Assembly (NCBI RefSeq): GCF_036971445.1
Contig: NC_091474.1
Coordinates: 208,382,001 to 208,446,000, forward strand
From: Narcine bancroftii
Taxonomy: Eukaryota
DNA: 64,000 nt
Direction: 5' to 3'
Shown: piece after piece, positions 1 through 64,000 of the stretch
Layout: every line of letters starts with the position of its first letter
Numbering within the stretch: the stretch's first letter is position 1
The notes under the pieces: generated by a model
The model's input: only the letters and a program-made list of their open reading frames with translations
Database searches by the model: none
Told to the model about the DNA's origin: nothing
Position numbers and translations under genes: made by a program

Positions 1-424
1 TGGAACTGTTTTAATAGTTTCTAAGTTTTAATAGTGGCATTTTGTTTCACTTTGAAGTTTAAATGTGATAATCTGATTCTGCTGTGGCTTTAAATTAATA
101 GTTGTGATACTCTTAACCTGAGTTGAGTAGATGCTAAATGATTCTTTGCTGCATCAGATTTATTTGGTTCTAAACTTGTAACATTTTGTGTGTCTAATGA
201 AGAACTAAATGAGCACTTACCTGTGTGAAATTTGATTATTATTCGAGCAATGGGAGTTGGTGAGTCAACGTGAGGTCCCATCTGCGCATGCGCAGCCATT
301 CCTTTACAGTCCAAGCCACTGAACTTAAATGAGCTAAATTACACGAACCTGTGACTGAACATGTTTATTGCAACCGAAACATCTTTATCCATAAACAAGA
401 AAAAGAGGGGAAGGGAGAGGTGGG

Positions 425-538
425 CACCTTGACTCACCAACTCCCATTTATTGAATAATAATCAAACTTTGCACAGTTAAGTGCTCATTTAACTCTTAAT
501 TATTCTTCGCAATGTACGTGAGTTCACCAACGTGAGAG
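425..538 (-). repeat. DIRS internal complementary region (ICR)
   Basis: About 425-497 is the reverse complement of about 200-272, and about 499-538 is the reverse complement of about 5090-5128 (tctcacgttggcgattctacgtacattgcgaagaataat), with few mismatches. Confidence 0.88.
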
Positions 539-669
539 TTTGTAGCTCAGTGGCTTATCCCCTACAAGTTGTCCGACAGACCATAATCAGTTCAATGTGT
601 CCCCTTCCCCCGGCCTTGTTCAATCTGCTGCTTGTAGAATGGAAGCAGTGAAACAGCCTCTTTGAGTTT

Positions 670-1496
670 AAAGGTTTATCATAGAACTTATTAAACGTTC
701 TCTCATTGCTCCATCCTGCCTGGCAAAGGATATCCCATATAGGGACCTAGTCCCTATTGGCTACCGAGATCACTGAGAAATATCCACTCCAGCCACTCTC
801 ATGACCTCCCGCAGCCATCTGGCCAACTGATGCAGTTTTTTTAATAACATATAAACAGGTATTTCTCATTTAGTCTAATATGTTTTGCACATACAACATC
901 TTTTTAAACAATCCAACATAATCTTTCATCTTTCCCATATGCATACAATGAAAATTCTGCCCAATTCTCCCTTGCCTGTTATGTTTCAAAATGTCTAACT
1001 TGAATGCTTACACTGTCCTCCTTCCAACAGATATGGTCCATATGACTGTGAGACAAAGTTTGTACCCTCTGGGCTGATGTCAAGGCCACCAGCATTATCA
1101 GCTTATGGGACAAGCTACGTAAAGCCAAAATGGAAGTTGGTGACAGTTGCCTTAGATAGTCCAAAACAATCTTTACATCCAAAACTGGTGTACCGGAGGA
1201 CGCAAGTGGAACACTCCTTTTATAAATCTTTTGATCAGGGGTTGGTTCATCATCTCATGCTCAGAGTCCTGGAGTGTCAAGAAAGCAGCCAACACACTCT
1301 TTGCTGTATTCACCGCTCTGTAGCTGGCTCCCTGCAAATGAAATATATCCGTTAGAAAACTCAGTGTGCCTCCGATAGAGGCTGACTGTTCATTCAGCCC
1401 GACTTGGGCACAGTGCTTTTCCATTTCCTCACATGGGAGGCATACTGTTTCTGAGTAGACTTTCTCCAAGACGTCCGCAGGATGTCCAGAGTTCAA
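670..1496 (-). pseudogene. DIRS tyrosine recombinase remnant
   Basis: Fragments ASYRAVNTAKSVL, PLIKRFIKGVFHLRPP, KLIMLVALTSAQRVQTL (catalytic Arg region), and C-terminal ILCQAGWSNERTFNKFYDKPL at about 670-735 (catalytic Tyr). The HxxR part is not recognisable. Confidence 0.85.
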
Positions 1497-1650
1497 GGCT
1501 GTAGAGCTTTTATGTTAATCCTTGCTCTCCGATCCTGCAACCTAACAGATTTAAGTGAGACAATGGCCGAGACCCCTGCTTTTTGTGAATATCAATAGAG
1601 TCCCCACCATAAGCCTAAGGAATACGTGGAGCTATCATTGGGAAGGCCAA

Positions 1651-1857
1651 TTAGACACAACCAGCAATCCCGAGGCAGTCTTCCTGTGTCTTATTCAGGC
1701 ACGTTGCCACGAAGGCGAACGGGGGAAATACATAAAAGTTAAACTTTGACCAGTCTTGGGTAAAGGCGTCAATGAACTCTGCTTGGGGATCCGGCAGCCA
1801 GGACACGAACCTTGGAACATGGGCATTAAGCCTGGATGTGAACAAATCTATCTTCAA
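1651..1857 (-). pseudogene. DIRS Dam-like N6-adenine methyltransferase domain remnant
   Basis: IDLFTSRLNAHVPRFVSW...DAFTQDWSKFNFYVFPPF matches the DIRS MT motifs (DLFAS, YxFPP) and follows RNase H. Confidence 0.85.
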
Positions 1858-1939
1858 AATGCCAAAGGTGTCCGATAGCCGTTTAAAAAATATTTCTTAC
1901 CCAGAGTCCACTCAGTGCTATCATTGGATTTCCTGGACA

Positions 1940-2512
1940 TCAGGTCTGCCTGTAGATCTGACCTGCCAGGTTGGTGGCAGTAACCCAAATGCTCCTCTGA
2001 ATGCACCAGTGACAAGTCTCAATGGTTAACTTGCTACAGGAAAGAGATTTAAGACCTCCCATATTATTGAAGTAGGCCACAGCTGAAGTGTTATCCAACC
2101 TTAGCAGTACATGAATATCAGCTTCCCTTGCACAGAAAGACTTGAGTGCTAGAAACCCTGCTAGCATTTCCAAATAATTGATGACTGATTTAGAGGCCTC
2201 CCTGAGCTCTATGTCGATCCATCTGCCCCCAGTAGAGACCTTTAGATTCATGGCTTCCCAACTGTCGCCACTGGCATCTGACCTGATCTCCAGGTCCACC
2301 TTTCTGAGTTTGATTCTTTCATAAGCCCGTGAGATGTGGTCGATGCACCATACCAGGTTGGATCTGGCCTCACTAGTTAGCCTCATGGGCCTGTCAAAAT
2401 GCCCCCTAGCTGCCTTAAGAGCAGATATTTTGTCCCTTTCCAGGAACCTATAATTTAGTGGGTCATGTACCACTGGGAAAGCTGCCACCAGTTTCCCAAT
2501 CAACTTGGCCAC
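1940..2512 (-). pseudogene. DIRS RNase H domain remnant
   Basis: IRSDASGDSW, INYLEMLAG, LRLDNTSAVAYFNNMGG motifs. Confidence 0.9.
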
Positions 2513-3340
2513 TTATGGCAGGATGACACTCTGTCATGAGCCCTCTGCAGGCTGTCCTGATTTTTGTCGCTTTATCCTCTAGCAGGGTAAGTCTCATCAT
2601 GTCTTCTGTATTAATAATGAAGCCGAGGAATTTTAACCTCTTGGAAAGCACCAACACTGATTTCTCAGGATGTATAAGAAACCCCACATGGTTTAATAAT
2701 CTTGGTGGCTGCTTCTGCCCTTTCTGTCTCCTCGAACGATCTACCCACGATAAGAGTATCATCTAGGTAACCCGTTACCATGTGTCCCTCTTTCCTGAGG
2801 TTGGCAAACACAGGCTTCAATAACTTGTTAAATGTTCTGGGTCCTGAGCTCTGCCCATTCGGCAAAGCTTTGTACTGCCATAGCTCTCCCTTCCAGGAAA
2901 ATTTCAAGAACTTCCTGAGCTGTGGGCAGATTGCAACCGAATAATATGCATCTTGCAAATCTTTTGAGCCATGTAATAGCCCTTGTCTAACATCGGCATC
3001 ACAGAATATGTTATCCATTTTAAAATGCCTGTACAAGATGCATTCGTTAAGATCCGATAGATCCAGTATCACTCTAGTGCTTTCACTTCTTTTGGGTTGC
3101 GTGCGGATGTTTTCATGGCTACAACGTTCAATAACGTTTTTCCTTTTAATGCCATGATGTCAGCATGCACAGCCTCTGTCGGTTGTGGTCTGTGCATATA
3201 TGTATATAGACCCTTCCTCTTTACCGGAGGGGATTTCTGTGGATCAAATTCTATCTTCTACCCCTTCACTGCCAAATAGAGACATCAGTGGTAATATTAC
3301 ACCATCTATCATAGAATAGCGTTAATTGACCGCAAACCTT
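2513..3340 (-). pseudogene. DIRS reverse transcriptase remnant
   Basis: ILDLSDLN, FKMDN, DLQDAYYSVAI, LPNGQSSGPRTF, GYLDD, then frameshifted GFLIHPEKSVL and FLGFII. Confidence 0.92.
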
Positions 3341-3399
3341 TAAAGCCATGTAATTATCAAGAGTACTCAACTGTAAATGTGTAGTGTTCACTTCCTTGA

Positions 3400-4574
3400 C
3401 CCACCTAGTCTGCGGGCTGCTGCATTCTGGGCCCACTTCCGCGAAACACTTTGAGCGGCAAAATTCTGCTGCCGCTGTAGCCACAGAGGGTGTTGCCCTA
3501 AAAGAGGCCAGTTGGCTGTAGCCGCTTGGAGTGGGGAAACCACCTCGGATAACCCGCTTAAATTCCCCCACGTACCTGCAATAGGGGTGAAACTTAACAG
3601 GTTCTCTTGCCTGTGCTCTCAGACCCCTGACCATGCCAGCCGCTGCCCTCTGCTGCTTATTCAAATCTTTCACCTGTTTGTTGAGATCGTCACCAAATAG
3701 AAATTTTGTTATAGGATGGATGGTCTGCACAAATGAGCATATCTTGCATTTTAGGTTGGGCCTCATCAGCTCCTTCTTGAAGGCATTCAGTTGATGGTTT
3801 GCATGGGATAACAGCCCCAAAGCATCTTGTTGAGTGTCCGATAAATTGTGTGTGTTTGTGCAAATGGAGTGATACCTTTAACCAGTGACCCCCGTAGCCT
3901 TTGCAGTTTCATGTCTTTTGCCTTTGTGGGGACCTTCAAATTGTCCCATGTTGCAGGGTTTACTTTGGGCACCTCCAACAGAGGGCAGTTAACGGGGCAG
4001 GGGTACTTGATGGATTCTTCTAGTACCGTCTCCTGAAAAGCATTTGACACCATATTATAGACCCTGCAATATCTTCCTCTAGTGGCTGGCCGATACCCTC
4101 CGGTACAGCAAACTTCGCAGCAATAGTTGGTATATGGCTCTCATCCTGACTGGCCTGAGCAATGTATGGGGATTTGGGTGACTTGGCCTCCATTACCGGC
4201 CCTTCATCTTCCCATGTATAATCATAAATCTCCTCCCCCTGCTCTGATGGCATAGAAAACCTGCTCACCATGGCCATCACCAGTTCCTCTAATTTGTCCA
4301 GACAACTTACAATTTCATTGCTGGTTGAGGCCTCTGATCTCTGGCAGGCCTTGCTCTTTAGCCCCGATTTGAGTGGGCAGAGACCTCTTCCTTTGGGCTT
4401 TTTCTGGTTGTTCTTGCCTGTTGAGTGAGCAGCTTCACTACACGACGTGTTAAGTTTGACACAGATCCTACCTGCTCTTGTGCGGGGTACTCTCCCTCGC
4501 TGCCACTCGATAGACTGAGGTCCAATTGTCTTGTGCTGCAGCACTGCTTGCTTTTTGAGACCCCCGACTTCCAC
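3400..4574 (-). pseudogene. DIRS ORF1 (gag-like) remnant
   Basis: Consecutive frameshifted ORFs (YPCPVNCPLLEVPKVNPATW, LLSHANHQLN, FLFGDDL) lying upstream of RT inside the element termini. Confidence 0.7.
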
Positions 4575-5647
4575 GAAGCCAGATTGGTGCAGCCAGACTT
4601 GGACCCCACCTTCAGCAAAGGTAGGCCACTGCTGCCTGATCCCACCCCCAATGGAGGTAGATTGGCCTTGCTGCTCCTCAGCTGGGACACTGTACCCCAG
4701 CAGGCCCGCTGGATTTTTGGTGCTAACGAAGTGCCATGGTGCCTCTTGGAGGCCTTCCTCCTCGGGTTCTTGCTGCCCTGCCTTTGCCCCAGCCCCTCAT
4801 CAGGACCCAGGAGCCTCCTGCTGGTTGTCCCGGATTTTTTACTGCTACCCTCCTCCGGTGAGCTCATTCGGGGGTTTGATTCCATTTTGTGGATTGCACT
4901 CTTGTGATCTCCCTCAGGGCTCTGCTCCTGCAGGCCCACTAAGTTGGGGCTTTTTTTGTGATCGCTCTACTGTGATTTTTCCCCCCCCCCCCCACACCCC
5001 ACTGATTCAGCACTTTTGCTCCCACGCTAAAAACACGTGCTGCTCCTTGCAAGTCAACGGATGTATTGGCTGTGCATGCACGGTTGGGATCTCACGTTGG
5101 CGATTCTACGTACATTGCGAAGAATAATAATAAACTGTACAAATGCACCAAATTCTGTCTTGCTGCAGCCACACAGGAATGTAAATGCACCAATAGTGTC
5201 AATTAAGTTCCATAATGAGCCATGTGATTAATATAAATGTTCAGCGCAGTTAGTGCAAAAACAAAAGCTTCAGTCAGGCACACATCTTTTGGTGGTACTG
5301 GAGTATTTTATGGCGAGATTGAAGAGCGAGGGAGGGGTTAAAAACCTGCACAAGAGGGGTAAAAACTCCTTCAATCTGGAGGTGCTAAATTGAAGCTTTT
5401 GTACCTTTTTGCCTAAAGGCAACAGTAAGACAGTAATCATGAGTGGATGATGGGGATTCTTTGCTGCCTTCTTTTACTTTCACTGTTGACTTAACTGGCT
5501 CTAGGAGAACATACCTATGCGGATTCCCCAGAAACTGGAGCTCTTGGCCCTCTCCACTGCTGTTGTGCCAATGAAGATCTTGACACTCAAGCACCCTTCT
5601 TAATCAGGACTTTGCTAAGGCCAGGAATGCATTTTGTCTGTCATTGC

Positions 5648-8511
5648 TGGCACCGCCCTAGCGGTCAGTGGCACCGCCCTAGCGGTCAGTGGCACCGCCC
5701 TAGCGGTCAGTGGCACCGCCCTAGCGGTCAGTGGCACCGCCCTAGCGGTCAGTGGCACCGCCCTAGCGGTCAGTGGCACCGCCCTAGCGGTCAGTGGCAC
5801 CGCCCTAGCGGTCAGTGGCACCGCCCTAGCGGTCAGTGGCACCGCCCTAGCGGTCAGTGGCACCGCCCTAGCGGTCAGTGGCACCGCCCTAGCGGTCAGT
5901 GGCACCGCCCTAGCGGTCAGTGGCACCGCCCTAGCGGTCAGTGGCACCGCCCTAGCGGTCAGTGGCACCGCCCTAGCGGTCAGTGGCACCGCCCTAGCGG
6001 TCAGTGGCACCGCCCTAGCGGTCAGTGGCACCGCCCTAGCGGTCAGTGGCACCGCCCTAGCGGTCAGTGGCACCGCCCTAGCGGTCAGTGGCACCGCCCT
6101 AGCGGTCAGTGGCACCGCCCTAGCGGTCAGTGGCACCGCCCTAGCGGTCAGTGGCACCGCCCTAGCGGTCAGTGGCACCGCCCTAGCGGTCAGTGGCACC
6201 GCCCTAGCGGTCAGTGGCACCGCCCTAGCGGTCAGTGGCACCGCCCTAGCGGTCAGTGGCACCGCCCTAGCGGTCAGTGGCACCGCCCTAGCGGTCAGTG
6301 GCACCGCCCTAGCGGTCAGTGGCACCGCCCTAGCGGTCAGTGGCACCGCCCTAGCGGTCAGTGGCACCGCCCTAGCGGTCAGTGGCACCGCCCTAGCGGT
6401 CAGTGGCACCGCCCTAGCGGTCAGTGGCACCGCCCTAGCGGTCAGTGGCACCGCCCTAGCGGTCAGTGGCACCGCCCTAGCGGTCAGTGGCACCGCCCTA
6501 GCGGTCAGTGGCACCGCCCTAGCGGTCAGTGGCACCGCCCTAGCGGTCAGTGGCACCGCCCTAGCGGTCAGTGGCACCGCCCTAGCGGTCAGTGGCACCG
6601 CCCTAGCGGTCAGTGGCACCGCCCTAGCGGTCAGTGGCACCGCCCTAGCGGTCAGTGGCACCGCCCTAGCGGTCAGTGGCACCGCCCTAGCGGTCAGTGG
6701 CACCGCCCTAGCGGTCAGTGGCACCGCCCTAGCGGTCAGTGGCACCGCCCTAGCGGTCAGTGGCACCGCCCTAGCGGTCAGTGGCACCGCCCTAGCGGTC
6801 AGTGGCACCGCCCTAGCGGTCAGTGGCACCGCCCTAGCGGTCAGTGGCACCGCCCTAGCGGTCAGTGGCACCGCCCTAGCGGTCAGTGGCACCGCCCTAG
6901 CGGTCAGTGGCACCGCCCTAGCGGTCAGTGGCACCGCCCTAGCGGTCAGTGGCACCGCCCTAGCGGTCAGTGGCACCGCCCTAGCGGTCAGTGGCACCGC
7001 CCTAGCGGTCAGTGGCACCGCCCTAGCGGTCAGTGGCACCGCCCTAGCGGTCAGTGGCACCGCCCTAGCGGTCAGTGGCACCGCCCTAGCGGTCAGTGGC
7101 ACCGCCCTAGCGGTCAGTGGCACCGCCCTAGCGGTCAGTGGCACCGCCCTAGCGGTCAGTGGCACCGCCCTAGCGGTCAGTGGCACCGCCCTAGCGGTCA
7201 GTGGCACCGCCCTAGCGGTCAGTGGCACCGCCCTAGCGGTCAGTGGCACCGCCCTAGCGGTCAGTGGCACCGCCCTAGCGGTCAGTGGCACCGCCCTAGC
7301 GGTCAGTGGCACCGCCCTAGCGGTCAGTGGCACCGCCCTAGCGGTCAGTGGCACCGCCCTAGCGGTCAGTGGCACCGCCCTAGCGGTCAGTGGCACCGCC
7401 CTAGCGGTCAGTGGCACCGCCCTAGCGGTCAGTGGCACCGCCCTAGCGGTCAGTGGCACCGCCCTAGCGGTCAGTGGCACCGCCCTAGCGGTCAGTGGCA
7501 CCGCCCTAGCGGTCAGTGGCACCGCCCTAGCGGTCAGTGGCACCGCCCTAGCGGTCAGTGGCACCGCCCTAGCGGTCAGTGGCACCGCCCTAGCGGTCAG
7601 TGGCACCGCCCTAGCGGTCAGTGGCACCGCCCTAGCGGTCAGTGGCACCGCCCTAGCGGTCAGTGGCACCGCCCTAGCGGTCAGTGGCACCGCCCTAGCG
7701 GTCAGTGGCACCGCCCTAGCGGTCAGTGGCACCGCCCTAGCGGTCAGTGGCACCGCCCTAGCGGTCAGTGGCACCGCCCTAGCGGTCAGTGGCACCGCCC
7801 TAGCGGTCAGTGGCACCGCCCTAGCGGTCAGTGGCACCGCCCTAGCGGTCAGTGGCACCGCCCTAGCGGTCAGTGGCACCGCCCTAGCGGTCAGTGGCAC
7901 CGCCCTAGCGGTCAGTGGCACCGCCCTAGCGGTCAGTGGCACCGCCCTAGCGGTCAGTGGCACCGCCCTAGCGGTCAGTGGCACCGCCCTAGCGGTCAGT
8001 GGCACCGCCCTAGCGGTCAGTGGCACCGCCCTAGCGGTCAGTGGCACCGCCCTAGCGGTCAGTGGCACCGCCCTAGCGGTCAGTGGCACCGCCCTAGCGG
8101 TCAGTGGCACCGCCCTAGCGGTCAGTGGCACCGCCCTAGCGGTCAGTGGCACCGCCCTAGCGGTCAGTGGCACCGCCCTAGCGGTCAGTGGCACCGCCCT
8201 AGCGGTCAGTGGCACCGCCCTAGCGGTCAGTGGCACCGCCCTAGCGGTCAGTGGCACCGCCCTAGCGGTCAGTGGCACCGCCCTAGCGGTCAGTGGCACC
8301 GCCCTAGCGGTCAGTGGCACCGCCCTAGCGGTCAGTGGCACCGCCCTAGCGGTCAGTGGCACCGCCCTAGCGGTCAGTGGCACCGCCCTAGCGGTCAGTG
8401 GCACCGCCCTAGCGGTCAGTGGCACCGCCCTAGCGGTCAGTGGCACCGCCCTAGCGGTCAGTGGCACCGCCCTAGCGGTCAGTGGCACCGCCCTAGCGGT
8501 CAGTGGCACCG
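5648..8511. repeat. Homogeneous minisatellite, 21-bp unit TGGCACCGCCCTAGCGGTCAG, about 136 copies
   Basis: 2864 bp / 21 = 136.4 units. No variant unit seen; the ORF track translations are invariant 7-aa repeats. Unit is 15/21 GC with 2 CpG. Confidence 0.99.
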
Positions 8512-9109
8512 AGGCATACATCTGATCGATGAGAATACATAACCTGAGGCAGTATAATGCATCTATTCCCTGTGCTCACCGAAGATTTGTGGGAATTAAG
8601 CAAACATTCAAAGTACTAGTTAAATGCAGAATGCAGTATTCTTGGCATGTAACTATTTTGTTTCCTCTGGTTGGGTTGTCATTTTGGGGATATGAGTGAT
8701 CGAAGATGCTGGAGTATATGGAAGGGTGGGTTGGGGGAGGGGGCAGCTGGTAGGTTTTTTTTGTGTGAGACTGGTGAAGGGGATAGTGTTGAGAAATGTA
8801 TTTGCTAGCTTTTTTTTAAACAGTCCTGAGGACCACGAAAAGGATTTTTGGAAATTGCCGGGCATGATTTTGTGGTCTCCTTTTCCGAGCCTAAGGAGAA
8901 ACCAAAAACTATCGTGCTTGCCTTCACTTCCAATCAGTCACACTTGCTATTTGCTAGTTATGGAGGCAAAACAAACCTTTATATATTGGACTTAATTTCT
9001 ATGACTGCATAGATGGCAAGGTGCTGTTTGAACGTGGGATGGAATGGAAGAAGTTCCATCACACTATATTGACAATAATGATGACTTGATGTGAATGTTT
9101 CTCTTTCAG

Positions 9110-9181
9110 AACAATATGATACTTTCGTGAAGTTCACGCACGATCAGATTATGCGACGATATGGCGAACAACCTGCGAGCT
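9110..9181 (+). CDS. AKIRIN2: Akirin-2, penultimate coding exon (72 nt)
   Basis: ctctttcag acceptor, gtaagt donor; encodes (E)[29 protein letters not shown] distinguishes akirin-2 from akirin-1. Confidence 0.97.
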
Positions 9182-10328
9182 GTAAGTATATACTATGCTT
9201 TTTAAAAATAATTCTCCATTTTAATCCTTGGATTCACATTTTAGCTGATGGTGGCATACCCATGGCTGAGAGGACAAGATCCTCCAATTCAATACCCAGT
9301 TGCCTTGTGTGATTTAAGGAGCTGACTTTCCTTGAGAAAACTTCTGAAACGCAGGGCTTTTAAACTCGATCACCATTCCACCACCTGATACACTATCGTG
9401 GGCATGCCATGGTTTGTTTTGCCATCGGGAACTGTCTTCACAGAAAATTTCCTTTTGTCAGTAAAGGGGGTGCGGAGGGGACACTAACTTGATTTGTTTC
9501 AGCATATTGTAAACATTTCACTAGAAATGCAAAAAACTATGATTTCTAATCTTAACTGTGGCTACATTAGCTTTGTATCGTGGACCAACAAATGAGCCTC
9601 CAGTTATTATCAGTTGCGCAATTCAAGATTGCAAGATGAGTAGAGGCTAAATAAAACCAAACCTGCTGGAGAAATTCAGCAGATAACCAAGGGGGTGATT
9701 GGTGGGAGGGGATGAGTGGACAAAGGAGATTATGGAAAGCGGGAATGGGAAGATTTGCCTGGTGGGATCCCATTGTAGGTGACGGAAATTGTGAAGAGTA
9801 GTATTTTGACTGTGAAGGCTGTTGCGGAGCAAACTGAGGACAAGGGGAACCCTGTCCTTATTGCAGTGTGGGTGTGGCGTGGGCAGAGCAGGTGTAAGGG
9901 CAATGTAGATGAGGGATTAGTTAATGGCAGTAGAGGGGAGGCCATATATTTTTGAAGGGTAGGATGTCTCCGATGTCTTGGACGGGTAGGTACCAATTGC
10001 CCTCATGGTGCCTAACCCTGTGACTGCAAGAAGTGTTACACTTGCACCTTTTCCCTTATTCAGGGTACTTGAAAGGACTGTGAATCTGTAGGGATCATTT
10101 TCCTCATCTGGTGCTCCTGATGTGGCATCATTAGGAGGCTGGGCACAAACCTGAGATTGATTTGTTGAGCACATTCGCTCTATGCCAGTGGCCAGCCACT
10201 TTATTTCACACCCCATTGCCACACTGACATGTCTGTCAATGTCCACAAGCATTGCTAAATTGCGGTCATCTTGAAATTGGAGAACACCTTATTATGTCTT
10301 TGCACTCTTCAACCAGACAACATCAGTA

Positions 10329-10986
10329 GGCCTTTTCATAGACTGCCTCAGCATGGAGGCCAGCTTAAAAGCCGAATGAAAAGGTGTTTCTTGCCTTTAC
10401 ACGCAGTTCCACAAAAGCCTGCTCCAATGTCCCCTTTCAGCCTGTAGGCAGCTGGGGTGTTGATACAGGTTTCAGGAGGCATGGCTACTGGTTCCATGAC
10501 ACCATACATGCTGAGCAATGGCTGACTTTGTTACCCATAATTCCCCCAAGCAGCTGGAACTGCTGTGTTTCCCAGAACAGTTCCAGCTGCTTGGGGGATC
10601 ATGAGTAGGGTAGACAGTCATTACTTTGACACTGGTGTTGACAAGCAGCCTGGTGAGGTGCTGGGGCAGCTGGCCTCCGCCGGCAGTGCCCCTGCTCTTA
10701 GGGGATCGTGGAGGGAGAGGGATGAGTGAGATGGGCTGTGGGCAGATAATATCACTGCGATGTCATCAGCCCATCCCCAGACAGCCACTTACAGCGGCAT
10801 TACATTCATGCCAGGCAGCAGAGCACAGTGCTCTATCGCTGACCCTCCCACACCTCCCCACCCCTGAGAGGGATTGCAGTCGGTGCCTTGGAGTCGGCAG
10901 GGTGCATTCATGAAGGTAAGTCTCCTGGCATAAAGGCAGAGAATCTCTGCCTTTACAGTCGGTCTTTTTGACTGCATGAAAGGGCC
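10329..10986. mobile_element. Non-autonomous DNA transposon (MITE)
   Basis: Inverted termini ggccttttcat / atgaaagggcc, TA on both sides, GC-rich interior that splits the Penelope-like sequence. Confidence 0.55.
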
Positions 10987-11220
10987 TAATATCAACTGGT
11001 CCAATTTTCATTCACCCCCTTCCTGGTTTCTTTCTTTTGCCTTTATCTCCTCCAGCTTCCCTTCTATCAGAACGCTAACCTACTTGGCCCTCTGCCCTCT
11101 CTCCCTTGACACCTCATCTTTTTACCCACTGAATCTAGCTGTTGCCTCTTGCATGATAAAATGTCCTCCTCTGCTTTCGCGCCCCCCCCCCCCCACCTTT
11201 TTGTTTTTGGGAGATTTTCA

Positions 11221-11260
11221 GCATTGCTGATGAGGGGCTTAGGCCTGAAACGTTGACTGC
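11221..11260 (+). ncRNA. Degenerate minimal type I hammerhead-ribozyme-like motif
   Basis: gcattg CTGATGA ggggc-ttag-gcct GAAA cgtt gactgc: core boxes intact, stem II present, stem I only partly paired. Confidence 0.5.
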
Positions 11261-11699
11261 CTTTTGTTTCCTATGAATGCTTCATGACCAGTCTAGTATT
11301 CTTCATCTGCAGATTTTTTGTTCACCTCAAGCTCAACGTGAGCTTTTTTTTGACCCTTTCCCCATTATTTTTAATGTTTGTTTGCCAATAAAACCATTTC
11401 ATTTGTCAAATCAATATTATGTGACCACATGCTCAGCCAGAACAAAATGGGTTTGCATGTCACTAGTTCATTTTTATTGTACATGAAGGGGGTTACAGTT
11501 TTATTTGGGGATGTATGAATGCATTCTTTGCCATACCTTGCTTACTAGTGTCTGATCTATCAAAATGGACACTCTCAAATAAATGACCTCCATTTTTTCC
11601 CAAATTAATTCTCTCACTGACTCCAGGCTGTGGAAACCTTTCCCTTGGTTCCAATCCCCCATTTGTTTTGCAGTAATCTATGGTGCCTTGCATGTCTAT

Positions 11700-11900
11700 C
11701 TTGCTGCTTCCTCAATTCTCCTGTCATGTACATTTGTGATTTTGCAGGAGCCATTTAACATAACACCCCTTCTTTGGGATGTGGGTGGAAACTAGAGCAC
11801 CAAGGAAACCCATGTAAAGGAGAACATGCAAACTCCACACTGCACAAGCAGCCAAGATTGAACCCAGGTCACTGAAGCAATGCTGCAGCAGATCTAACCA
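11700..11900 (-). mobile_element. tRNA-derived SINE, decayed
   Basis: Reverse complement has a B-box-like gggttcaatc followed by ggagtttgcatgttctcc, as in the copy at 60931-61177. Confidence 0.65.
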
Positions 11901-12036
11901 TTTGGTGACTTGTCTTTTGAAGGGTAACCAATCTCTTTGCAGAGAAAAGGGCTGGCTGCCTTTTTTTAACAGTAAAACAAATTTGAAACAATCTTGCTCT
12001 AACTTGAAGCTGACACTTTTTTCTTTTCATTTCCAG

Positions 12037-12047
12037 ATGTATCCTGA
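12037..12047 (+). CDS. AKIRIN2: Akirin-2 terminal coding exon (YVS-stop)
   Basis: Pyrimidine tract and ttccag acceptor, then AT GTA TCC TGA; completes the conserved akirin SYVS C-terminus in phase with the previous exon. Confidence 0.95.
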
Positions 12048-14320
12048 ATTTTCATGTTTCTGTGGAGTGCCCTTTTCCTTTTGAACACTGCCAATTGGCT
12101 GTTTCTCTGAGACTTGTAGCAGTGCCATATTAACCACCTATGAGCACGGGGTGTCTTCAGCTTGTGTCAGTGGCAACCACTTTTCTGCAGCATGTGTTTA
12201 TTGGAGTGCTCCCTGATGTGTCATCTTTTATTGGACCTTTGCTAACTTGTATTTATAATTACCAGTGGCTCCCTCTGTTAAAAATTTTGCTGTATGTTAA
12301 AATCTGAAAAGCTTTTTTTCTTTAATTTTTAATGACATTAAAGGAGCAATGCTGGTGTTCCAGACAGAAGAGTCATGTATTTTAAATGCCAGATTTTGGG
12401 GAAAAATCAGTCTTGTACAATTTTAGTAATGAGCCTTGATTTGTAAAATTTGGCTTCTAGCTACCAAAATATGAGGGCAACCATCAGTTTTAAAAATTCC
12501 TATTCCTTGTTCAAGTGTTATTTTCTTAAGATGGTTTAATGGAGGTTTTACTTATTGGTAAACCAGTTCCTACTGACCCAATACAAAGTTCATTATCAGA
12601 TTTGCAACTGAACAAGCTGATAATGGGTATTGTTCTTTTTGTTGAGCATTTCTAGTTCAACAAATTAGTGAAGCATGATTTGATCCAAACAAACTGAACA
12701 AATCCAAACTGAATTAGACTTGCAACAACATGTTTGTCATCCAGCAGACAACTCCCTGCAGCTTGACGTTGTTTCTACTTTGGATATTTACCTCCTAATA
12801 TTAGACGCGTTAAGTCAGGATGTGGTTTTGCAAAATCTAAGTTTTTTAATTGATAAATATTTTGACTTAATGCAAGATTCTTGATTTCTAATATACTGTG
12901 GGAATGTCAGTTTTTTCTTATGTGCAAGAAACTCGGTCCAATTAACCATTAAACTACAAAGGTCCAAGAATACTGAGAGCAGCTGTGAAGATGCAATACC
13001 TGATAGCAATGTCTTTTGTTACTGCATGGCTGAGATTAAGATGACTGGAGGATTGATATTTGTAAAGGCTCATTGTGCACAACATTTCTGCAGGCAAAAC
13101 CTGATTTGAAATTTGGATAATGTGGTTAATGATCTCCCTGTTGGAATTGCCTGCATGTAGCTGTGGTCACCTATCAAATGAAGGGTTCAGAAGGGAGTTT
13201 GTTCTGAGGAAGAGGATAGGAAGAGGTAACTGAAGCTTCATAGTAAATGATTAAAATAGTAAATTTTATTTATTCTAGCTGTCTTTCAAAGTTTATTTCT
13301 GCATTTTGATGTACCATTATTTTACTGTTCTTTGTAGTGTAATGAAATTTAGTTGAGAATAAAAGTTTACATCCAGATTTTAAGGGAGTACTGTTTTGAA
13401 TTATTTGAAGAACATAAATGACTGGAATATAGTTTAAAATATTACCTCTGATTGATTTAAATGTACATTTTCAATACCTAGAAGCATTTGACTTGTGCCA
13501 AATGTTCAAGATTAATAGTTTGTACAGTACTAATCCATTGGGGTAAATATTTGCAATATTAACTGGTGAAGTTATTAATAAATTTATTTCAGTTAATTCT
13601 ACTTTGGCGATTTAACTTGGCTAATATTAGATGTCAAATAAAGGGAGGGGGTGTTCATTCCTTGCCTAATGGTTGCATGTTGCAAACTTGCAAAAATACC
13701 CAAAATCCAGCTTCCTTGTTTGAGATTAGAGAATGTGCTTTGTTCAGTCCAATACTTGGGAGACTAGAACAGAAAAAATGCTACCTATTAGTCAAATGGC
13801 TGAAGCGATTTTTAAAAAAAATCTCACTGGTGCACTGCTTTTGACGAACAAAGTGCTGCTGAATAGATTTGTGACACAATACGTATACACATAACGAACC
13901 TGTACATTAACTGTCAAAATCTTTAACCATTCCTCCTGAGCAGATGAGGCCAGATTTATTTTCTTTACTGAAATTTAATGGACCATGGTCATGTAGTTGC
14001 AGCAAAGCAAGAGACCAGGTCTGCTCCAGTTCCTATTAAAGCAAAGTCAAGCACCTCTGGAATTTATTATTTTACACTCCATAATTTTCAAATTTCCATC
14101 AGAATGTGCTGAAAATATTTTGCTTGGTATAATTAATTTAAATTTGTGCTTTGATTTGGCAAACGTGCTGCAAAAATGGTGACAAGCCACTTGCATTTCA
14201 ATTGTCTGACTTGGTTGAAGCTGCCTTTAATCTGATCAAAACTTGTTTGTGAAGACTTGTGCAGAAAGTGTTTGAAGTTTTTTTGCATGGGGGAAATAAA
14301 GCCGTCTTCTAGTTCATTTG
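12048..14320 (+). promoter_or_regulatory. AKIRIN2: Probable AKIRIN2 3' UTR with candidate poly(A) signals
   Basis: AU-rich, no recognisable TE; AATAAA at 13358-13363 and 14295-14300 among others. The real end is unknown. Confidence 0.55.
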
Positions 14321-15615
14321 TTATTTAGCAGTGCATGTTGCGTTTCCTTTGTTTGAAAGGGTTTCCTGTTGATTTGCCCAATTTACCTTCTCTAACCATA
14401 ATTTGTGCTTTAACATTTTTGGGAAATGTAGAATCTTCCCAATTCCTGCTCTTCACTGCAATAGAATGGAAATACATCCTTATTTTCTCATTAGTGTTTG
14501 AAATGATACTTACTTTAAATTCTTGATATAGAACTGTATCAAGGTGTTGACTGAGTTGTATTAATGCAGATGATACCAAATTATGACTGCATTATTTTGA
14601 AACTTGTACTGAATCTCAATATTATCTGGAAGAAGTTATCTGCAATGAAGGCCAAATGTGTTGATCCAATGAGGAATAGTTTAAGTGGCATTGGCAGATT
14701 TTTTAAAGTTGCAGTCAGGATTTTGATTTCTCCCAGCTTGGGTCCTTCAATTCACTGTTTAGAATATAAACAAAAGGTGGCAGTATAAAATGAGTAATGA
14801 GAAAATTAAAATTTGACCTTTTCATCAGTACTAGTTTGCTCTTTATTTCAACTCCCCTAAATAAATATTTTAATACAACAATGCAGTTTTAATGTTTTTT
14901 AAAACTATAAGACTTTATTTGCCATTTCAAAAACTTGTATTTGTACATCTTGCTAAAGATTTTAGTTTTGGTTATAAAAAGATACAAATTTGCATCCATT
15001 CTAGTTATTTCAGCTTACTCGAAGCAAGGTTCCTTTTTTTAGGCCGTTCCCTTGGGGAGAACTCCGATGGAAGCCAATGACTCTCAGAGATGGTCAGGAT
15101 AACACTGGATCAGGTAGATCAGATGGTTTGTTGCTTTTGTCTTTCACACAGGGTTGCTGTGGGTTTTCAAAGCATTCTAAACATCTTTCTGGCAAGATCA
15201 TGAAAATGTAGCTAACTTTCCATATCTGGAGAATCAATTTAGATAGATGTCAAATATGAGCATAGATAAAAGCCTGTTGAATTGCCACAAAAATAGTGGC
15301 AGTAACATCAAGGTTTTTGTATTTTGACTAGTACTTTTGACCCTACTGAATACAAACTATGAATGGTTAAGGATTGATGCCTAAAATACCCTAGCTGTCT
15401 GACACCATTATTTGAGATGGGATGTAGATAGATTTTGTAGCAAGTCAACCACTGCCTGCCAAACGGTTGTGACAAAGCGCAAAGTGGGGCTGTATAAAGA
15501 TCAAACTGTTTCTGAAGCATCTTTTATAATCTTGTAGCATGTATACTAGTGCAGAATTTCACTATTATTACACAGTTCCAGCATCATAGGCCTAATTTGA
15601 ATGGAGAAAATAGCA

Positions 15616-15780
<165 letters not shown>

Positions 15781-16627
15781 CTACTTTGCCCTGTATGTCT
15801 TTGGAATATGGGAGGAGTCCCACAGGAGAACAGTTCTTTCAGGTAATGGCAGATTTGAACCCATGTCACTGGGACTGTAATGGTGGTGTGCCAACTGCTA
15901 CGTTAACCATATGGTTCAGTAGTACTCAAGTGATATGCATTAAATTCTAGGTCATCAAATTATCTTTGCCGGGGTTCTTCTAACAATACTTTCCATACCT
16001 ACTTTGTATTAATTAAATCTAGAGGACTTGATTTTTCTGCACCAGCTTCTTTGAATTGAACAACTGTTCCCATATACCTGCTCTTTCCCTGTGGCCTTGC
16101 AAAATTTTGAACTGAATTCCACTAACATTTAAATCCATACATATTTGATACTTTAAAGGAAGAACAAATCAAATCAGATGTTTTTGGAGGAATGAGGCAG
16201 GAATGGTGGAGGATCTGGTGAAATGTATGTCCAGTAATGGGCAGCTGGGATCAAGTGAATCCCTTGCAATGTAAGAGTATGCTTGGAACCAAGTGGACTT
16301 GAGATGGCTCTGGCAAACAAGGTTAAGAATCTTAAGACATACAATATATTAAGGGGTCTAGTGCATATAGCCAGAGCAGATGGGTGATGTCTTAAATATT
16401 TCTCATCTGTATTTGCAAAGGAAAAGCTCATGGGAGTGAAGGCTAATGAGTAGTGATGTGATATCTCTGAACAGATCCACATTAGAGATGTTAGTTATCT
16501 GATGTATAAGGTGGGTAAATTTTTGGGGCCTGGCCAAGTGTATCCTAGGTCATTAGGAAAAGCTGGGGAAGAAAATGTCTTTGACAGATGTCAGCACTGT
16601 CTGTAGTTGCTGGTGAGGAACAAGACT

Positions 16628-16866
16628 CTTCTCTTTGGCTTGGCTTCGCGGACGAAGATTTATGGAGGGGGTAAAAAGTCCACGTCAGCTGCAGGCTCGT
16701 TTGTGGCTGACCAGTCCGATGCGGGACAGGCAGACACGATTGCAGCGGTTGCAAGGGAAAATTGGTTGGTTGGGGTTGGGTGTTGGGTTTTTCCTCCTTT
16801 GCCTTTTGTCAGTGAGGTGGGTTCTGCGGTCTTCTTCAAAGGAGGCTGCTGCCAGCAGCCTCCTTT
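16628..16866 (-). mobile_element. Young 5'-truncated RTE-clade LINE
   Basis: Near-identical to 26041-26261; aagccaagccaa tail; 11-bp TSD ggaacaagact (16617-16627, 16867-16877). Confidence 0.9.
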
Positions 16867-17039
16867 GGAACAAGACTAAAGAGTGACTAATTGAGTTTAT
16901 CATTTACACAGTGAATTTCATACTGAAATTCTTGCAGCAAAGCAGGTACATAAGATGCACCAATTATAATGGATAATTTTCTGTAAAGGAGTAATTGATG
17001 TAAAGCATTGTGTGGGGAATTTTTCAAAAAAATACATGC

Positions 17040-17945
17040 AAAATGAGAGGATTGACCTGGGCAATGGACTTTGTCCAGAACAATTGAGGAAACATGCAAG
17101 GAATGGCAAATGGAATTTAACTCCAATGCATTTTTCCCCAAGTAAACCAAGGCAGGAGTTGCACAGTAAATGATAGCCCTGGAGACCGACCAAGAGGTAA
17201 AGGGGTGCAATTCCCTCAAAACAATGACGTGGGTAGACAGGGTGGTGAAGGCAACATTTGGCATGCTTGCCTGCATCAGTTGAGACACTAGAGAAACGTT
17301 GTCATTAAGCAGCAAAGAATGAGGGGATCTAGAAACAAAATTATGAAAGGGATAGATAAGAGGCAGGAAAATGGTTTCCATTGGAAGATGAAACTAGAAC
17401 TAAGGGACAGCTGAGGAGAAACTGCTTTTCCCAGAGACTACTGAATCTGGAATTCTCTGCCCAAGGAAATGGCTGAAGCTGCCTCATTTAAATACATTTT
17501 GGAAAGAATTTTGCATCTAAGGGAAGAGTTGAGGAGAAAAGCCAGGTTGAGTCCACAGCCAGATCAGCTGTGACCTTACTGATGGGCCAGATGGCTGATC
17601 CTGCTGCTATTTCTTTCTTGGAAAGATTCATGAGAATGTTATTGCAACTGGATAGCTCCTGTTTTTCGATAGGCTAGCTTTTTTGTTATTTTGGAGGCTG
17701 AGGGGTGGCCTTGATGTATAAAATCATGAGGTGCAGGGAGAAGGTGAATGGGTTTAAAGTGAGAGATTTAAAAAGGGCCTTGAGGGACAACCTTACCTGC
17801 ACAGGGTAGTGGATAACTGGCAGAGAAAAACTAGAAGGGTACTTGAATAGGAAAAGTATGAGATCTGCCAAATGTGACTTCAGATTGAAAACTTCTTTGG
17901 CACATGCAAGTTGGGCTAAAGGGCTTGTTTCCATCTTAATAGCCC
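17040..17945 (+). mobile_element. Decayed CR1 LINE fragments
   Basis: Motifs shared with the intact CR1 at 57979-59135 (aaatggaatttaa, gggtggtgaaggcaacatttggcatgcttgcc). Confidence 0.65.
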
Positions 17946-17949
17946 TGCT

Positions 17950-18500
17950 GTGATTGTCGGGGGTAAGGTCTGACAGCAAGTCTTGGTTCTTGTCTTTCTC
18001 CTTCCGATCCACTGATGGCAGGAATCAATGGTAGAAGTTAACCATCCCAACAAACTCCTGCAAATCTTTGACTGTAATTGGCTTGGCGAACTTGAGAATG
18101 GCCTCAACCTTTGGAAGAGGGACCACCCCACATCCATCGATGTGGTGCCCAAGGAAATCGATGGCTGTCAGGCTGAACTGACATTTTGCTCGGTTGGAGG
18201 AGGCTAGGCCGTAGTCCTTCAGAAGCTGGCAGAGCAGATGCAGGTGTGTTAGCAAACTACTGTGATGAGGATGTCATTAGGTTAAAAAAAACAAAATCCA
18301 GGCCGCACCCCTCTGAGTCTCTGGAAAGTCTGCGCTGTTTTTGAGGCTCAATGGCATGAAGAGGAACTCAAAAGCTGAACAGAGTGATGAGGGCTGTCTT
18401 GGGGTGCACGGGGTACTCCTGGACCAGGTCAATTTTTGAGAAGATCTGCCCTCCATGTAGATTGCCCTCCCAGAATTCCATATGGCAGAGAAACCCCTCG
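17950..18500 (-). mobile_element. Gypsy/Ty3 pol (RT) fragment
   Basis: IFSKIDLV near 18440, then KCQFSLTAIDFLGHHI and DLQEFVGMVNFYH. Confidence 0.85.
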
Positions 18501-19615
18501 AGTACTCCGTGCATGCAGCCCTTTACCTACCGCACGGAATTCTGGGATAGCAGGTTTACCATCGCTTTTGCCCCCAAGGCCTTTTCAAATTGTATGCGTT
18601 AGCACTACCAACTTTCCCATGCTGTTTAGAGATTGCTATTTATTGTTAGCACTTGTGTAGGTTTATGAAGGTCAGCACAATAAGGGCTGATACTGCTGTA
18701 CATAAAGCTTAATTATATATTTAGGCATGATTAATCTTGTTTTAAATAAGATCATAATACATTGATCAGGATTTAGGGCAGGTCCATCATCACTTACTGT
18801 GTCATGAGGTGACTGATAGAATGTAGAACATTCCTGTCCCCGGGGATGACTTGTAGTGAGTATGAAAGTTTGCAGTGTCCCAGTTAAGAGTGACCAAGTA
18901 TGAACAAAAAAATGCCATTCCTAATGGGACACTGAACAACTGATTTACTGGGTTGCAAGTGTAAAAAGGACTTGGGTTGTGATTTGATGCCTGTGTGCTG
19001 ATTTAAGGAACTTTCACAATGGACTTTTAACTGATAGATTGGCTGTCAATTACTGGGACAAGGTGCCAGTGTGAAAGGGGCTTTTGTCTGCTTTCATCTA
19101 TCACCCTCCTGGCTGTGACCCCCAACTCTACTCATTGCTCCATTTGACACCTCCTTAGACCACCTATCACCCACGGGTCCATGCCTCTTATGTGTCCAGC
19201 TAAATACAACAAAATAAATAGGTTCAACTGACACCTGGTTTATTTGTTCAGGAAGCTATGAAGATGGAATGTTTTTTGATAACATTTTGTATCCAACACC
19301 CAAATTTGGTAAACATGCCTAATGAGTTTGGAGATAGATGGACTGTATACCATTTTAAAATAGCATTTTACATTTCAGACACCACAATGAACCTGTGCAC
19401 ATATGCAGGTAGTCTATCTGGTAAATACCAAACAACCTAAATGATTTTGTACTAAATTTATTAGAATATTTAAAAGATTGTGATCTTGCATTGAGACCAC
19501 CTTCAGGACTATTCCAATGCCAGCTAAAGCTTAATAATATACAAGAAATTGAGGATTTGCAAATAAACTACACCTGCTGCTGTACTTACTGCCAGGAAAA
19601 TGCACAAAAGGATAC

Positions 19616-19692
19616 TATAGGACTCCATCCACTTGTCCATTATCTTTGTCCGGATCCTTCCCTTCTGCAGCACAAACCACTGTAGCAAATGC
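19616..19692 (-). CDS. ORC3: ORC3 exon (77 nt)
   Basis: tttgccag acceptor; AFATVVCAAEGKDPDKDNGQVDGVL; phase 2 matches the terminal exon. Confidence 0.92.
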
Positions 19693-21210
19693 CTGGCAAA
19701 TATGCAAATTGGTTCAAATCCAAGTTTAAACAGTAGCACCAAATATTACAAGTGTGAAATGAGATCCATACAAGTATAACCATAGTTACATGCTATCCAA
19801 AGACCAACTTTTAATGAAAGCTTTAACATGAACATTTCCTTCAGAAGTGTACTATAATTAAGAATAGGCACAACATTTGTGAAATTCTAAAATGGAAAGC
19901 TTACCTGCTTAGCTTGTCACTTGTACTGAACTAGATTTTGCCTGGCTTTTATTCGTAATGCCACAGGAAAATGCATGTTCAGCATTTTTACCCCTGCACT
20001 TTGAAGTGGATTTGGAAATAGATGAGAGGTCAAGAGCCAGAAAGTGTAAAAACCAGTGACAGAGCAAAGATGTGTAGAGGTGAGGGGCTGGATACTGTCC
20101 CTCAGCTTTACTTCAGTGAAGGTTGGCATAAGAATAAAAAGAAAACCTGAATTAAAAAGAACAAGCTGGACGGCCCCTTAGTCAAGTTAAGGAAAATTGT
20201 GGTGCAACTGTCACTACAGTAGTTAAGACATTAGGAAGTGCAGTTCAAAAACAAGTAAAACAGAATTCTGTGGACACCATGGTTCAAAAATAGAGTATTA
20301 TTCTAATAGAACAGGGTGTGTGGAGGCTGTACAGTTTTGATCCCTATACAGATAAAACCCTGGAAGCTGGAATTAAAGCAATCGGCAATAAATAATAGGT
20401 TAAGAAAATTACATAAATTTAAAACTCTAAAAGTAAATGTTCTCTGAAGTAAATGGCCTAAACCTTTGAAGGTGGGAGCACATATTCATCTAGTGGAGTG
20501 CCTTGATCAGCTGCTTGAATAAAGTTGTGTGAAACAGCAATGGTATTACCCAGAATGAAGAGCTGTTGGGATGACTCCTTATCCCTACTTTGTAAATGTT
20601 GCACCAGTCAGATACTTTATCTGTAAACTTGGAAGAGGGAGGGTTAATTATCTATAATGAGATGGTTTGTCTTTTGGGTGGCTCCGTGGAGGGGAGGAAT
20701 CTGTGGTGCAGCAACCGTTAAATGTTTTCAAAGAATGTGACTGAAAATAAAAGATTTATTCATGCAAGCAAAGTTTGTTCAGTGTCAGTACAGTGCAGTA
20801 TATTTGTCTTTTAAACAGTTTATTCTTAATGCAGATGTATTAGATGGGCATTGGAAGAGTCACAAGGAACTGGAAAATAGACTTATCCAAGATCTACCAA
20901 TTCCTGTAGGTGGCTGGGATTCCAGGGGTTTTGCTGTATTTAATGAAAGGCCAGAAGAGATTTAGCAGGCCATTTCTGGGGGAGAAAAAAAAAACTGTCC
21001 AACTACAAATGTTTTTAAAAAGTCAGATCCATATTCAATGTAGCTTAGAAGAATGAAGGTTAACATTATGGTGGTCGTGACAGGTTAAAAGTTGAGTTGT
21101 TCCCATTAGCAGGAGAGTCTCAAAACAAGGACATAATTACAAGTTTAGAAAACAGTAATTTGAACAGCAGTGCAGTGTGGTGAATGTCAGGAATACTTTA
21201 TCACTTAAGT

Positions 21211-21580
21211 CAGTGGTCTAACCCTTTTTCCTTCTACTCACATACCATCATAAAGTAATCCCTATGCCATAGGTACTCTGTGATTAGTAAGGGATTGCTT
21301 AAGGTGGTATGTGAGTGGGAAAAGGTTGATAATCACTGCTCTAGAACCAATTGTTACTGAATTATTTTGCTTGAGAAAAATTGTCATTGGCCCATTTCCT
21401 TTGGAGTTATGAAACCGTGCACATAACGAGTCAATTAGGTACGATTAAAACAGTGGTTTTCAAACTTTTTATTCCCACTCTCACCACTTTAAGTAATCTC
21501 TTACTAATCACAGAGCACCTATGACATAGGGAATACTTTAAGCTGTAAGTGAGTGGAAAGAAAAAGGTTGAAAACCACTG
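21211..21580. mobile_element. hAT-type composite MITE, copy 1
   Basis: cagtggt...accactg termini; two fold-back modules plus a spacer, same as 22319-23121 and 56976-57345. Confidence 0.85.
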
Positions 21581-22318
21581 CCTTACGAATTGTGGAGGCA
21601 CATTTTTGAAAGATCATGCAATTGAGGTGTATGCAGAATAAACACAGAAGAAAAGCTGGAGCCAGGAGTAGATCAGGCACAAAAGTCCTAAATAGTACAA
21701 TAAGTTAGAGGGCCACTGCTCCAGTTTTTATTTGAGAACAGGATTTCACATCATCTGATAAAAAAGGGGGCATGAAGGTGAGTGGCAATGCTCATCAGCT
21801 GCAAAAAAAAAAAAGACATTGTGGAGGAATCATCTACTGGGTCTATGTGGGTCCAAGTCAGAAACAGGAAGGGAGTATTCTATAGGCTGCTTAAGTAGGC
21901 AGATTTTGAAAAAGTTATGCTTGGGCAGCTTTGTGAGGTGTGTCCAAGGAGGAATTCTGGCACAGTATGCAGACAAGCGAGAAGAGAAACCATACTGGGT
22001 AGTGAACCTAGTCAGGTGACAGATCTCTCAGTGGGGGAAGCATTTTGGAGACAGTGACCACAACCATAGCGAGTACAGTCCAAGAGCCAACAAATGTTCC
22101 TCATATGCTAACCCTATCATTCTAGTAGATCTCTGAACCTGTTCAATGACAGTACATCCTTTCTCAAAAAAGGCACCCAAAACTGTGAGATCTCACTAAT
22201 GCCCCAAGGAGTCACAAAATTACATGCCTGCTCTTGTTTACTATTCCTCTAGAAATGAATGCCAAATTTGTAGTTGACTTCTTCACCACCGACTCAATCT
22301 GGAGGTCAACCTTTAGGG

Positions 22319-23121
22319 CAGTGGTTCTCAAAGTGGTATGCGAGTGGAAAGAAAAAGATTTAGTATTCCTTATGCCATAGGTGCTCTTGTGATTAGTAAG
22401 GGATTGCTTAAGTGGTGTGTGGGTGGAAAGAAAGAGTTTGAAAATCACTGTTTTAATCGTACCTACCGTAAATATTTGTGTATAATGCGTTTTGTGTATA
22501 ATGCGACCCACTTGTATATAACCCCACTCCCCTCGCCTGCCCGATTCACGTTGGCGTCTCTCCCCCTCGCCCGAGTCGCGCTGCCGTCTCTCCCCCCCAC
22601 CCCTTGCCCGAGTCGCGTTGCCGTCTCTCTTCCCCCTTGCCCGCCCAAGTCGTGCTGGCGTTTCTCCCCCTCTCCCGCCTGAGTCGCACCGCCGTCTCCC
22701 CCTCACCCACTAGAGTTGTACTGCCATCTCTCCACCCGCCCCGCCCAACCTAGTTGCGCTGCCGTCAATGTGGGCAGCTGCTGATAATCTTACTTACCGT
22801 TAAACCCTGGCAGAAAAAATTGTTAAAATAATAACCATGCATAATGCGACCCCCCTACTTTGAGCTCAAATTTTGGTACAAAATCTTTTGCATTATACAC
22901 GAATATTTAAGGTAATAGACTTATTATGTGCATGGCTTCATAACTCCAAAGGAAATGGGCCAATGACAATTTTTCTCAAGCAAAATATTTCAGTAGCAAT
23001 TGGGTCTAGGGCAGTGATTCTCAATCTTCCCTTCCCACTCACATCCTTTACTAATCACAGAGCACCATAGGGATTACTTAAAGTGGTATGTGAGAGGAAA
23101 GAAAAAGGTTGAGAACCACTG
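22319..23121. mobile_element. hAT-type composite MITE, copy 2 (opposite orientation) with nested insertion
   Basis: cagtggttctcaa...ttgagaaccactg; near-TSD ctttaggg / cttagggt. Confidence 0.85.
22466..22912. mobile_element. Tc1/mariner-type MITE nested in the hAT MITE
   Basis: TIRs ccgtaaatatttgtgtataatgc / gcattatacacgaatatttaagg; TA duplicated relative to the empty site in the other copies; internal GC-rich degenerate tandem repeat. Confidence 0.85.
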
Positions 23122-24270
23122 CTTAGGGTATCCTGTATGAGCACTCCCCAAGTCTCTTGCACCTTTCCACCTGTTTTCCCATTTCCAAAGAACAATGCTC
23201 TTGGACCTTGCTACATCACTCTGTTCCTCACCATTTCTTAGTGCCTTACCATTTTCTGTTTGTTCTATTCCTATTTGACTTCTCCCTTGTCATGTTTAAA
23301 TTCAGTCACACCACCCAACTTCCAAACTGCTATATATCCTGCAGCAGCTTTTTACACCTTCCTTACTAGCCACAACACAAACAACTTGTGAATAAACCTT
23401 CTACATTCATCCCCAATATATCCTACCACCAATCCCTACGGTGTACCATTAGTTAGAAACTTCCAATCAGAGAAACAACCTTCACCATCTTTATCACCAG
23501 GCAAACTTGGGATCCAAAGTAAGCTAACTAATTGGATCCAATATGCCTTATCCCTCTGCACCTTTTCAAATACCTTACAAACTTCCACATAGACAACACA
23601 TAACACCCTTTATTCAACCTCCTTGGTTGTCTTCTCAAAAAAAAAAGCAAATTAGTGACAGTACTTTCCCCCATGCTGATTAACACAATTCCTATCCATT
23701 AAAATTGAAAATGTATTTTAAATTTAAATTTTTAGATATACTGCACATTAACAGGCCCTTTCAGCCCATGAGCCTGCGCTATCCAATTGATCTACAACTC
23801 CTGGTATGTTTTGAAGGATGAGGGGGAACCGGAGCCCCGGGGGAAAATATAAAAACTCCTTGCAGACAGTGTGGCATTTGAACCCCGGTCCCAATAACCA
23901 CCTCGCTAACTGTGAACACTGGAATTATTGGGAAATTTTCTGATAATTTCCCCCATCACTGACAGAATTCCTTCTTCTGCAAACCTTAACTTGATCCATC
24001 AAAGCTCCCTTAGTCATCTGACCTTTGTTTTCTAGAATTCAGTAACTATCAGAGTTAATTTTTCCACAACAAATTTAGGGAAATAATTGTCAAAACTACA
24101 TTTGCGCACTACCAGTTAACAAGTGAATAGAGAGGTTTTGTGCTGCTAATGGCATAACCATAAACTCCTACAATGCACTATTATGGTAGATGTAAATTCT
24201 GATGCTTTGGAATCCTGCTAACTAGGTGATGATTACTATTGACTCACCAGGGCCCCAGTTCCCTTTAAAT

Positions 24271-25265
24271 CAGGGGTGTCAAACTCAAATTCACGGAGGG
24301 CCAAAATTAAAAACTTGGACTAAGTCGAGGGCCGAACTAAATATTTATTGAAAATTTTCAACAACATCTGCATGTTTTCTCTTATTTCAACATATGTAAT
24401 GTTAAACTTTTTCTTATTAAAATAAAGGTTTAATAATAGTTTTGGATAAACTCTTTCCAGAAGCATTAACAAATGAGAAATAAAATATTCAATAAATAAT
24501 ATTTCTCTATAGAGGATCTGTCAAATGTTGCTAGTGTGCTGTCGAATAGTAAAATCTGAGGGCTATTGAGAATGTGGGAGAATAACATGATTCCTGAAAC
24601 AATCAAATGGGTGACTGATTGTGGGCATGAACTCTAGCAGGGTTATTTGCCATGCCCTTTTTCCATTGGTACAGATAACCTTTGATTGACACACTTTTCA
24701 AGTTTTATGCCTAATGAGCTTGTATCCAGGTGCAGGACCATTTTTAACCAGGAATATATTGATCACTGTGACATGAAACTATTGGAAGATCGTTTTATCC
24801 TGAGATTAAAGTTCATAATCCTTACTCAGGCCTGTGTGCGGGAGGGCGGGGTTTGCGGGCGATCGGGTTGGACAACGACAGTGCGGGGGCATCGGCTCTC
24901 GCTGCAGGGCGGCATCTCGGCGGATCAGCGGCCCCGTCACCGTGAGTCGCGGGTCGGCCTGCGGCAGGGAGGGGGCGTGGGCAACGGTCCTGGCGAGGTC
25001 AGGCCCGAGGCCTCTGGTTCCGGGCGCTGGGAAGCGGCCTTGGCTTCCCCTGACACCGGCCAGGTCCCAAAACCAGAGTCCACGGTGAGACCCTGCAATG
25101 TAAACATTAGCGGGCCGACGCCAATGCATTCTGGGATTTGTTGTATTACTGTGCATGCGCTATACTGGCACGGCGGCCAGCGGGCCACCTCTAATACATT
25201 TTTGAAATGATCTTGCGGGCCAAATATAATTATATTGGCCCGCGGGCCAGAGTTTGACGTGTGTG
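24271..25265. mobile_element. Non-autonomous hAT (Charlie-like) DNA transposon
   Basis: TIRs caggggtgtcaaactc / gagtttgacgtgtgtg; perfect 8-bp TSD ctttaaat; subterminal gcgggcc motifs. Confidence 0.9.
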
Positions 25266-25305
25266 CTTTAAATTGACAGGTCCTTTCCAGGTTACATATT
25301 ATGAC

Positions 25306-26263
25306 AGATTTCTTTAGGCAGTCCTTGTACCTTTTCTTTGGTGCACCTCTGTCACGGTGGCCAGTGGAGAGCTCGCCATATAATACGATCTTGGGAAGGC
25401 GATGGTCCTCCATTCTGGAGACGTGACCCATCCAGCGCAGCTGGATCTTCAGCAGCGTGGACTCGATGCTGTCGACCTCTGCCATCTCGAGTACCTCGAC
25501 GTTAGGGGTGTGAGCGCTCCAATGGATGTTGAGGATGGAGCGGAGACAACGCTGGTGGAAGCGTTCTAGGAGCCGTAGGTGGTGCCGGTAGAGGACCCAT
25601 GATTCGGAGCCGAACAGGAGTGTGGGTATGACAACGGCTCTGTATACGCTTATCTTTGTGAGGTTTTTCAGTTGGTTGTTTTTCCAGACTCTTTTGTGTA
25701 GTCTTCCAAAGGTGCTATTTGCCTTGGCGAGTCTGTTGTCTATCTCATTGTCGATCCTTGCATCTGATGAAATGGTGCAGCCGAGATAGGTAAACTGGTT
25801 GACCGTTTTGAGTTTTGTGTGCCCGATGGAGATGTGGGGGGGCTGGTAGTCATGGTGGGGAGATGGCTGATGGAGGACCTCAGTTTTCTTCAGGCTGACT
25901 TCCAGGCCAAACATTTTGGCAGTTTCCGCAAAGCAGGACGTCAAGCTGCCTAAAGAAATCTCTTGGTGCCTGCCACATTGACCACCGCCAGTGGGCTGAT
26001 AACGCCTCAAACCGTGCATCTTGGCGCCTCACAGTTTGGCGGGCAGCAGCCTCCTTTGAAGAAGACCGCAGAGCCCACCTCACTGACAAAAGGCAAAGGA
26101 GGAAAAACCCAACACCCAACCCCAACCAACCAATTTTCCCTTGCAACCGCTGCAATCGTGTCTGCCTGTCCCGCATCGGACTGGTCAGCCACAAACGAGC
26201 CTGCAGCTGACGTGGACTTTTTACCCCCTCCATAAATCTTCGTCCGCGAAGCCAAGCCAAAGC
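25306..26263 (+). mobile_element. Young RTE-clade LINE, 5'-truncated with 5' inversion
   Basis: 25306-25946 encodes the RT C-terminal part on - (FTYLGCTIS, QLRWMGHV, RLPKIVLYGEL); 25946-26263 continues on + to the tail; TSD attatgacaga (25298-25308, 26264-26274). Confidence 0.92.
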
Positions 26264-27230
26264 ATTATGACAGAATATAGATAGGTTTTTGGGAGATAAA
26301 TTGGGGCAGGGTTTGTTGGTGTAGGTCACATACAAACACTTTAAAAACAGATCTTATAAAATATTAAAGCTCTGCTAACGCTAGACATATCGGAGCCTCA
26401 GAGCCTTTGCAAAAGCTTTGGAGAGTGCCCAAGAGACTTAACTAATGGATTGTTGCTTACAAAAAGGCAACAGATGAAAGTGCTTGTCAGGGCTGCATAT
26501 TGTCTGGAAAGAAACTTGCTATTCTAAGAGGGTCATGTGGTTTTGCAAGCAGAGAGAGAGTCAAACAAGCTTTCTCTCACAGTGACACACACACACAGAC
26601 AGACAGAGGGCACTTCTACAGTTTTACAGCCAGCAACAGCAACTGGGAGTTCTTAGTTCAGCCTGATCAAAGCCTTTGTGGTTCATGCAAGAAGAGAGGA
26701 CTGGCTGTCTAATATTTCACTTGGAATAAGTGAAACAAAAAAGAAACTCTGTGGTGACCTGAAAGAAAGAGGTTATCATCTGGAGAACCCTGAGGGGGAA
26801 GTTTATTCGGCAAGACACTGAAGTAGTTGGGTGTCCATCATACAACAAGTCTCTCTCTGAAGACTGGACAAGAACCTTCCTGAGCAATAACCATTTATCT
26901 TTCAAGCACCAAAACTTGGTGAACTTTATCAATGTTAAATTCTGTGCACAGTATAAGAATTGCCTGCATCCAGTGAACTTGGAAAAATGAGATTGGACTG
27001 TGAATCAAAGAACTTTTCTGAACTTACACACACACACACACACATTCTACACACGTGCACTTAGAATGAGAAGGGGGTTAAGTTAGGTTAGTTAAGTCAA
27101 TAGTGATAAGCTACAGTGTGATTCTGTTTGCATGTTTAAAGATAATTAAAAGCAACTTTTGTTGAAGTAACCATTTGTCTTGGTGAATATCTATTGGTGC
27201 TGGGTTTTGGGGTCTTCTGAGCTCATAACA
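26264..27230 (+). mobile_element. Probable solo LTR, with the RTE inserted just inside its start (about 25297)
   Basis: tattatga...tcataaca resembles TGTTATGA/TCATAACA LTR ends; internal GA and CA tracts; no clean TSD found. Confidence 0.55.
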
Positions 27231-29929
27231 ATATGGATACCCTGTGAGGGTTTGAGAGACTGGCGAGATGGATGGATTTGCCGCCATCTTCGGGCCAGAT
27301 GTGAACAGGCATTTCATCATGTCTTCTATCCCCCATCTCACGTCGCACCACGGCCACCTGGGGCTGAGTCCAATCGAGCAGAGCTGGGAGCACTGAGTCA
27401 GTGAGCCTGGTTGGTAGCTACTCTTCCCTTGCCTGCTCACTCACTCTCCTGTCACTGTTTCGGTGACCTTCTCCCACACAGTTCATACTCATTTCTGACT
27501 TACGAACAGTTCAGGTTACAAACGGTTCTCAGGATTGGAACCCTGTTGTGACCTGGGGTCCTCTTGTAACTTTGTTCACTGTAACTTCTTAGATTAAAAA
27601 AAAATGAAAAAGTGTTGAAGTATTAATAGAAATAACGTCTGGCAGTCTATAAGTGGAGAAATTCCCATCAGCATTCCTCCCCAATGAAGCATTCAGTCAC
27701 ATGATACATTTGGCTACATGAATGAATACAGAAAGTTTCTTCTCCAGCAAAATCCAAATGTGCACTTCCTGTACATATCACAGGTTAGCAAACGGTGGCT
27801 GAAATCATACCAATTCTTTCCCCCTCCCCCCATCCAGCAGGTGAAATGCAACCAAGGGCAGCTGACAAAGAGAAGAGCTGCTAATCTGTACTGGATCAAG
27901 ATGAACAATATCGGATGCACAAAAATAACTGTAATTGTACACCATTTATAAAGAAATAATTCAAAAATATGTCAACTCTTTCTGTGGTACTGGTGCCCAG
28001 AGCTAAGTGCCTACTCTCCCTGACACAGATGCTCCCATCACAAAACATTGCTGGATTTCACCCAAGAAGTATTTATTAACCCTTTTAAAATCAGACAGGA
28101 AAAAAAAATCTATTATGGTCTGTAATGGTTTTAACCATCCCTTTCAACATATTGTAATGCTAGTATGAAAGGTAAATGAGGCAACTGAAATTAAATTACA
28201 GATGCCAGGAATTATGAGCCAGTTAGTAATAAGATGTAAAATTTCTACTACTTCCTGTGAAGAGAAGTAAAACTGGAAACCTTTCTGATGGCCTGAAAAT
28301 TTGACTTTTTATGTCTCTTTCTGTCTCGTGGCATATTGTGTTCATGTCACTTATAATATTGCTGCTGGTATATCTTATGTAAATGTGTGGCTGCAGCAAG
28401 CAAGGATTTTGGTGCATCTGTACATGACATTTATGACAAACTTTTAGACTCAGATGGAAGAACCCACAGGAATACAAGGTGACTGGAAGAAAGTAATTAG
28501 TAGCAGTGCCAGCTGGAAGTGCACAAGCATTGGCTATTTAATTTTCACATTTAAAATCTTATCAAAGAAAGTACCAAAAATAATTCTGAAGAAACTTTTA
28601 AAGAATTCATGTGTTTTTAAAATATCCAGTTTAATATCCTACCAATTTTAAACAATGATGGAAGAACAGTTTACGATTAGTCTGCCCTTGTTCTTGCTAA
28701 CGGGAAGCCTGCTTAAATTTAAGCATAGGCCTTTATTAACATGTTGTTCTGAACTGCATGCTGCAACTGAAACCCAGTTGCTTACTAATACAGTACAAAC
28801 CTAACACCTTCCTGGAACCAGCTGTAGTTTAATGTTATATCAGTAATAACAAATATACAATACATGTTGGCAATGGAACAGTTGTTAATCCATCTGTTCC
28901 CAGAAATTGGACATTAAATTTCTATCTTCTTAAAACACCAGCTGATTTGTACTCCTTATACATGTAGCTTTCAAGTGGAGGCAAATTTCTTTTTTGAAGT
29001 AACTAAAAAGATCTACATGTCTGCAGATGTTTGGGGTGCCTTGTATGTTTTTACAGCCCAGAATTTACAGCTACAAAGTGGACTGCTCAAAGACTAAAGG
29101 TCAACCCAATGCGGTGCAAAGCTGAATGGAGATTTAAAATACGCACTACTTTTGTTATCACAGCTGAGAGGCATGAGGAACAGCCAGACAACTGGTAGTA
29201 AGAATTTAAAGGCACAGATGTGACTGTTTAACCTGACCCAGTAGGAATTCTGGTACACAAACATAATTAAAAAAAATTAAAAATAAAAATTCTCGGAAGC
29301 TAATGCCTCTATTTCACTCCATTCCCCGACGAGTGAAATTCTAAGTTCAAATAATTTATTCAGTAATGGTTGATCATAAGATATGGCCACACTGGCATTT
29401 ATTGGGTCTCTTTAATTGCCTCTGAGCTGAGTCAAGTTTTGACCACATTGGTGAGTTTGCTGTCGGATGCTGCAAGGAGGACAGACTTTAGTGTCTGAAA
29501 GATGTTAATGATCACTGCATTATAAATGAGTACAAGACTGTGGTGCAAATCATTTCAATGATGGAATGTTGATTTGTAATAATCAAGGGTTTCATTTACC
29601 ATGTCAGTAAGTAACCTAGAAAATGTGCCAGACCAATTATTAACCTTTTCTTGTACTTTGCTTAAATGAACAGATGAAGGTCATTTGGCCCATTAGATTA
29701 ATGCTGGCTCTCAGATTAATCCCATTAACCCTATATCCCCATCCTTATTTCCCTGTAATGCTGAAACCTACCTATCATCACACAATCCCACTTTGATGGT
29801 TTTGACCAAAGGGATAATTCTGATTTTACCCTCCTAAATAATACTCTTACCTCAATCTTCCTCAAACCATAATGACAAATCTTTTAGAATAATTTTGCAG
29901 TGAAATTAGCAGAGCAGTTGAAATTATAG

Positions 29930-30822
29930 GGTGCACTTTTCACCAAGTGCATATGGCAGATTGTGGGTGGAGTGGACAGCGAGAAAGATCTCAAAGATTG
30001 CAGCGGCATTTAGACCAGCTGCAAAAATAAGCTGAAAATTGCAGATGGAAATTAATGTGGACACATGTGAGGGGTTGCACTTTTGGGAGACAAACCAGGA
30101 TAAGATGAAAGAGAATTGCGGTAGAACAAATGGATCTGGAAATTACAGATTCACAATGACCTGAAAGTGACGTCACAGATAGATAGGATGCAAAGAAAGC
30201 TTTTAGCACATTGCCCTACATAAATCCAAGTTTTGAGTACAGGAGTTAGGATTTTATGTTCATGTGTTACAAGACATAAGCGAGTCTAAATTTGGAGTAT
30301 TTATGTGGAATTTTGATCACCAACAAAATTATACCAATAAGATTGAAAGAGTGCGGAAAAAATTTACAAGGATGTTTCCAAAACTTGGGAGTAGAGTTTT
30401 GGGAATGGTTGAATAGGTTAGGACTTTATTCCCTGGAGTGTCAGAGAATGAGTGATGGCTTAATAGAGGTAAACAAGATTATGAGGGGTATAGATAAAGT
30501 CAATGCAAACAGGCCTATTCCACTGTGGTTGGGAGAGACCAGAACTAGTGGATATGGTTAAGGGTGAAAGTTGAAATGCTTAAGGGGAACATTAGGGGAA
30601 ACTTCTTCACTCAGTGGTGAGAGTATGGAACGAGCTGCCAGCGAAATGGTAGATGTTGGTTTTATTTCAACATTTAAGGAAAATTTTGAATAAGTACATG
30701 GACATGAGGCATATAGAGGGCTATGATCTGGGTATAGGTCAATAGAACTAAGCATAAAAATAGATCAGCAGTCTAGATGAGCCAAAGAGCAGATTTCTGT
30801 GCTGTAGTATTCCATGGCTCTA
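29930..30822 (+). mobile_element. Decayed CR1 LINE 3' part
   Basis: RLGLYSLECQRMSDGLIEVNKIMRGIDKV and a CR1-type 3' end. Confidence 0.85.
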
Positions 30823-32039
30823 CTAAGGTCTACACAAGGTTAGCAATGGATTTCACTGTGCTCTGCAACAAAGTGCCAACAAAGAGCAGGTTAGCCATCT
30901 GTCTTTCAGGTTCAAAAAAAAGTGTAAATTGTGATATAGGATATTTTTCTCAAAATTATGATCAGATCCTTGCCCTACGGAATCTTTTCCAGTTACTACA
31001 CTGCATTCCAAAAATCAGCTCCCCAGAACTTATTCCCTGTATCACTCATGATTATACATAAGCTATTAGACATTCCTTTTGAGAAATACATTTTTATCTA
31101 GTAGAAGAGGTTACATTAATATCTATTTAAGGAAATCAATAGAGGAAGACAACCATCTAAACTGACACTTGATGAGAAACATGCCTATTAATGAATGGAA
31201 AAATCATTGCTAAAGGATTTAGATTCATACTGGAAACAGCAGCCAACATACATGCTGCAGACTCAAGCCACTATCCCTACAGAAGGAACTGTGGAATTGA
31301 ATCCAATGCAGGAACAAATACCTTTCGGTGATCCCACAGCAGAGTTCCCATTGACGGTGGGCAACCCTCAACAAAATCTTTACAGGCCCAGCGATTATGA
31401 GGCCACCAGGTGCTCATGGACAAGACCAGGAGTGCTACTGTGGCCAAACTATGAAGCAGCAAGCTTCCCATTAAAGTGCTGCAGGAGACACCTCAGTTCT
31501 CCACCTGACATCTCTTGAAGCTATTGAATGCATTCCCCAACTGTACATCCAATAACATGACAGATGATAACTATTGATCAATATTATGCATCATAACCAA
31601 GGATATTGGCTATAAGCAATACTTCTTTAAATTACAAATTCTGACAGAAATGGATTGCATACCATCGCCACATTACCAGTGAATAACCCACCAGATACTG
31701 AAAGAGTGAGGAAAAAAAATAATCACATCATCTGATTACTACCTATTTCTGGAATAATACTTGGCAAATAATTGCCTTTCAATGAAAAACTATTTGCACA
31801 ACCAGATTACAATATTTGCTGGCATCCAACACGTTCAATAGTTCTGTAGCTTTGTATGTGGCACTCATACCTCATCATAGGTCAGGTCTGTCTAAGAGGG
31901 GTGCATTTTAAAAGCCTGTCTCTAAATTGGATGGTGAATATAAAAGGATTAGCCACTGGTGATAAGATCACAAGATCAATGTAAAAAGGGATGGAATAAA
32001 AATGAGACAAATTAGAAATGATAAAATGAAAATACACAC

Positions 32040-32156
32040 CTGCAGCCAGTCGTAGAGATTAATTAATCTCCCACATTCCAGGTGCAGCTTGTAGATTATA
32101 CAGATATCTGGTGCTACATTGGTAATGGTTCCTTCCTCGCTCTTCAAGGCTTCATT
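32040..32156 (-). CDS. ORC3: ORC3 exon (117 nt)
   Basis: [39 protein letters not shown]; AG/GT bounded. Confidence 0.96.
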
Positions 32157-32934
32157 CTTTGTTGCAATAATAAAAAAAAGTATTAATAACTTTTAAAGGT
32201 GGCACAAAATGTTTATCTATACTTGTTGGGTACATCTGTTTCCCTTGGGCAAGGAGTCTGGGACCCTGAATGGTTCCTTATTCTAATGTCTCGGAATAAA
32301 AGTCAGTTAAGACAAATGTGGAAAAAAAAATTCTTTATTCAGGGGGTGCTGAAGGTTTGGAAGGCTAATGATTAAATTCAAATCAAATTGCTAAGAGTCT
32401 GAATATCGAGAGAATCAAGGAATTCAGGCAGAAGAACAATGGAACAGACTCAAAAGGGCTGTTCCTTCTCCCATTTCTTGCATTACATCTTGCCCACCTT
32501 GAATAGAACCATGCCATGCTCACTGAATTACACATTTAAAATTTATAAGTGCTCAAATAGGCAAGTTGAAAGGCTCCACCTTGGCCTCAGACCCCAATCT
32601 CTTTTGCCCTGAAAATGGAAGTGGCAGGATAATTGAGGTCCATTCATCTGCTCAAGAAGTTATCTTTACAGACCCTCAATATTTTTTTTAATATAAAATA
32701 CTCCTTAATCCAACAGAGTTCTTATTTAATTAATGGCAAAAGTTATCAGAATCCTAAGCAGAAAAGAAACCCCATTGCAGATGACAAATTTCTTTCTATT
32801 CATCCCGATATTTCCAGATTGAATTTGGCCTACAGACCTACAGAATCACTTCCTGTTTTGTTGATCACTGGTATATCTGCACGCTCAGTCCAACTAAAGA
32901 ATTTCTATCTCAGGCTAAAAGCTAAATGAATTTT

Positions 32935-34600
32935 GAGATTTCAGATTTATTGTCAGACATCACATACAACCCTGAGATTCTTTTTCCTGTGGGCCACAGG
33001 CAAAATTACCACTTATTGGTAGTGTAAAAAAAACCTGTACACAATGTACACATTGAAACAAATAAAGAAATGTAAACAACAAAAAAAAAACCAATAAATC
33101 GCAAAAGTTCCTAATTGAGTTTACTGTTGAGGAGTCTGATGGTGGAGGAGAGCTGTTCCTGAACCTGGTGGTGCGAGTCTTGTGGCACCTTAACCTCTTT
33201 CCTGAAGGCAGCAGTGAGAACAGAGTATGTGCTGGTTGTGTGGATCCATGATGATTGCTGCTGCTCTCCAAAGGCAGCATTTCAAATAGATGTTCTCAAT
33301 GGTGGGGAGGGTTTTGTCTGTGATGTCCTGGGCTGTGTCCACTACCTTGTAGAGGTTTATTCTCAGGTGTATTGGTGTCCCCATACCAGACTGTGATGTA
33401 GCCAGTGAGCACACTTTCCACCACACATCTGTAGAAGTTTGCCAGGATTTCCGTTGTCTTACTTTACCCTCCGCAAACTTCTGAGGAAGTACAGACGCTG
33501 ACATGCTTTCTTCATGATGCCATTAGTGCGTTGGGTCCAAGAAAGATCCTCCAAGTTAGTGATTCCCAAGAACTTAAATTTGCTCACCCTCTCCACATCT
33601 GATCATACACATCAGGTTTTCCCTTCCTGATGTCAACAATCAGCTCCTTGGTTTTGATGACATTCAGCCAAGTTTTCAATCTCCCTCCTGTATGCTGATT
33701 CTTTGTCCCTTTTTATACAACCCATTACTGTGGTATCATCAGCGAATTTGGAGATGGTATTGTTGTTGTACCGAGCCACACAGTCATAGATGTAAAATGA
33801 GTAAAACAGGGGAATAAGAATACAGCCCTGTGGCTCTTTGGTACTAATGGAGATTGTGGAGATGTTCTTACCAATCCTCAGATTGTGGTCTGGAGGTGAG
33901 GAAATCCATGATCCAGTTACACAGTGGGGTGTTGAATCCCAGGTTTTGGAGTTTTCTGATCAGTTTTGAGAGGATGATGGTGTTAAATGCCAAACTGTGG
34001 TCAATAAAGTTCATCCTGATGCATGTTAATTTGCTGTCCAGGTGTTCCAGGGCTTTTTGTAGAGCCAGTGAGATGACATCCATCATTGTTCTGTTGCTAC
34101 GATAGGTGGATTAGAACAGATCCATGTTGCCGCTCATACAGGAGCTGATGTGCTTCAACACCAGCCTTTCAAAGCACTTCTTCACTGTTGATGTGAGTGC
34201 CACTGGTCGTTAGTCATTTAGACAGGTTACCAACTCTTCTTTGACCGGACCGATGCTTGTTTGAAACAGGAGGATACAACGCCCTGCCGGAGTGAGACGA
34301 TGAAGATATCCGTGAATATGTTGGTAAGTTGGCCAGCACAGTTTTTTTAATAATCAGCCGGGTACTCCGTCTGGACCGGATGCCTTCCTCGGATTCAATC
34401 TCCTGAAGGCAGCACGCACATGATCCTCTCCTGTCCATATCCAAGGACATAGGGGAGCAGTGGTGGTTCGTTCTTGTTCTTGTTCTTGTTCTTGTGGTCG
34501 AATCTGACACAGAAGGCATTGAATTCAATGCCATCTTCTTCTGCATTGGATTTTGTTTTGTTGCAGCTTATGTCATTTATCAGCTATCAGGCTGTTCAAT
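32935..34600 (-). mobile_element. Rex1/Babar-type LINE, decayed
   Basis: ALEHLDSK...[12 protein letters not shown]...[15 protein letters not shown]; RTTRFRNS; aataaatctgaa tail. Confidence 0.85.
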
Positions 34601-35298
34601 GTGGTTAACAATATTAATGATCGTTAGCTTGTTCAGAAGTGTAACTTTTTTTTTCTTTCTTTCTGTGCTAAATAATATTCACAAAGAGTAGTCGGAAGAT
34701 TTTTCTTTAAAAATGTGGGAAAAATAGTGCAGCTACTGCTGAAGCAGTGGTCTCTATTAGTGGGGTATTTTGACCCTGCAGCAGTTAGGGAGCAGAGACT
34801 ACAAAGCATTTCATCTTAACTGCATTCCAACTGAAACTCATTACTCCCATCAGGTTCATTCTGATGTCAATGTTTGATCAGAGCCAACTCCTATCCTTTG
34901 GAGCCAATTTCCTCAATCGTTACATTAATTTTAATGTTTAGCTAGCATTCGTATTAATACATTAGCCTCACACTAGCCTTCCTTCACCATTACTCTGCAA
35001 ACATTTCCTCCTGTTCCTTCATCATTTTCAGCCTATTGCCATCTATCATTGCTCTCACATTTCTTTTCCTTTTTTTAAAACAATAAACAGCAGTAGAAAT
35101 CCAGAATGAGAATGTTTTACAATTCACAAATATTACAAACCAACTGTATCTATAACTGGCTTTGTTTGTTTAAATGGAAAGCACTTGAGAATCAGCAATT
35201 TGGACTTTGTCTCATGTTTACAACGATCGAATAAAATTACCTGGGAAAGATATAAATTGCTTAAAGAATGATCTATCTGGCTAGTTGCCATCTATTAC

Positions 35299-35440
35299 CT
35301 TTAGATAGGAATATGGGTTACTTAAAGCTATCTGTAAGGCAGCACGTGGAGCTGCATTCAAGTGTCTACGAAGTTCACCCGAAATTTTGAAATATACAAG
35401 TTCATGGAGTGGCTGAGTCTCTGGTGGTAGAAGATATTGC
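35299..35440 (-). CDS. ORC3: ORC3 exon (142 nt)
   Basis: [47 protein letters not shown]; AG/GT bounded. Confidence 0.96.
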
Positions 35441-38400
35441 CTACAAAAAAGCACAAAAAATATGTAATTATATTGCCCTAGTAACAAAGCACATTGTCCC
35501 TCACTTGTTCATGGTTGACAAAGGGTCAGGAGTGAGAGTCCATTGGAAACAGAATAAAGTTTAATCATTTACATCCAACATCTTGGATGAGATCAATGAT
35601 TAGAATCTTCTCCATTGAACAAACAGTGAAGATTGCAAGAGGTGAGTGAAACACGAAAGTCTGCTGACGGTGTGTTTGTAGAAAAAATACAAACATGCTG
35701 GAGGACCTCAGCCAACCTCACAGCATCCATAGTATTGAAGAAGGACTCAGGCCCAAAATGTTGGTTATACATCTTTACCTACTATACACTCTGTGAGATC
35801 GGCTGAGTTCCTCCAGCATATTTAGTTTTTATTGCAAAAGGTGAGCACAGGTTCTCCTCTGGTATGATTTAACCATGTACCTTTGAATTTTGACGGAGGT
35901 TCGAAACTGGAGGCACAGGATCGCCAATGGATTGTCCAGCTGCGGCAGCACTGGAGACAAATCCACAGATACTCTATGTCACTGAAAGGACTCTCTTTTG
36001 CTTCTCTTTTACATATTGTTGGAGATGCCAGGCAATGCGATAGCGGCTCCTCTATGCGCCTTTATAGCAGGCCAACGATGACAAATTTTGTGGATGCCGA
36101 GTTCCTCCAGTATTTTGTGCATTATTACATGACAACAAAGGAATCTTAAAATAAAATACTTCAGGAAGCTAAGCAATGTGCAAAATTCATTTAACTGGCA
36201 TCTACCAATCCCCACAGCTGCCGGACACCGGGGTTTTTAGTGTTCATTGTACATTCTTACTGCTGCAGCTGAACAGGTATTAAAATAAATATTAATAAAA
36301 TTAATATTGTAAAATAAAACTACAAGAATAACTGAAAAACAACTACAACAGTACACTGATTTTTTTTTGTATCTTTTCAGTTCAATTAAAACAGGCTCAA
36401 CATGTTGTGCTGAGGCCAAATTAAGACATTTTTTCCCCCAAGAGATTGGTTGTTATGGCTTCTACCATTCAACACTGACCCATTTCTAATAGGCGAGTGC
36501 CATGATAAATGGGTCATTATCATTGTTTAACTGTGCCCTCTCCCTGCTCTCCAGAAGTACATTTTAAGATCATACATGACTCACTACTTTCAGCTAATAA
36601 TGCACTCCTTGTTCTATTATGAATTCATAACAAAGGTTATAAGTCTCTTGATCCAATATCTTTTGATAAGTAATTATTTGGCACTGGTCATACTGATGGC
36701 ATCATCGTGTGCAAAATATGCCAAGAAAATAACTTCATCATTGGAATAAATCATGTTGGGAAATGTACCGTCCAAATTCTTGATCGGTGGGACTTCAATG
36801 GGAAATGCAAATTCAACAGCAAGCTCTTAAATATAGGTCCAAAAATTGCATTTAATATACAAAATGAGCACAAATGGTTCTCTTCCAATCAATTTCTTGA
36901 CCACCACTTCACGGCATTCGGATTTTAGGTGCTTTTGGTTGAGGGCTTAATTTTTGACAAAAATAAAAGAATTCCCCAATTCTGTTGACAATGAAAACAT
37001 GTACTTTCGCAAAGAAATACAACTTCTGAACAAAGATTGAGCGCCCATCAAATTTAAATTTAAATTCAATTTCAGTATTAAATATTTGATCGCTAGGAGG
37101 ATTGTGCTCTTCAAGACACAGATAGACCTCATGGATTGAATGGCCCATTTCTGTGCAGTTTCACTGTCACTCTTCAGTCTACCTAAAAGGTTAAGCATGA
37201 AGCAGATGAAGTATATGGTAGCATGTACAATTCCTACCTCACTGCTTACTTCCTCACCTAATTTAAGCAATCCAATTACTCCAACGAATGGATCTCTTGT
37301 ACAGAAGAGGAACCAAGATTGAAAAAGCTAGACTTGACAGTATCAGTTCACTGTCTCGTTGTAACAGTACCAGATGAGTTAAGTTTTCCACTTAGATGCT
37401 TCTTCAAACATTAGAGTTTTCAAATCACTGCCTAGCAACAGAGAAATTCACCCACAAAACAATATTAAAAGCAAACCAAGATCAAGTCAGATTTAGTGAA
37501 GCAATGAATATTCAACAATGGATGACACAAAGAGGACAGATGACCCAACTTAATTAACAAGCTACAGGCAAGCAGAAGCAAAAATAGTTTTATGGCAGAG
37601 AACGAGGACATCATTCTATGCCCCTCCTCCCCCCACCTTCCAGGATACTGGAGTCACTTTTTTTTGTTTTCTTTAAAACTATATTATGGCTTTGTTTGGA
37701 AACTGATTTATCCAAATGTGTTTTCCAAGTCTGTTGATTTTATTCTTATTGTAAAATAAATTTATCTCAGAATTGAGTGTAACTGCAAAAAAATTTGAAA
37801 AAAGAACAGGTTAAAACTTGTATGTTTTTATTTTTGTCAGTCAAGGTCAGATCCAGCATTAAGAGGATGTGGTGCAGCAGAATTTTCTCAAAGCATTTGA
37901 TAAGGTGTTTGTTTAAAAAATATCAGATATAAACATGAAGGAAAAATGAGAAGTGCCTTGGCAACCAGGGATTGGTGATCTGAAAGATCCAAAGTATTAG
38001 CGTTATCAACATTTTTCTTCTTTACCTTTAATTTTGACAGAAGCACCATCTCAAATATCTAAAATTAACATGAAAAAGGGAGCATGGTTCCAAAAGACTT
38101 TTGGAAGTCAGACATTAGCAGAACTGACAGGCAGCTGAACGCTTCAAGAAAGTGTGAAATTAATTGTTTTGAGAGGGAAAATATGGACTGGCATCTTTCA
38201 CTGAACAAAAAAGCTGCCAGTTGTTGAACATAATTCCCTAAATATCCAACACCATTTGGTGGTTTAACAAGTCAAAGTACACAAATTAAAAGTAATAATA
38301 TTCTGTGCAAGACATTAGGCCCTTAGGTATTTCTGGACCGATTTTGCAGATGGTACATTGAAGGTATAAAAGGTGTGCAAAATAAATGCAATGGGCAGAG

Positions 38401-39013
38401 CAAGTACACTAAATTACAAGGAAATCTGGTTACAAAGGACTAAGTTACAAAGAAAGCTAGCTAAGAGATGACTATCATGTACAGCTTTTAATACTGTGAA
38501 AACTGAATGCCTGATTTTGTCTGGAAGAGAGTCATCAGATAACAAGGAACAAGGAAAATCCCCAGGGCCATAGGTATCCTGAGCAGATGAGGATTTAAAT
38601 TGATACATATTAAATATTTGTGTCCCAGGAAAGTAGGGAAAAACTACAGTTGTCCAGTATTCCTTTGTTGAAACAATAAAAAAGGAAAAGATAACAAAAG
38701 AGATGGAAAAATGTACAATCCAGAATCCTGCTCGAATATGGTCCTGGATCTGAACCTCTTCATACTAGATACAGGTGTTCAAAGTTTTCTTGACACCTAA
38801 TTTCTCTCAGACTGAGGACTTGAAAGACTTCAGTTTTTGCCATAATTGTTGTGGTCAATCCAAAGAAATAGGTTTGGAGATGGGGCAGCATGTGGGAAGA
38901 TGAAGTAACAACTGCAGACAGCTTCTTCCTCATTAGGTACACTTTGAAAATGCTACACTGATTAGGTTCTTGCAGAAAAGCAAATTGTTCTCACACCTGT
39001 CTCTTGACCTTAC

Positions 39014-39111
39014 CTTGCAAGTTTGTCCATAAATTCAAGAACATTCATCCGCAGAATCTCAAATCTGCTTGGTTTCCTGGATCTTTTTAATTCCTTCATT
39101 TCCATTAAGGT
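39014..39111 (-). CDS. ORC3: ORC3 exon (98 nt)
   Basis: TLMEMKELKRSRKPSRFEILRMNVLEFMDKLA; ttttgcag / gtaagg. Confidence 0.93.
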
Positions 39112-39524
39112 CTGCAAAATCCAGAACAAACAATTGTAGAAAATTATCTGTGATGCAGCTATTGCTCACGACAAACCACTGAAGGCACATGAAGTCTTAT
39201 TGCTTTTTTTTTTTGGCTAGGAACCTTCTTACAAATGTGAACTTTTTGGTTTTAATTAATTAAACCCCATCTTCCACCTCCAATTAAAACCTCAAAGACT
39301 ACTTGGCATTTGCAGCAACTGCAGTTTTATGACTGAAATATAGTTTATTTTGAATGATAGGGGAATTAAGGGTTAAGGGGATCAGGCAGGTCAATGGAGT
39401 CATCCACAGCCAAATCAGTCATGATCTCACTGAATGTCAGAGCAGCTTGATGGGCCAGATTGCCAACTCCTGCTCCTTATGCTTTTATATTGAACAATGA
39501 AATTCCATTAATGTAGTAAACCAA

Positions 39525-40125
39525 AAATCATAGAACACTTCAGCACAGAAACAGGCCATTTGGCCCATGCTGAACTATTTATTCTGCCTAGTTCCATTGA
39601 CTTATACTCAGACCATAGCCCTCCATACCCTTCCCGTCCATACAACTGTCAACATTTATTTTGACTGTCGAAATCAAACCTGCATCCACCACCTTCGCTG
39701 GCAGGTCATTCCACACTCTCACCATCCTGAGTGAAGAAGCTCCCACTAACGTTAAACATTTCATCGCTTAACCCATGATCTCTAATTCTTGCCTCACCCA
39801 AACTCAGTGCAAAGAACCTGTTTATATTCACCCCATCAACGTCTTTCATAATTTTGAATACCTCTATCAAATCTCCCAGAGAATAAAGTCCTATTCAACT
39901 TTTCCCTCCAACTCAGTGCCCCTCAAGTCCCTGTAACATTCTTGTAAATTTTCTCTACACTCTTTTAATCTTATTGATAGCTTTCCTGTCATTAAGTGAC
40001 CAAAATTGCACAAATCTCCAAATTTATCCTCACCAACTTCAACATGAAATTCCAACTGTGTAACTAATACTTTGATTTATGAAGGCAAATATTCCAAAAG
40101 CTTCTGTTTCAATTCTATCGACCTG
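39525..40125 (-). mobile_element. Decayed CR1 LINE 3' part
   Basis: Reverse complement of a CR1 3' end (catagaacacttcagcacagaaacaggcc). Confidence 0.75.
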
Positions 40126-40198
40126 CAAATTTCAATTTTGTAAACTTGATATTTTTATACATTTTGTTTTAAGAACACTGCACAAGGTTTTCAGTATG

Positions 40199-41150
40199 TC
40201 CATTCCGACCACCAATACCATTCATCTGTAGGATCTCCTGCCTGATAATGTTACAGTGGCAAACAGGACATAGAGTTTAAAATGTAGCTGAAGTTGGATA
40301 GTAAAGCTGAAAGCCAACAAGAACAAGAACAACCTCGCACTCAATGTCACCAAAACCAAAGAGATGATTGTTAACTTCAAGAAGGGAAAACCAGAGGCAT
40401 ATAATTTAATGATCACTGGGGGAATCAGAGGTGGAGATGGTGAGTATATTCAAGTTCTTGGCAGTCACTATCTTAGAGGATCCTTCCTGGATCTAACGCA
40501 CTAAAGGCATTGTGAAGAAAGCACGTCAGTGCCTCTACTTCCTCAGGAGTTTGCGGAGGTTTGGTATGACACCAGAAACCCTGGCAAATTTCTACATATG
40601 TGTGATGGAAAGTGTGCTGACTGGCTGCATCACGGTCTGGTATGGAGACATCAATACCCCTGAGCGTAAAGCTCTGCAAAAGGTATTGGACACAGCCCAG
40701 GCCATCACTGGCAAAACCCTCCCCACTATTGAGAACATCTACAGGAAATGCTGCCATCAGAGAGCAACAGCAATCATCAAGGATCCACACCACCCAGCAC
40801 ACGCTCTGTTCTCACTGCTACCATCAAAAAAAAGAGGTACAGGCACCACAAGATTCGCACCACCAGGTTCAGGAACAGCTGGTACCCCTCCACCATTAGA
40901 CTCCTCAACGACAAACTCAATCAGGGACTCATTTAAGGACTCTTACTTGTGCGCTTTTTAAATTTTTTTAAATTTTTCTCTGTATTACACAGTTTGTTTA
41001 CATTTGTAATCAGTTTACAGTTCTCCATTTGTTTACATATGTACATCGTGTAGTTTTTTGGCTCTATCAATAATTAATGCTTTGCCCACAAGGAAAAGAA
41101 CCTCAGTGTTGTATGTGATGTCATGCATGTACTCTGACAATAAATCTGAA
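40199..41150 (+). mobile_element. Rex1/Babar-type LINE 3' part
   Basis: KKARQCLYFLRSLRRFGMTPETLANFY...CITVWYG; same family as 32935-34600. Confidence 0.87.
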
Positions 41151-42889
41151 AGGGGAGGGTAACTGCATGAAGGGATAGAGATAGGTTTTTTTCCACTGAT
41201 GCTGGGCGAGAAGAACTGGAGGGCATGGGTTATGGGCAAAGGTTAAAAGTGAAAGGGCTACATTAGGGGGAACTTCACTCAGAGGGTGGTGAGAGTGTGG
41301 ATCGAGCTGCCAACGGAAGTGGTGGATGTGGATTCGAATTCAATATTTAAAAGATTGAATAGGTACATGAACGGGAGGGGTATGGCGATGAGATAAAATG
41401 GAAAATTATTCAGCACAGACAAGATGGGCCAAAGGGCCAGTTTATGTGCTTCAATGTTCTGTGGAAAGAGAATGAAAGACTTGTGTCTGGAGCCAAAGTA
41501 GCAGGAATGATGCCAAGGATTACTATAGAGCAGCCCAATGGGGATTTGATGGCCCTGCCCATAGACCACATTTAATTAAAAGTTTTCTTTTCACATGTGT
41601 AACATGTTTTTTTTTATGTAATCAGTAGGAGAGAAGTAAGGATGAAAGAAAGTTTACCTGCTTCAGGTAAGGGGAAGGGGCCCCATAAACTTTGAGCAGA
41701 GTCCAACAGGGGCCATAGCTTAAAAAATAGTTTGACAATGGCTGCAAAAGAATATCTATGGGTGTGCAAATCACAGGGATCCATACAAGGGTTTTACTTC
41801 CAATACCATTTAAATTTCACAATAACGGAACATATTCTGCCACATTTCCCCACTGCTGAGAATTAATTGGCAAAATGGAAAACAAAATTCATTTACCGAC
41901 TACATTCGAGAAGGCTCATTAGAACCACACCTAACAAAACCATAAAGAGTCACATGTGTTTCATGTGCTCAGGATGGTTACCCAAAATGAATGGAGCATA
42001 TGGTCAGCTGCAAGAGGCACAGTGAGTAGAGCAGTATCTGTTGGGGAAAAGAACTGTCAATGTGTAAGCTCAATACCTTGCATCAAATCCTGATACACAA
42101 TCTTGGCTCTAAACGTCAACATCCTGCATCAGATGTGAAGCAGAAACATCCTGCACAAGGTGTGAAGCAGAAACATCAGCGATTTGTTCCCCACCCACCC
42201 CGCACTCCCCAAACAGATGCTGTTCTATACTCCAAGTTCCTCCAGCAATTTGAATTTCACTCCAGATTCTAGCGTCTGCAGTCACCGGTGTCTCTTCACA
42301 GGATTAATGTTGGTCCCTTTCCATATGAAAACGAGCAGCTCAACATTGGCTTCATAACTCAGAGCCACCCTAAGCAGGACAGATTCTCAAACTAGAAGGC
42401 TGACAGCATAGAAAGATCAGTTAATTAAAAGAAAACTAACTTGGTGCCTGGAGGAACACCTTTCGTTGCTAACTGCCTGCTGTCAAAAGATGATTGGCTC
42501 TCTTCTTCTACCTCTCATTCTGTCTTTCATCCACACCATTGCTAGACCTACTCCAGAATTGCTCCAGGAGGTTTACACTAGTAGCTCTAAACAAACATCC
42601 AAAACAAAACCTTCATAATTTGGTTACACATACAAAGTTATCTTTAAAAACTTACTGTTCCACTTGCCTCATTTTGTATCAGGCTGTGTTAATTTATTGA
42701 AAATTCTAGCCTTTTGTTAGATTTTTATAATCTTTTTCATAGTTCAATTACTGACACCAGTTATAGAAATTGGATGTGACCATTTCATTAACTGTCACAT
42801 TTGTTTGTTTTAAAAAACATAAACCAGAGTTTGAAAATTGAAAAATGCTATTACAGGAAAGACAATAAAATATTGCTGGAAGATGGAAC

Positions 42890-42984
42890 CTTTTGAAGCT
42901 GGTAAAGGTCTGTCTTCTTCTGGAGTGAGTACTGTGATCTAGCTTTGTGTTCTTCAGTACCTTCAACATTTTCCACAAAAACAT
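42890..42984 (-). CDS. ORC3: ORC3 exon (95 nt)
   Basis: (D)VFVENVEGTEEHKARSQYSLQKKTDLYQLQK; phases fit both neighbours; donor gttcca is weak. Confidence 0.88.
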
Positions 42985-43429
42985 CTATGAAAAATAATAA
43001 AAAGTTTAATAGGCATTTTTTTCCAAGAAAATTTGTTGAAGCAATACCCTTGAGACAAAGGGGAACAACAAGAAAATAGAATGCCTCCATGGATATATAT
43101 AAACCAAATATCATCTCTTTACCAAACCACTGTTGACAACTTATTTCAGACTCATTATGCTGGAGATGAAGTTGATATCACATCAAAAAGAAAAAACAAA
43201 ATCATCCGTAGATAGTTTCTTCCGTTCCTGAGAAACAAACAGATCAATCTTTGAAAACTCTGGGTGACTCCAAGAACTTTAGATTAATTCCAGCATCCCT
43301 AAAAGATAGTCTTTAAGAGATTTTTTTTTTTTTAAAGTGCTTTTCCTTCATTTTATTTGAACATTTTAAGGAGAAAGTCAGATAAACACAAGAGAATAGA
43401 GAAATAAGAAGGTTATCTGAGATTACATT

Positions 43430-44205
43430 AAGATATAGATGAATTGGGAAAATGAGCCAAGGAATGGAATTCAACTCGGAAAAGTGTGGAGCATTGCATT
43501 TTGGGACGTTAATCCAGGACAGAGTTTACAAGGTGAATGGTAGGGCCCTGGGGAGTGTTGAACACAGGCACTTCAGGGAACAGGTACGTAGTTCCATGAA
43601 AGTGGCAATATAGATAGGCAGTGTAATTATCAATTTGCAATTCATGCTTGCCTTCTTTAGTCAGGCATTTAGTACACAATCAGAGATCTCATGTTATAGC
43701 TGCCAAGATATTGACGAGACCGCATTTAGAAGATTGTGTGCAGTTTTAATCACTCAACTGTAGAAGATAGCAGTAAGCAGGAAAAAATTACAGAAAAGAT
43801 TCATGAGACTGGTAAACTTGAATTATAAAGAAGGGCTGGTTTGGTTTGGGATTTTCTCCCTGGAGCACAAGAGGCCTGAGAGCAAGGTAAGGTAAATCGC
43901 CATAACCTTTTTACCCAGGATAGGGGAATCTAAAACTAGAAGGTATAGACTTAAGATGGAGGGAAAGATTTAAAAGGAATTTGAGGGGCACCTCCTTCAC
44001 ACAGTGGTTGATGGATATATGGGATAAGCTGATAGAGCAAGTGGTAGTTATGTGGACAACTGCAACATTCAAAATACATTTAGACAGGTGCATGAATAGG
44101 AAAGATTTAGAAGGATATGGGTCAAACAGAGGCAAATGGAACTAGTTTGGTTGCCTTGGAAAAGTTGGGTTGAAGGGCTGTTTCCAGGTTGAAAAAGTCT
44201 ATGAC
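43430..44205 (+). mobile_element. Decayed CR1 LINE
   Basis: atggaattcaactcggaaaagtgtgg...ttgcattttggg and a CR1-type 3' region. Confidence 0.75.
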
Positions 44206-44829
44206 AAGGGACTAAATATGGTTCACAAAAGCAGTAAGTTAAGAGGTTTGTGTAGAGCTTGAATTTATTTATCCAGCCACTAATTAAGTGGCCTGTTTCT
44301 AAGCTTATCAATAGAATTATTAAATCTTGTTTATAAATGATAAAATATTAGAAATGAAGAGGATTTTGAGGCAGACAAAAGAAAAGTATAACTTCCTTGA
44401 AAATGCCTCCAATCTCAGTTTGCAATTTGATACACATTGAAGGGCCCAAAAGATTTCCATTCTAAGTTCTCATTTGTCTGAAATTAGAAATCAAGTTTCC
44501 CGAACAGTTATCAAGACCACTTGCACATGAGGAGAGGCAATTAAAAAAAAATGAAAGGGTCTCATGAACAGAGGGGTTTGCAGACAAAAATGTTCAAAGT
44601 TGCCATGATTATGAGATCATTAAATATGAAAGTTTGGGATCCTTAGCAAATTAGAAGTGGGATACAAAATCAAGGATGTTATCATTATCCTTTCTACATC
44701 AGTGTTTAGCTGATATAATTTTCGGAAAAATTTAATGATCTTTCATCTGGAGAATTCAGGTAAAATTTACTTGAATAATAGTAGGTATAAGGTTTGACAT
44801 TTAAAAAGAACCTTTAAAAAAGGGAAGTT

Positions 44830-45230
44830 CAGCACAACTCCAATTATCCGAAATGCTCGGGACCGGGCCCCTTTCGGATAAAAGTTTTTTTCCGGATAAC
44901 TGGTCATTTTTTTTAAAAAAAACAGCCCGGCAGCAATAGCAAATTACTTGTAACAGTGTTTATACAACAACAAACAAGAAGGTAAGGCTTTTTAAGCATT
45001 AAAATAAAGTTTAATTCTCATCAAAAAAAAATGATGCCCACTGCCAATCACCGAAACTTACCTACTGAGTCCCCGCTTGTGCTGGGAGCCCCGTCTTGCC
45101 CAGGGGCTCTGTCCGCTGCTGCCGCTGCCGGGAGCCTGATGTCCCCGGTCAGTTCAGCTCTGAAAAGATTTTGGATAAATGAGGATTTCAGATATCCTCG
45201 TTTATCCAAAATTTTTTAAAACTTGTGCTG
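44830..45230. mobile_element. Tc1/mariner (Tigger-like) MITE
   Basis: cagcacaa / ttgtgctg termini, TA on the right, repeated ttatcc/ggataa subterminal motifs. Confidence 0.6.
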
Positions 45231-45413
45231 TATATGTGGAAAGATGGAAACAAACACAATGCCATGGGGTAAGTGTAGGGATGTAGGACTACTTAAATTT
45301 ATTGAAAAAAGACTGAATGAGTGACTACTCTTTATACAGCTAGAACACAAAGGTTTGAATTCCATAACGATTCTACAGAACAGATCTTGATCTGGCCCAT
45401 GCTTGGCACATAC

Positions 45414-45547
45414 CATCTAGTTTCTGAAACTTCGCAAGGAAATCTTCCAATGTTTTTATGGCTTGGGTGAGAGATTCATGCTCGGAAGCTTGCAATACTT
45501 CTATGCATTTCTGAAGTAGACATACGAGTTCATCCTTTGCCATCATA
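45414..45547 (-). CDS. ORC3: ORC3 exon (134 nt)
   Basis: MMAKDELVCLLQKCIEVLQASEHESLTQAIKTLEDFLAKFQKLD; AG/GT bounded. Confidence 0.93.
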
Positions 45548-46140
45548 CTGCAACAGATCAAAGTAGTTAATTGCCCCACAAATTCAATAAACCAGAAATA
45601 TGCACTTTCTCCATCTCACATAGGAGCACATAATAATTGATCTGATACACTTTTTCCCCTTATTTGCAGACGCTGATAGCCCCACATCGGGGAATGCCTT
45701 GGTTCCATCATTACCACAACTGCAGCATGGAAATATCATGTGACAACAGATTAAAAAAGCACTGTGGGCTGCTGCAGGCGATGCTCTTGTCTTGCAGCTC
45801 CAGTGACTGGGGTTTCTTAATAACTGCTTGTGACATTTGCATATTCTCTCCACAACTGCCTGGAATTCCTCCCAGGTGTTTTGATTTCCTCCTTCATCCC
45901 CAAACCAGGTTCATTGGTTATTATAAATTACCATAGTGTAGGTGGATGATAGAAAATCAGGGGGGCATTTATGAGCATGAGAGAGAGAGAATAGGCAACA
46001 GGGAAACAAGTAGGGAAATGGGACTGATGAGATCATTTCAAAAGCCAGCAGAGACAACCCAGGCCCAATGGCCTTCTACATCTAATAAAAAAGAGACGTG
46101 GAAGAGAAGAGAAATGCTCCAGCTGCAAGGATGTCATACA

Positions 46141-47738
46141 CGATTAGAGAATTCTTATGGAAGGGAAAATTTCCGAGAGTAGCAATGAGAAAATTGACGT
46201 GGGATTTTCAATTTGGAGGTTTAAGATTACCAAATTTTCAGCATTATTACGAAGCAGCTCAATTCAAATTTCTTAGTGCATTAATGAATATGGACGACCC
46301 ACCTAGTTGGGTAAAGATAGAAATGGCGGTTATTTTAGAAAAATTTCCTCATGAGTTTTTGTTTCGATGGAATAAAAATTTATTACGAACTTATGATGTA
46401 CCAATATTGAAACATTTATTGAATTTATGGACAAGTAAACTTAAAAAATTGGGACTTAAAAATATATATTCTGGAAGATTGCCATTATATAATAATCAAC
46501 TTGTTCCTTTTACGGTCTCCAATGCCACTTTGAAACAATGGGAAAAGAAGAGAATAAAAAAATTATCTGATTGTTTTTCTGAGGGTTGTTTTTGTTCCTT
46601 TGACGAATTACAAAGGAAATATGGTATTAGTGCAAATTCTATATTTGTGTATTATCAATTAAGATCTTTTGTAAAACAGTTATGTGGTCGACATATGATT
46701 TTATTGCCTGAATCTAGTTTTGAAGAATATGTACTTTCAATACCAAAAAATGGATATATATCTGATTTGTATTGTATTTTACAAGAAATTGATAGTAAAA
46801 AAGACTGGGATAAAGATAAGTTGAAATGGGAAAAAGATTTAGGAAATAAAATAGCTGAATAAGCTTGGATGGAAATTTGTCAGAATAGTATTCGGAAATT
46901 AATTAATGCTAGACTAGCGATGATTAATTATAATTTTATTCACCAGCTATATTTAACGCCGGAGAAATTAAAAAAATTTGGTCTTAGTAAGTTGGATTCT
47001 TGTTTTCGATGTGATCAGACGGCCAATACTTTTTTGCATACTGTTTGGCTTTGTGATCGATTGCAACAGTTTTGGAAAGGTATTCAATCTATTTTTAACA
47101 GTTTATATAATATCCATCTTGTATTAGATCCCGATATATTTTTATTAGGGAACATGAAATCATTAATTGATTTAGGTTTAGAGGATTATCAGATTTCCTT
47201 TATCTATTTAGCTTTAGTCGTGGCTAAGAAATGTATAGCACTTACTTGGAAAGCTAGAAATATACTAACTTTAGATAAGTGGTATTTGGAAATGAAATTT
47301 TGTTTGACTATGGAAAGGATATCTTTTTCAATTCAGGATAAGATGTCTTTTTATAAGTTAAAGTGGTCTCCGTTTGCTAATTATATGCATTTAAGTTTGA
47401 TTTAAATATATGTTTAAGCGTGATATTTTAGTATTGACAATTTTTTTTGTTGTTAGAATTTTTTTTAGGTTAAGTTTTATCTCTTTTTTTGTAAGTGGGT
47501 ATTTTTTTCTATATAATATTGTTAATTTTATTAACTCTTCACTCTTTATTTTGGGGGGAGGGTTGGACTAATTTTAAGTTAGACTATTAATATTGTGTTA
47601 CAATTAACAGGGGGGGTTATTTTGTGTAGTTTTCTGATGTAATATTGTAATCATACCATTTTAATTTTTTTTTAAATTTTTCTTTAAATGTAATTCTCTA
47701 TTGTATTCATGTTATAAAATTTTAAATAAAGTCTTCAG
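46141..47738 (+). mobile_element. 5'-truncated L1-clade LINE (ORF2 C-terminus and 3' UTR)
   Basis: GGLRLPNF motif, zinc knuckle CFRC...FLHTVWLC, one in-frame stop at 46860-46862; 13-bp TSD aggatgtcataca (46128-46140, 47739-47751). Confidence 0.92.
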
Positions 47739-49148
47739 AGGATGTCATACAATGGGAGGGTGACCCCACAATGCCAAGAAGCTGCTGCTAACCCTCCTTA
47801 TCAGAGGCCAACAAACTGCCTCCCTCAACCTCCATCCAGTGGGAAAATACTTAAAAAGCAATCTCACTACTGGAAGCAGCTCCTGCAAACATTTCCTGTA
47901 CCAAATAATCTACTGGCTTGAAGATCTTAAAATAATTTTAAAAATGAACCTCACTGCCAGGTTCAGACCACACACAAAATAGAAGTGCAAAGCCTTATTT
48001 TCCACCTAGCCAGACAGCATCAATCTCAATTTCTGATAACCTCCCCCCTTGCTTTTTGACTCTCCCCCTTGCTTTCCAATCCATCTGGCACTTTTCCTTC
48101 TATTTCTGCTCCCCCACCCTCTCGACCTGCCAATCACCCGCACCTTCCTTCGAGCTCACACCTCTTTCCCTTCTTTCCATGATCCTCTGTCCTTTATCAG
48201 AGTGCACCTTCCTTAGCCCTCTTCCTCCTAGCTTTTAACATTATTCCCATTTCTTTCCCCAGCCATCCTTCATCATCCACTCATATCCACATCACTTGCC
48301 ATCTTATGGTCCTCGCCCTTTTTCATTCTGGCTTCTAATTGGCTCCTGTCTGACCCACTGTGTTCCTCCAGCATTTTGTGTGTTGCTTCAGTTTTCCAAC
48401 ATCTTCAGCCTTTCCCGTTTCAAAGTTCAGATTACAGTTAAAACAGATGTGGAACCAGGCAATGAAACAATATGGAAACCTCATCCAGGGGATTTCTGCT
48501 AATTATAAAGCAGCCATTCTGTAAATAAAATGGTCGAAGCAGGAAGATCTACAGTCATACATGGGCAACATCATCAACATTTTGATTCGGAAAACACTTT
48601 TACAGCATCAGCTTTCCAGGTTCAAATCCGCCGTGGTCTGAAAAGATCTTGTACCTTCTCCAGTGACTTGCATAGGTTTCCTCCCACCCTCCAAATACAT
48701 ACAAGGTTGGTAGGTTAATTGGTTACATGGGTGTACTTGGGCAGCATGGACCAAAAGGGACTATAAAGTGCTGTATCTTTAGATTAATAGATTAATTATT
48801 GTTATGGAATTCCTCTTATGAAGGGACTAAATGAATGTAGCATTTAAGAAGATGGACAAAACCATGAGAGGGAAAGGGGAAGAAGAAACATATTATATGC
48901 TGCTGCAGGTTAGGTTTGAAGGGGCGATAACGATATGGACCAGTTCAACTGAATTCCTTCTTACTCTACATTCTATGCACCGAGGACACCTATAATTACT
49001 GAGCATCGACCAAAAAGTTCAGGAGGTGATTTTACTACTACATAAGCAATAAAGTTATGGCTTGGGATATATGAAGTTCCGCATCATAATCAGGTTCTTA
49101 AACAGGCTAAAATAGCTGAGGCACACAATCAGTCCCCACCATAATTAC

Positions 49149-49228
49149 CCGAGCAGTTGGAATGCAGAAGTGTAGTCCTCAAGTTCCCATATGTTCGACT
49201 CTAAACATGTGATGTAGAGTTCTCTAAT
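49149..49228 (-). CDS. ORC3: ORC3 exon (80 nt)
   Basis: IRELYITCLESNIWELEDYTSAFQLL; AG/GT bounded. Confidence 0.95.
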
Positions 49229-51612
49229 CTGTGGAGATACACAAGTCATCCATAAATTGGATAGAAGTCAACAAAATAAAGAACAAAAAAAACATAGCAC
49301 TTTTAAAATAGGACCTTAAAGCCTCATTAATTTCAATGACAACTGAAGAGGCCACAGCTTCCATTTGTATTCTTCTTTGGGGAGAAATTGTTAACCCTGT
49401 GCACCTTTTGGTCCTTAATAAAGGAGTATACTTCTGGTATAGAAAATATCTGCAAATTAAATGCTTTGGTTTCTGCTTCAGGACTTTAAATTGAATTTCC
49501 AGGCTTATGTTTCATACTTCCCTAGACTGTTCAAAATGCCTAAATAATTGCTCCCTGGGCAAGTTTTCCTCTATTTACAATGACAAAAAGAAAATAAAAG
49601 TTTTGAAGAGTTTTCTATCCCTATAATTCCACACACATCCAGCACAGAATGAAATAAACTTGCTAGCCGTGACCCAAATCGTGGCTGCCTCGATGCACAG
49701 CTGGATCAGTAGCATTTGGTGAACAGAGAGGATGACTGCAGACTTTCCTTATGTAATATACCATAAATCAAGTGAAACAAAAACACCATGATTGTAATAC
49801 AATTCCATTTATGGAGTACATACAATTTTGTTTTCAAATGCATAAAAACAAAATACACACCGACTTTAAAACAATGAACACAACATTGCCATATTCAATG
49901 TTTACTCCAGGAAACAATACAAAATTTACACTTGACTTTCAAAGGTTACTGATTCTCTCTTACACGGAATAAAAGTCACACTCATCAATGCCTTTTCCTG
50001 ATTCTTTCACATTAATTGCTTTATAATATTTAACATAATCAGGAAATGTACCTAGCCAACAATGAAGAAATTATCCAAGTAGTCCTGTTCAGAAAAAAAA
50101 CCTAGAGACAATTCCAGTTTACTTTTAAACATCAGGAAAATGATGAAAGGCACTGTGGGCCGGCCTCACCAATAACCTGCTTATGGAGTTCACAGTACCA
50201 GAATTCTCCAGATTTCAGAACCCTGGTCTGAACATGGAAGAAAGAACTGAATACCAGATGCAAGGTGGGTGTAGCTTGTCTCGACATCAAGACAGCATCA
50301 AGTGCAACATTAATGCGTCTTAATAAAATTAAAAAGTCAATGGATGTCAAGGGGAAAACGCTTCAATGATTTGGGCAAAACAAGAAATTCTGCAGAAGCT
50401 ATTTTTGTAATAAATAGACAAAATTGTTAGAGAAACTCAGCAGATCCTGCAGCGTTCATTGGAGGTCAAGTTCAAAGGACTCAGGCCTGAAACATTAATT
50501 ATACATTTTCTTCCTACGGACACTGTGGGTCTTGCTAAGTTTCTCCAGCAATCCAATGACTTAAATCATATCTCGCATAAAAGATGGTTGTAGGTCAATC
50601 ATCCCAACCCTAGGACTTCTCTGCAGGAATTCGACAGGGATCTCTCCAAGATCCAATCACCTTCAGTTGATTGGCATTAAAAGCTGGATGCTTTGTCTTT
50701 ACAGTGCAGGTCATCCTGACCCTTCATTCATTTTGCCACCGGTAGAGAGTGACTGCAGTCTGAAATGCTGCAAAATGCATTGCAGTTTTTTGCCTTGACT
50801 TGCTCTGTATCTTCCATGCAGACAACTTCCATTATCAAGCACAGGTGCACGAGAGCATCATCTTCTCTCCACCTTCAAGTTCCCCATTTAGTTGTTAACC
50901 TTCGGATTCAGAAATAAATCACCATTTCATCATTGCTGTATCCAAATCTCAGAACACCCTATTCGACTGCACTCTATTCAAGGTGGCAGCCCACTGCTAC
51001 TTTTCAAGACCAATTAAGATTATGCAATAAATCCTGGCCTTGCGAACAATGCAAGGATCAAATAAACAATGCACATTGTAGAATTGTGGAGGCATGTCTT
51101 ACAATATTGATTATCTAAAACTTAAGTTCAGCGATTCACCTAGTGGGTGAAATACATCTTCTGAAACTAAATATCAATTATGACAATGATTTATTTCGCC
51201 GTGCAACCCCCCCCCCCCCCCCACCCACAGAAGGTGGAGCATTCAAAACACCAGCCTCACTGGAAATTATATCAATCAGCAAATCTGCTCACAGCTGGCA
51301 AAAACTGTTTCACTAATGAGAAAAAAATTGGCTCTTGAGGGGACAACTATACATCCCAAGGTTCCTCTATTACCTTATGGTTATTGTATTATGAGGATAA
51401 ACTGGATGGTTTCCTTTGTGACAGAACAGCATAAAATTCAGGGAAATAAATAGCAAGTCAGCTTCTTCAATTTGGACCAATATCACTCATTCAATTGGCC
51501 TTCACCTTCCTCTAACAAAATGCCTTTAAAGCATTTTATTATCTTCAGACAGGCAAAAGAATAACTTATTTCTGGTTGAGTTTTTACAGATATTACAAAA
51601 GTGAGCACGCAC

Positions 51613-51729
51613 CTGTCTACCCAACGGATACTTTGGAAGTGAAGATGCAAGAATGTGCAAGCATTTCAGGACAGGAAAGTAATTCTTGTGGTAAACATGA
51701 AGGCTCGACAACAGCGTTTCTGTAACAGT
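51613..51729 (-). CDS. ORC3: ORC3 exon (117 nt)
   Basis: [39 protein letters not shown]; AG/GT bounded. Confidence 0.96.
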
Positions 51730-53077
51730 CTGCAAAATTTGATAGTCAAATCAAAAAAATGACCTCTTACGACTTGATTAAATAAATTGAAAATTAAATA
51801 CAACATAATTTTAATGATGCTCAAGGCATCTTGAAGGGATTCATTTTGGAATATTCGATGGTATCACTTGGACCAATGTTCAACATCTTTGCAAATCAAG
51901 AAACAAAGTTCATACTTTTTATTTTAAAAAATTACCAAGAATTGTATTTGAAATGGCAGATTTTTATTTCAGATAAATATAGGTAATGGGTTGGTCATAA
52001 AATCGATTAACCAAAACACTCTAGCAATTCACTGGTCACTTCATTCCTATCTTTGTCATGGTAATCCTAAACTAACCCCACTGCTCTACATTCTCCACAA
52101 AAGTTGGATCCTTATCTATCCAAATTGTTTTAAACAATAATTTATCTCTACAATTCATTGTGGCAAACATGCTGATCATAAATAACCTCTTGTTTTAAAA
52201 AAAAAGATGAATTACTTGCCTATCCTTTTCTCTGATCAATTAAAAATAATTTTTCAGTGGATGAGCATCAATAAAGGTTAAGTTTCTATCCAATTTATCA
52301 AATCTCTTTCTGACATTAAAAATCTCTCATTACTTCTTTCATTTCTGCCTTGACAGAAATAGCTTTGGTAAACCAAATTTTGTCTTTGTCTCTATATCCC
52401 TTCCTTGGCACCATCTTGTGAATCTTCCTTTGATCTTTACGGTTTTACCTATACTGCTGCACACACAAGTAAATTGTAGCTCAACTCTATACATGTTTAT
52501 TATTGCTTCACGGTTCAATTTGAGCAAATCTTTATGATGCCATAATGATCGACATCCAGAACCTCACCCTTTTAAAATACTGATCTTTTTTAATCAGGTA
52601 AATTTAAGGAGACATTGACATTGTATATCTGCTCGCAACTTATACTGGGGAGAACAGTAGTATTTTGGATGAGGAAAAGAAATAGGTGAATTGTAATATT
52701 TTACTATAATTGTACAAGAAAAGCAGTGATTGAAATTCTAGTCGGTAAATTGAATTTGAGAAGATTGCTGAAGGTGGTAAAGGTAAAGAAAAAGGGATAT
52801 TAGGAGAGATTTCCAGAGCAAAGAAGCTGAAGCCTCCATTAGAAAAGATGGATTGAAGGTGGGGATTTATTAAAAAGCCAGAGTTAATAGATTGAAAGAT
52901 ACCAGTAGATAGAAAGGTCAGGAGAAATCTGAAGAGGTTGTAAGAGTTTTGAAAGTGACAAGGAATATAAATTCAATGCACTCTGTGGCAAGAGTTAATA
53001 TATATCAGCAAAGATGAGTATGTTTTTTTTTGTGTGATCACATCAAATTTGGAACACGCAGCAACAAATGGAATTAC

Positions 53078-53141
53078 CTTTAAATTCTGGTCATTAGTCA
53101 AAAGTTCAACCTGCTTCTTTGCATCTTGACGATCAACGTAA
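53078..53141 (-). CDS. ORC3: ORC3 exon (64 nt)
   Basis: YVDRQDAKKQVELLTNDQNLK; ttttag / gtaatt; phases fit. Confidence 0.92.
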
Positions 53142-54446
53142 CTAAAATTTAAAAATATATCCTGATTAACTGTCCTGGTTCACCTTTGTAGAATAATTGT
53201 TGGCAACACATCATACAACATACTCATGACTTTTAGCCAGCAATACTCGCTCTACACAACGCGTAACCAATTGCTCAAGATGGGCTCTTGAATTAAATAA
53301 TATCGTTAGTTTACAGATTTCCTCTGATGGGAGAGAGACTCCCAACTCTCCTACCCATGATTCATCCCAAAACGTTGACACAGGATTGGTCACAAATATT
53401 GAAGCACATTCCCTGCGTTAAAGTTCACAATAAGAATCAAGAGGTTCCAATTTAATGCAGGTTATTGCAGGTGCCTAGCACTCAAGATGATTTAATGGAC
53501 ATGCAACAAATTAATCTCTCAGTATCAGTTAGAAAAAAAAAAATCAGAACTGAGAAAGTTGAGCATACATTGGAGACTCAAGGGGGAAAAAAATTTTGAA
53601 ATTCATATATCCAAATGATAGTTATTATTGTGACACAGTCAGTTGGGACAAAGTGACAAAATTAACCAAGGCTCAATTACAGGTCCCATTTTATTTTAGC
53701 ATATTCAGAATTGAGTAAAAAGCCAACTTTAAATGGTTGGAATGAAGGAATAAGGTTACATTTAATTGATTTATTATAAATCTTTAAACAGTCAACAATA
53801 GAGAAAGTGGAGAAAAATGAGGAAGTAACACAAGATATTGAAAATGACCTGCTGAAAATGGAGGCAGGAGAGGAGAGAGGAATGAGAACTCTCAATGGCA
53901 GGATGGAGAGTAGGAATAACTTACTGACAAAAGAGATGATGGATGCATGCAATAGGTGGTGAGAATCAGACAAATTTGTCCCTAACTTTTGCAACTTCAC
54001 ATTCCTCATCTCCAGGTCTGATTCTTCCCTTACAATCTATTGTAATCCCAATAAATAAACACCTGAAATAAAAATCAGAACACTCTAGGTATGCCCAATG
54101 AGCATCTGTGCAAGGTGAAACAAAATTTATTCCAAAATATTTATACATATTTACTTTATATTATATTTTTACGTAGGTAGGTGAATATTACATGCTGTGT
54201 GTGTGTGTGTATGCCATAGTCCAGAAAAGTGCTCTTTCATCTGGTTGCATCTGTGCAGTTAGGTGACAATAAACTTGAAAAGTTCATTTTTCAGAACTTT
54301 TTTTTTAAAGATCTGTTCTGCTCTCCACAGATACAATCTACCAACTGTTGACTGTTTGTCAATAGAACTTCAGTGTGTAATGGGCTTCAGAGTGTCCAAA
54401 AGAGCCATTAAAATCTCTCTATCAAAAGCAAGCAACTTTTACTCAC

Positions 54447-54580
54447 TCCATGAAAGATTGCAGATGGCGAATTAGTTCACAGTCATCATGGTTCAAATTC
54501 TGTATCCTGGCACTGGCTTCATCCAAATCACAGCATAAAAGACTAAGAGGCTGAGAGGAGAAGTGCTCTAGTAGAGATAA
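54447..54580 (-). CDS. ORC3: ORC3 exon (134 nt)
   Basis: LSLLEHFSSQPLSLLCCDLDEASARIQNLNHDDCELIRHLQSFM; cacag / gtgagt. Confidence 0.95.
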
Positions 54581-54681
54581 CTGTGTAGCGCAGGTAAAAG
54601 ATTAAACATGGATTGGATTAAGGTAAATTTCACTTTGCGTTCTGTAAGCACATTCCTCCATATTCACCAAATGTTGCTTAC

Positions 54682-54795
54682 CTGAAAACCTTTCACAAAA
54701 TTCTTTGTAGACAAATTATGGAACAAAAATACGTTATTCAGAATCTGAAGCACTTTTCCGCTCAACTTAAATGGGAATTTGGTTGTCAACACCAA
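54682..54795 (-). CDS. ORC3: ORC3 exon (114 nt)
   Basis: LVLTTKFPFKLSGKVLQILNNVFLFHNLSTKNFVKGFQ; catag / gtaagc. Confidence 0.96.
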
Positions 54796-54884
54796 CTATG
54801 AATGAAAACAAAATAGAAACAATTTACATTTAAATTTAAAATGGGAATATTAGATGTACTGAGTTACCAGAATGAGAAGGTAGG

Positions 54885-55115
54885 TGTGAGAGTACAGATT
54901 CTATCACCAATGTGTATATGTACAGATGGTCATGTAGGATGACTGTGATTGGCCGAGACTGTAGCCACGCCTACTGGCAGGTCTTAAAGGGTCGCTCCAA
55001 GCCAGACCAGGTCATTCTGGACTGGTCGACCTACATGTGATACGCTCCAGTCTTCTAGTTAATAAAAGCCTTGGTTTGGATCAACAAGTCTTTGGTTCTT
55101 TCGACGCACATTACA
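54885..55115 (+). mobile_element. Probable short solo LTR
   Basis: TGT...ACA bounds, attgg and cttaaa boxes, AATAAA at 55061-55066, CpGs retained. Left boundary uncertain, no exact TSD. Confidence 0.55.
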
Positions 55116-55639
55116 GATAGAAAAAAAATCACATCTGTTTGCAAATTCAAAATCTGTCTTTAATCTATAATATATCAGGAAAAAAAACGAGTGTCTCTCT
55201 CTCTCTCTCTCTTTTCAGACCAAGAAAACTGATCTTTCTCCAAAGCAGCTTTAGAGGAAATGTTGTCCTCCATAACAGCCATCCTCAACCATTTGTTGGC
55301 CATGGCCCCTTCAGGATTCTAATCAAAATTTATGGGTCCTCTTCCCTGTGAAGCAGTCAGGTCTATTTGCTCTCTTCTGTATTTCTCCCCTACTGACTCC
55401 AGAAAAACATTTTATGATTTCAGTCTGTGACTCCCCCTTAAATGGGGAGTGCTGTACGGCCTCCTTTTGAGAATGCTGGCTGTAAACACATCTCTTTTAC
55501 CCAAACTGCAATTCAGAGAATGAATGAAAACATCTTAAGCAACTCAAACTACTGGTTGCTTGAGAGGATCTACAGAGGTTTATTTTATACAATAAATCAT
55601 CTGCCCTCTGTTTGGCCTGTCCTCAGAATGATGGTGTAA

Positions 55640-56345
55640 GGAGCTATCAAAGAATACAACAGGATATAAATCAGTTATAGACACAAGCAGAGAAATTGCA
55701 GATGGAGTTTAATCCAAATTAAGTGTGAGGTATTGCACTTTTGGAGGTCAAAAAAAAAAAAGAGAACATGTAGACAGCTAATGGCAGAACTCTAAAGCAT
55801 TGATTGTGAAGAGGGATCTAGGTCCTTTGCTTATTGAAAGTGGCCAAGGAAATAGGGTAGTAAAGGTGTATGATATGCTTGGCTTCATTGGGCTGGGAAC
55901 TGAGTATAAAAGTCATCTGCAGATTTTGTTTAACTGGACAAATTTGGGTTATTTTCTCTGGAGTGTAGAAGGAAGAGGGGTGAGCTAATGAAAATTTACA
56001 AAATTAAGAGAGTAATTGATGAGGTGGATTTTCAGAATCTTTGCCCAGAGCAAAAAAAAAACACACATTTAGAGGAAATGCTTTTAAGGTGAGGGGGAGG
56101 AAGTTCAAGGGACATGCGCAGGACAATTTTTTTTTTTTAAAAGGGAGTGGTAGGTGCCTAGAATAGTCAGTCAGAAGTATTGGTGGTAGCAGATACAAAA
56201 AGTAGCATTTAAGAAGCTTCTAGATAGAACACACAAACATGACAGAAGTTCTCGAGTGCAAGCTTCAGAGCTTTATTTTAGTTTGGACTTCATCTTCTGC
56301 ACAGACACATGGGATGAAGGACCCGTCCCTGCACTGCTCTGATTT
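55640..56345 (+). mobile_element. Decayed CR1 LINE
   Basis: gcagatggagtttaatcc...aagtgtgaggtattgcacttttgg and a CR1-type 3' region. Confidence 0.75.
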
Positions 56346-56975
56346 ACAATTTTTAATGGATTAGAATCCATCCCTGTTTATTTCCACTTATCTGCCCAAA
56401 ATTAATCAAGTAAAACTGCAGGATGAACATCTATCCTTTAAAAGGAGGAGACTAAGTAAAATAAAAATGTACCAAGTGCTGCAGCTGGAGTACAAATAAG
56501 GTTCCAAAATACGAGTAAGAATTTTTTGCTCTGACAAAGACAAAGAAACCAGACAACAGAAACTTCAGATACATAGCCACAGCAAACTATTACAGGCAAA
56601 CATAACCATGTAATGCACTAAATATACTGGCTAATACATTATTCTCCACCACACTCCTATTCTGACCACAGACTCCTGCACTGTTATAGTGAGGCTCAAC
56701 ACTAGTCTGAGGAAAACCTCATCTCCCATTTGCTTTACGGACTTGGGATTGAATTCACAATTTCAGATACACTCTTTCTCTTTTGTAATAGAACTGGCTA
56801 ATTCTGTGGCTTATATTTCTCACTCAATATGCCAGACCTGCCAGGCATTTCCTCTAGTGCTGCATTTCACAGCTTTATTGTTTGTCACTTTTTCTGTCAA
56901 ACTGCACCCCCTCCCCCATCAACCTATCAGCTCAATGGCTTATCAATAACTTATTGCCATGATGACCATGTAGAC

Positions 56976-57345
56976 CAGCGGTTCTCAAATATTTTCTTTC
57001 CACTCATTACCACTTTAAGCAATCCCTCTCCCTTCGGTGCTCTGTGATTAGTAAGGGATTGCTTAAGGTGGGATGTGAGTGAGAAGGGAAGGTTGAGAAC
57101 CACTGCTTTAGGCCCAATTGTTACTGAAATATTTTGCTTAAGAAAAATTGTCATTGGCCCATTTCCTTTGGAGTTATGAAACCATACACATAACGAATCA
57201 ATTAGGTACAATTAAAACAGCGATTTTCAAACTTTCTCTTCCCACTCACATATCACCTTAAGCAATCCCTTACTAATCACAGAGCACCTATGGCATAGGG
57301 ATTACTTAAAGTGGTATGTGAGCGGAAAAAGGTTGAGAACCACTG
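56976..57345. mobile_element. hAT-type composite MITE, copy 3
   Basis: Perfect 8-bp TSD atgtagac (56968-56975, 57346-57353); cagcggttctcaa / ttgagaaccactg. Confidence 0.92.
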
Positions 57346-57556
57346 ATGTAGACAATGGGAAAAGATATTATCTTTGTCACATTTATACCTACTCCATTCT
57401 CATTTCAACAAATCTTTTTCTAATTTTTCCAAAACATTAACTATTTTACCGCAGATGAGGCCTGATCTGCCAAATGTTTCCAGTATTTTCTGTTCTTGTA
57501 TCAGATATCAAGCGCCTGAAGTTTTTAATGATTATCACTAAATATTTTGAATTTAC

Positions 57557-57716
57557 CTTATCAATAACTGTAGCCAAATGATCAGTACAGGATAAAGACT
57601 GGAACAGTTCAATACACAGCAATGAGGAGACAGAGTGGGGCAGCATTTGGTGTATAGTGATTGGGGACGTGGCAATACCAAAAACCAGCACCATGGGGAG
57701 TCGCTGGACATGGTTG
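57557..57716 (-). CDS. ORC3: ORC3 exon (160 nt)
   Basis: [53 protein letters not shown]; AG/GT bounded. Confidence 0.97.
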
Positions 57717-57978
57717 CTGAAATATTAAACAGACATTTAGAATTAATGGTTACTTACAAGCAATCAGAACCCAAACAGACATACAAGTTTGTGGCCATCT
57801 TCTAAAGCTATTTTTCACCCGCCCCTAACAAAAACTAATTTCCTTGAAACATAGAAGATCAAATTACCCTTACAATGGATTCAGCACTCATTCATGCAAA
57901 TATAAAATCAGGAAGAGACTGCAAATGTAGAACTAATTAACTTTATCACATGAAAATAGAAAATGATTTAGTTCAATC

Positions 57979-59135
57979 TGACAAAGTTCCCCACAGGAGG
58001 TTAGGAAAAAAGGTGGAGGCATTAGGTATAAATGAGGAGGTAGTGAAATGGATTCAGCAATGGTTGGATGGGAGGTGTCAGAGAGTAGGGGTAGAAAATT
58101 GTTTGTCCAATTGGAGGCCGGTGACTAGTGGAATTCCTCAGGGATCGGTCCTCGGACCACTATTGTTTGTTATATATATTAACGATCTGGAAGTAGGGGT
58201 GGAGGGGTGGAGAATTGGATAAGCAAATTTGCGGATGATACAAAGATTGGTGGTGTTGACAATGAGGAAGATTACCATAGATTAAAAGGTGATTTAGGAA
58301 GGCTGGAGGTGTGGAATGAGAAATAGCTGATGGAATTTAATACAGATAAGTGTGAGGTGTTACATTTTGGAAAGGCAAATCTAAATAGGTCATATGCATT
58401 AAATGGTAGGCTATTGAGATGTGCAGAGCAACAAAGGGATTTAGGAGTTGTGGTAAATAGTACCCTCAAGGTTGATACTCGGGTAGATGGTGTGGTGAAG
58501 AAGGCATTTGGAACGTTGGCCTTCATAAATCGGAGTATTGAATTCAAGAGTAGGGAGGTTATGATGAAATTGTACAAGGCATTGGTGAGGCCAAATTTGG
58601 AGTACTGTGTACAGTTTTGGTCACCAAATTATAGGAAAGATATAAACAAAATAGAGAGTGCAGAGAAGGTTCACGAGAATGTTGACAGGATTTCAAGGTT
58701 TGAGTTACAGGGAAAGGTTGTGCAGACTGGGGCTTTTTTCTCTGGAGCGTAGAAGATCGAGAGGGAACTTGATAGAGCTGTTTAAGATTTTAAAAGGGAC
58801 AGACAGAGTAAACGTGGATAGGCTTTTTCAATTAAGAGTGGGGAGATTCAAACTAGAGGGCATGGTTTAAGATTGAAGGGGGAAAATTATAAGGGGAACA
58901 TGAGGGGAAATTTCTTTACGTAAAGGGTGGTGGAGGTATGTAATGAGCTTCCGGCAGACGTGGTCGAGGCGGGATCATTGGGTACATTTAAGGATAGACT
59001 GGATAGTTACATGGAGAGGAGAGGACTGGAGGGGTATGGACCGGGTGCTGGTCAGTGGGACTAGGAGGGTGGGGATTTGTTACAGCATGGACTAGTAGGG
59101 CCAAACTGGCCTGTTCTGTGCTGTAAGTGGTTATA
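57979..59135 (+). mobile_element. Relatively young 5'-truncated CR1 LINE
   Basis: [49 protein letters not shown]; frameshifted. Confidence 0.93.
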
Positions 59136-60930
59136 TGGAACCAAATCCAAATTAGAAGCAAACTGTGAAGGGATGAGCAGCACTGTGATGGTAGTAAAAA
59201 CGCAGAAATGCTGGAGGAACTCAGCAGCATCCAAGCGAGGTAACGATATATAGTAAAATCCCCATTATTCTGGTGCTGGCATCATAGTTCCAGCTGTTTG
59301 GGGAGTTTATGGGTAATGAAGACAGCAATTGCTCCCACATTGAGTGTTGCTGCGATTCAGTGTAGCACTCCATAAACTCCAGGCTCTGCTGCTTTGTCAG
59401 GAGTTAGACTGGGGGGGGGGGTGAGGGTGGCGACAGATGCCGCTGCGCTGCCGGGGTTGGCCTGAAGACCAGCCCGACAAGCTGGTGGAGCGCCATAAAG
59501 CCGCTGGTGGTCAGCTCCACCGCCCCGATGGCCCGCGCCTCCTGTAGCTCTGCACCTAGTGTCCAGCTTTCTGCCCCACTTGGCCGCTGTCTCTGGCTGC
59601 TTTTGGCCAAGCTCCTGGGCCACCCTGTCACCTCAGGCTTCCACTTGTCTGACGCACTGGTCAAGAGCCTCCTGTATGGCACACTTCAAACTCTCCCGCC
59701 CCAGACGCAAAATAGTCTGGCATCAGCCCTAGTTGGGGGAGTGGGAGTGACGCATTTGCTTAAGTGGACCAAAATCAAAATGATTCTGAAATCCAGAAGA
59801 TTCCGAAAAACGGCATGTGTCGGGTCCCGATGATTTCAGATAAAAGGTTAGACACCTGCAGTAAAATTAAATAGAGACAATGTGGATTTATAAAAGTAAA
59901 ATCACCTTTGGCACACCTGTTGGAATTTTTTTTTGAGGATTTAACTACCAAAACAGACACGGGCCAACCAGCTAGAGGTGAATTTGAGTTTTTGTCAGGG
60001 ATTCAACTTTGACAAGGAGCTACACAAAAGATCATTCCATAAAATTAGAGCATTCATGATTGAGGATTATATACTAGCATAGAATGAGGATTGGTAGAAA
60101 TAAATGGGTCATTAGGTTGGAAGACCATGATTGGCCACAGATGCATTAATTATTTTGAGGAGAGAATTAAATGTTACATTATCACAGTCAGATAATGATT
60201 CAAGGCTACATGATACTGTGGGTTGTGAGGAGGATGGAGAGACAGTATAAGGATTTGGAGAGATTAAGTTATTGGACAAGAACATGGCTGATGGAATAAA
60301 ATGAGGAAAAAGTGCAAGGCCTTTCATTTTTTGAGAAAAATAAGATTTTTCAGATATTAAGACTACTCATGTTCAGAAGGACTTGGTCCTTGCAGTAATC
60401 ACTAAAAATAAACAGAATCACAATGAACAAATAACACAAATATCAATGAGAAAGACCAGTGATGCTTTAGCCAAGAGGATTTGAATACAAGAGAGGAGCA
60501 TCTTGTTCCAATAATATAGAACCCCAGCCAAATTGTTGCTGGAAATATAGTGAAACGGTGTGTAGGTCTGGAGAGTGAGATGAACCTCTGGAATTATTTG
60601 ACCCAGAGAGTTGTGAAGACAAGCTGATTAGATATATTTAAAGTAGAGGTCTGGAGAAATGAGGGCAATGTGGTCTGGCAATGAAGAGGAATCGAGGCCC
60701 GGGGTGGAATAATCATGATAACATTGAATGGTGAGTCAATCTTGTGGGAGTGAGTGGGCCTACGCCTACTCCTACTCCTGTGTTCTCCATATCCAACGGA
60801 AGTCATACTTGCAACAAGGAAATATGGCAAGATCTCTCTAGATTAATCCTTGAGATGGTGATTTGTCAACTTGTCAGGAATAAGCAGATCAAACCTACAC
60901 CCTTCAGAGTTTAGGACAATGAAGGAAGAA

Positions 60931-61177
60931 TGGGTGGCAAGGTTGGCATAGCTAACGGTTAGCGCAACACAGCAATCGGGACCAGGGTTTGAATCCAGTG
61001 CTGTTTGCAAGGAGTTTCTATGTTCTCCCCATGTCTGTGTGGGTTTTCCCCGGGGGCTCTAGCTTCCACACACAATTCAAAACAAACTGGGGGTGTGGGT
61101 TAAATGGGTGTAAATTGGGCGGCACAGACACGTGAGCCAAAATGGTCTGTTACCATGCTGCATGTCTAAAAAAAAAA
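60931..61177 (+). mobile_element. tRNA-derived SINE
   Basis: A-box-like tggcatagctaacgg, B-box ggtttgaatcc, conserved body and A-rich tail. Confidence 0.75.
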
Positions 61178-62138
61178 CACCAATATGGTATAATATGGAA
61201 CATGGTCTCACAGGGAATAAGCAGGGTTAACCTTACCTTGGCTGGGGAGTCAAGAACCGGGGGGAGGGAGGGGTCACAGTTTCAAAATAAGGGGTCATCC
61301 ATTCAAGAATGAGAGAAGAAATTTCTTCACCCAGAGCATAATTAACTTTGGAATTCTCTGATCCAGAGGCTGTGGAGGCTAATTCAGTCAGTAGTTTCAA
61401 GACGGAGATAAATAACATTTTTCAACTTTAAGGGAATCGAGGACAAAGAGTTTTTACAGAAGAGTGGCACCAAAGTAAAAGAGGAGCTATGATGTTCTTT
61501 AATGGCAAAGGTACAAGGATCCCAAATGCCTACTTGTGATTCTACTTTGAATGTACTTAATACTACGATTGACAGATATTGATGATCAGATTGAGCATCA
61601 GAGTGAATGGAGCAAAGGCAAATAAATGTGGCCAGAACATAATTCAGCCAAAACTTAGACTGAGCAATGTAACAATCAGGGTGCCTGAATGGCCTCTTCC
61701 TGCATCTCGATGGCCAATTCCTGAATTTACCCCTTTCAGACAGATTGCTTGTCCATTTAGAGCCCATCTGAATACGGCATTAGGCAGGCACTAGGTGAAA
61801 AATGGTTTCCTCTCCTGATCCTCAACTCCCAATACCTATTTTTCAGTTACAGAATAAATGGTTATGAGTTTAATTCTTTCCTATGAATGCCTTGGCCTGG
61901 TGAGTCTCCACTTCTCTTTTTCTCCAGGGTATGAATTTCAGATTCTTTAATTACATTGCCCACTGTTAGGCCAATCAGCCAATCCTCATCATGACATATT
62001 CAAACACCACTTAATTTTCAGACAATTTCCCCCCACCCTCAATCATTTTCTAGGCCACTCTTTTACATATACGGCAACACAGTAATATTTTAATTGCAGC
62101 CAACTATTCCAAAATGAACTATAATAATCTGTTATTAC

Positions 62139-62275
62139 CTGGCAATGACTACAAAATCTTGCAGCACTTTGGGGACAAAGCTCTCAAGATCTTTGAAGAT
62201 GATAACTATGGGATGGACCTCCTTGTGCTGAAGCAAAGATTTCTTCTTTTTAGTTGGGCTTTTTGTGGTAGAATT
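62139..62275 (-). CDS. ORC3: ORC3 exon (137 nt), most 5' exon found; the gene starts beyond the window
   Basis: NSTTKSPTKKKKSLLQHKEVHPIVIIFKDLESFVPKVLQDFVVIA; gcag / gtaata. Confidence 0.93.
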
Positions 62276-62814
62276 CTGCATCAGAACAAATAACAGGCTG
62301 AAATAATTCAGAAGGCAATTATTTTCCCTTAATAAAAATGCCATTTAAAACCACAGCACCAATATAATCTTCCTCCTAATGAAGAAAATACTTGAAACAT
62401 GTGCCATTCCACAGAACAACCCCAATTCTTGCTCTCAGCTAACACTGTTCTGACAGACAATGCAAAACCAGTTACCTTGGGTGGGGGGGGAAAGGGTTTG
62501 GAGAAAGTGAGAACACAAAATGGATGGATCAAAGTGAGAAACTTGGGCTTGTTTCGGATTATCTTTGAGAAGGCTGGGAGCTGGTCAGCTTCCATCCTGG
62601 CCAACAAATTGTGAATCAAGATCAAGACCAACATGGCAGGATAGTAGTACATTTTAAAGAATGTTGACATTTTCAAGGAGAGCATCCCACAAAATCTAAC
62701 GATTGTTGGTGCAAGTATTTTTCAGTTTCCCGCACACCTAGTGATAGGCGTCAACAACCTGAAGATGTTATCTGGCTGAGGAGCAAGTCACATTAAAGAT
62801 TTCTCTCTAGAAGA

Positions 62815-63260
62815 ACACTTTGGTTAGGCCGATTATTGGAGTATTGCCTACAGTTTTGGTTGCCACATTACAGGAATGACAAGGAGGCTCTGGAGAGGGT
62901 GCAGAAGAGATTCACCAGGATGATGCCTGAATAAGAGAGTATTAGTTATAGGAAAGGATGGACAAACTTGGATTGCTTTATCTGGAACTTTGGAATCTGA
63001 AGGATGACCTAATAGAAGTAGAATTGGGTGGACAGACCAGAGTCTAATACTCGATGGCACTGCTTTACGGTTGTGGGGTTGAAGTTTAAAGGAGAGGATT
63101 TAGGAGGCACTGTTTTTAAATATACAAAAAATATTCAGTGTTTGGAACACCCCGCCAGGGGAAATAGAAGAAATTATTGCAATATTTATGATGCAGTTAG
63201 ACATGAACGTGCAGGGAATGGAGAAATATACACCATGTGCAGGCAAATGGGATCAATTAA
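62815..63260 (+). mobile_element. Decayed CR1 LINE
   Basis: ttggagtattg...cagttttggttgccacattacagg...gagagggtgcagaagagattcaccaggatg. Confidence 0.75.
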
Positions 63261-64000
63261 AACTGTCATAATTTTTCTTACTTGTGGTGGTGGCGGCAGC
63301 AGTCTTTAGCATTTAATTTTTGGGGGGGGGGGGGTTTCTGAATTTTTTGTGAACAACATTGCACAGAAACCTCAAAGTTGCTGACAGCTACGCGAAGTAA
63401 TTACACCACCTGTACTTTTCACCATTATTACCAATGCAAATACTGGATGTATACAAACAGCTGATGGTGACACTTTCCCACCCTCAAGATGCCCAAAAGT
63501 GCTTTCCAATGACTCAATTTTGAAATGTGGTCTCTATGGAAACATAAGGAAACACATCAGGCAGATTATGCTTACAAAAAATTCACATCAACACAATTGT
63601 ATAATTAGCAAATTTCCAAATTATCAGTGTAGCTTGTGGAATAAATGTTGGCCAGGAGTTAGAGATTTCCCTCCTTTTCTTCAAAGGATACTGAGGAATC
63701 TGGTACACTATCGTAGAGCAGATAGGTCTTGGGATTAGTGGTCTAGGAATTCTAGTGAATGGAAATTGATCATAAAAAGAGAATGTTAATGATTGTGTCA
63801 GTTGTTGATCTGAAACTACAAATCTCAAAAGTACAGAAGAATTGTATATTGTTTAAGTGAAAAAAAGAGTATCATCTTGGATTAAGTCCAGGCATTATCT
63901 GATAGCGCTAACCTCATCATTGACTCCAAGGTAAGTGGATGGGTTGGGGAGCATCTACAACCAAGATCTGGGGATCATGATCAATTGAGGGGTTGGTAAC

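What the first reader, a model, noticed from the sequence alone, without database searches (positions are those of the whole stretch)
5648..8511. 2.86-kb apparently mutation-free 21-bp CpG-rich array in a presumed AKIRIN2 intron
Seen: about 136 identical units with roughly 270 CpGs and no visible CpG-to-TpG decay, sharp edges, and CpG-poor flanks. Inference: very recent expansion or strong homogenisation, probably a hypervariable VNTR; consensus polishing of a collapsed repeat is the alternative.
Basis: partly seen in the sequence, partly recalled or inferred. Interest (0 to 1): 0.7.

Follow-up and report, generated by a model that had tools for sequence, protein, structure and literature searches.

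The report
Young pure minisatellite in Akirin2 intron
A 21-letter DNA unit is repeated 136 times without a single difference inside an intron of the Akirin2 gene; its length is not an assembly error and it is spliced out of the mRNA, and it is most likely an ordinary repeat that grew too recently to have collected mutations.

Summary
Confirmed: 136 identical 21-mers plus 8 bases, 273 CpGs, sharp edges, in intron 3 of Akirin2, with spliced exon 3-4 junctions in two RNA runs. The exact unit occurs only here in the 3.3-Gb genome. The artefact reading is unlikely. Word depth in two runs of the possible source sample gives about 124 copies against 135 expected, and other arrays in this assembly keep variant units. 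The purity is rare (0 of 140 sampled 10-kb slices hold a perfect run of 500 bases) but tops a continuum of pure, CpG-rich arrays. At a shark mutation rate it needs only an age under about 0.6-7 million generations. Best reading: a young single-locus minisatellite, born between 8-base direct repeats and grown by unit duplication, with no shown function. Hairpin and CTCF likeness are at chance level. Length variation between individuals, methylation and the ancestral state remain untested. The scan noted a similar array elsewhere in this genome (e1-9966723).

The parts
5648..8511 (.). Perfect tandem array, 136 x 21 bp plus 8 bp; 71% G+C, 273 CpG; about 29% of intron 3
5648..5655 (+). First 8 bases of the unit; likely the left member of the ancestral short direct repeat (inferred)
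   Evidence: sequence
8504..8511 (+). Incomplete terminal unit, 8 bases; likely the right member of the ancestral direct repeat (inferred)
5652..5665 (.). 5-bp stem with 4-base loop in every unit (first copy given); not better than shuffled units
   Evidence: 127 of 600 shuffled-unit arrays fold as well on +; 47 of 600 have a stem of 5 or more
5653..5658 (-). GC-box hexamer in every unit (first copy given; motif recalled, picked after seeing the sequence)
   Evidence: 20 of 600 shuffled units hold one
5663..5669 (+). 5' splice-site-like word across each unit junction (first copy given); no use seen
   Evidence: 5 of 600 shuffled units; no joint from the array to exon 4 in 2 of 2 spliced RNA runs
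5131..5647 (.). Left flank, single-copy in the genome DNA search; a short repeat-family fragment lies at 5136-5187
8512..9109 (.). Right flank, single-copy, 3' end of intron 3
9110..9181 (+). Akirin2 exon 4
12037..12047 (+). Coding part of Akirin2 exon 5 (completes YVS and the stop)
247..5128 (-). Decayed retrotransposon with inverted ends in the same intron, DIRS1-type (label recalled from its layout); serves as local age control
   Evidence: RVT_1 E 3.9e-10; Dam-like below cut-off; inverted arms; 79-85% identity to 39 other copies scored

Best explanation
A single-locus array of 136 identical 21-base units lies in Akirin2 intron 3 and is spliced out of the mRNA; it is likely a young minisatellite with no selected function that grew by whole-unit duplication faster than point mutations arose. 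Shown: purity, position, single locus, length support from read words, splicing of exon 3 to exon 4. Inferred birth: a 29-base stretch bounded by an 8-base direct repeat mispaired once (slippage or unequal exchange) and gave two units, which leaves the 8-base incomplete last unit. Inferred growth: each gain in length and the lack of interruptions raised the rate of further unit gains and losses, by slippage and unequal exchange or repair synthesis, so all present units share an ancestor younger than roughly 0.6-7 million generations. The intact CpGs then need no special protection. The locus is predicted to vary in length between individuals.
For: 136 of 136 units identical, 8-base remainder, no decayed edge units. 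Exact unit: 136 matches in the genome, all here; flanks single-copy. Depth of the array record over flank records in the possible source sample: X1 630/5.1 = 124; X4 440/2.8 = 157 and 440/4.3 = 102; 135 expected. X4 shows a 50-base and a 31-base record of equal depth, the shape of a pure 21-word cycle, with no other letters listed. The assembly keeps variants in other arrays: 11 unit types among 56 in L057, 27 among 47 in L133. Shorter perfect CpG-rich arrays are common: four of 210-334 bases with 16-25 CpGs in 140 slices. The retrotransposon in the same intron is 79-85% identical to the 39 other copies scored, so the region is not shielded from mutation. An incomplete last unit and 5-10-bp direct repeats are the published marks of minisatellite birth (PMC3389668, passages). 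Longer and purer alleles mutate more in a human pedigree (PMC13060803, passages).
Against: The purity-length pair is extreme: the longest perfect run in 1.4 Mb sampled was 463 bases. Length polymorphism is not shown. No short allele was seen: left-flank records of X1, X5 and X6 all end at 5677, where a one-unit allele would break them a base earlier. The ancestral single-unit state was not found in any relative. Any array can end in a partial unit, so the 8-base remainder is only suggestive. The age bound borrows another species' mutation rate (95% interval 1.4-14.1e-10) and an assumed tenfold CpG rate. Contigs drop rare variants, so a few variant units are not excluded; X5 has one 51-base record with 2 other letters at depth 4.4 against 1887. 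Nothing here separates gradual growth from one burst.
Confidence: 0.74

Rival explanations
1. One-step burst: the 21-base unit was amplified in one or a few events (rolling-circle copying of a tiny excised circle or loop, or repeated template switching during break repair), not by gradual steps.
For: Zero variants, sharp edges and no decayed units are what a burst gives; no perfect run of 500 bases in 140 slices.
Against: Steady growth also gives zero variants within 2.5-6.8 million generations. The genome shows a continuum of lengths and purities, and the nearby L057 array has blocks of related unit types that suggest stepwise growth. A 21-base double-stranded circle is physically implausible (own knowledge).
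Confidence: 0.11
2. Functional element: the array acts as a new unmethylated CpG island with 136 GC boxes (intronic promoter or enhancer), or as a bank of splice-donor decoys that slows removal of intron 3.
For: Meets CpG-island sequence criteria (criteria recalled). GC box in 20 of 600 and donor-like word in 5 of 600 shuffled units; among 37 other arrays sampled 1 has a GC box and 0 a donor-like word. Intronic VNTRs at CACNA1C and ABCA7 affect enhancer activity and splicing (PMC13196383, passages).
Against: Both motifs were picked after seeing the unit, out of four features tested. Exon 3 joins exon 4 in 2 of 2 spliced RNA runs, and no joint from the array to exon 4 is listed. No extra record lies on the left flank that would mark a cryptic exon. 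A purely young array has had little time for selection. No methylation, strand or start-site data.
Confidence: 0.07
3. Assembly artefact: a collapsed, stretched or consensus-flattened repeat.
For: No record spans the array; contigs drop rare variants; depth ratios are rough (102-157).
Against: Source-sample depth gives about 124 copies against 135. Both junctions are present letter for letter in contigs of the source sample. The unit is present unchanged in three further samples of the species (X5, X6, X7). Other arrays in the assembly keep their variants. The unit has no exact match in prokaryote genomes or viral contigs.
Confidence: 0.04
4. Old array kept uniform by continual gene conversion between units.
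For: Gene conversion is a known force at minisatellites (PMC3389668, passages).
Against: No decayed units at either edge, where conversion is weakest (expectation from own knowledge). The one relative examined (organism B) has no contig that lays on either flank as its own sequence, so age could not be tested.
Confidence: 0.04

Closest known systems
Lineage-specific intronic VNTRs of humans: CACNA1C intron 3 TRACT (30 bp), WDR7 intron 27 (69 bp), ABCA7 intron 18 (25 bp); PMC13196383, passages
   Same: Single-locus, intronic, unit of 20-70 bases, many copies. TRACT grew from a single 30-bp copy, the history inferred here.
   Different: TRACT and the WDR7 repeat are described with variant units and effects on expression or disease; this array has no variant unit, no shown polymorphism and no shown effect.
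Minisatellite birth between short direct repeats (Haber and Louis 1998; Taylor and Breden 2000), seen only as cited in PMC3389668, passages
   Same: Incomplete terminal unit; 8-base repeat within the 5-10-bp range.
   Different: The pre-duplication allele was not found, so the model fits but is not shown.
   Same: GC-rich, CpG-bearing, kilobase-long single-locus array.
   Different: Those carry variant units and G-quadruplex motifs (recalled). This unit has only one run of three G per unit on one strand, and its mutation rate is unknown.

Membership tests
Single-locus minisatellite / VNTR | Head-to-tail units of 7 bases or more | tested here: met
   21-base period, 136.4 copies; definition in PMC13060803
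Single-locus minisatellite / VNTR | Confined to one locus with single-copy flanks | tested here: met
   136 of 136 exact matches here; flanks
Single-locus minisatellite / VNTR | Copy number varies between individuals | tested here: inconclusive
   Only one sample has DNA runs. RNA-run ratios range from 20 to 147 depending on the reference record and cannot size an allele.
Hypermutable minisatellite | More than 1% de novo alleles per generation | not testable with these tools
   needs pedigrees or sperm typing
Direct-repeat-born minisatellite | Incomplete last unit or 5-10-bp flanking direct repeat | tested here: met
   8-base remainder
Direct-repeat-born minisatellite | Single-unit allele in a relative or paralogue | tested here: inconclusive
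   No paralogous flank; organism B's intron does not lay at 80%
Multi-locus satellite or transposon-derived repeat family | Unit or flanks found at many loci | tested here: not met
   Exact unit nowhere else; 19-base core with up to 2 mismatches at 9 other places against 1 for the reversed control; only 1 of the 9 could be viewed and it is a lone copy
CpG island | Over 500 bases, G+C over 55%, CpG observed/expected over 0.65 (criteria recalled) | tested here: met
   2864 bases, 71%, 0.75
CpG island | Unmethylated in the germ line | not testable with these tools
   no methylation data
CTCF-site array | Match to the CTCF core (consensus recalled) | tested here: not met
   3 mismatches in 13; 277 of 600 shuffled units do as well
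G-quadruplex minisatellite | Four runs of three or more G within short loops | tested here: not met
   By inspection of the unit: one run of three G per 21 bases on the minus strand
Known structured RNA | Rfam match | tested here: not met
   No match over the array at E up to 1

The most novel reading that the evidence does not exclude
A runaway repeat has built, from one 21-base word, a new 2.9-kb unmethylated CpG island with 136 GC boxes and 136 splice-donor-like words inside a proteasome-import gene. It now acts as an intronic promoter or splicing brake, so that allele length tunes Akirin2 output or drives transcripts into the neighbouring retrotransposon.
Probability: 0.07. Interest if true: 0.6.

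Novelty: new member of a known kind. Interest (0 to 1): 0.22.

Why it matters
As it stands, it is a clean example of a known thing: a young intronic minisatellite. Its value is practical. It is a likely highly informative population marker, and a tidy test case for two open points: whether pure kilobase arrays grow gradually or in bursts, and whether a newborn CpG-dense array is methylated. It also shows that in slowly mutating cartilaginous fishes perfect purity is weak evidence of extreme youth or of artefact. It would matter more only if allele length were shown to change Akirin2 splicing or expression.

Tried and rejected
Hairpin-driven expansion: the z-score of -3.3 came from shuffles that destroy the repetition. 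With shuffled units made into arrays, 127 of 600 (+) and 215 of 600 (-) fold as well, so the hairpin is not special. CTCF-site array: chance level. Origin from a transposon or a dispersed family: not supported; 8 of the 9 near-matches could not be viewed, and the reversed control has one more CpG than the pattern, which lowers its count. Coding: four of six frames are open through the unit, as is common for a GC-rich 21-mer; the stretch is spliced out and no protein search was made with them. Bacterial or viral origin: 0 matches. Rfam: nothing on the array. Organism B (X9) holds the unit as a 51-base record at depth 69.5 with no attached flank. Its own exon-4 contig (depth 71.2) differs at 13 of 87 bases, and a separate 182-base piece is identical to the window at depth 2.4. 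I read this as trace DNA of organism A in that run (0.5-fold cover predicts a word share of 0.095, 0.09 seen), not as conservation; the near-equal depths 69.5 and 71.2 are the one point against that reading. RNA depths: array over left flank 33-35 (X5, X6), over the 3' end of intron 3 20-24, over intron 4 140-147 (X6, X7). Contig depth cannot rank parts of a gene, so neither a shorter allele nor intron retention is claimed. X6 and X7 have no cover from 8512 to about 8777 and 8809; a hole proves nothing. No RNA holder is on record as RNA. The sigma-70 scan is irrelevant to a vertebrate. Two papers were not held. No report of this array turned up in one search for akirin2, tandem repeat and intron (2 unrelated papers, listing only); some searches were general searches. 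No supplements were read.

Full report
Observation. The array is as described. Tandem Repeats Finder gives 5648-8511, period 21, 136.4 copies, 100% matches. A direct count gives 136 of 136 identical units, an 8-base remainder equal to the start of the unit, and 273 CpGs; the perfect run ends sharply on both sides. CpG observed/expected is 0.75 in the array, 0.32 and 0.48 in the 1-kb flanks and 0.35 in an 800-kb genome sample. So the array is CpG-dense mainly through its 71% G+C, and the flanks are ordinary.

Gene context. The exon at 9110-9181 matches Akirin-2 in PDB 7nht. Exons 1, 2 and 3 lie about 19.2, 7.0 and 0.8 kb upstream of the window, so the array is in intron 3, about 9.86 kb long, of which it is 29%. 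In runs X6 and X7 the loose ends at exon 4 are exon 3 sequence, and in X6 also exon 5 sequence; these runs are RNA and the intron is spliced out. The same intron holds a decayed retrotransposon at about 247-5128 on the minus strand, with reverse transcriptase, a weak Dam-like match and inverted ends; I call it DIRS1-type from recall. It ends about 520 bases before the array. Earlier notes call the genome an electric ray's; I did not test that.

Single locus. The exact unit has 136 matches in 3.33 Gb, all here. A 19-base core with up to 2 mismatches has 9 further matches against 1 for the reversed control. Two patterns built to exclude the array showed only 1 of the 9, a lone copy. Both flanks are single-copy apart from the retrotransposon end. 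The unit is absent from prokaryote genomes and viral contigs and matches no Rfam family.

Artefact test. Nine runs hold the stretch; I laid six of them on the two flanks, each with 50 bases of the array. In the possible source sample, the array record is 124 times as deep as the left-flank record in X1, and 157 and 102 times as deep as the left and right records in X4; 135 is expected for the assembled length. These are rough single-record ratios at 3- to 5-fold cover, but they exclude a large collapse or stretch. X4 shows the array as a 50-base and a 31-base record of equal depth with no other letters, the shape of a pure cycle of 21 words, and both junctions are present unchanged. The unit is also unchanged in samples S2-S4. 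The assembly does not flatten repeats: an array about 110 kb away has 11 unit types among 56, another 27 among 47. Limits: no record spans the array, contigs drop rare variants, and X5 has one low-depth record with 2 other letters.

How unusual. In 140 slices of 10 kb (100 widely spaced, 40 from the same chromosome region) none has a perfect run of 500 bases; the longest is 463. But 37 arrays were listed, 4 of them at 96% or more, one of those 4.8 kb long (one 99% array was merged with its neighbour in that list). Four perfect runs of 210-334 bases keep 16-25 CpGs each. The array is the far end of a continuum. Simple tandem repeats are reported as abundant in stingray and epaulette shark (10.1101/2025.06.08.657570, passages).

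Age. With 7e-10 mutations per base per generation (PMC10587355, passages; a different species), zero variants give 95% upper bounds of 1.5 million generations for one burst and 6.8 million for steady growth, or 0.55 and 2.5 million with an assumed tenfold CpG rate. That is the depth of ordinary within-species variation in that shark (mean pairwise coalescence about 1.4 million generations). The neighbouring retrotransposon is only 79-85% identical to the 39 other copies scored, so the intron does mutate and the array is far younger. Missing CpG decay therefore needs no protective mechanism.

Mechanism. I commit to birth by mispairing between two 8-base direct repeats 21 bases apart, followed by repeated whole-unit gains that outran point mutation (confidence 0.74). 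An incomplete last unit and 5-10-bp direct repeats are the published marks of such births (PMC3389668, passages), and longer, purer alleles mutate more often (PMC13060803, passages). Both steps are inferred. Each unit holds a 5-bp hairpin, but shuffled-unit arrays fold as well in 127 of 600 cases, so I do not credit it. A one-step burst (0.11) cannot be told apart without allele lengths.

Function. None shown. CTCF likeness is at chance level. Each unit has a GC box (20 of 600 shuffles) and a donor-like word (5 of 600), both picked after the fact; among 37 other arrays 1 and 0 have them. No joint from the array to exon 4 is listed in X6 or X7, and the left flank is a single flat record in X5 and X6. 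Human intronic VNTRs can act on enhancers and splicing (PMC13196383, passages), so a regulatory side effect is not excluded (0.07).

Relatives. The only other organism listed (X9) has its own exon-4 contig, 13 differences in 87 bases, whose intron does not lay on the flanks. Its copy of the unit is best read as trace DNA of organism A. The ancestral state is therefore unknown. The scan's index holds no look-alike stretch and no nearby note.

Verdict. A real, single-locus, unusually pure young minisatellite; a new member of a known kind; interest 0.22. It works like a VNTR, but membership is incomplete because length variation was not shown.

Noticed in passing
window 9181 joined to 11748: One RNA contig in X7 (31 bases, depth 75, against about 1200 for exon 4 records) joins exon 4 to a cryptic acceptor in intron 4, just upstream of a dispersed repeat. 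The junction creates a stop at once and removes the terminal YVS, which human AKIRIN2 needs to bind the proteasome (10.1101/2024.11.08.622636, passages). Seen in 1 of 2 spliced runs; possibly a decay-targeted or inactive minor isoform.
   Followed up: partly
L070, L092, L099, L108, L116, L118, L128, L177: A 14-base GC-rich satellite at 77-80% unit match fills 8 of 100 widely spaced 10-kb slices on six contigs, so it may make up several percent of the genome.
   Followed up: no
window 247-5128, minus strand: Near-complete but broken DIRS1-type retrotransposon (label recalled) in Akirin2 intron 3, with inverted ends and at least 39 other copies at 79-85% identity.
   Followed up: partly
window 8724-8743: Four runs of three to five G with 1-2-base loops, a canonical G-quadruplex motif on the sense strand, 210 bases after the array.
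   Followed up: no
L057:4810-5938: Compound minisatellite in which 28-, 19- and 9-base units and two single-base variants form ordered blocks, a readable record of stepwise growth.
   Followed up: partly
window 10543-10597: Near-perfect inverted repeat in intron 4, scored by Rfam as mir-503 on both strands but below the family's cut-off; likely a hairpin or transposon remnant, not a microRNA.
   Followed up: no
run X9 on window 8961-9142 and the array: A run labelled organism B holds DNA identical to organism A at low depth beside its own diverged Akirin2 contig, likely carry-over.
   Followed up: partly
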